A DNA stretch of 16,470 bases from an uncultured Eubacteriales bacterium (GTDB taxonomy: Bacteria > Bacillota > Clostridia > TANB77 > RGIG9151), in contig CAZXFU010000029.1 of NCBI GenBank assembly GCA_964640345.1, forward strand, positions 1 to 16,470. The letters run 5' to 3'. Positions within the stretch are counted from its first letter, which is position 1, and every line of letters starts with the position of its first letter. A program made the position numbers and the translations under genes. This document shows positions 1-16,470 of this stretch, one piece after another. The notes beneath the pieces were generated by a model that saw only the letters and a program-made list of their open reading frames with translations, did no database searches and had not been told where the DNA came from.

Positions 1-858
1 TTCCAAATTCTCATCTAACTGACGTAAATCCGTTGTATATAAAGGCTTACAATCTTTTAAATTAAGCTTATTTTTTACAATCAATTTAAAAATTTCTACC
101 AAATGAGTATCATCTTCACCTAAAAGTACCAATTGAGGAGGTGCATCAAACCCAGAGTCATGCATATTATAGTACTCATAAAATTCAGCATATAACTGCA
201 TTTTCGTAATAAATTTCTCTTCCCACCCCAGCTCGCGTCTTACAGCTTCAAAAACTAAGTCAACAACCTTTCCGTCTTTTTCAAGACTTACCACGCCGCC
301 TGAAACCTTAAATCTAATATTCTGACGTTTTGCCATAAGAACAGGATCAACCACATAATTTTTAAAATACTTTGCTTTCATCATATAAGCAATTATAACT
401 TGGTTACCAGCTAATCTCTTTTTAATAAGATGAACAGGTTTTGTGTTATTTGTAGGCACCCATTCTGTTCTTATTTCTCTAGAATTAAGAAGATACTTCC
501 CTGCCTTGTCCAAGCAAAAGATTCTATAAATTCCATTGCCTTCATCACTTTTAAAATAGTATTTTGCAATAGCTCTAGCCTTTATTAAATTTTCTAATCT
601 TGCATTAACTTTGTTCTGGTCTTTTATCTCAATTCCCTTCATTTGAAGTAATTGATATATCTGACGTGAGGTAATAAATTCAAATCTGCTTATGAGTTCA
701 AGCATAACAAAATGTAGTTCGTTAACATATCCCATATCTACCATAAAAACAGCCTGATTTACATTTGAATAACCTGTTTTTCCATCATAAACTTTTTCCT
801 CATTTGGACGCATCGCAAAAGGCGATTTTGTCGCTTTAACCTCTTTATCATTAATCAT
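1..858 (-). CDS. Replication-relaxation-like (Replic_Relax/PF13814-like) winged-helix protein; C-terminus cut by window edge
   Basis: Not in the ORF track because it runs off the window. My minus-strand translation is open from ATG 858 to position 1. GGAGG lies 8 nt upstream of ATG 858; an in-frame ATG at 864 is only 2 nt from the SD. Sequence: M(IM)INDKEVKATKSPFAMRPNEEKVYDGKTGYSNVNQAVFMVDMGYVNELHFVMLELISRFEFITSRQIYQLLQMKGIEIKDQNKVNARLENLIKARAIAKYYF...VDLVFEAVRRELGWEEKFITKMQLYAEFYEYYNMHDSGFDAPPQLVLLGEDDTHLVEIF.... The N-terminal wHTH-like segment plus a central 'vEa.Rg...KlqlY..fy' block resembles the replication-relaxation family. Family call is from memory, not searched. Confidence 0.5.
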   Translation of the reverse strand, partial: MINDKEVKATKSPFAMRPNEEKVYDGKTGYSNVNQAVFMVDMGYVNELHFVMLELISRFEFITSRQIYQLLQMKGIEIKDQNKVNARLENLIKARAIAKYYFKSDEGNGIYRIFCLDKAGKYLLNSREIRTEWVPTNNTKPVHLIKKRLAGNQVIIAYMMKAKYFKNYVVDPVLMAKRQNIRFKVSGGVVSLEKDGKVVDLVFEAVRRELGWEEKFITKMQLYAEFYEYYNMHDSGFDAPPQLVLLGEDDTHLVEIFKLIVKNKLNLKDCKPLYTTDLRQLDENLE

Positions 859-874
859 AATCATAACCTCCATT

Positions 875-924
875 ATGTTCCATAAATATGAAACATATAT
901 AAATTATATTTCTATCTAAATCAA
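875..924 (-). promoter_or_regulatory. Candidate sigma-A promoter plus 22-bp imperfect palindrome upstream of the replication-relaxation-like gene
   Basis: Read on the minus strand: TTGATT (919-924), 17-nt spacer, TATATA (896-901). Directly downstream is ATGTTTCATATTTATGGAACAT (875-896), with 9 of 11 palindromic pairs. All of this lies in the 69-bp gap between the S1 gene stop (928) and ATG 858. AT-rich background makes chance matches likely. Confidence 0.25.
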
Positions 925-927
925 AGA

Positions 928-1752
928 CTAACCAACGATAACCAACTTAATTTTTTTCTTTTCGGGAATAATTTTCTTTATAAATACACTAACCCTTTGA
1001 CCATATTCAACCCCAGGTTTATGATCCGCAAGTCCAACCAAATTAGGTCTTAATTCAACGAAAATTCCATTTTTTTCACGTGCTCTTGCTATTCCGATAA
1101 CAGTTGTGCCTTCTCTAAAATCTTTAATGTTATCTTCCCATGTTCCAAGAAGTTCTTTATGCGTAAGAACTATCTTTCCGGTAGTTCTGTCAAAGCTTTT
1201 TACCATAACTTTAATTTTATCCCCGATTTTAAATCTTTCATTAGGATGCATAATTCTTGCAACCGAAATATCTTCAATATGAAGTAACCCGGTAACGCCA
1301 CCGCCAATATCTACAAACGCACCATACTGCTCCATATTTCTAACAATACCACTTAAAACCATTCCTTCTTTTAGGTTTTTATACATCCAATTTTTAACTT
1401 CTATTTCAACGGCTTTTCTGGATAAAATAACCTCTACTTCACCATTTTCTTTCCTATTAATTTCTTTAATTTTAAACTGTACCCTTTTATTAACCTTCGT
1501 AATAGACGCAACCGGACGTGGTAAGCCATCTGCTTCTACCGTAGAACTAACTTCTACTCTAGGTACTATTCCTTTTACTCCGTCTAAATCAACATAAAGA
1601 TTAAAATCCGAATCAGCCATCGTGACCAATCCTTCTAAAGTTTCATTTTTCTCCTTTGCTTCTGTTAAAAAAGCAATTTTCCTCTCTTGTTCTTCGTCTA
1701 TTCCTCCTCCAACTAAATCCCAGCCTTCGGGCATAAACTTTTGTTCGTCCAT
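928..1752 (-). CDS. S1 RNA-binding domain protein (three S1/OB repeats)
   Basis: Three S1-like repeats. The clearest is GMVLSGIVRNMEQYGAFVDIGGGVTGLLHIEDISVARIMHPNERFKIGDKIKVMVKSFDRTTGKIVLTHKE. The others are LEGLVTMADSDFNLYVDLDGVKGIVPRVEV... and GTTVIGIARAREKNGIFVELRPNLVGLADHK.... The track start at 1779 has no SD. The internal ATG at 1752 (MDEQKF...) is preceded by GAGGAGGAAG with about 8 nt spacing, so I place the start there. Confidence 0.85.
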   Translation of the reverse strand: MDEQKFMPEGWDLVGGGIDEEQERKIAFLTEAKEKNETLEGLVTMADSDFNLYVDLDGVKGIVPRVEVSSTVEADGLPRPVASITKVNKRVQFKIKEINRKENGEVEVILSRKAVEIEVKNWMYKNLKEGMVLSGIVRNMEQYGAFVDIGGGVTGLLHIEDISVARIMHPNERFKIGDKIKVMVKSFDRTTGKIVLTHKELLGTWEDNIKDFREGTTVIGIARAREKNGIFVELRPNLVGLADHKPGVEYGQRVSVFIKKIIPEKKKIKLVIVG

Positions 1753-1928
1753 TATATCTTCCTCCTCATATTTAAACATCCATTGTTTAAGAAATAGTCT
1801 TTTTTAATAAAAATCCCTATTAGTAATGATTTCTCAATCTACTAAAATAATATCGGCAAAAAAACAAATAAAATTATATTAATTTTTCCCAATAATATTT
1901 TTTCGACCATTATTTAAAATATCCTTCT

Positions 1929-2624
1929 TTATTGTTTTAATCCGCCATTTATTTTTTCAAGTGCCTTTTTTTCAATTCTCGACACATAAGAGCGTGAAAT
2001 TCCTAATTCATTCGCAATTTCTTTTTGAGTTTTCTCTTTTTCTCCATTTAATCCATATCTCATTCTAACAATGTCAAGCTCTCGTTCAGTTAAAATCTCT
2101 TTCATTTTCTCTTTTAACTCCGCAACCTTTATTTTTGTCTCAACAGTCTCGTAAACATCCCCTTCGCCAGATTCAAGTACATCAATCAGCGATATGGAAT
2201 TTCCTTCCTTATCATGTCCAATTGGTTCATCTATAGAAACTTCATTACTCATTTTTTTAGAACTCCTAAGATACATTAAAATCTCATTTTGAACACACTT
2301 TGCAGCATAAGTTGCAAATCTGCTGGCTTTATCCGCATCAAATGTAGTTACAGCCTTTATAAGTCCAATTGCTCCTATCGAAATTAAGTCGTCACTGTCT
2401 CCCCATTGAGTAGAATACTTTTTTACGATATGTACAACAAGACGCATATTTCTTTCAATAAGAATGTTTTTTGCATCTTCGTCACCGGTCTTATACAAAT
2501 CAAAATACATCTTTTCTTCTTTTGCAGACAATGGTTTTGGGAAAGCATTCATCCCACTCCCGAGATAACCTAGGAAAAAGAAAAAATTATCCATTATGTA
2601 GCGAATAGCAACTAAAAAAAGCAT
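1929..2624 (-). CDS. sigK: Sporulation RNA polymerase sigma factor sigma-K (pro-sigma-K), uninterrupted
   Basis: Close resemblance to B. subtilis SigK as I recall it. NAFPKPLSAKEEKMYFDLYKTGDEDAKNILIERNMRLVVHIVKKY compares with [46 protein letters not shown]. Also DLISIGAIGLIKAV, YAAKCVQNEILMYLR, EPIGHDKEGNSISLIDVL and KTQKEIANELGISRSYVSRIEKKAL. The FP.PL motif (not the LPPPL of SigE) and a hydrophobic N-terminal pro-sequence (MLFLVAIRYIMDNFFFFLGYLGSG) are present. The track start is a TTG at 2639 that overlaps the SD. ATG 2624 sits 6 nt after GGAGGTG and is the likely start. Confidence 0.9.
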   Translation of the reverse strand: MLFLVAIRYIMDNFFFFLGYLGSGMNAFPKPLSAKEEKMYFDLYKTGDEDAKNILIERNMRLVVHIVKKYSTQWGDSDDLISIGAIGLIKAVTTFDADKASRFATYAAKCVQNEILMYLRSSKKMSNEVSIDEPIGHDKEGNSISLIDVLESGEGDVYETVETKIKVAELKEKMKEILTERELDIVRMRYGLNGEKEKTQKEIANELGISRSYVSRIEKKALEKINGGLKQ

Positions 2625-2649
2625 AGCGTACACCTCCAAAAAGAACTTG

Positions 2650-2690
2650 CTACACTACTATATTCAAATTCTTTTTGTTTGTGTACGTCC
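2650..2690 (-). promoter_or_regulatory. Possible mother-cell (sigma-E/sigma-K type) promoter for sigK
   Basis: Minus strand reads ...ACACAAACAAAAAGAATTTGAATATAGTA.... This gives xATAnnnTA (2656-2664) with an AC dinucleotide 16-18 nt upstream (about 2681-2684), loosely matching the sigma-K consensus AC-16/17-CATAnnnTA. The match is weak and purely motif-based. Confidence 0.2.
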
Positions 2691-2773
2691 AACGGATAAA
2701 TTCCTTCTTACCCTTTTCACAATCTTTTATACTACTTCTGCTAATCCACTCTACAAACCGGCTAGGTATTTAT

Positions 2774-3298
2774 CTATTTCAAATATTTGTCGTAAACAAG
2801 TTTACTTCTCTTAATTATCTCTTCAACATTCTCAGCATCTGCATTCTCATTTGCTTTTTCTTCGGCGTAATCAAACTGAATATCAATATTTTTTTCGCCC
2901 TTAAAATAATACCTTATCTCTCCGCCTACAGTATTAGAAACTGTCTTATACAAAGTTAACTTGTCATTTTTATCAAAAATATAAACCTGGTTTTCTAAAA
3001 AATCACTTACAAATTTTATCTCAACCATTTGCTCTCTAACTTCAACTGTAGCTGGCAATCCTTCTTCTCCCGTTTCAAAATATGCCATAAATTCTTCAAC
3101 AAGTTCGCCACCTACATCTATACCAATATTAGCGTCAAATCTCTCGCTTACCTCTTGTGCTTCAACACTTTTCGCAATCTCATTTATTTTCGAAATATTA
3201 CTACTCCTTACCCTATCAGCATCAGTCAAATAAGCAATGCCTATACCAATAATTAACAACACAATGCCAACCAATATCCAGCCAATAATTTTACGCAT
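2774..3298 (-). CDS. Hypothetical membrane-anchored protein (single N-terminal TM, acidic extracytoplasmic domain)
   Basis: 174-aa ORF with GGGAGGG 5 nt upstream of the ATG. N-terminal MRKIIGWILVGIVLLIIGIGIAYL is a signal anchor. I recognise no family. Confidence 0.7.
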   Translation of the reverse strand: MRKIIGWILVGIVLLIIGIGIAYLTDADRVRSSNISKINEIAKSVEAQEVSERFDANIGIDVGGELVEEFMAYFETGEEGLPATVEVREQMVEIKFVSDFLENQVYIFDKNDKLTLYKTVSNTVGGEIRYYFKGEKNIDIQFDYAEEKANENADAENVEEIIKRSKLVYDKYLK

Positions 3299-3357
3299 AC
3301 AATCCCTCCCATGTAATTTATAGTATTCACTTAATATAATTGTGAACCGTCTATAAA

Positions 3358-3386
3358 ATCATATCACACAGAATAACATATTTCAA
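3358..3386 (-). promoter_or_regulatory. Candidate sigma-A promoter for the 174-aa gene
   Basis: Minus strand: TTGAAA (3381-3386), 17 nt, TATGAT (3358-3363), preceded by TGTGA. Located in the 89-bp gap, about 60 nt upstream of ATG 3298. Confidence 0.3.
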
Positions 3387-3387
3387 A

Positions 3388-3840
3388 TTACTGAGTAATA
3401 ACTTCAGCCCCTCTCTCGGTCTTAACTGCAACGGAATCTGCCTTTATAGTCAAATATTTCATCCCATCCTCATCATACTGTTCAAGAGTGCCTATAACTT
3501 CAATCCAATCATTTTCACTAGGATATTCGCCGTCAGTATAAAATTCAAAACCACACATACTCCCATCATTTCCACAGCACCCAGGGCCACTCCTGTAAAC
3601 ATATCGATAAATCATTTTAGTCGGCTCAACATATTCCTCAGTATACATTCCTTCAATCTTAATCCGCTTTCCTAAATACGCTGAAGGATTGGTATAAATT
3701 TCATTGATATATGTCAGATACATTTTCTCTGTAATATCTAAATCAACAGAATTACCCCCACTTGTAGTAGCTACTTTGTTTGAGCAACCTGCAAATATTA
3801 TCATGCTTAAAAAAATAATGCTAAAAAGTCTCAACCTCAT
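3388..3840 (-). CDS. Lipoprotein with CCxxD motif (resembles the C-terminal domain of DUF1980/TIGR03943-type proteins), linked to the metal ABC transporter
   Basis: Lipobox MRLRLFSIIFLSMIIFAG-C. The ATG overlaps the permease stop (ATGA, 3837-3840). Motif block GKRIKIEGMYTEEYVEPTKMIYRYVYRSGPGCCGNDGSMCGFEFYTDGEYPSENDWIEVIGTL. The domain resemblance is from memory. Confidence 0.7.
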   Translation of the reverse strand: MRLRLFSIIFLSMIIFAGCSNKVATTSGGNSVDLDITEKMYLTYINEIYTNPSAYLGKRIKIEGMYTEEYVEPTKMIYRYVYRSGPGCCGNDGSMCGFEFYTDGEYPSENDWIEVIGTLEQYDEDGMKYLTIKADSVAVKTERGAEVITQ

Positions 3841-4706
3841 TCTCTATCCCCCTTACCTCTTTTAAAAATACCTTTACCAATAAGCACTCCCAAAAATGCA
3901 AAAATTACAAAGGTAATAACTTGAACAGAAACAACTGTAGCTCCTGTCTGAAAAGACTGCTTACATGCCACAAAAAATCCAATAATAAATGTCAAAACAG
4001 AAATAATCGCTGAAGTAACAACCACGCTCCAAAAACTCTTGCAAATTCTCATCGCTGACAATGCCGGAAAAACTACAAGTGCTGAAATCATTATAGCCCC
4101 CATCATTCTCATTCCGACTACCACAGTAATTGCTGTCAAAACAGCCAATAAAACATTATATACACTTACCTTTATGCCTGTAGCTCGTGAAAAATTCTCA
4201 TCAAATGTAATTGCAAAAAGTTTATGGTATGACAATGCAAATAGAACAATTGTAGCAATCGACAAAATTATACTCAAAATTAAATCTTTATCTGTAAGAG
4301 TGATAATAGACGCCGACCCAAACAAACTATTACAAATATCTGTATTTCTAGTGTCTGAAAAATTATATACTAGACTACCAAGAGCAATAGAGCCTGTAGA
4401 TACTAAAGCTAAAGCAGAATCTCCCTTTAGTTTACTATTTTCAGTCAAACGCAATAAAAAGAACGCAGTAATAATTACAACCGGTACTCCTATTTCTAAA
4501 GAATACTCCTTAAGTCCCAAAACCGTTGCAATAGCTAGTGTGCAAAATCCCACATGTGAAAGTCCGTCGCCAATCATAGAAAACCTTTTTAGTACCAAAC
4601 TGACCCCCAAAAGTGATGCACAAAGCGAGACAAGAATTCCTACAACAAGTGCCTTCACAACAATTTTAAATAAAAGCGGATTTGAAAAAATTTCACTAAT
4701 CGTCAT
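3837..4706 (-). CDS. znuB: Metal (Zn/Mn-type, ABC-3 family) ABC transporter permease
   Basis: Polytopic hydrophobic protein typical of the ABC-3/ZnuB family (LVLKRFSMIGDGLSHVGF..., GMRMMGAIMISALVVFPA). The track start 4739 overlaps the upstream ATPase gene by 32 nt. ATG 4706 (MTISEIF...) lies 1 nt after the ATPase stop with AAGGGGTG upstream, so I prefer it. Confidence 0.85.
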   Translation of the reverse strand: MTISEIFSNPLLFKIVVKALVVGILVSLCASLLGVSLVLKRFSMIGDGLSHVGFCTLAIATVLGLKEYSLEIGVPVVIITAFFLLRLTENSKLKGDSALALVSTGSIALGSLVYNFSDTRNTDICNSLFGSASIITLTDKDLILSIILSIATIVLFALSYHKLFAITFDENFSRATGIKVSVYNVLLAVLTAITVVVGMRMMGAIMISALVVFPALSAMRICKSFWSVVVTSAIISVLTFIIGFFVACKQSFQTGATVVSVQVITFVIFAFLGVLIGKGIFKRGKGDRE

Positions 4707-4707
4707 A

Positions 4708-5412
4708 CTATTCACCCCTTCCCAAAAAAGCCTTTGCAAATTTTGTTTTCATATAATCATTCCTAGTTCCATAAAACAACGGCTTATGGTATAAATGCAG
4801 AATATGACTTGCATCTTTTGTAATCATAGATACATCATGCGAAATCATAATTATCGTTATTCCGTACTTTTTATTTAATTTACTTATTAACTCATAAAGT
4901 TCTGCAGTGACAAGAGGGTCAAGACCTGCTACAGGTTCATCCAAAAGTAGTACTTTTTTTGTAGCACACAAAGCTCTTGCAAGCAACACACGTTGCTGTT
5001 GCCCGCCGGATAAATCGTGGTAGCATTTATTTTGCACATCGGTAAGTCCTAAAAGTCTCATATTGCGTTTAGCAATAACTTTATCTTCTCGCGAATAAAA
5101 TGGCTTAAATTTTGAACTATTTAATGTGCCTGATAACACAACTTCTTTAATAGAAGCAGGAAAATCCTTCTGTACAAGCGTTTGCTGTGGAATATATCCT
5201 ATCTCAGTCTGCTTTAATCCATCATTAAATTCAATACTACCCTCTTCTGGTTTTAGCAATCCTAAAATTGCTTTCATAAGCGTAGACTTCCCTGAGCCAT
5301 TTTCACCGATAATACACAGATAATCTCCTTCATTTACCTCAAAAGAAATGTCCTTTGCAACTAACCTACCATCATATGAAAGCCTTAAATTTCTACATGT
5401 TATTAGTGACAT
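4708..5412 (-). CDS. znuC: Metal ABC transporter ATP-binding protein
   Basis: Walker A GENGSGKST, ABC signature LSGGQQQRVLLARAL, Walker B LLLDEP, H-loop ISHD. Sits between the binding protein and the permease, as in B. subtilis znuA-znuC-znuB. Confidence 0.9.
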   Translation of the reverse strand: MSLITCRNLRLSYDGRLVAKDISFEVNEGDYLCIIGENGSGKSTLMKAILGLLKPEEGSIEFNDGLKQTEIGYIPQQTLVQKDFPASIKEVVLSGTLNSSKFKPFYSREDKVIAKRNMRLLGLTDVQNKCYHDLSGGQQQRVLLARALCATKKVLLLDEPVAGLDPLVTAELYELISKLNKKYGITIIMISHDVSMITKDASHILHLYHKPLFYGTRNDYMKTKFAKAFLGRGE

Positions 5413-5413
5413 A

Positions 5414-6376
5414 TTACTTAAGTACCTCCCTTAAAACATCTACATTTCTTTCCATTAGTTCTAAGTACGTAACACCATTGTTAAAATCTTCTTTAGACAC
5501 ATTATGACAAGAATGAAGTTCGGCTTTAGTGGAGCCTGTCATATTACATATAGCATCTGCCACGTTTCCGTTAGAAAATTCAGTGTATAAAACCTTTGAG
5601 ATTTTTTCGTCTTTTACCTTCTGTGCTAAGAAATTAATTGTAGCAAGGCTTGGCTCCGAATTAGAAGAACAGCCTTTAAATGCCGCATAATACTTTAAAC
5701 CGTATTGCTCAGTCAAATATCTAAAAGGAAATCTCTCGGCGAATACCAAAGTCTTAACCCTAGCGTTTTCTACAACTTCCAAAAAATCACTATCTAATTT
5801 TTCTAATTTTTTCACATATTCGCTCGCATTACTTTTGTAATATTCTGAATTCTCAACATCCAATTCACATAAAGTATCACATATCTTATTAACAATTTTT
5901 ATAGCATTTACCGGCGAAGTCCAAACATGCTCATCTACCTCATTTTCATCCTCTTCATGTTCGTTTTCGTCTTCTTCCATTCCTTCTACTTCTTCCTCTT
6001 TAAGGGTGCTAACCGCATCAATAAGCGAAATTGTTTTTAATGAAGAAGAATTAACAGTCGATAAAACATCATTAACCCATTCATCACTTTCCCCGCCAAC
6101 ATATATAAATAAGTCGCTTTTTTCAATATCACTTATATCCTGTAAAGTTGGTTCAAATCCATGTGATTCAACACCGGGAGACAAAAGCATCCTTAACTCA
6201 ACTTTATCTCCGGCTACAGCCCTGACAAAATCATATTGCGGAAAAATGGTTGCAATTACCTTTAACTTGTCCGACTCTAAATTACCGGATATTTCTTTTG
6301 TTCCACATCCGGTACTACAAAGAATTAAAAAGCACGCAAAAAAGAATACCAAAAAGGTATTAAAATTTTTTCTCAT
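5414..6376 (-). CDS. znuA: Metal ABC transporter substrate-binding lipoprotein (cluster A-I, ZnuA/AdcA-like) with acidic/His loop
   Basis: Lipobox LILCSTG-C. Candidate metal-ligand contexts ESHGFEP and DEHVWTSP. Acidic loop EEEVEGMEEDENEHEEDENEVDEH. The track start 6403 lacks an SD. ATG 6376 (MRKNF...) is 9 nt after AGGAG. Zn versus Mn specificity is not provable from sequence alone. Confidence 0.85.
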   Translation of the reverse strand: MRKNFNTFLVFFFACFLILCSTGCGTKEISGNLESDKLKVIATIFPQYDFVRAVAGDKVELRMLLSPGVESHGFEPTLQDISDIEKSDLFIYVGGESDEWVNDVLSTVNSSSLKTISLIDAVSTLKEEEVEGMEEDENEHEEDENEVDEHVWTSPVNAIKIVNKICDTLCELDVENSEYYKSNASEYVKKLEKLDSDFLEVVENARVKTLVFAERFPFRYLTEQYGLKYYAAFKGCSSNSEPSLATINFLAQKVKDEKISKVLYTEFSNGNVADAICNMTGSTKAELHSCHNVSKEDFNNGVTYLELMERNVDVLREVLK

Positions 6377-6406
6377 ATTAAGCATCTCCTTTGAAATTGA
6401 CAAATA

Positions 6407-6435
6407 ATCATAGAAGAAGCCTGTTTAATCATTAA
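6407..6435 (-). promoter_or_regulatory. Candidate internal promoter with 11-bp palindrome (Zur-box-core-like) upstream of znuA
   Basis: Minus strand: TTAATG (6430-6435), 17 nt, TATGAT (6407-6412). The palindrome TTAATGATTAA (6425-6435) overlaps the -35 and contains TAATnATTA, the core of the Firmicute Zur box as I recall it. It is short and AT-only, so chance is plausible. Confidence 0.25.
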
Positions 6436-6709
6436 TTCTAACTTTCAACTCAACCGGTAACAATTTAAAACTTCTATATCTAGTATTCTCACAATAATTT
6501 CTAATAACTTCGATTATTAACTTAAACATTAAAGCAATCAGCACCACACAGCTAAAATTCTGTACTAGATTGTATAATGTACATATAATACATCCATTAT
6601 GAACGCAGCAATGATTAAAAAATTCAAAAGAAACAGAACTTAAGGAAAATGACAATGCAAAAATAATAATTATCATCAAAACAACCAACATTCTTTTTAA
6701 CATTTTCAT
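6425..6709 (-). CDS. Small Cys-rich membrane protein, hypothetical
   Basis: 94 aa from ATG 6709 (MKMLKRMLVVLMIIIIFALSF...), preceded by AGGAGTGTGAGGAAA. Two hydrophobic segments flank FNHCCVHNGCIICTLYN, with further Cys in NFSCVV and NYCEN. Sits directly upstream of znuA. Coding status is not certain. Confidence 0.5.
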   Translation of the reverse strand: MKMLKRMLVVLMIIIIFALSFSLSSVSFEFFNHCCVHNGCIICTLYNLVQNFSCVVLIALMFKLIIEVIRNYCENTRYRSFKLLPVELKVRIND

Positions 6710-6730
6710 TTTCCTCACACTCCTTTTTAA

Positions 6731-6760
6731 AAATGATATCATTTAAAGAATAAAATTCAA
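6731..6760 (-). promoter_or_regulatory. Candidate promoter with perfect 14-bp palindrome (Fur-family-like operator) heading the metal-uptake genes
   Basis: AAATGATATCATTT (6731-6744) is a perfect palindrome. On the minus strand, TTGAAT (6755-6760), 16 nt, TATCAT (6733-6738), so the palindrome covers the -10. The half-site AATGAT/ATCATT is the core of classical Fur-type boxes. It lies in the gap between the STAS stop (6789) and ATG 6709. Confidence 0.35.
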
Positions 6761-6788
6761 TAGATTTCATCAAAAATTCAGAATACAC

Positions 6789-7094
6789 TTATGCAATAGT
6801 CAAAACTCCCATGAATCCTGTAATCTCAAACACTTCTTTTAATGTTTTGCTAGCATTCGTGATAACTAGCTGCCCTTGCAAAGCATTAATCTTTTTCTGT
6901 GTACTAAGTAATACTCTAAGACCTGCTGAACTAAGGTATGTAACACCTGCCATATCTAACTCTAAGTTTTTAACTTCATCACTAACTAAAAGCTCTGTAA
7001 TAGCATTTTCTAGCTCCGGAGCAGTATTTGTATCAAGTTTGCCCCCTAACTTTAAAACAATTCCATCTTCATTATTCTCCCTAACAATCTCCAT
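6789..7094 (-). CDS. STAS-domain anti-sigma-factor antagonist (SpoIIAA/RsbV family)
   Basis: LKLGGKLDTNTAPELENAI...LELDMAGVTYLSSAGLRVLLSTQKKINALQGQLVITNASKTLKEVFEITGFMGVL is typical of anti-anti-sigma proteins. A Ser is conserved at the phosphorylatable position (LSSAGL versus DSSGLG). The track start is a TTG at 7115. ATG 7094 (MEIVREN...) follows GAGGAGAGGA. Confidence 0.85.
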   Translation of the reverse strand: MEIVRENNEDGIVLKLGGKLDTNTAPELENAITELLVSDEVKNLELDMAGVTYLSSAGLRVLLSTQKKINALQGQLVITNASKTLKEVFEITGFMGVLTIA

Positions 7095-7111
7095 ATTACT
7101 CAATCCTCTCC

Positions 7112-7738
7112 TCAAAGTAAAATAAACGCCAACAAATTAACTGACATATGTCCGACTAACGGTGCAAAAATGCTATTAAATCGTTCAAATAAGAAAGCAT
7201 AAAATACTGCCGATAAAAAAGCAATCATCCCCCAAATAATATTGCCATGTATAATTCCAAACAAGGTTGCTTGTAATAACCCAGCAATGTATACATTAAT
7301 ATTCTTTTTTAGCTCGCCAAACAACAACCCCCTAAAAAGTAGCTCTTCGGACATCGGAGCAAAAATCACTATAGCCAAAAATCCTATAATGCTCTTTCCG
7401 TTAGAAAAATCGCTTTCAAGAGAATTTATCATATCATTTCTCATGCCTTCTGCAAACAAAAGTTGCACACTTTGGATCACGAGATTAATAAAAAGAGTCA
7501 AACATATAATAAATAAAACACTCTTAATTGAAATTCTCCTAATTCCTAACCTCTCACTAAACTCCCACCTGAAAATCCGTGCCATCACGAACACTAAACA
7601 AATAAATATAAGTGAACTAAAAATAGTACTAAGTAATATGTCACTTGGTATAGCACTCAAAAGAAATGACTGGCAAACGCCGAACAAAATAACATACCCA
7701 AAACACTTTGCAATCGACACTATAATATTCTTTATCAA
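7112..7738 (-). CDS. CPBP family intramembrane glutamic endopeptidase (CAAX protease/Abi family)
   Basis: Polytopic protein with the three CPBP motifs: EELLFRGLLF (EExxxR), FGIIHG (FxxxH) and GHMSVNL (HxxxN). TTG start at 7738 with GAGGAGA 7 nt upstream, 2 nt after the upstream stop. Confidence 0.85.
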   Translation of the reverse strand: MIKNIIVSIAKCFGYVILFGVCQSFLLSAIPSDILLSTIFSSLIFICLVFVMARIFRWEFSERLGIRRISIKSVLFIICLTLFINLVIQSVQLLFAEGMRNDMINSLESDFSNGKSIIGFLAIVIFAPMSEELLFRGLLFGELKKNINVYIAGLLQATLFGIIHGNIIWGMIAFLSAVFYAFLFERFNSIFAPLVGHMSVNLLAFILL

Positions 7739-7740
7739 AA

Positions 7741-8532
7741 CTAAATCTCCTCTTCTTCTAAAGTAGGATAAAAATACTCATTTATAACATTATTTACCTC
7801 AGTAAGTAATTCATCATTTCCCTTTGCGACCAGTCCAACATACTCAAGCAGTTTCCAGTCTGCCAAAGTATTAATTTCTAACGTGTCAGCATTCTCGGAA
7901 ACTACATTTTCTGCCTCGTTTTTATAACAAATAACTGCATCAATATTGTATAAAAGTAATTGGTCAATCGCATTATCTAAACTCTTGTACTGCTTAATAT
8001 CCGAAGCAACACCGGATACATCACTCTTAACCAAAGAAGTAAGCGGAGTATCTGAAATAAGTGCAACTTTTTTATCTGCAAAATCATGCAAACTAAAAAT
8101 TGTAACCCCCTTATTTGTAATAACATATGGCTCTTCTTTTGCAAAAACCAACGATTGATTAACCTTAAATTTGTCACTTTCATTTTTCTCAATTTTGCCA
8201 AACGCAATATCAACACTGCCATCCGTTATTAACTCAGCAACTTCGGCACGCGACGTTTTTATAAGATTAACTTTAACAGCATTCTTCTTAACAAAGTTCC
8301 CAATAATCTGCTCTTCAATATGATATATCTTGTCGTTTTCTTTCATTGCCTCATTATTTTCAGTTCCGGTGTCCTTATTCATAAACGGATATCTGTCTGT
8401 TGAAAAAGCTATATTTACGGTTCCATCTCCACGAATTTCCTCAATCGTCCTATATGCCACTTCTTCTTTACCACAGCCAGTAACCATAAACAGAATAAAT
8501 AAAAGCGGGATAAACTTAACAAATCTTTTCAT
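7741..8532 (-). CDS. Orphan family-3 solute-binding-protein-like lipoprotein (amino-acid SBP fold)
   Basis: Lipobox LFMVTG-C. SBP_bac_3-like layout: GTVNIAFSTDRYPFMNKD..., ...LITDGSVDIAFGKIEKNESD..., ...DFADKKVALISDTPL..., ...LLLYNIDAVICYKNEAE..., ...GLVAKGNDELLTEVNNVI. No cognate permease or ATPase is adjacent. Its SD (GGAGG) overlaps the TAG stop of the upstream VirB4 gene. Confidence 0.8.
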   Translation of the reverse strand: MKRFVKFIPLLFILFMVTGCGKEEVAYRTIEEIRGDGTVNIAFSTDRYPFMNKDTGTENNEAMKENDKIYHIEEQIIGNFVKKNAVKVNLIKTSRAEVAELITDGSVDIAFGKIEKNESDKFKVNQSLVFAKEEPYVITNKGVTIFSLHDFADKKVALISDTPLTSLVKSDVSGVASDIKQYKSLDNAIDQLLLYNIDAVICYKNEAENVVSENADTLEINTLADWKLLEYVGLVAKGNDELLTEVNNVINEYFYPTLEEEEI

Positions 8533-8543
8533 TTTTCATCCTC

Positions 8544-11210
8544 CTAACTAAACAATTCCTCAACACTAGGTGCAGCAACAATGTCAATACTTGTTCTACT
8601 CGTCGGACTGGTCACAACAAACGCCTGACCTCTTCCGTTATTTATAATCTTCTCTTGCTCACTTTCATTAATCTCGCCAGCTTTTTCATATAATTTACAC
8701 AAATCATGCATATCATTCGGTGCCAAAGCAAAAATAAATGAATACTGACAAGCATTTATAATAGCTGTAGACTTTCTTGCAATTTCTTCAGTCCCTACAA
8801 AATCCTTAATATTTTGTGTAATAATAATTTGCATACCATTATATTTTCTGATTCGTTTAGCCAATTGGAACATAAAGTCAAGTGCAATAGGATACTTTTC
8901 ATCAATAAAAACATGTGCCTCGTCAATAACAACTATTATTTTCCTATTAGCATTATATTTCATATTGTAATCTCTGTTTTTTATAATCTCGTTATCGAGC
9001 CATTTTAATACTAAAAGCATCTGAGCATTAGCAATTGTATTATTTTTGTTAGCAAGTAAACTTTGGAAATTAAACACAACAAAATTTTCTTCAGTAGAAA
9101 TCGTGGCTTCCCCATTCCACAAATTAGAGTTTCTGCCACCGGTAGAAAACTTTGAAATGTATGTAAGAAGCGTTCTTAAATTATTTTTACTATAATCTCC
9201 CTGCGTCTTTTGATATTCAAACAAAATAGCATCATATAAATCGTCAAATGTTGGAAAGTCCGCCGGTTTTAATTTACTTATATCTGTAGTTTCGTCAATT
9301 CCACGAGTAGCGTACACACGTAAAATCAAGTTGTTAAGATATTCCATTGCATCATTATCAAGTCCGTTTAAAATCTGTCTAAAAAATTCCTCTAGGAATT
9401 GTAAATGTGCCGAAAAACTTGTATTAACCGCATTTTCATCCTCTGTTTCATCAACACTTGCAACAATTTGAAACGGATTTAATCTGCCTTGTTTAGCACT
9501 TCCAACATCAATCAATTTGCCATGCAAATTTTTAGCAAGTGTAGCATACTCATTTTCAGGATCTAAAATAAATACCTTACTATCCTCAGCCGCTAAATTT
9601 GTAAGCATCATCTTTGTAGCATAAGATTTACCACTACCGGATTTTCCGATAATAACCATGTTGCTGTTAACTCTCTCTCTGTCTCTTCTAAAGAAATTCA
9701 AGAAAACAGGATAGCCATTACTGTTACCAAGGTTAATTCCGCCCGCGTCAGATAAAACACTATTAACAAATGGAAATACAGCAGCAACGGACGTCGAATG
9801 AATGCTTCTTGATTTCTTAATTAGCGGATCATATGCAGATAACTGACCACCAACATATGCATCAAACTGTTGCATAAACATATCATCAGTCTTAAAACCT
9901 TCTTCAGATAGAGCTCTCTTTACTCGTTTCTTAAAATTAACTCTTGATTTAGCCTTCTCTTCCGTAGTTCTTCTATCATAAACCGTAATATACACATTGA
10001 CTTCAAATAGTGTTTCATTATCACTCTGAAGCGTTGCCAAAACTTCAGACAAAGTATCTATATGATTAGTAAGCTCAATAATTTTACTTGTCTTTCCTGT
10101 CGCATTTCCCTGCCCACGAAGTTCATCAATCGCCCTATCAATACGCCTTACAGCCTGATATTTATCCACCGGCTTTAGTTTCATAACAACCTTAGTGTTA
10201 GGAATATCAAACAGTCTATAACCCCACGCATTATAAACCGACATAGGGAAATCTGTAATTCTTAAATTATGCGTAACTACGCCGTCATATTCAATAGTGC
10301 GTCCAAACATCTCAATTTTGTCCGGCAAAATCCAATCCATATAATTCTCTGGAGCAATATTTTCTATTTCTCTCTCATCAAAATCATACGTATAATTATA
10401 CTTTAAAAACACAGCAAGTTCTTTATCGTCTAACACCTTTACATTCATATTATTTGCAGTTAATGATTCATATGCAAACCTAAGCTGTTCCTCAATCAAA
10501 GTCTTATCGGTATCGTAAATAACAAGATAATGAAAAGCCTTAATAATATGAGCTTCTTTATTTATATAATTAATGTCTTCTCTTCTTTGAGTCAAAACAT
10601 TAAGCCTTACGTCAAGCTCTTCTTTTGTTAACATTCCATTAGAAAAAGCATTCCTTAATTCCGCAATCTTTTGATTTTCAGATACAATATAATCATCATA
10701 GTTGATTGGTCTGTCAATTTTTACGAGATTTGCAGCCTGTTCACCTGATAAATTTCTTAAAATTGAGCCAAACACTTTATCTATAAGATTATTTTGTCTA
10801 AACTCACTGTAGAATCTAAACTCAACAGGCGAAATCTCAATAACACCCGCAACATATTTCCCATTAAAATCAATTAACCCATTTTCAATTTTACTAAACG
10901 GAGTAATGTCATAAATATCATATTCCTTCTTTTTAGCCCTATTATTCGGATGTTTTACAAAATTTCTTTTATAAGATAAATGCCTTATAATGTTATTAAT
11001 AAGAACATATGTCTGATCATCATCAATTTTTACCAGCAATACAACAAATAACAGTGTAACCGCCAGCATAATCCAATACTTAAAAGCCAAATTTGACAAA
11101 AACAGGAACACAACAATAGTAATTCCTATTAGTCCTATAATCACATCTGCTAAACCAATCCCTTTAAAAAGTTCCATCTTAACTCTAGTGTTCTTTGGAA
11201 TAATACGCAT
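8544..11210 (-). CDS. VirB4-family type IV secretion/conjugal transfer ATPase with fused N-terminal VirB3/PrgI-like two-TM segment
   Basis: 888 aa. N-terminus IIPKNTRVKMELFKGIGLADVIIGLIGITIVVFLFL...WIMLAVTLLFVVLLV forms two TM helices in the style of small PrgI/TcpE/Orf17 proteins. Walker A IIGKSGSGKSY (nt 9624-9647) is followed by FILDPENEY. Walker B is IIVVIDEAHVF. Then KRIRKYNGMQIIITQNIKDF, typical of the VirB4 C-terminus. GGGGGG lies 6 nt upstream of the ATG. Confidence 0.85.
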   Translation of the reverse strand: MRIIPKNTRVKMELFKGIGLADVIIGLIGITIVVFLFLSNLAFKYWIMLAVTLLFVVLLVKIDDDQTYVLINNIIRHLSYKRNFVKHPNNRAKKKEYDIYDITPFSKIENGLIDFNGKYVAGVIEISPVEFRFYSEFRQNNLIDKVFGSILRNLSGEQAANLVKIDRPINYDDYIVSENQKIAELRNAFSNGMLTKEELDVRLNVLTQRREDINYINKEAHIIKAFHYLVIYDTDKTLIEEQLRFAYESLTANNMNVKVLDDKELAVFLKYNYTYDFDEREIENIAPENYMDWILPDKIEMFGRTIEYDGVVTHNLRITDFPMSVYNAWGYRLFDIPNTKVVMKLKPVDKYQAVRRIDRAIDELRGQGNATGKTSKIIELTNHIDTLSEVLATLQSDNETLFEVNVYITVYDRRTTEEKAKSRVNFKKRVKRALSEEGFKTDDMFMQQFDAYVGGQLSAYDPLIKKSRSIHSTSVAAVFPFVNSVLSDAGGINLGNSNGYPVFLNFFRRDRERVNSNMVIIGKSGSGKSYATKMMLTNLAAEDSKVFILDPENEYATLAKNLHGKLIDVGSAKQGRLNPFQIVASVDETEDENAVNTSFSAHLQFLEEFFRQILNGLDNDAMEYLNNLILRVYATRGIDETTDISKLKPADFPTFDDLYDAILFEYQKTQGDYSKNNLRTLLTYISKFSTGGRNSNLWNGEATISTEENFVVFNFQSLLANKNNTIANAQMLLVLKWLDNEIIKNRDYNMKYNANRKIIVVIDEAHVFIDEKYPIALDFMFQLAKRIRKYNGMQIIITQNIKDFVGTEEIARKSTAIINACQYSFIFALAPNDMHDLCKLYEKAGEINESEQEKIINNGRGQAFVVTSPTSRTSIDIVAAPSVEELFS

Positions 11211-11234
11211 TTTTAGCCCCCCAATTTTTTACTA

Positions 11235-13436
11235 CTACTTAGATAAAATATTCTTTTGTTCAGTCGAAAGACCAGTATTGCCACCTGTAGGCAATGATTT
11301 CGATGCACCGCCAGTCGCTTCGGACTTAACAATATTAGCCACTTCACTTGCCGCTCCGACTGCAACCTCCGCAATTCCCATCTCTGCAAGTGCAGCCTGC
11401 GGATCAATAAGTTTCATAAGCAAATTATGTGATTTAAACACCGCATAACACCCGGCAGTCAAAAGTAAAATCATAAAACCTGCATTTATAAAAGTATTTG
11501 TCGAAAAAACAACACTACCGTCAGTAACAATCGGTAAAACTATTCCTACAAATAACTTCATCATAATAACAAGTCCAAAACCAGAAACCAATTTTGCTAT
11601 AAACAATTTTCTCCAATCAGAAAATTTTTCGCACCCATCAAGTGAAATTGTCGCTGCAAAATACGGAGAAACAATAAATAACAAAATCAAATCAAAAATT
11701 CTTGTAACAAACATAATAATTGCAAGTGATAAAAGCAAAATTATGTATATACTTAAAAACAATCCGCCAATTATCTTAAAATACGAAAAATAAAAATACT
11801 CGGAAGAATCGGATGAACGTTCATATTTCGTACTGTTGTTATAAAATGAAATCCTTGCTCTATCTGTAAAAGACGGATTTTCAGAACAATCTTCATAATC
11901 TGTAGTCTCTTCCCCAAATGACAAAATCATAAACAGAGTATTACCCAAAGTCAAATTCGTTCCACTTGCATTTATCGTTATTATATCATCAATCTTAAGT
12001 AGAACAGCCGATGCAAGATTAATACTTATAATAACAAAAATCGGTACAATAGCATATGTCAAAAAGCTCTTTCCAATCTGACCCAAAATATTTCCTATTG
12101 ACTTTTCCCTATCATCAGTAAAAATTGCTCTAGTAACGCTGATTATAGCAAAAATCAAATTAAGTGCTATTCCTAAAATAAACACTCCCCAAAACACGTT
12201 TCTTATAGTAGTATCTTCAAACAACATATTTACAAAAATCGTACTAACTCCATCAACCATAATAGGTTTAGTGCCTGCAAAAATGCTAAAGATGTTCATA
12301 AGAGCATCTATAATTCTAAGCAAGAAAAGTAACGCTTCAAACATCCACATTCTTGCCCAAAATGTAACTATGTCGATATACAAGAAAAACAACTTTTCAA
12401 TAAGCCCACTTTGCTCAGTAAGCAATTTATTAAGTAACTCTAAAAACAAATCAAGAATTGGCTGAATAAGTGCATAAAGCATATTAACCAAAGTTCCAAA
12501 AGTTCCCTGCAAAGTATCAGATATCCTGTTTGACGCGTCCTCAATGCTAAGTCCAGACTCAGAATCAATATCAATATCGGCAGCAGTTTTTTCAAATTCT
12601 TCCTTAGTAAGTCGCTCAATAGGTGTTATATACTTTTCTTCAACAGTTAAAAATTCCAAATCATTCAAACTATAATGCCCATCATCATTAATAATTTCAA
12701 AATAATGCGTGCCGGCAGGTAATTCAATTTCTCCTGAAGCTTCAACATATTCCGAACTCGTTTCATTATGTTCAATGGTTGCAAGTTCTCCATTATCAAG
12801 CCTTAATACAAGTCTGTTTCCATCTGTACCTTCAAACTTACCCTTTGTAATAAATTTATATACCCCCGATTTATCCACAGCAATCTTGTAATCAACAAAA
12901 TCCCCGGGGTTCATATAAATGCTATTTTCGGAAAAAGTGCAACCGTATGATCCAAGCTTATCGCTAATAGGTATTTTCCCGGGCACAGAATTTCCACCGT
13001 TTAAGTTTCTTGTAACTAGAGAAAATTCCATATTTGAAAAATCCCAATTCTTTGCCAGTGAATGAACAGAAAGTTTATGCTTACCGGACGAAAACGATAT
13101 TGAAAAAATTATTTCTTCTTCATTCCCATCTTCATTCCAAGGTACTTTGCTCTCTTCCACAATTTTTTCTGAGTCACAATATATTTCAAATTTGCTATCA
13201 TCTTGGTATTCTTCATCTAAATTAGTAGCAAAAAACTTAAGTTCATACGTTCCGGGTACAACAACGTTTATTCCATAATCCAGCCAATCTGTTTCAGAGT
13301 TGTTTATATACCGTGATTTATGAATACTAAGGTCATAGTCGTCAGTAGCATGCGAAGAAAACGGTATACATATGAAAATTCCAAAAGTAAATGCTATAAA
13401 CATTAGCTTTTTTACTATGCTACTCAACACTATCAC
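11235..13436 (-). CDS. Secreted tandem CBM6/35-like beta-sandwich repeats fused to a polytopic membrane domain (putative VirB6/TrbL-analog T4SS channel subunit, paralog a)
   Basis: Signal peptide ...KKLMFIAFTFGIFICIPFSSHA-TDD. Two roughly 115-aa repeats share the pattern DW/F-x-DY-x-I-x-V...G-x-Y...(S/A)G-x-H...(M/L)EF. The C-terminal ~440 aa is multi-TM and paralogous to the next two ORFs (TRIFDLILLFIVSPYFAATISLDGCEKFSDWRKLFIAKLVSGFG). The start is ambiguous: GTG 13436/13430 or TTG 13427, after GGGGGTGA. That this is a real gene is near certain; the VirB6-like role is inferred from context and topology only. Confidence 0.6.
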   Translation of the reverse strand: MIVLSSIVKKLMFIAFTFGIFICIPFSSHATDDYDLSIHKSRYINNSETDWLDYGINVVVPGTYELKFFATNLDEEYQDDSKFEIYCDSEKIVEESKVPWNEDGNEEEIIFSISFSSGKHKLSVHSLAKNWDFSNMEFSLVTRNLNGGNSVPGKIPISDKLGSYGCTFSENSIYMNPGDFVDYKIAVDKSGVYKFITKGKFEGTDGNRLVLRLDNGELATIEHNETSSEYVEASGEIELPAGTHYFEIINDDGHYSLNDLEFLTVEEKYITPIERLTKEEFEKTAADIDIDSESGLSIEDASNRISDTLQGTFGTLVNMLYALIQPILDLFLELLNKLLTEQSGLIEKLFFLYIDIVTFWARMWMFEALLFLLRIIDALMNIFSIFAGTKPIMVDGVSTIFVNMLFEDTTIRNVFWGVFILGIALNLIFAIISVTRAIFTDDREKSIGNILGQIGKSFLTYAIVPIFVIISINLASAVLLKIDDIITINASGTNLTLGNTLFMILSFGEETTDYEDCSENPSFTDRARISFYNNSTKYERSSDSSEYFYFSYFKIIGGLFLSIYIILLLSLAIIMFVTRIFDLILLFIVSPYFAATISLDGCEKFSDWRKLFIAKLVSGFGLVIMMKLFVGIVLPIVTDGSVVFSTNTFINAGFMILLLTAGCYAVFKSHNLLMKLIDPQAALAEMGIAEVAVGAASEVANIVKSEATGGASKSLPTGGNTGLSTEQKNILSK

Positions 13437-13460
13437 CCCCTAATTTACAAATTAAAAAAA

Positions 13461-15254
13461 TCAAAATTTATTCCCGTTATCCTTTTTATCTGTTGGCTTT
13501 GCCTTTTTCCAAACAGAATCGTTGTTTTTTTCCTTTGGCTTAGGTCCACTGCTTGCTCTACCTGATGAAAAATCAGCAGTTCCACCATAAAAACTATTTT
13601 GTGAAACTTTATTATCAGATGTGATTCCCTGGGTTCTATTAGCCGTGCCATTTCTCCATGTTGACGTACTTTGAATACTGTTATTTATCTTACTTCCAAT
13701 AGATATACTGCTGTTTTTCGTAGCAAATTCACTGGCACTGCCATTCTGCCATGCCCTTCTGTGACTTCCGATTTCAATATTACTACTCTTTTCTCTATGG
13801 GAACCAATCATAATATTTTTATTTCTTGTAACATCATTAGATGTACTAACTCTATTATACATATTCAAATTAGGATTCCTATTAGTAATAGTTCCAGCGA
13901 CAGCAGGTTTTAAGCCGTTCTCTGCTGATTTAAGCCCACTTCCTCTTAACGCCTTCATTCCCATGTTCTTTGCAGACATCATAAAACCAAAACCAGCCTG
14001 AGCATTAGCAGATTCAGAATAAGAAGCCTGAACATTTAATATTTGCATAAGAAGCGAATTAGATTTATAAATAGCAAATGCTCCACCTACAATAAATAAT
14101 ACTTTAAGTCCCATATTAACGAAGTTAACAGATGAAAGTTCTAAATTGGAGCTCATAATTATAGGTACAAGAATAATATAAATTTTCATTCCTATTAACA
14201 TTCCAAAACCTGAAAACAGTTTCGCAATAAACATATTACGCCATTCATTAAATTTAGCGCCATCATCTAAAGGAATTGTTGCAACAAAAAACGGTGATGC
14301 AATATACAAAAGTAATACTTCAAAAATTCTTGTAATAAAAACAAATGTACAAATTATAAGCATAATTAACACAAAAAGTGCCATAAACAATCCTAAAACC
14401 GTTTTAACCTGTACAATATTAAAATCGCTCATTACATCCCCGGGATTCCAGTAGTTTTTCTTTCCTGAATAATAATCCGCTCTGACACCATCTGTAAAAC
14501 CTGCAATAGTTCCGCTACTATTATTATTTTTTAGTGCCTCTGCCATTTCTGCCGAGCTCATCTCTCCTGCCGTGTTTTCTTCTGCTTCTAAAGTCGAGGC
14601 TAAAAACAACACAGTACCAAGAGACGGTGTATCCATTCCTACACTCATAGAAAGAATTTCATTAGTCTTTTTTATAACAACATTAGTCATATTAAGTGCA
14701 AACAATGTAAAAAAAGGAACAATCAAAAACGTAAGTCCTGTCTTTAATATAGAACCAATAACCTTTCCGACGGGTCTTTTACCCTCTAAATCTGTTGTAG
14801 ACCTCATAACGGCAATTATTCCAAAAACAATTGAAACCGAAAAAGCAAGTAGCGTAATCGACCAAAATATTTTTGAAACACCGGAATTAGTAAAAAATAC
14901 ATTAAGCAAGAAATCACTGCTTCTTTGACCATTCTTAACTACAGTAATATCACTTACACCACCAAAAATATTAAAAGCATACTCTAAAATGTCTATAATC
15001 CTCAAAACCGCCACATACAAATAATACGTTCTTATATGTATCCACGCTAAAAATAAATCCCCGATAAGTCCAAGTATCGGCTCAACAAGTGATTTAAAGA
15101 AAGGACCCAATACAGGAATAAGTACATCATTTATAACAGTATTAAGTACCGTAGATATTACTTTACCAATCGCATCAGTAACAGGTGTTACAACAGCATC
15201 ATAAATTGCACCTGTTATATCTTTAATACTTATAAGCGGTAAAAACTTAAACAT
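13461..15254 (-). CDS. Polytopic membrane protein, putative VirB6/TrbL-analog (paralog b) with long Ser/Asn/Gly-rich repetitive C-terminal tail
   Basis: 597 aa, GAGGTGA 5 nt upstream of the ATG. The core aligns with paralogs a and c (TRIFEVLLLYIASPFFVATIPLDDGAKFNEWRNMFIAKLFSGFG; LRIIDILEYAFNIFGG). About 190 aa of hydrophilic tail follow, with repeats IMIGSHR / NIEIGSHR / SISIGSK and WQNGSA / WRNGTA. Confidence 0.6.
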   Translation of the reverse strand: MFKFLPLISIKDITGAIYDAVVTPVTDAIGKVISTVLNTVINDVLIPVLGPFFKSLVEPILGLIGDLFLAWIHIRTYYLYVAVLRIIDILEYAFNIFGGVSDITVVKNGQRSSDFLLNVFFTNSGVSKIFWSITLLAFSVSIVFGIIAVMRSTTDLEGKRPVGKVIGSILKTGLTFLIVPFFTLFALNMTNVVIKKTNEILSMSVGMDTPSLGTVLFLASTLEAEENTAGEMSSAEMAEALKNNNSSGTIAGFTDGVRADYYSGKKNYWNPGDVMSDFNIVQVKTVLGLFMALFVLIMLIICTFVFITRIFEVLLLYIASPFFVATIPLDDGAKFNEWRNMFIAKLFSGFGMLIGMKIYIILVPIIMSSNLELSSVNFVNMGLKVLFIVGGAFAIYKSNSLLMQILNVQASYSESANAQAGFGFMMSAKNMGMKALRGSGLKSAENGLKPAVAGTITNRNPNLNMYNRVSTSNDVTRNKNIMIGSHREKSSNIEIGSHRRAWQNGSASEFATKNSSISIGSKINNSIQSTSTWRNGTANRTQGITSDNKVSQNSFYGGTADFSSGRASSGPKPKEKNNDSVWKKAKPTDKKDNGNKF

Positions 15255-15276
15255 TCATCTCACCTCTTTATAAAAA

Positions 15277-16470
15277 TTATTTCTTCAAAATATTACCAAT
15301 AGATGACTTACTCCCCAAGCCACTTTTATTTCCAATACTACTTGTAAAATCATTTTTTAACGAATTAGACATATTATCTCCGCCACGAAACGCATTACTT
15401 CCTTTTTTATTGTTCTTACCACTATTACCGTCTTCATCTTCGCCTTTTAACACCATATTGCCAATAGATTTTCCCGCATCAAGTGCCATATTTTTAGCAT
15501 CCATAGCAAGTGTAGCCCCACCTGACGCCACTGCCTTAACAGCCACAGTACCATACTTTATTCCGGCTCTTACCGCACGAGTAGCAATTTCACTCGATAA
15601 TCCGGCTTCTTGATAAGCAGCGTTTATATTAACAATTTGAATAATAAGATTACCAGACTTATATGCAGCCCATAAACCACCTATAAGGAATAATGCTTTA
15701 ACTAGCGTATTCATAAGTGCACTGTCTGAAAAAACAACTCTGTCTGACATAACAATCGGAGAAATAATAAAGAACAATTTCATCACAATAACCATTCCAA
15801 AACCACCAAGCATTTTTGCAATAAACATTTTAACCCATTCTTTAAACTTAACCCCCCCATCAAGTACCACAGTTGCCACAAAAAATGGTGAAGTAATATA
15901 CAAAATCAGAACCTCAAATATCTTAACCACAAATACCAACGCACAAAGCACAATTATAAATATCATAACCGCACAAATAACAAACGCTAAAAAGTAATTT
16001 ATCTTTTCAATTGCAAAATCATTCATACCATCTAATGCATAATCTTTTTTACCGGATAAATATGATGCCCTTAGCTCATCGGTAAAAGTTGCATTACGAT
16101 TATATTCGTCATCCCTTGCCGCATCCATAGTAAGTGTAAGAAATGTAAGTGTTCCAAGACTTGCACTATTCTCCCCGCTTTGAGTGAGAGTAACAATTTC
16201 ACTTGTTTTCCTTAAAACAACAGATGAAAGATTAAGTAAAATTAGCGATAAGAAAGGTATCAAAAACAATGCAATCATAGCTTTAAAAGACATTCCTAAA
16301 ATCTGGCCATTAGTCTGTTTTACTTCTAAATTGCTCATATTTTTAATAATCGCAATAATTGTAAAGATAATTAAAATCGCTAATGCAATAAGCGTAACAG
16401 ACCAAAAAACTCTATTTATAACATTATTTCTGAAAAACACACTAAGTAAAAAATCTTTATTTCCATTATA
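15277..16470 (-). CDS. Polytopic membrane protein, putative VirB6/TrbL-analog (paralog c); N-terminus lies beyond the window
   Basis: The track begins it at GTG 16440, but the frame stays open to 16470. The extra residues YNGNKDFLLSVFFRNN align with paralog b NGQRSSDFLLNVFFTN, so the gene is truncated by the window. Core: VKIFEVLILYITSPFFVATVVLDGGVKFKEWVKMFIAKMLGGFG. The hydrophilic tail contains SIGN repeats. Confidence 0.6.
   Translation of the reverse strand, partial: YNGNKDFLLSVFFRNNVINRVFWSVTLIALAILIIFTIIAIIKNMSNLEVKQTNGQILGMSFKAMIALFLIPFLSLILLNLSSVVLRKTSEIVTLTQSGENSASLGTLTFLTLTMDAARDDEYNRNATFTDELRASYLSGKKDYALDGMNDFAIEKINYFLAFVICAVMIFIIVLCALVFVVKIFEVLILYITSPFFVATVVLDGGVKFKEWVKMFIAKMLGGFGMVIVMKLFFIISPIVMSDRVVFSDSALMNTLVKALFLIGGLWAAYKSGNLIIQIVNINAAYQEAGLSSEIATRAVRAGIKYGTVAVKAVASGGATLAMDAKNMALDAGKSIGNMVLKGEDEDGNSGKNNKKGSNAFRGGDNMSNSLKNDFTSSIGNKSGLGSKSSIGNILKK

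Follow-up and report, generated by a model that had tools for sequence, protein, structure and literature searches.

Genes downstream of virB4 in the window

The genes discussed here lie on the minus strand of the window, the 16,470-nucleotide stretch of DNA that was analyzed. Three VirB6-like channel paralogues recognized by model NF045848 come first: paralogue a (15277..16470; 193 bits), whose 5' end is truncated by the window edge, paralogue b (13461..15254; 597 aa, 211 bits), and paralogue c (11235..13436; 733 aa, 149 bits), which carries a CBM6 domain (CBM_6). Paralogue a is about 537 aa long in relatives, and a tblastn alignment with the 537-aa protein of locus L007 extends to window base 16470. 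The next gene, virB4 (8544..11210), encodes an 888-aa VirB4-type T4SS ATPase of the Mollicute-ICE (Mbov_0397) type, which matches Pfam P-loop_TraG and DUF87 and scores 586 bits against NCBIfam NF045975 (Mbov_0397 family; cut-off 590). At its 3' end the TAG stop codon lies within the string TAGGAGG (junction 8533..8546), so that the Shine-Dalgarno sequence of the following gene overlaps the stop, and the ATG at 8532 follows after 11 nt.

This ATG opens the gene (7741..8532) for a 263-aa SBP_bac_3-like lipoprotein (SBP), assigned by Pfam, profile match and alignments, with the lipobox VTGC at Cys20. Its stop codon (7743-7741) is separated by 2 nt from the TTG start (7738) of a gene (7112..7738) encoding a 208-aa CPBP/Rce1-like glutamic intramembrane protease, and 17 nt lie between the TGA of that gene (7114-7112) and the ATG (7094) of the final gene of the cluster (6789..7094), which specifies a 101-aa single-domain STAS protein of the anti-sigma-factor antagonist type (TIGR00377; alignment to SpoIIAA structures). 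Coordinates and junctions given for these four genes in a sequence-only reading of the window were all correct, and a pattern scan of 6300-8800 detected no terminator-like sites.

The first sizeable intergenic gap occurs after the STAS gene (6710..6788), where that reading had placed promoter- and operator-like elements; taking 6709 as the start of the next gene, as called in other assemblies, gives it a length of 79 nt. The pattern scan located a sigma-70-like pair in this gap (TTGAAT at 6760-6755, a 16-nt spacer, and TG-TATCAT at 6738-6733); the gap also holds a 14-bp perfect palindrome, AAATGATATCATTT, at 6744-6731. Genes 3' of STAS vary among relatives, the Znu transporter found there encodes its own ZnuA, and the promoter and operator elements probably belong to this next, unrelated zinc-uptake operon.

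A conserved cluster built around T4SS genes

Eleven independent relatives share the gene order VirB4-SBP-CPBP-STAS, with intergenic distances of -4 to 27 nt (loci L007, L010-L014, L017, and L027-L029 show the order with tight junctions, scored as far as each contig extends), the virB4/SBP gap being 8-19 nt. Across relatives, identity is 91-98% for VirB4, 83-90% for STAS and 64-76% for the SBP (86% in the closest relative, L017), and 40-49% for the CPBP protein in all but L017 (80%). No relative with the T4SS has lost the linkage of the three distal genes to VirB4. A check on this co-occurrence had been set beforehand, with non-conservation as the refuting outcome; the linkage is conserved in the 11 relatives, and the placement of the trio at the 3' end of the T4SS-like block, as originally proposed, is conserved with it. 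At a distant locus (L025), in which VirB4 is only 55% identical, an SBP_bac_3 lipoprotein gene overlaps the VirB4 stop codon, and neither CPBP nor STAS genes are found within 1.6 kb of that VirB4.

It is very improbable that the trio consists of unrelated chromosomal genes that merely neighbor the T4SS genes. The variable flank downstream of STAS, and the survival of the trio in two loci after loss of the T4SS genes (see below), would fit such an arrangement. Eleven relatives nevertheless maintain the gene order, with tight or overlapping junctions, even though the flanks change, an SBP lipoprotein is coupled to VirB4 even at 55% VirB4 identity, and the SBP family has no occurrence elsewhere. 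Chance is a very poor explanation for the VirB4-SBP-CPBP-STAS arrangement.

These genes end a co-directional cluster of about 23 kb in relatives, among them the closest, whose VirB4 is 98% identical. The cluster starts with genes for a PP2C phosphatase, a kinase, an SLH/NHL protein, a FecR-domain protein, a CHASE2 cyclase, and an uncharacterized protein of about 600 aa; an ECF sigma factor and a 69-aa protein follow, and VirD4, a pilin-like protein, a 360-aa protein, three VirB6-like proteins, VirB4, SBP, CPBP and STAS complete the order. The PP2C-kinase pair lies directly upstream of the segment running from the SLH/NHL gene to the pilin gene in L018, L019 and L020, and L017 and L018 are parts of a single 33-kb NCBI contig, on which VirB4 shares 98% identity with that of the window. 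The SLH/NHL protein is a wall protein and the 360-aa protein is membrane-anchored, and we group both with the SBP and CPBP proteins as envelope accessories. The 69-aa protein is soluble and not a membrane anti-sigma factor; the ~600-aa protein is also soluble, is 50-63% identical between relatives, and shows a weak PI3/PI4-kinase-like match with a DRHGGN motif. No published description of this cluster was found in the literature.

A promoter-like motif, TGAGC-N17-CGTATA, occurs at three sites per cluster, upstream of the PP2C gene, the ~600-aa gene, and the 69-aa/VirD4 genes. A total of 207 kb holds 11 exact sites where 0.035 would be expected, and all 11 lie on the coding strand. A hairpin followed by a T-run lies 3' of the pilin gene and could end transcription ahead of the distal genes.

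The jointly encoded VirB4, VirB6-like, pilin-like/VirB3-like and VirD4 proteins make this a T4SS of the monoderm/Mollicute-ICE type, with matches to NF045975 as given above, NF045848 and NF045889, NF045849 (57.7 versus 40), and NF045973 (297 versus 250). It shares the pilin-like, VirB6-like, VirB4 and coupling protein families with the minimal T4SS of Mollicute ICEs and Spiroplasma plasmids (Mbov_0395/0396/0397 plus T4CP), and VirB1 and VirB8 are undetected in the cluster, as in those systems. In contrast to them, identity is only about 28%, the genes are chromosomal and syntenic across species without an integrase or transposase, VirB6 is triplicated with one copy bearing CBM6, and SBP, CPBP and STAS are present here and missing there. 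The cluster does not fit a conjugative element (ICE or plasmid): searches of it and its flanks revealed no relaxase, integrase or transposase, relatives have syntenic flanks on the upstream side (L005, L019) and on the downstream side (L005, L010-L012), base composition is even, and the VirB4 proteins of plasmids show no more than 30% identity. The best explanation is a chromosomal, vertically inherited cluster of uncultured spore-forming gut Clostridia, of which the trio forms the fixed 3' end.

Two loci, L005 and L006, carry a variant in which everything from the SLH/NHL gene through virB4 has been lost by a single in-frame deletion. The resulting fusion gene is preceded by PP2C-kinase and followed by SBP-CPBP-STAS, which thereby adjoin, and encodes a 350-aa protein. 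Residues 39-318 of this protein share 64% identity with the N-terminal part of SLH/NHL, and its final 45 residues match the C-terminus of VirB4 at 95-100% identity.

The SBP-like lipoprotein and the CPBP protease

The SBP falls marginally below the Pfam cut-off for SBP_bac_3 (26.1 versus 26.4 bits) and scores 23.2 bits with NMT1, and a profile built from its family hits amino-acid-binding proteins of known structure at 1e-13 (PDB 4ymx). Cys20 of the lipobox is invariant in the family. The protein thus resembles family-3 (cluster F) amino-acid-binding proteins such as 4ymx and GlnH in fold family and lipoprotein anchor. Unlike these proteins, it has no permease or ATPase partner in the window or at any cluster locus examined, and its sequence family is isolated, represented by only 14 clusters in a set of 5.8 billion proteins; a search of 1.84 billion representatives gave 492 bits for its own cluster and 84 bits for the next match. 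The residues that hold the ligand carboxylate and amino groups in family-3 proteins also appear to be replaced: E115, D120 and Y203, invariant or nearly so in the family, stand in place of T/S, R and D, the commonest residues at these positions among the 120 nearest generic relatives. Because the AlphaFold model of the SBP is poor (pLDDT 60), this apparent loss of the canonical ligand-binding residues, leaving a degenerate or remodeled pocket, is read from the alignments only. We suggest that the SBP is a T4SS-linked surface lipoprotein rather than a transport receptor, and that it may act as a scaffold or as a sensor for a non-amino-acid ligand.

The CPBP protein exceeds the PF02517 cut-off by a wide margin (62.6 versus 22.4 bits), and its EExxxR, FxxxH and HxxxN catalytic motifs are intact and invariant in eight orthologues. 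Its catalytic half is strongly conserved, variation being confined to the N-terminal half. PF02517 and the three motifs are shared with Rce1, MroQ, the myxosortase-type Mrt proteases and the bacteriocin immunity Abi proteins, but no named subfamily (MroQ, MrtJ/S, LnsB, Rv0804) is matched, all of these models scoring far under their cut-offs. We know of no earlier description of a CPBP protein that is invariably paired with an SBP-like lipoprotein and a T4SS. It is likely to be an active membrane protease that would mature or control an envelope component of the system. These proposals for the SBP and CPBP proteins are based solely on linkage and sequence features.

Two other roles were weighed for the pair. 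Self-protection against a T4SS-delivered toxin, for which there are parallels in the Abi/CPBP proteins that confer bacteriocin immunity and in the immunity lipoproteins of T4SSs that kill bacteria, is a role that we regard as quite unlikely here. The CPBP protein and SBP evolve much faster than VirB4 and STAS, the soluble ~600-aa protein could be an effector, and no relaxase is found in the cluster; these points would fit such a role. It is only the N-terminal half of the CPBP protein that varies, however, the candidate effector lacks an evident target in the envelope for a lipoprotein to neutralize, no toxin domain is detected in any cluster protein, and in the deletion variant SBP and CPBP remain intact though the T4SS and the candidate effector are lost. 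Alternatively, the lipoprotein might sense an extracellular ligand and activate the CPBP protease to cut a membrane regulator, for example the FecR-domain protein, as PrsW acts on RsiW, so that proteolysis would relay the signal to the ECF sigma factor, with STAS acting in parallel. The presence of both ECF sigma and FecR-domain proteins in the cluster, the intact catalytic motifs, an SBP pocket that seems remodeled rather than decayed (its replacement residues being invariant), and the three copies of an ECF-like promoter motif are consistent with this scheme. We nonetheless consider it rather unlikely: the 69-aa protein encoded after the ECF sigma factor is no membrane anti-sigma factor, the L025 SBP lies behind VirB4 without an adjoining CPBP gene, and the FecR protein is more likely the partner of the cyclase, because FecR and the CHASE2 cyclase co-occur in a Lachnospiraceae module without ECF sigma, SBP or CPBP.

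Partner-switching components at both ends of the cluster

The STAS protein scores 72 bits with the Pfam STAS domain and 83 bits with TIGR00377 (cut-off 53). In an alignment to SpoIIAA structures its Ser56 coincides with Ser58, the phospho-acceptor of SpoIIAA, and the motif TYLSSAGLRVLL does not vary among orthologues. Domain searches find no RsbW-type kinase, PP2C phosphatase, CHASE2 cyclase or ECF sigma factor within the 16.5-kb window, and the sequence-only reading had held that the three distal genes lack their usual partners. This is correct within the window, and the SBP is indeed without a transporter. For STAS it does not hold, since a kinase and a phosphatase head the cluster of relatives, about 19 kb upstream of STAS and past the window edge. 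In L005, L018, L019 and L020 the phosphatase combines cNMP_binding and SpoIIE domains and adjoins, on the upstream side, a HATPase_c_2 (PF13581) kinase that matches the RsbW model at 3e-10, and both are present in the cluster of every relative whose contig extends that far. By extrapolation from relatives, the closest with a 98% identical VirB4, we infer that the kinase, phosphatase, cyclase and ECF sigma factor are also present in the window's own genome. The trio is consequently better described as the terminal part of a larger regulatory framework (PP2C, kinase, CHASE2 cyclase and ECF sigma) enclosing the T4SS genes than as the self-contained appendix first envisaged; among the functions suggested for it, regulation is the best reading for STAS.

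A compact module of about 7 kb, widespread in Lachnospiraceae (L021-L024), has the order FecR-PP2C(cNMP)-CHASE2 cyclase-kinase-STAS-GGDEF-T2SSE ATPase. Identities of 43% (PP2C), 38-43% (kinase), 42-44% (cyclase) and 43-48% (STAS) identify the signaling core of our cluster, by sequence comparison, as orthologous to this module, for which no paper was found. A secretion-type ATPase gene adjoins the switch in both, whereas the Lachnospiraceae module lacks ECF sigma, T4SS genes, SBP and CPBP, and its neighboring outputs are a diguanylate cyclase and the T2SSE ATPase.

These comparisons bear on the original suggestion that STAS is a stand-alone orphan acting directly on VirB4 or the channel, with neither kinase nor phosphatase. 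Such an orphan would account for the absence of both enzymes inside the window, and STAS proteins can have non-sigma targets, as with HsbA and HsbD (PMC5085249). This possibility is highly unlikely, however, given that a cognate-type kinase and phosphatase occur in the cluster of every relative with sufficient contig reach, that all four signaling proteins match the Lachnospiraceae module at an equal identity level, and that the phospho-acceptor serine is conserved.

Like the RsbU-RsbV-RsbW and SpoIIE-SpoIIAA-SpoIIAB systems of Bacillus, the relatives' clusters combine a single-domain STAS protein bearing a phospho-acceptor serine, also present in the window, with an RsbW-type HATPase_c_2 kinase and a SpoIIE/PP2C phosphatase, and on motif evidence the switch genes seem to be placed behind promoters that they may control. 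They differ in that the phosphatase has a cNMP-binding input domain with a CHASE2 nucleotide cyclase encoded alongside, and in that STAS is encoded about 19 kb from the kinase, at the far end of the T4SS block. Moreover, RsbW-type kinases usually target group-3 sigma factors, whereas the only sigma factor of the cluster is of the ECF type and has its own candidate partner in the 69-aa protein. Partner switches are known to govern a diguanylate cyclase in Pseudomonas (PMC5085249), a gene transfer agent (PMC3999984), and type III secretion in Bordetella (PMC8256260, PMC7498569). BtrU-BtrW-BtrV of Bordetella is likewise encoded with a secretion apparatus, and its circuit includes an ECF-type sigma factor (BtrS); it serves a T3SS rather than a T4SS, however, in another phylum and without a cNMP link, and control of secretion in our cluster is a proposal.

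Set beside the gene content, order, conservation, motifs and deletion variant, which are observed directly, the biochemical steps are ones that we infer. An envelope signal would act on the CHASE2 membrane cyclase and its FecR-domain partner, and the resulting rise in cNMP would switch on the cNMP-binding PP2C, which would dephosphorylate Ser56 of STAS. Dephosphorylated STAS would bind the RsbW-type kinase, which would let go of its target, either the ECF sigma factor or a secretion ATPase, and the TGAGC-N17-CGTATA promoters would then become active. Because STAS ends the T4SS unit and PP2C-kinase sits behind a copy of the promoter motif, the switch may feed back on itself in the manner of the Bacillus sigB operon. 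The Lachnospiraceae module is without any sigma factor, and the output of the switch may therefore be non-transcriptional. We thus favor, as the probable reading, a cluster in which a cNMP-gated partner switch controls a chromosomal T4SS, with the SBP and CPBP proteins as its envelope accessories.

Linkage of the SBP, CPBP and STAS genes to virB4

All genes of the window are encoded on the minus strand, with a uniform GC content of 31-35%. The stop codon of virB4 (8544-11210) sits within TAGGAGG, and the ATG of the SBP gene (8532) follows 11 nt on; the TTG start of the CPBP gene (7738) is 2 nt past the SBP stop codon, and the STAS ATG (7094) is 17 nt past the CPBP TGA. These are the coordinates and junctions proposed in an earlier sequence-only reading, and they are borne out by the sequence, while the protein names given there are backed by domain searches. 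The 888-aa protein matches the Mbov_0397-family VirB4 model (586 bits, cut-off 590), the 208-aa protein Rce1-like/CPBP (62.6 bits), and the 101-aa protein both STAS (72 bits) and the TIGR00377 anti-sigma-factor antagonist (83 bits). The 263-aa protein scores 26.1 bits against SBP_bac_3 (cut-off 26.4), and its profile matches solved amino-acid-binding proteins with E = 1e-13. Upstream of virB4 are three VirB6-like paralogues of the MMCAP2_0566/Mbov_0396 family. A pattern scan of window positions 6300-8800 gave no terminator-like sites. Past STAS and a 79-nt gap, the window encodes a small membrane protein rich in Cys and then a ZnuA-ZnuC-ZnuB operon. The gap carries, at 6731-6760 and ahead of the Cys-rich protein and ZnuA-ZnuC-ZnuB-DUF1980, a sigma-70-like promoter site that shares positions with a perfect palindrome, AAATGATATCATTT, which may be a metal-repressor operator; the Znu operon is absent from the equivalent position in other relatives.

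The linkage of the three genes to virB4, for which conservation in relatives had been named as the test, is kept in 11 independent relatives having VirB4 directly upstream of SBP-CPBP-STAS (loci L007, L010-L014, L017 and L027-L029); four of the 11 are MAGs labelled uncultured Clostridia, Eubacteriales or just "bacterium". The same tight or overlapping SBP-CPBP-STAS junctions occur in all recovered contexts. Genes 3' of STAS vary by relative, being the Znu operon in the window and elsewhere a glutathionylspermidine-synthase-like gene or a 171-aa/416-aa/DUF6320/RmuC set, so that the conserved block ends with STAS on its 3' side. The SBP family is very small: a search of 5.8 billion proteins yields 14 clusters, none below 61% identity, and in a set of 1.84 billion representatives at 50% identity its own cluster scores 492 bits and the next match 84 bits. 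When the window is used as reference for the three proteins and VirB4, and locus L019 or L007 for the others, identities are 91-98% for VirB4, 87-89% for VirD4, 83-90% for STAS, 64-76% for SBP, 60-73% for the VirB6 paralogues and 40-49% for CPBP, with SBP and CPBP rising to 86% and 80% in L017, the closest relative. Constraint on VirB4 is unusually strong relative to adjoining cluster genes such as the three VirB6-like paralogues (11235-16470), which are only 60-78% identical across species.

The full cluster, its deletion variant and its signalling proteins

The upstream part of the cluster, beyond the window edge, was read from longer contigs of relatives. The gene order begins with a cNMP_binding+SpoIIE (PP2C) phosphatase, a 135-aa HATPase_c_2 kinase (RsbW model, 3e-10) and an SLH/NHL wall protein, and continues with a FecR-domain protein, a CHASE2 + nucleotide cyclase protein, a protein of ~600 aa, an ECF sigma, a soluble 69-aa protein and VirD4 (CD1115 family). 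There follow an Mbov_0395-type pilin-like protein, a membrane-anchored 360-aa protein, VirB6-like a, b and c, VirB4, SBP, CPBP and STAS, with intergenic gaps of -4 to 199 nt. L018 and L017 belong to a single NCBI contig of 33 kb with a VirB4 98% identical to that of the window, so that this closest relative bears the whole set. The sequence-only reading had described a STAS protein lacking a SpoIIAB/RsbW-type kinase or PP2C phosphatase; the head of the cluster in relatives encodes both, and their absence is an effect of the window boundary. The observations of that reading are confirmed and its interpretation is partly supported: its placement of the three genes at the tail of a T4SS cluster stands, its view of STAS as partnerless does not. 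The three genes form the tail of a larger, probably regulated chromosomal T4SS cluster, with STAS as the far end of its proposed switch.

Two loci from different samples and assemblies, L005 and L006, encode the PP2C, the kinase and a 350-aa protein followed by SBP-CPBP-STAS, with no VirB4. We rejected the idea that a separate gene, encoding the 350-aa protein, took the place of the T4SS, as residues 39-318 of this protein are 64% identical to the N-terminal part of the SLH/NHL protein and its last 45 residues are 95-100% identical to the VirB4 C-terminus. This SLH/NHL-VirB4 fusion (L005 8937-9989, L006 5095-6147), with its precise and in-frame junction, indicates that a single deletion of ~18.5 kb took out everything from FecR to VirB4, including the cyclase, the ECF sigma and the entire T4SS, while sparing the virB4-SBP coupling sequence. 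Locus L027 (SBP 87% identical) retains VirB4. The variant supports the view that both cluster ends belong to one locus, and provides a ready-made natural comparison strain.

The cluster is a chromosomal, vertically inherited locus. Its upstream flank (glycogen synthase, RecG) is common to L005 and L019, and its downstream flank to L005 and L010-L012. No integrase, transposase or relaxase was found in the cluster loci or the window; a plasmid collection contained no close VirB4 (best at most 30% identical), and SBP, CPBP and STAS are absent from the VirB4 context of Spiroplasma plasmids. Scanning with VirB4 gave no match in viral contigs and a single locus, L025, in JGI metagenome contigs. The ~600-aa protein is soluble and 580-681 aa long (L019 16196-17938; orthologues L014 4524-6569 and L017 4422-6359), has a DRHGGN...GIDND motif and weak Pfam matches to PI3/PI4-kinase and Fam20C, and is among the cluster's most variable proteins (50-63% identical); it could be a secreted substrate.

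Ser56 of STAS aligns with the phospho-acceptor Ser58 of SpoIIAA, and the motif around it is invariant. PP2C homologues at ~44% identity number in the thousands in public data, many of them from Lachnospiraceae. All four of the contexts examined (L021-L024, in two distinct arrangements) contain a compact module of FecR, PP2C(cNMP), CHASE2 cyclase, HATPase_c_2 kinase, STAS, GGDEF and a T2SSE ATPase (L021 9066-16218; L023 9057-17014), in genomes including Lachnospiraceae; a literature search returned no description of this FecR-PP2C-CHASE2-kinase-STAS module. Between the window-type cluster and the compact module, identities are 43% for PP2C, 38-43% for the kinase, 42-44% for the cyclase and 43-48% for STAS, and given this evenness the four proteins appear to have descended jointly. 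In four ~523-aa PP2C orthologues (P0041, P0043, P0044 and P0045) a HATPase_c_2 kinase is fused to the cNMP-binding PP2C, which supports a functional kinase/phosphatase pairing.

Promoter-like motifs and a proposed switch

Each cluster has exactly three copies of the motif TGAGC-N17-CGTATA, all on the coding strand and each shortly upstream of a start codon. The first precedes PP2C, the second precedes the ~600-aa gene, and the third separates the ECF sigma gene from the 69-aa/VirD4 genes (L019 9957-9984, 16111-16138 and 18585-18612, with the equivalent three places in L018/L017, L014 and L020). The 207 kb of loci contain 11 exact sites, where 0.035 would be expected. In the window, which lies downstream of all three sites, the motif is absent, as expected, also when one mismatch is tolerated. 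The motif resembles an alternative-sigma (ECF-type) promoter. The ECF sigma gene itself has a terminator-like hairpin and a strong TTGACA-17-TATCAT site on its 5' side, and a conserved hairpin with a T-run is found between the pilin-like and 360-aa genes (L010 320-431, L011 327-439, L014 9905-10003), where it may act as an attenuator keeping pilin transcripts in excess.

Onto the directly observed gene content, order and conservation, catalytic and phospho-acceptor motifs, repeats of the DNA motif and deletion variant, we project the following mechanism. Upon an envelope signal, the CHASE2 cyclase would make cNMP, which would activate the PP2C; the phosphatase would remove the phosphate from STAS, which would then sequester the kinase and free the kinase target, so that the T4SS is expressed or activated. 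The ECF sigma would read all three motifs, the third of which would drive the T4SS genes and then, by read-through, SBP-CPBP-STAS, although the hairpin 3' of the pilin gene may attenuate that read-through. Switch genes behind the same motifs would create feedback.

The weakest link in this scheme is the target that the kinase would release. Group-3 sigmas are the usual partners of RsbW-type kinases. The ECF sigma might be the target here, but it has its own neighbour, the 69-aa protein. The Lachnospiraceae module has no sigma, so the output of the switch may be non-transcriptional; what that module does encode next to its switch is a GGDEF protein and a secretion-type ATPase, an arrangement that recalls HsbA-HsbD of Pseudomonas (PMC5085249). 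The sigma factor encoded in the window (1929-2639) was rejected as a STAS/kinase target, since it is SigK (321 bits) and is absent from the relatives' downstream flanks examined; as a sporulation factor, it indicates that the organism is probably a spore former.

The SBP and CPBP proteins and the place of the cluster among known systems

Cys20 in the lipobox of the SBP is invariant, and the earlier remark that it lacks an ABC permease or ATPase extends to the whole cluster, where no family-3 permease or ATPase was found. When the family is aligned with solved binding proteins and with its 120 nearest generic relatives, E115, D120 and Y203, invariant or nearly so, take the place of the usual T/S, R and D ligand-anchoring residues; the predicted pocket is remodelled, not decayed. 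An AlphaFold2 model from a 14-sequence alignment (pLDDT 60, pTM 0.41) was too poor for a fold search, and sequence-profile matches to solved structures were used instead. The distant L025 contig (54% GC; VirB4 55% identical) encodes a 240-aa SBP_bac_3 lipoprotein (51 bits) whose start lies 4 nt ahead of the VirB4 stop. Behind it come genes for an 89-aa protein and for a relative of the 360-aa protein, and the remaining 1.6 kb has no CPBP or STAS. The SBP-VirB4 pairing thus looks older than the linkage of CPBP and STAS, an argument for a function of the SBP together with the secretion machine. The gene 5' of VirB4 in L025 (1-485) encodes collagen-like GxxGxx repeats in place of a VirB6 paralogue, implying that this cluster is rearranged.

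In CPBP, the EExxxR, FxxxH and HxxxN motifs are invariant, the N-terminal half evolves fast, and the protein fits none of the named CPBP subfamily models. The SBP family has a conserved C-terminal FYPTxEEEE tail (window 7741-7790), encoded right beside the start of the CPBP gene. Since C-terminal signals are frequent targets of CPBP proteases, one could speculate that the tail is a CPBP substrate. We favour SBP and CPBP as envelope accessories of the T4SS, with roles in proteolytic signalling or in immunity being possible alternatives.

Partner switches govern type III secretion in Bordetella (BtrU/W/V) and the Rhodobacter gene transfer agent (PMC8256260, PMC7498569, PMC3999984). Minimal T4SSs built from proteins of this type occur in Mollicute ICEs and Spiroplasma plasmids, and relaxase-less chromosomal T4SSs have been described in Patescibacteria (PMC12102498). 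Our literature searches gave no account of a partner switch framing a T4SS, of a PP2C/STAS module in Clostridia gated by cNMP, or of a T4SS that has an SBP-like lipoprotein or a CPBP as its partner; the parts are all of known kinds, and the combination and wiring are new. We tentatively propose, with less than even confidence, that spore-forming gut Clostridia have a domesticated T4SS, no relaxase being in view, which is turned on through a cNMP-gated switch (CHASE2 cyclase to cNMP-PP2C to STAS/RsbW-type kinase) and an ECF sigma, with the remodelled-pocket SBP-like lipoprotein and CPBP as previously unrecognised T4SS components.

If true, partner-switching control of a T4SS would be seen here for the first time, and Firmicutes would have a candidate for a non-conjugative T4SS. 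According to a 2025 review, nearly all known functions of Gram-positive T4SSs are DNA transfer only, and whether these systems have evolved other roles is a long-standing question (PMC12857230). With its chromosomal location, cross-species synteny, very strongly conserved ATPases and no relaxase in view, the cluster is a concrete candidate for such a role, framed by a signalling circuit of cyclase, cNMP-phosphatase, kinase, STAS and ECF sigma, each of which is testable. The analysis also brings to light a widespread cNMP-gated partner-switching module in Lachnospiraceae, and gives an isolated SBP-like family and one CPBP protease their first functional context.

Follow-up and report, generated by a model that had tools for sequence, protein, structure and literature searches.

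Type IV secretion machines are built around a central platform, VirB6. In R388 this platform is a homopentamer on which the pilin assembles, and the model Gram-positive systems encode one VirB6. For Ehrlichia, co-expression of the VirB6 paralogs and interactions between them have been reported. In mycoplasma ICEs, CDS16 has been called a likely VirB6-like subunit, and its disruption abolishes or strongly affects ICE transfer (2025 review). About 1,113 VirB6-like proteins are found in 1,103 Gram-positive conjugative plasmids (bioRxiv 10.64898/2025.12.18.695078).

The locus described here is encoded on a 16,470 nt stretch of DNA from an uncultured Eubacteriales bacterium (referred to as the window). 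Three consecutive minus-strand genes, termed a, b and c, are located directly upstream of a gene for a VirB4-type ATPase. An earlier note, made from the sequence alone, had interpreted them as tandem paralogs of a VirB6-like channel protein; the three open reading frames and the peptides quoted there are present in the window. The features are:

6789–7115, minus strand: STAS anti-sigma-factor antagonist (PF01740, E 4.6e-20), a conserved module member found in 35 loci (cluster 7)
7112–7738, minus strand: CPBP/Rce1-like intramembrane protease (PF02517, E 4.5e-17), a conserved module member found in 38 loci (cluster 6)
7741–8532, minus strand: SBP_bac_3-like protein whose N-terminus resembles that of a lipoprotein (PF00497, 26.1 bits; slightly under the cut-off of 26.4)
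8544–11210, minus strand: ATPase of the VirB4 type, 888 aa; two hydrophobic segments at the N-terminus may be a fused VirB3; identified with NF045975 and Pfam
11235–13436, minus strand: paralog a, the VirB4-adjacent copy, 733 aa (Pfam, NF045848/NF045889, AF2, Foldseek)
11557–11716, minus strand: signature block of a, containing RIFDLILLFIVSPYFAATISLDGCEKFSDWRKLFIAKL with the invariant P591, D600 and W608; repeat family D1
12537–13346, minus strand: ectodomain of a (residues ~31–300), which evolves fastest within a and contains two CBM_6-like stretches
13461–15254, minus strand: paralog b, the middle copy, 597 aa (NF045848/NF045889, AF2, Foldseek)
14185–14344, minus strand: signature block of b, 70% nucleotide identity to the block of a
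15277–16470, minus strand: paralog c, the distal copy, C-terminal 397 aa only (ORF call, NF045848 and NF045889)
15779–15938, minus strand: signature block of c, 67% nucleotide identity to the block of a

As the earlier note had stated, the genes are closely spaced and each has its own Shine-Dalgarno (SD) sequence: the gaps are 22 nt between c and b (SD AGAGGTG), 24–30 nt between b and a (SD GGGGG) and 24 nt between a and VirB4 (SD GGGGGG). Translation of a starts more likely at 13430 or 13427 than at the GTG at 13436, because the SD abuts this GTG. The 5′ part of c is lost at the contig end; orthologs of c with a complete ORF are 537–553 aa long. The contig to which the records assign the proteins of the window has 16,471 bp. 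No terminators are present between c, b, a and VirB4, and promoter-like matches do not exceed chance level. Thus, c, b and a are arranged like an operon.

The VirB4 protein matches NF045975 (VirB4_plasma/Mbov_0397 family) over its full length with 586.1 bits, just under the cut-off of 590, and has Pfam matches to P-loop_TraG and DUF87. The PrgI/VirB3-like match of its N-terminal 100 aa extends over nearly the full length but is weak (E 0.028, under the cut-off). The dN/dS of VirB4 is 0.02–0.04 (dS > 1, approximate). The gene for the SBP_bac_3-like protein directly follows VirB4 in 52 of 80 related loci (conserved cluster 3). The STAS gene is 83–86% identical to its orthologs and is the last gene syntenic with relatives; it is followed by an inserted Zn-uptake operon. 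Gene order in the orthologous loci is VirD4, pilin-like gene, X, c, b, a and VirB4. The VirD4 gene, which lies beyond the window end, belongs to NF045973 (CD1115 family; 297 bits, cut-off 250), and the pilin-like gene to NF045849 (Mbov_0395 family). X, located upstream of c in all orthologous contigs, codes for an unrelated protein of ~340–360 aa with one C-terminal transmembrane segment. Neighbours of the module are partner-switching regulators and housekeeping genes.

All three paralogs score above the curated cut-offs of two NCBIfam families, NF045848 (MMCAP2_0566 family conjugal transfer protein, cut-off 90 bits) and NF045889 (Mbov_0396 family ICE transmembrane protein, cut-off 70 bits): a reaches 149.2 and 82.4 bits, b 211.3 and 101.8 bits and the truncated c 193.7 and 108.3 bits, respectively. 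A full-length ortholog of c (L002:8329-9978) likewise exceeds both (206.6 and 108 bits). By locus-tag adjacency of Mbov_0396 to the VirB4 Mbov_0397 (CDS17), the family corresponds to CDS16 of the mycoplasma ICEs, and a, b and c are polytopic proteins directly upstream of an Mbov_0397-family VirB4. Members of the two families would be expected as one copy per Mollicutes ICE or plasmid; here three copies are found, in a host with sigK and genetic code 11. The earlier note did not recognise the architecture as described; the proteins belong to an already curated family, and a published description of the tandem array was not found in the literature.

Sequence comparison gave the family no link to VirB6. 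Pfam PF04610 (TrbL/VirB6) does not match the paralogs at E ≤ 1, hhalign comparisons of 34- and 129-sequence family profiles with PrgH and TrwI gave probabilities of 0.2–0.5% (E 0.13–0.29), and a PDB profile search with the family returned nothing relevant. The VirB6/TrbL homology suggested earlier is thus not borne out by sequence; a [SG]P[LF]F...F..W-like stretch aligns between the family and VirB6, in non-significant alignments. Permease or ABC-2 families, matches to which the earlier note would have taken as speaking against its reading, were not among the hits. Structure models are available for b (AF2, pLDDT 68.6) and for the core of a (pLDDT 85.8, pTM 0.77), both with about 6–7 long helices. 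In Foldseek searches with both models, chains of R388 TrwI/VirB6 take the first 4–5 places among 350,542 PDB chains; these matches are weak (E 0.03–0.12 and thus > 0.01, probability 0.75–0.98, 285–322 aligned columns), and their TM-scores of 0.22–0.40 fall below the usual same-fold threshold. According to gene order and hydropathy, the paralogs are polytopic subunits (four or more transmembrane segments) encoded in a T4SS core operon at the VirB6 position and feeding into VirB4, as the earlier note had described. VirB6-likeness is supported by the context and, weakly, by the predicted fold.

The family has neither a Pfam entry nor a significant VirB6 match, and the SBP-like and CPBP neighbours elsewhere accompany transporters or bacteriocin immunity, which might suggest an unrelated permease or exporter family located next to VirB4 by chance. 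We consider this highly improbable: conjugation families are matched above cut-off, the family is present in 66 of 80 VirB4-anchored loci and linked to VirB4 on a Spiroplasma plasmid as well, mycoplasma mutants in this family are conjugation-deficient, and the top structural matches are VirB6 and not transporters.

A polytopic core of ~350 aa with multiple hydrophobic segments is common to a, b and c and is 30–38% identical between them (BLASTP: a-b 30% over 434 aa, E 9e-64; a-c 33%, E 4e-40; b-c 38%, E 1e-63). In a, the core (~301–690) is preceded by a signal-peptide-like N-terminus and an acidic ectodomain and followed by a short tail; in b, it (~76–420) is followed by a C-terminal tail. Aligned codons of the paralogs are 49–58% identical. 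An independent repeat finder identified one 160-nt family (D1) with three in-register copies at 11557, 14185 and 15779 (67–70% identity), which corresponds to the conserved motif block of the paralogs. P591, D600 and W608 (numbering of a) are invariant columns in a 129-sequence family alignment, and this signature is kept together with near-invariant residues in all three copies. Because of the low codon identity and the diverged but in-register 160-nt blocks, the copies are old duplications and not an assembly artefact, as claimed before. At these identities, there is no sign of gene conversion between the paralogs, and none of them are recent duplicates. The dN/dS values (approximate, since dS > 1) are 0.08–0.22 per copy and 0.04–0.15 for the cores, indicating that every copy is under purifying selection.

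Related loci were surveyed using 80 VirB4-anchored loci, with copy numbers taken from the 53 species-level relatives with enough upstream sequence. Two tandem copies are present in 39 of these, three in eight, one in five and none in one. Two or more copies are thus found in 47 of 53 loci, including that of the cultured Enterocloster citroniae. Where the sequence suffices, family members are located immediately upstream of VirB4, and some relatives have an extra copy downstream of it. The clade spans Lachnospiraceae, Oscillospiraceae and other families, and its VirB4 proteins share about 60% identity. Tandem arrays are therefore the norm in this widespread gut-Clostridia relative of the mycoplasma conjugation apparatus. 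The earlier description as atypical for a Firmicute conjugation module holds when the arrays are compared with model systems of Gram-positives and with the single Mollicutes plasmid that was examined (Spiroplasma, L089, one copy with the same VirB4 linkage), but not within the VirB4 clade. Further copies had been considered possible beyond the window; the orthologous contigs contain exactly three each and no fourth, protein X being encoded upstream of c. Since five relatives and the Spiroplasma plasmid have a single copy, the mechanism does not require more than one.

In at least six contigs of the clade, the orthologs of a, b and c keep a fixed order (61–81% identity). In NJ trees, the only type calculated and of moderate support, a, b and c each group with the copy at the corresponding position of a distant triplet (L079; bootstrap 77/67/63), and the six copies do not form one clade (1 of 100 bootstraps). 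Proximal and distal copies fall into separate clades across about 35 Lachnospiraceae-type loci (NJ).

The paralogs carry different appendages, as the earlier note had proposed. The ectodomain of a matches CBM_6 (PF03422) in two stretches with E 5.6e-10 and 40 bits (cut-off 28.9), behind the signal-peptide-like N-terminus, which agrees with the CBM-like ectodomain reported before; its halves are weakly alike (E 0.009). The tail of b, thought to be repetitive and 190 aa long, has in fact ~177 aa and is S/N/G/K-rich and of low complexity with three IGS[HK] motifs, but not tandemly repetitive. Evolution is faster in the ectodomain of a (dN/dS about 0.19–0.33 versus 0.06–0.15 in its core; dS > 1, approximate) and in the tail of b than in the cores. 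Between copies and lineages the appendages vary, with N-terminal extensions of 260–1455 aa or C-terminal ones of 100–880 aa. Extension-bearing copies are typically VirB4-adjacent and short core-only copies distal; in the L079 triplet all three are core-only (319–340 aa).

This distribution, together with the existence of one-copy systems, might indicate that one copy is the true VirB6-type platform and that the others are re-purposed anchors or scaffolds displaying the appended domains. However, the P/D/W signature is found in all three copies and their cores are equally constrained. In addition, L079 retains three copies that are core-only, and therefore appended domains cannot explain retention. 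We regard this explanation as unlikely. The copies could also be alternative, interchangeable platform or channel subunits, one paralog being used per machine and matched to partners, surfaces or conditions. This has been proposed for tandem VirB2 pilin arrays, which are documented to be variable in Patescibacteria (PMC12102498), and would agree with the strongly differing appendages, their faster evolution in a and b, a copy number of 0 to 3 and the extra downstream copy in some loci. It is difficult to reconcile with the stable order and orthology across species and the lack of recent duplicates and of signs of gene conversion, and the location of all copies in what looks like one operon, in which no internal promoters or terminators stand out from chance, argues against differential expression; we judge it to be rather unlikely.

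We favour, with a probability of roughly 60%, the explanation that a, b and c are co-transcribed, anciently diverged and non-redundant VirB6-like subunits of a monoderm T4SS machine. Besides them, this machine would consist of VirB4 (possibly fused to VirB3), VirD4, a VirB2-like pilin-family protein, the single-pass ectodomain protein X and the SBP-like lipoprotein. The copies would work in the same machine and, by analogy with the pentameric platform of R388, might co-assemble into a mixed platform or take distinct positions. The mycoplasma cds16 mutants lend indirect support to a platform role that substrate transfer depends on. The invariant P...D...W signature helix, common to all copies, would represent the shared core function. 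Paralog a is predicted to display its secreted CBM_6-like ectodomain outside the membrane, where Gram-negatives place VirB5, and might bind glycans of the cell wall or of partner cells. The tails of b and c are basic, disordered and probably cytoplasmic, and could dock ATPases or substrates.

Whether the machine is conjugative is less clear. VirB4 is encoded in the window, and the coupling protein sought past its end was found in the orthologous loci as VirD4. No relaxase was detected with Pfam within about 10 kb in L002, L004, L006, L090 and L091, among the recurrent gene clusters of the 80 loci, or among the best 25 of 79 Pfam families in 141 flanking ORFs; mycoplasma ICEs are likewise without an assigned relaxase. 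No integrase was recognised within about 10 kb in the relatives examined, and the flanks contain no recombinase except for one IS66 at the edge of L091. The module, which also includes several conserved proteins without an assignment, has no Pfam or NCBIfam matches to a VirB1-type hydrolase or a VirB8-like subunit, and the clostridial form is not found on PLSDB plasmids. The GC content is uniform across the window, and the flanks are housekeeping genes that vary from species to species, as they would for a mobile and for a fixed locus alike. The earlier term conjugation module is unproven, as none of the relatives examined has a relaxase, integrase or hydrolase that could be recognised within about 10 kb.

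Non-conjugation roles of Gram-positive T4SSs are a long-standing open question (2025 FEMS review). It is possible, although doubtful, that the locus represents an undescribed class: a chromosomally fixed, relaxase-less T4SS, widespread in gut and rumen Clostridia, with a hetero-oligomeric platform of two or three obligate VirB6-like paralogs, controlled by a partner-switching/ECF-sigma/cyclic-nucleotide switch and serving a function other than classical conjugation, for instance contact-dependent interaction or the delivery of proteins or release of DNA. This lineage of walled Firmicutes would then be the one from which the minimal ICE apparatus of mycoplasmas derives. Components of the cascade would be STAS, a HATPase_c_2 kinase, a cNMP-binding SpoIIE phosphatase and a CHASE2 cyclase.

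In a large clade of commensal Clostridia, two or three VirB6-like paralogs that are ancient and each under constraint have almost always been kept. This raises the questions whether a heteromeric T4SS platform is possible in monoderms and what role the added domains of each copy have, which can be tested since cultured carriers exist, among them Enterocloster citroniae, Lachnospiraceae bacterium 45-P1 and Moryella indoligenes DSM 19659. In addition, the survey connects the minimal and enigmatic apparatus by which mycoplasma ICEs are transferred with a clostridial relative that is richer in components, and it reveals a T4SS locus that has signalling genes as neighbours and lacks a recognisable relaxase.

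Several known systems are close to the locus. One is CDS16 (Mbov_0396/MMCAP2_0566) of Mollicutes ICEs and Spiroplasma plasmids, which is polytopic and of the same family by HMM cut-offs; in both, the gene lies between an upstream pilin-like gene of the Mbov_0395 family and a downstream VirB4 of the Mbov_0397 family. In contrast, three copies are present here and one on the Spiroplasma plasmid, the host is a Clostridia-type Firmicute that sporulates, has a cell wall and uses genetic code 11, a CBM_6-like ectodomain and disordered tails are present as extra domains, and no DDE transposase or other ICE functions are seen nearby. With VirB6/TrbL proteins (TrwI of R388, PrgH of pCF10) the paralogs share polytopic topology and a position in the core T4SS operon near VirB2/VirB3/VirB4, but no significant sequence or profile similarity, and the TM-scores are only 0.22–0.40. 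The extended VirB6 of MPF-FA systems and gene 49 of pLS20 have a VirB6-like core fused to 700–900 aa, as do many VirB4-proximal copies; those are single genes with C-terminal extensions, whereas paralog a is extended at its N-terminus, by a region predicted to be extracellular, and the core is duplicated. The relaxase-less chromosomal T4SS of Patescibacteria (MPF-FATA-related) is also monoderm-type, has a PF18895-type pilin gene, no relaxase nearby and one expanded family, but there VirB2 pilins form the arrays (2–11 copies), in another phylum and without a partner-switching neighbourhood. Diverged VirB6-type genes in tandem, some of them extended, are shared with the rvh systems of Rickettsiales (Ehrlichia, Anaplasma, Rickettsia). 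The latter are effector systems of the MPF-T type from diderm Alphaproteobacteria, and their VirB6 sequences are classical, whereas the clostridial arrays belong to a different sequence family in a monoderm system with Mollicutes-ICE-type VirB4 and pilin families. Therefore, the array architecture arose independently, and the clostridial arrays are a parallel to the VirB6 expansions of Rickettsiales.

The three tandem genes that the earlier note described upstream of VirB4 are confirmed as diverged paralogs. Their products a, b and c (a adjoins VirB4, c is distal) align over a polytopic core of approximately 350 amino acids with 30–38% identity (E-values 4e-40 to 9e-64), and the aligned codons are 49–58% identical and no more. 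An independent DNA repeat finder reported one 160-nt repeat family with three copies (at 11557, 14185 and 15779; 67–70% identity), which encodes the motif SPFFVAT...KF..W...FIAK. All substantial ORFs of the window are located on the minus strand:

15277 to beyond 16470, minus strand: paralog c, 397 aa visible
13461–15254, minus strand: paralog b, 597 aa
11235–13436, minus strand: paralog a, 733 aa
8544–11210, minus strand: VirB4-type ATPase, 888 aa
7741–8532, minus strand: SBP_bac_3-like protein with a lipoprotein-like N-terminus
7112–7738, minus strand: CPBP/Rce1-like protease
6789–7115, minus strand: STAS protein
after STAS in gene order, minus strand: Zn-uptake ABC operon, sigK and an S1-domain gene
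3388–6742: Zn-uptake operon and extra ORF block, between STAS and the 174-aa gene
6425–6742: 105-aa ORF within this block
5414–6403: ZnuA-like SBP of the Zn-uptake operon
4708–5412: ATPase of the Zn-uptake operon
3837–4739: permease of the Zn-uptake operon
3388–3840: DUF1980-like gene of the Zn-uptake operon
2774–3298: 174-aa gene
1929–2639: sigK (NF004471, 320.9 bits; TIGR02846, 311.9 bits)

As sigK is present, the host is an endospore-former and, as judged from its genes, a code-11 Firmicute. The sigK gene is uninterrupted, without a skin-like intervening element. An ortholog of the 174-aa gene (52–54% identity) directly follows STAS in three relatives' loci (L009, L002 and L004); the block at 3388–6742 is thus either an insertion in the window lineage or was lost elsewhere.

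Each paralog gene has, as noted earlier, its own Shine-Dalgarno sequence; these are strong, and the intergenic gaps are 22–30 nt long. No terminators were found between the paralogs and VirB4, and promoter-like matches in the gaps were at chance level only. GTG 13436, the earliest start codon in frame for a, touches the GGGGG Shine-Dalgarno sequence; a start at GTG 13430 or TTG 13427, both with proper spacing, is therefore more plausible, and gene callers likewise start a about three codons later in orthologous contigs. The CBM-like ectodomain of a was recovered as two stretches matching Pfam CBM_6 (E 5.6e-10), preceded by a signal-peptide-like N-terminus (…IPFSSHA/TDD). The tail of b, previously regarded as repetitive, contains no detectable tandem repeats; it is of low complexity instead, rich in S, N, G and K with three IGS[HK] motifs.

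Paralog c is cut off by the contig end, since the window is essentially the whole 16,471-bp contig. A search for exact protein matches, aimed at sequence beyond 16470, returned only the contig itself and one 4.1-kb Logan contig, and the region was read instead from orthologous contigs, with the module order taken from orthologs of b on longer contigs. The nearest relatives are MAGs labelled 'uncultured Eubacteriales'. The conserved core order is VirD4 (NF045973), a pilin-like protein (105 aa; PF18895, NF045849), X, c (537–553 aa at full length), b, a, VirB4, the SBP-like protein, CPBP and STAS. Upstream of VirD4 lies a conserved set of FecR, CHASE2-guanylate cyclase, a 580–680-aa protein, ECF sigma and a 69-aa ORF. 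Amino-acid identity within the clade is 91–92% for VirB4 vs 61–81% for the VirB6-like genes. X, encoded directly upstream of c, has about 340–360 amino acids, with an ectodomain and one C-terminal TM segment. It was considered as a fourth paralog and rejected: BLASTP against a, b and c gave E-values above 1, and no Pfam or NCBIfam family matched. Thus, the window clade has exactly three copies, and orthologous contigs show none of the further copies that had been suspected past the contig end.

VirB4 relatives at about 60% identity number more than 1,600 and come from several families of Clostridia (among the sources are Enterocloster, Lachnospiraceae, Oscillospiraceae, Ruminiclostridium and Clostridium). 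We scanned 80 species-representative loci with 10-kb flanks using a family HMM; these represent the top 80 among 484 confirmed relatives and are biased towards the window's VirB4. X forms a separate conserved family that is found in 64 of the 80 loci, often twice per locus (for example L009:3107–4195; L035:4287–5936 and 13818–14894), and is a conserved uncharacterised component of the T4SS machine. The SBP_bac_3-like gene directly follows VirB4 in 52 of the 80, without an ABC transporter partner. A weak match links its Enterocloster ortholog to the N-terminal, SBP-like domain of MltF, and the lipoprotein-like product is reminiscent of CDS14, the essential surface lipoprotein of mycoplasma ICEs.

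Copies were counted in those loci whose flank upstream of VirB4 reached at least 7.5 kb, 53 in total. Two tandem copies are present in 39, three in eight (the window clade L009–L011 as well as L017, L023, L036, L050 and L079), one in five and none in one. In L034, no family member was detected in the full 10-kb upstream flank, which carries a MatE transporter gene instead; this locus may be rearranged or degraded. Three Lachnospiraceae-type loci have an extra copy several kb downstream of VirB4 (L060:15077–17572, L071:15478–17787 and L076:10582–12540), and these copies group together in the tree. In cultured Enterocloster citroniae both copies exceed the NCBIfam cut-off. Four loci of the Firmicute type (L043, L046, L054 and L062) were binned in MAGs labelled Paludibacteraceae, Prevotella or Parolsenella, which reflects either binning contamination or cross-phylum transfer.

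No Pfam family covers the paralog core. All three proteins score above the curated cut-offs of NCBIfam NF045848 (MMCAP2_0566 family conjugal transfer protein) and NF045889 (Mbov_0396 family ICE transmembrane protein), and clustering of the family at 50% identity gives about 3,000 clusters. The window ATPase aligns with NF045975 (Mbov_0397 family, 'VirB4_plasma') over its full length and scores 586 bits, the cut-off being 590. Mbov_0395, 0396 and 0397 follow one another in mycoplasma ICEs as genes for the pilin-like, TM and VirB4 proteins, respectively. With Mbov_0397 as VirB4 (CDS17), the adjacent TM protein should, by tag order, be CDS16; mutants with a transposon in cds16 lose ICEA transfer or are strongly affected in it (PMC6030558).

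AF2 models were obtained for b (pLDDT 68.6) and, far better, for the core of a (pLDDT 85.8, pTM 0.77; alignment of 129 sequences). For both models, R388 TrwI/VirB6 chains were the top 4–5 among 350,542 PDB chains, with probabilities of 0.75–0.98 over 285–322 aligned columns but E-values of 0.03–0.12 and TM-scores of 0.22–0.40. Sequence homology to VirB6 was not detected: there was no Pfam TrbL match, the PDB profile search gave nothing significant, and hhalign of two family profiles against PrgH and TrwI was non-significant (probability below 1%). Reasonable support for the proposed VirB6 analogy therefore comes from context and topology, from the family literature and from a fold match that is reproducible though weak, but not from demonstrable sequence homology. 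pLS20_p028, a lead with weak NCBIfam matches (E 4e-8 to 4e-11), was dropped for want of a mapping to the published pLS20 gene numbering, in which the putative VirB6 is gene 49.

Neighbor-joining trees were built from 346 trimmed core columns. In about 35 Lachnospiraceae-type loci the copies proximal and distal to VirB4 form separate clades, with 29% identity between and 35–39% within them. Paralog a groups with position 1, b with position 2 and c with position 3 of the distant L079 triplet (bootstrap 77, 67 and 63 of 100, respectively). This triplet from a rumen Clostridia MAG (L079:6980–9977) consists of cores only (339, 340 and 319 aa); its copies correspond by position, as orthologs, to c, b and a, and it is a useful minimal model of the array. 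A recent lineage-specific burst would place the six window and L079 copies in one clade, which occurred in 1 of 100 bootstraps, and this origin was rejected. Given also the pairing to core-only copies, the triplet is old and predates the appended domains. In a termite-gut group, triplication appears to have occurred separately. Extensions lie at the N-terminus in a and in the termite-gut clade (up to 1,455 aa) and at the C-terminus in Lachnospiraceae-type proximal copies.

In comparisons with orthologs from five loci, dN/dS was 0.08–0.15 for c, 0.08–0.19 for b, 0.11–0.22 for a and 0.02–0.04 for VirB4, values that are approximate because dS exceeds 1. With the same reservation, the cores (0.04–0.15) are tighter than the ectodomain of a (0.19–0.33) or the tail of b (0.19–0.46). 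P591, D600 and W608 (a numbering) are the only residues invariant across 129 diverse members and are kept in all copies. The fixed order, the old divergence, the independent constraint on each copy and what appears to be a single operon are more easily reconciled with non-redundant subunits of one machine than with interchangeable variants or with decaying duplicates.

Genes for partner switching and signalling flank the T4SS genes in every annotated relative (L002, L004, L006, L090 and L091) and consistently surround them in the 80 loci (L009–L088): STAS, HATPase_c_2 (anti-sigma) kinase, cNMP-binding SpoIIE PP2C phosphatase, CHASE2(-guanylate) cyclase, ECF sigma and FecR. A choline-binding-repeat protein and several families without known function also recur. 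Most of the remaining 141 flanking ORFs belong to housekeeping genes (such as RecA, SecY, PFK, PlsX and MetK); among the 25 families listed of the 79 found in them there is no relaxase or recombinase, and no relaxase, integrase or hydrolase recurs within about 10 kb on each side of the relatives' loci. In PLSDB the clostridial form is on no plasmid, and Spiroplasma plasmids alone match (about 28% identity). Mycoplasma ICEs have no assigned relaxase, yet conjugate, and Patescibacteria offer a precedent for a relaxase-less, co-opted monoderm T4SS (PMC12102498). A conjugation module, as assumed in the earlier note, is not established.

The literature outside subscription journals yielded no description of multi-copy VirB6 in Firmicutes or of a clostridial relaxase-less T4SS, and under the NCBIfam names of the family none of such arrays. 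Conserved tandem VirB6-like paralogs in a widespread monoderm T4SS, with a signalling context and no recognisable relaxase, thus appear undescribed in the searched literature. The architecture is not unique, as the protein family is already curated and the array common in its clade; what holds is that it is unusual among monoderm T4SSs. Among 1,103 surveyed conjugative plasmids of Gram-positives, 1,113 VirB6-like proteins were counted, about one each (bioRxiv 10.64898/2025.12.18.695078). With 39 two-copy and eight three-copy loci among the 53, multi-copy arrays are the rule in this clostridial clade and unusual among monoderm T4SSs generally. One Spiroplasma plasmid examined has exactly one copy, the window three.

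A VirB6 pentamer nucleates the VirB2 pilus, and by analogy a, b and c might form a mixed VirB6-like platform. Paralog a would supply a CBM_6-like module outside the cell, which might bind glycans of the cell wall or of a partner and would be placed where VirB5 sits on the R388 stalk. From b and c would come disordered, basic tails, which are probably cytoplasmic; the loop 206–284 is acidic, the C-terminus basic. Such a mixed platform is plausible by analogy with Ehrlichia, in which the VirB6 paralogs are reported to interact with one another.

Follow-up and report, generated by a model that had tools for sequence, protein, structure and literature searches.

The window, that is, the whole stretch of 16,470 nucleotides analysed (contig CAZXFU010000029.1 from an uncultured Eubacteriales bacterium), encodes a 733-aa protein that consists of a signal peptide, two tandem CBM6-fold beta-sandwiches, an acidic/helical tether and a seven-helix membrane core (Table 1). 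The fusion is genuine and conserved, and it occurs very rarely. With moderate confidence, we read the protein as a VirB6-like subunit with an N-terminal extension, belonging to a T4SS of the Gram-positive type, with an exported CBM6 ectodomain that would bind a ligand, most likely a cell-envelope glycopolymer. A preliminary description of this DNA had placed two CBM6/35-like repeats at about aa 30-265 of this minus-strand ORF (positions 12642-13349 in plus-strand numbering), and all the repeat peptide strings that it quoted are found in the translation.

Table 1. Coordinates of the CBM6-bearing gene, its parts and its neighbours in the window.
Feature	Positions	Strand	Description and basis
CBM6-bearing ORF	11235..13436	minus	733 aa; database version, 731 aa
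Signal peptide, aa 1-30 (MIVLSSIVKKLMFIAFTFGIFICIPFSSHA/TDD)	13347..13436	minus	KK n-region, hydrophobic core, S-x-A motif
CBM6-like beta-sandwich repeat 1, divergent copy, aa 31-146	12999..13346	minus	AF2, hhalign, weak profile matches
CBM6 beta-sandwich repeat 2, aa 147-267	12636..12998	minus	Pfam CBM_6, 8zvk profile match, Foldseek
Tether, aa 268-360	12357..12635	minus	KYIxPIERLTKEE motif, acidic segment, long amphipathic helices
Polytopic membrane core, aa 361-684	11385..12356	minus	NCBIfam NF045848 and NF045889, seven hydrophobic helices
C-terminal tail (aa 685-733) and stop codon	11235..11384	minus	Translation, alignment
VirB4-type T4SS ATPase, 888 aa	8544..11210	minus	Two N-terminal hydrophobic helices; NF045975 VirB4_plasma 586 bits (cut-off 590); Pfam P-loop_TraG, DUF87, AAA_10
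VirB6-like paralog 2, 597 aa	13461..15254	minus	NF045848 211 bits; no Pfam match
VirB6-like paralog 1	15277..16470	minus	NF045848 193 bits; 5' end cut by contig end
SBP_bac_3-like protein	7741-8532	minus	Pfam/NCBIfam
CPBP/Rce1-like intramembrane protease	7112-7738	minus	Pfam/NCBIfam
STAS anti-sigma-factor antagonist	6789-7115	minus	Pfam/NCBIfam

We searched the protein for CBM6 modules by profile and by structure, and both searches bear out the two repeats first proposed from their residue pattern. The whole protein matches Pfam CBM_6 (PF03422) with 40 bits, above the cut-off of 28.9 bits (E 5.6e-10), in two stretches, the better of which (aa 171-249) lies in repeat 2. Repeat 1 is the weak one, since repeat 2 scanned alone still reaches 24.9 bits, while no CBM_6 match is listed for repeat 1 scanned alone against Pfam. 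An above-cut-off score needs both repeats jointly, and the extra ~15 bits of the whole-protein score probably come from repeat 1. The two repeats align with each other in register by BLASTP (25% identity, E 0.006) and by hhalign (probability 82.8%, E 9.3e-6, 94 columns). Against the PDB, the profile of the ectodomain matches both CBM6 repeats of 8zvk (5.4e-22), and the profile of repeat 1 gives weak, in-register CBM6 matches to 8zvk (0.03) and to the CBM6 of a beta-agarase (2cdo, 0.12). Hence, repeat 2 is a clear CBM6 relative and repeat 1 its divergent duplicate, marginally recognisable as CBM6 by sequence. AlphaFold2 predicted two all-beta domains for aa 31-285 (mean pLDDT 91.5, pTM 0.83), with pLDDT mostly >85 in repeat 1. 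The predicted model has a beta-sandwich/jelly-roll fold that Foldseek superposed on solved CBM6 modules, namely CsCBM6-3 (1o8s, TM 0.78 by target, rmsd 2.2 A), CBM6E (8j3x, rmsd 3.2 A over 130 columns) and CtGH5-CBM6 (2y8k, rmsd 1.9 A over 94 columns). The resemblance to CBM6 is far beyond chance.

The topology of the protein was judged from hydropathy and the cleavage motif. The elements of the signal peptide are conserved in 14 orthologs, its hydrophobic core reaching a peak mean hydropathy of 2.2 (19-residue window, aa 11-29), and P25, S28 and A30 are invariant among them. Since this signal peptide precedes the CBM6 domains, they should lie outside the membrane, in agreement with the ectodomain originally suggested. 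A lipoprotein was ruled out, since the orthologs do not conserve the Cys of the signal peptide and a lipobox is missing. Alternative GTG/TTG starts of the ORF lie 2-3 codons downstream of the called start. The tether motif is conserved in the ortholog alignment, and the tether helices are of low confidence in the full-length AF2 model. As a whole, aa 28-364 are strongly acidic (62 D+E vs 27 K+R).

The spread of the fusion was then followed among homologs. It is fixed in 14 ortholog clusters with 62-100% identity, all from uncultured Clostridia MAGs, and of 1.84 billion clusters at 50% identity only one has it; the signal peptide and the two CBM6 domains are absent from the other 149 best representatives listed of the membrane family. 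A scan of metagenome contigs with the ectodomain pattern returned 180 pattern matches and no relative. A fusion of CBM6 to a VirB6-like protein was not found described in the searchable literature, in line with the novelty that the preliminary description had supposed. An assembly or gene-calling artefact fusing two genes was ruled out because the same single ORF, of 720-734 aa, is present in 14/14 clusters (NCBI, ENA and Logan assemblies). The membrane core has a mean identity of 81% among orthologs. Both repeats are under purifying selection, with dN/dS values of 0.13 and 0.09 compared to 0.05 for the core, and their dN is 3-5 times higher than that of the core.

We examined the membrane core for its relationship to known T4SS subunits. 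Together, aa 360-684 match the NCBIfam models NF045848 (149.2 bits vs a cut-off of 90) and NF045889 (82.4 bits vs a cut-off of 70) of the MMCAP2_0566/Mbov_0396 family of mycoplasma ICE transmembrane proteins, and the gene of this seven-helix protein adjoins VirB4, which starts 24 nt downstream of it. In the full-length AF2 model, the core has a pLDDT <50. The link of the core to canonical VirB6/TrbL sequences is weak: Pfam gave no match on the core itself, sub-threshold matches to TrbL_4, a VirB6-family entry, occurred in 7/71 relatives scanned (best 4.4e-5), and among 8 + 62 relatives whose C-terminal tails are long, a Pfam scan gave only TrbL_4, in five, and no folded domain. The membrane-family profile returned only noise and no VirB6 chain from the PDB, PHROGs gave nothing relevant on the three VirB6-like paralogs and tblastn of the core against 72,556 plasmids gave no match. 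CDS16 of the mycoplasma ICE has been called the likely VirB6-like component (PMC12857230, PMC6030558), and its disruption abolishes or strongly reduces ICEA transfer (PMC6030558). In summary, the MMCAP2_0566/Mbov_0396 core probably represents the VirB6-like component in mycoplasma-ICE-type T4SSs. What had been described as a fusion to a channel subunit is thus a covalent fusion to a polytopic T4SS membrane subunit, for which, given its weak canonical link, VirB6-like subunit is the better name.

The gene lies in a T4SS cluster in which the CBM6 module is carried by one of three tandem VirB6-like paralogs. Paralog 2 is without signal peptide and CBM, and has an S/N/G-rich C-terminal tail. The frame of paralog 1 is open up to the edge of the window, and its full-length orthologs have 533-553 aa (549 aa in L001). 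The trio of SBP_bac_3-like, CPBP/Rce1-like and STAS genes downstream of VirB4 is found in the same order in the related loci L001, L006 and L007. In these three, VirD4 (677-679 aa) is encoded upstream, in a region that corresponds to DNA beyond the end of this window, so that VirB4 is present in the window and VirD4 in the orthologous loci, as in a conjugative element. Just upstream, orthologous loci also encode a T4SS_pilin (VirB2-like pilin) and a protein of 362-366 aa that starts with a signal peptide and ends in a C-terminal TM anchor. The syntenic cluster gave no match to VirB8-like, VirB1-like or hydrolase families, and within +-10 kb in L001, L006 and L007 none of the called genes matched a known Pfam family of relaxases, integrases or transposases. 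The window holds no tRNA and shows a flat GC content from the T4SS genes to the housekeeping genes, and no link was found between the contig and the conjugative megaplasmids described from the gut (PMC12934698). This T4SS may be non-conjugative.

We next looked for the ligand-binding residues of CBM6 in the repeats. In cleft A, these are the aromatic pair Tyr34/Trp92 (CtCBM6) and Asn120, which are important for binding (PMC10284105). The comparison was sequence-based, using HMMER alignments to CmCBM6-2 (1uxz) and 8zvk as well as column conservation, and the full set of the aromatic pair and the Asn was not found in the repeats. Repeat 2 keeps the Tyr (Y174), and its F180 aligns with Trp39 of CmCBM6-2; the Trp is absent, falling in an insertion that repeat 2 does not have, and the Asn aligns to S256 in a column of S/Y/D/T. 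For repeat 1, an ungapped read-across, not a computed alignment, puts the Tyr at Y43 and the Asn at D132, in a variable column. Y174 and F180 are invariant among orthologs, as are two loops of repeat 2, GTDGNR and NDDGHY, the second of which aligns with the CmCBM6-2 loop carrying the cleft-A Asn. A literature search for the ligand of AaBglC (8zvk), the closest solved CBM6, found no paper. The tandem CBM6 module is a putative glycan binder.

The analysis shows an architecture in which the Sec signal peptide exports the N-terminus and the CBM6 pair should lie on the membrane's outer face, held by the acidic/helical linker of ~90 residues to the seven-helix core, which works beside VirB4. In the mechanism that we propose, the tandem module would be an ectodomain that binds a ligand, most probably a glycopolymer of the cell envelope, and so would join the machine's central VirB6 platform to polysaccharide of the wall. 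The target could be the producer's own wall, where the module might serve to anchor the machine or to space it, in a cluster showing no VirB8-like or VirB1-like wall components, or it could be the wall of a contacted cell. As the module is on one of three VirB6-like paralogs, it would belong to a mixed or specialised assembly and not to each subunit. Wall teichoic acids matter in Gram-positive conjugation (PMC9324163).

The missing cleft-A residues leave room for another reading, in which the CBM6-derived domains have moved past sugar binding and form a protein-protein scaffold on the outer face, either as a collar of the VirB6-like oligomer or as a dock for the VirB2-like pilin or the 362-aa surface protein. 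We regard this as possible, if on the doubtful side. It would account for the deletion of the Trp in repeat 2 and for an Asn that is conserved in neither repeat, and atypical CBM6 modules without the canonical cleft-A residues are documented (PMC10284105). The cluster itself encodes both the pilin and the surface protein, and a VirB6 pentamer has been proposed in the literature as a platform for the pilus. However, the Tyr and the Trp39-equivalent aromatics are kept in both repeats, the invariant loops of repeat 2 are polar/acidic, one of them at the place of the Asn loop, and CBM6 modules have a second site, cleft B, and a plastic specificity (PMC10284105).

The preliminary description had further suggested that the module is an adhesin on the channel itself, replacing a separate one. 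This adhesin reading is supported in part: the exported CBM6 pair fused to a T4SS subunit stands, but the missing cleft-A Trp and Asn, the separate surface protein and pilin of related loci and the failure to find a relaxase within 10 kb count against an adhesin role, and the surface protein and the T4SS_pilin, which could take on contact functions in its stead, weaken the idea that the module takes the place of a separate adhesin. In a related form, one paralog of a chromosomally fixed, relaxase-less T4SS of uncultured gut Clostridia would have gained the lectin module, and the machine's central platform would itself recognise a specific envelope glycan of the target cell, giving contact-dependent transfer a targeting device of its own next to a VirB2-like pilus of the Gram-positive kind; this we consider rather unlikely. 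It is unlikely, too, that the module is a true lectin for glycans of non-bacterial origin (host mucin or dietary polysaccharide, for example), borne by a T4SS that is fixed in the chromosome, has no relaxase and has been co-opted for a non-conjugative role, e.g., contact-dependent export or colonisation. No relaxase or integrase family was matched within +-10 kb in three related genomes, gene order is identical across species, and the flat GC and lack of tRNA fit such a view, as do the regulators that flank the cluster (an ECF-type sigma factor upstream, the STAS protein downstream), the kinase-fold protein encoded upstream and the gut sources to which the MAGs point, e.g., a Hadza sample. Relaxase-poor T4SSs co-opted in Patescibacteria are a precedent (PMC12102498). 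However, a two-domain module on a short membrane tether would be unlikely to pass the Gram-positive wall, and a relaxase may lie farther off or be of an unrecognised type. A chance resemblance, a joining of two genes or a cytoplasmic region, to which only the failure of Pfam to detect repeat 1 alone might point, is refuted by the significant family, profile and structure matches, by one ORF in 14 independent clusters, by dN/dS values of ~0.1 and by the conserved signal peptide, and retains next to no probability.

Returning to the extended VirB6-like subunit, we compared it to known systems. Like CDS16/Mbov_0396/MMCAP2_0566 of the mycoplasma ICE, it is polytopic, its C-terminal ~320 aa score above both NCBIfam cut-offs and its gene is immediately upstream of an Mbov_0397-type VirB4 (586 bits, cut-off 590). 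In contrast to that wall-less mollicute, the host here is a spore-forming Clostridia MAG, and there are three tandem paralogs, one of which starts with a signal peptide followed by two CBM6 domains. With the extended VirB6 proteins (the Rickettsiales paralogs and the MPF_FA homologs of 700-900 aa), it shares a VirB6-type core enlarged by hydrophilic domains, sometimes in several paralogs; TraG of the F plasmid is also an extended VirB6 protein. The known extensions, the role of which is stated as unknown, lie centrally or at the C-terminus and are for the most part unstructured or unassigned (PMC12857230), whereas this one is N-terminal, Sec-exported and of a lectin-type fold. The theme of the extended VirB6 is known, and a CBM6-type, exported N-terminal extension is new to it.

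The CBM6 modules of glycoside hydrolases (AaBglC 8zvk, 1o8s, CmCBM6-2 1uxz and 2cdo) share the Pfam family and the fold, the tandem arrangement (8zvk) and the conserved cleft-A Tyr and 'GDW/F' aromatic, but here the module has no catalytic partner, lacks the cleft-A Trp and Asn and has GTDGNR and NDDGHY loops of its own. PrgB of pCF10 and the CDS14 lipoprotein of the mycoplasma ICE are likewise surface-exposed, T4SS-associated and thought to mediate donor-recipient contact; they are separate LPXTG- or lipid-anchored polypeptides, whereas here the putative binding module is within the membrane subunit. The only other recognisable N-terminal extension of surface-protein type that was found in the membrane family is that of P0054 (1853 aa), which has GLUG motifs and a Peptidase_M26_N region on the same membrane core and so shows that the membrane family tolerates N-terminal ectodomain fusions. 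Its domains are of another type, it is far larger and it has no sequence kinship to the CBM6 pair.

Since the ectodomain is a small, soluble and recognisable ligand-binding fold with a high-confidence model, the role of a VirB6 extension becomes testable, and this bears on the way in which T4SSs of Gram-positive bacteria pass through the thick wall or make contact with it. Should sugar binding prove absent, the fusion would be a minor curiosity of domain shuffling in a few uncultured species. If binding to a wall glycopolymer holds true, envelope recognition can be carried by a core T4SS subunit itself and not only by separate adhesins, and the fusion would open a way into a little-known T4SS lineage that is common to Clostridia and mollicutes.

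The peptides quoted in the preliminary description were all recovered in the translation of the 733-aa ORF, the third of three tandem VirB6-like paralogs, in which window positions 12642-13349 correspond to aa 30-265; a GGGGG ribosome-binding site precedes this ORF. The pair of putative carbohydrate-binding modules (CBMs) is present on this last paralog only (window 11235-16470). Pfam CBM_6 matched the protein in two stretches with an E-value of 5.6e-10 and 40 bits (gathering score 28.9). Scanned alone, repeat 2 gave 24.9 bits and repeat 1 did not list CBM_6 in Pfam, so the protein-level call rests on both copies, of which repeat 1 is the divergent one. The two repeats align in register by BLASTP (E 0.006), and their ortholog profiles align over 94 columns by hhalign (probability 82.8%, E 9.3e-6); they are homologous to each other.

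Searched against the PDB, the whole-ectodomain profile matched the two CBM6 repeats of 8zvk at 5.4e-22, with weak matches to the CBM6 modules of a beta-agarase and a GH16 enzyme and to CmCBM6-2, while the repeat-1 profile matched CBM6 chains only, weakly and end to end. AlphaFold2, run on aa 31-285 with 13 orthologs, gave two all-beta domains (pLDDT 91.5, pTM 0.83), whose best single-domain matches in Foldseek were the solved CBM6 modules 1o8s (TM 0.78 by target, rmsd 2.2 Å), 8j3x and 2y8k. Pfam, profile, AlphaFold2 and Foldseek evidence confirm the CBM6-type modules proposed for the N-terminus. Two-domain Foldseek matches to Vip3, BcsB, ColG collagen-binding domains and malectin-like receptors (rmsd 13-20 Å) were set aside, this likeness amounting to "two beta-sandwiches in a row".

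A KK n-region, a hydrophobic core and an S-x-A motif make up the N-terminus; all 14 orthologs share P25, S28 and A30, and no lipobox Cys is conserved among them. The region of aa 28-364 is strongly acidic (62 D+E versus 27 K+R), and hydropathy places seven hydrophobic helices at aa 365-668. From hydropathy and motif conservation, the CBM domains are predicted to be extracytoplasmic, whether the signal is cleaved or kept as an anchor.

We then compared the repeats with the key cleft-A residues of CtCBM6, Tyr34, Trp92 and Asn120 (PMC10284105), placed through HMMER alignments to CmCBM6-2 and 8zvk. The Tyr is retained in repeat 2 (Y174) and, by an ungapped read-across in place of a computed alignment, in repeat 1 (Y43), as is the "GDW" aromatic residue (F180 in repeat 2, W51/W52 in repeat 1). 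Trp92 maps to a two-residue insertion absent from repeat 2, where the Asn aligns with S256; in repeat 1 the Asn becomes D132, a variable column (ungapped read-across), and hence the canonical site is not conserved. Repeat 1 has an invariant W100 near the Trp92 position; in repeat 2, two polar loops are invariant, namely GTDGNR (203-208) and NDDGHY (250-255), the latter aligning with the CmCBM6-2 loop that bears the cleft-A Asn. A remodelled site at that end of the fold, possibly with help from Ca2+, is plausible. On the preferred reading, the ectodomain would bind an envelope glycopolymer. That the pair is instead a protein scaffold blind to sugar is an unlikely reading, though one to be weighed seriously.

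The core (aa 360-684) matched the NCBIfam models NF045848 (MMCAP2_0566 family conjugal transfer protein; 149 bits, cut-off 90) and NF045889 (Mbov_0396 family ICE transmembrane protein; 82 bits, cut-off 70), on which both upstream paralogs score higher. The downstream ATPase aligned end to end with an Mbov_0397-type VirB4 model at 586 bits (cut-off 590). The ATPase begins with two hydrophobic helices (aa ~17-62), also spanned by the mycoplasma VirB4_plasma model, and may thus carry a VirB3-like membrane anchor as a fusion. Mycoplasma ICEs have VirB4 as CDS17, while CDS16 encodes an eight-TM protein, likely a VirB6-like component (PMC12857230), whose disruption abolishes or strongly reduces ICE transfer (PMC6030558); from gene adjacency, we infer that Mbov_0396 is CDS16. 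Because the core of the window protein has no Pfam match, TrbL_4 matches are sub-threshold (7 of 71 relatives, best 4.4e-5), the family profile found no VirB6 chain in the PDB and AF2 gave no usable model of the core, its direct connection with canonical VirB6/TrbL is weak and the VirB6-like label is well motivated but not proven. The preliminary description had spoken of a putative channel subunit; the fusion to a VirB6-like T4SS subunit stands, and the word channel is outdated, since VirB6 is today viewed as a pentamer that acts as the pilus platform (PMC12857230).

Gene order is identical in the three orthologous loci L001, L006 and L007 (see table).

Genes of the T4SS cluster and its surroundings, with positions in the window or in locus L001
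Cluster gene	Feature	Position	Strand	Remark
1	~580-645 aa protein	L001 135-1877; at 5′ edge in L006, L007		just upstream of sigma factor and VirD4
2	ECF-type sigma factor			
3	69-aa ORF			
4	VirD4			
5	T4SS_pilin, 104-105 aa	L001 4914-5231		PF18895, 1.2e-9
6	362-366 aa protein	L001 5335-6423 (362 aa)		signal peptide, C-terminal TM anchor
7	VirB6-like paralog, first of three tandem	window 15277..>16470	minus	cut by contig end
8	VirB6-like paralog, second, 597 aa	window 13461..15254	minus	
9	VirB6-like paralog, third, 733 aa	window 11235..13436	minus	
10	VirB4 ATPase, 888 aa	window 8544..11210	minus	downstream of three paralogs
11	SBP_bac_3-like protein	window 6789-8532 (11-13)	minus	
12	CPBP/Rce1-type intramembrane protease		minus	
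13	STAS anti-sigma-factor antagonist		minus	
14	173-174 aa protein	window 2774-3298		ortholog of 173-aa gene, 54% identity
	znuABC-type cluster (ZnuA/ZnuC/ZnuB-like metal ABC transporter), two small ORFs	window 3388-6742		ORFs: 150-aa lipoprotein-like, Cys-rich 105-aa membrane
	SigK	window 1929-2639	minus	above NCBIfam cut-off

The L001 copy of the first gene has weak Fam20C (8.5e-5) and PI3/PI4-kinase matches and a DRHGGN...DND motif; its product is a kinase-fold protein and could be a T4SS substrate or regulator. The L001 pilin and 362-aa protein genes, whose counterparts would lie beyond the upstream end of the window, are consistent with the VirB2-like pili recently proposed for Gram-positive T4SSs; the 362-aa protein is a candidate separate surface adhesin. 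The trio of genes 11-13, together with the sigma factor at the opposite end, looks like a dedicated T4SS regulatory or processing module. No relaxase, integrase, VirB8-like, VirB1-like or peptidoglycan-hydrolase family was found in the 22-kb spans (±10 kb) of the three loci, and the T4SS may be domesticated or built with unrecognised components. In the window, the znuABC-type cluster and the two small ORFs separate STAS from the 174-aa gene, two genes that adjoin in the other genomes; beyond the 174-aa gene lie SigK and an S1-domain gene. The intact sporulation sigma factor SigK implies a spore-forming member of Clostridia; with flat GC (31-35%) and no tRNA in the window, the cluster resembles a chromosomal locus long established in this spore-former. 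That the module is a lectin directed at host or dietary glycans, carried on a co-opted T4SS, appears improbable.

As to how widely the fusion occurs, a question left by the preliminary description, a search of 5.8 billion clusters turned up 14 full-length orthologs with lengths of 720-734 aa and identities of 62-100%, PF03422 being present in all. Of 1.84 billion 50%-identity representatives, 1968 were matched by a HMMER profile; among the best 150, a single representative, that of the ortholog cluster, matched from profile position 1, one was a 282-aa core fragment, and all the remainder began at position ~295 or later, so that what they have in common with it is the membrane core and no more than part of the tether helices. 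GTDB species representatives held four loci, all in MAGs of uncultured Clostridia or "Eubacteriales" (one from a Hadza gut sample); no locus was found in JGI metagenome contigs, and no public copy of the protein bears a name. The MMCAP2_0566/Mbov_0396 family tolerates extensions: many relatives end in long glycine-rich tails at the C-terminus, containing no Pfam domain, and a few have N-terminal ones, such as that of P0054, a relative of 1853 aa, in which GLUG motifs and a Peptidase_M26_N region occur. In the 597-aa paralog, the C-terminal tail is long and S/N/G-rich, and the motifs "IGSHR" and "W-x-NG" recur in it.

Orthologs share on average 56% pairwise identity in repeat 1, 63% in repeat 2 and 81% in the core. 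Between the window and L006, the closest pair, for which dS remains unsaturated, the dN/dS values of these three parts are 0.13, 0.09 and 0.05, respectively; the two ectodomain values imply that the CBM domains are maintained by selection. Their rate of change is nonetheless 3-5 times that of the core, a pattern typical of exposed binding modules. An artefact is scarcely credible.

In summary, a VirB6-like T4SS subunit carries, as a fusion, a tandem CBM6-fold module that is conserved, under selection and exported. Both extended VirB6 proteins and T4SS adhesins have been described before; the searchable literature yielded no paper linking VirB6 to a carbohydrate-binding module and no VirB6-like protein extended at its N-terminus by a Sec-exported lectin fold, in keeping with the preliminary description, which knew of no such fusion. 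The fusion is limited to a few uncultured species, and to a T4SS specialist would be a mild surprise that offers an easy experiment. By binding an envelope glycopolymer, the ectodomain would couple the central T4SS platform to the wall, its own or a partner's; as the tether from the membrane is short, the own wall or an intimately apposed partner would be most reachable.
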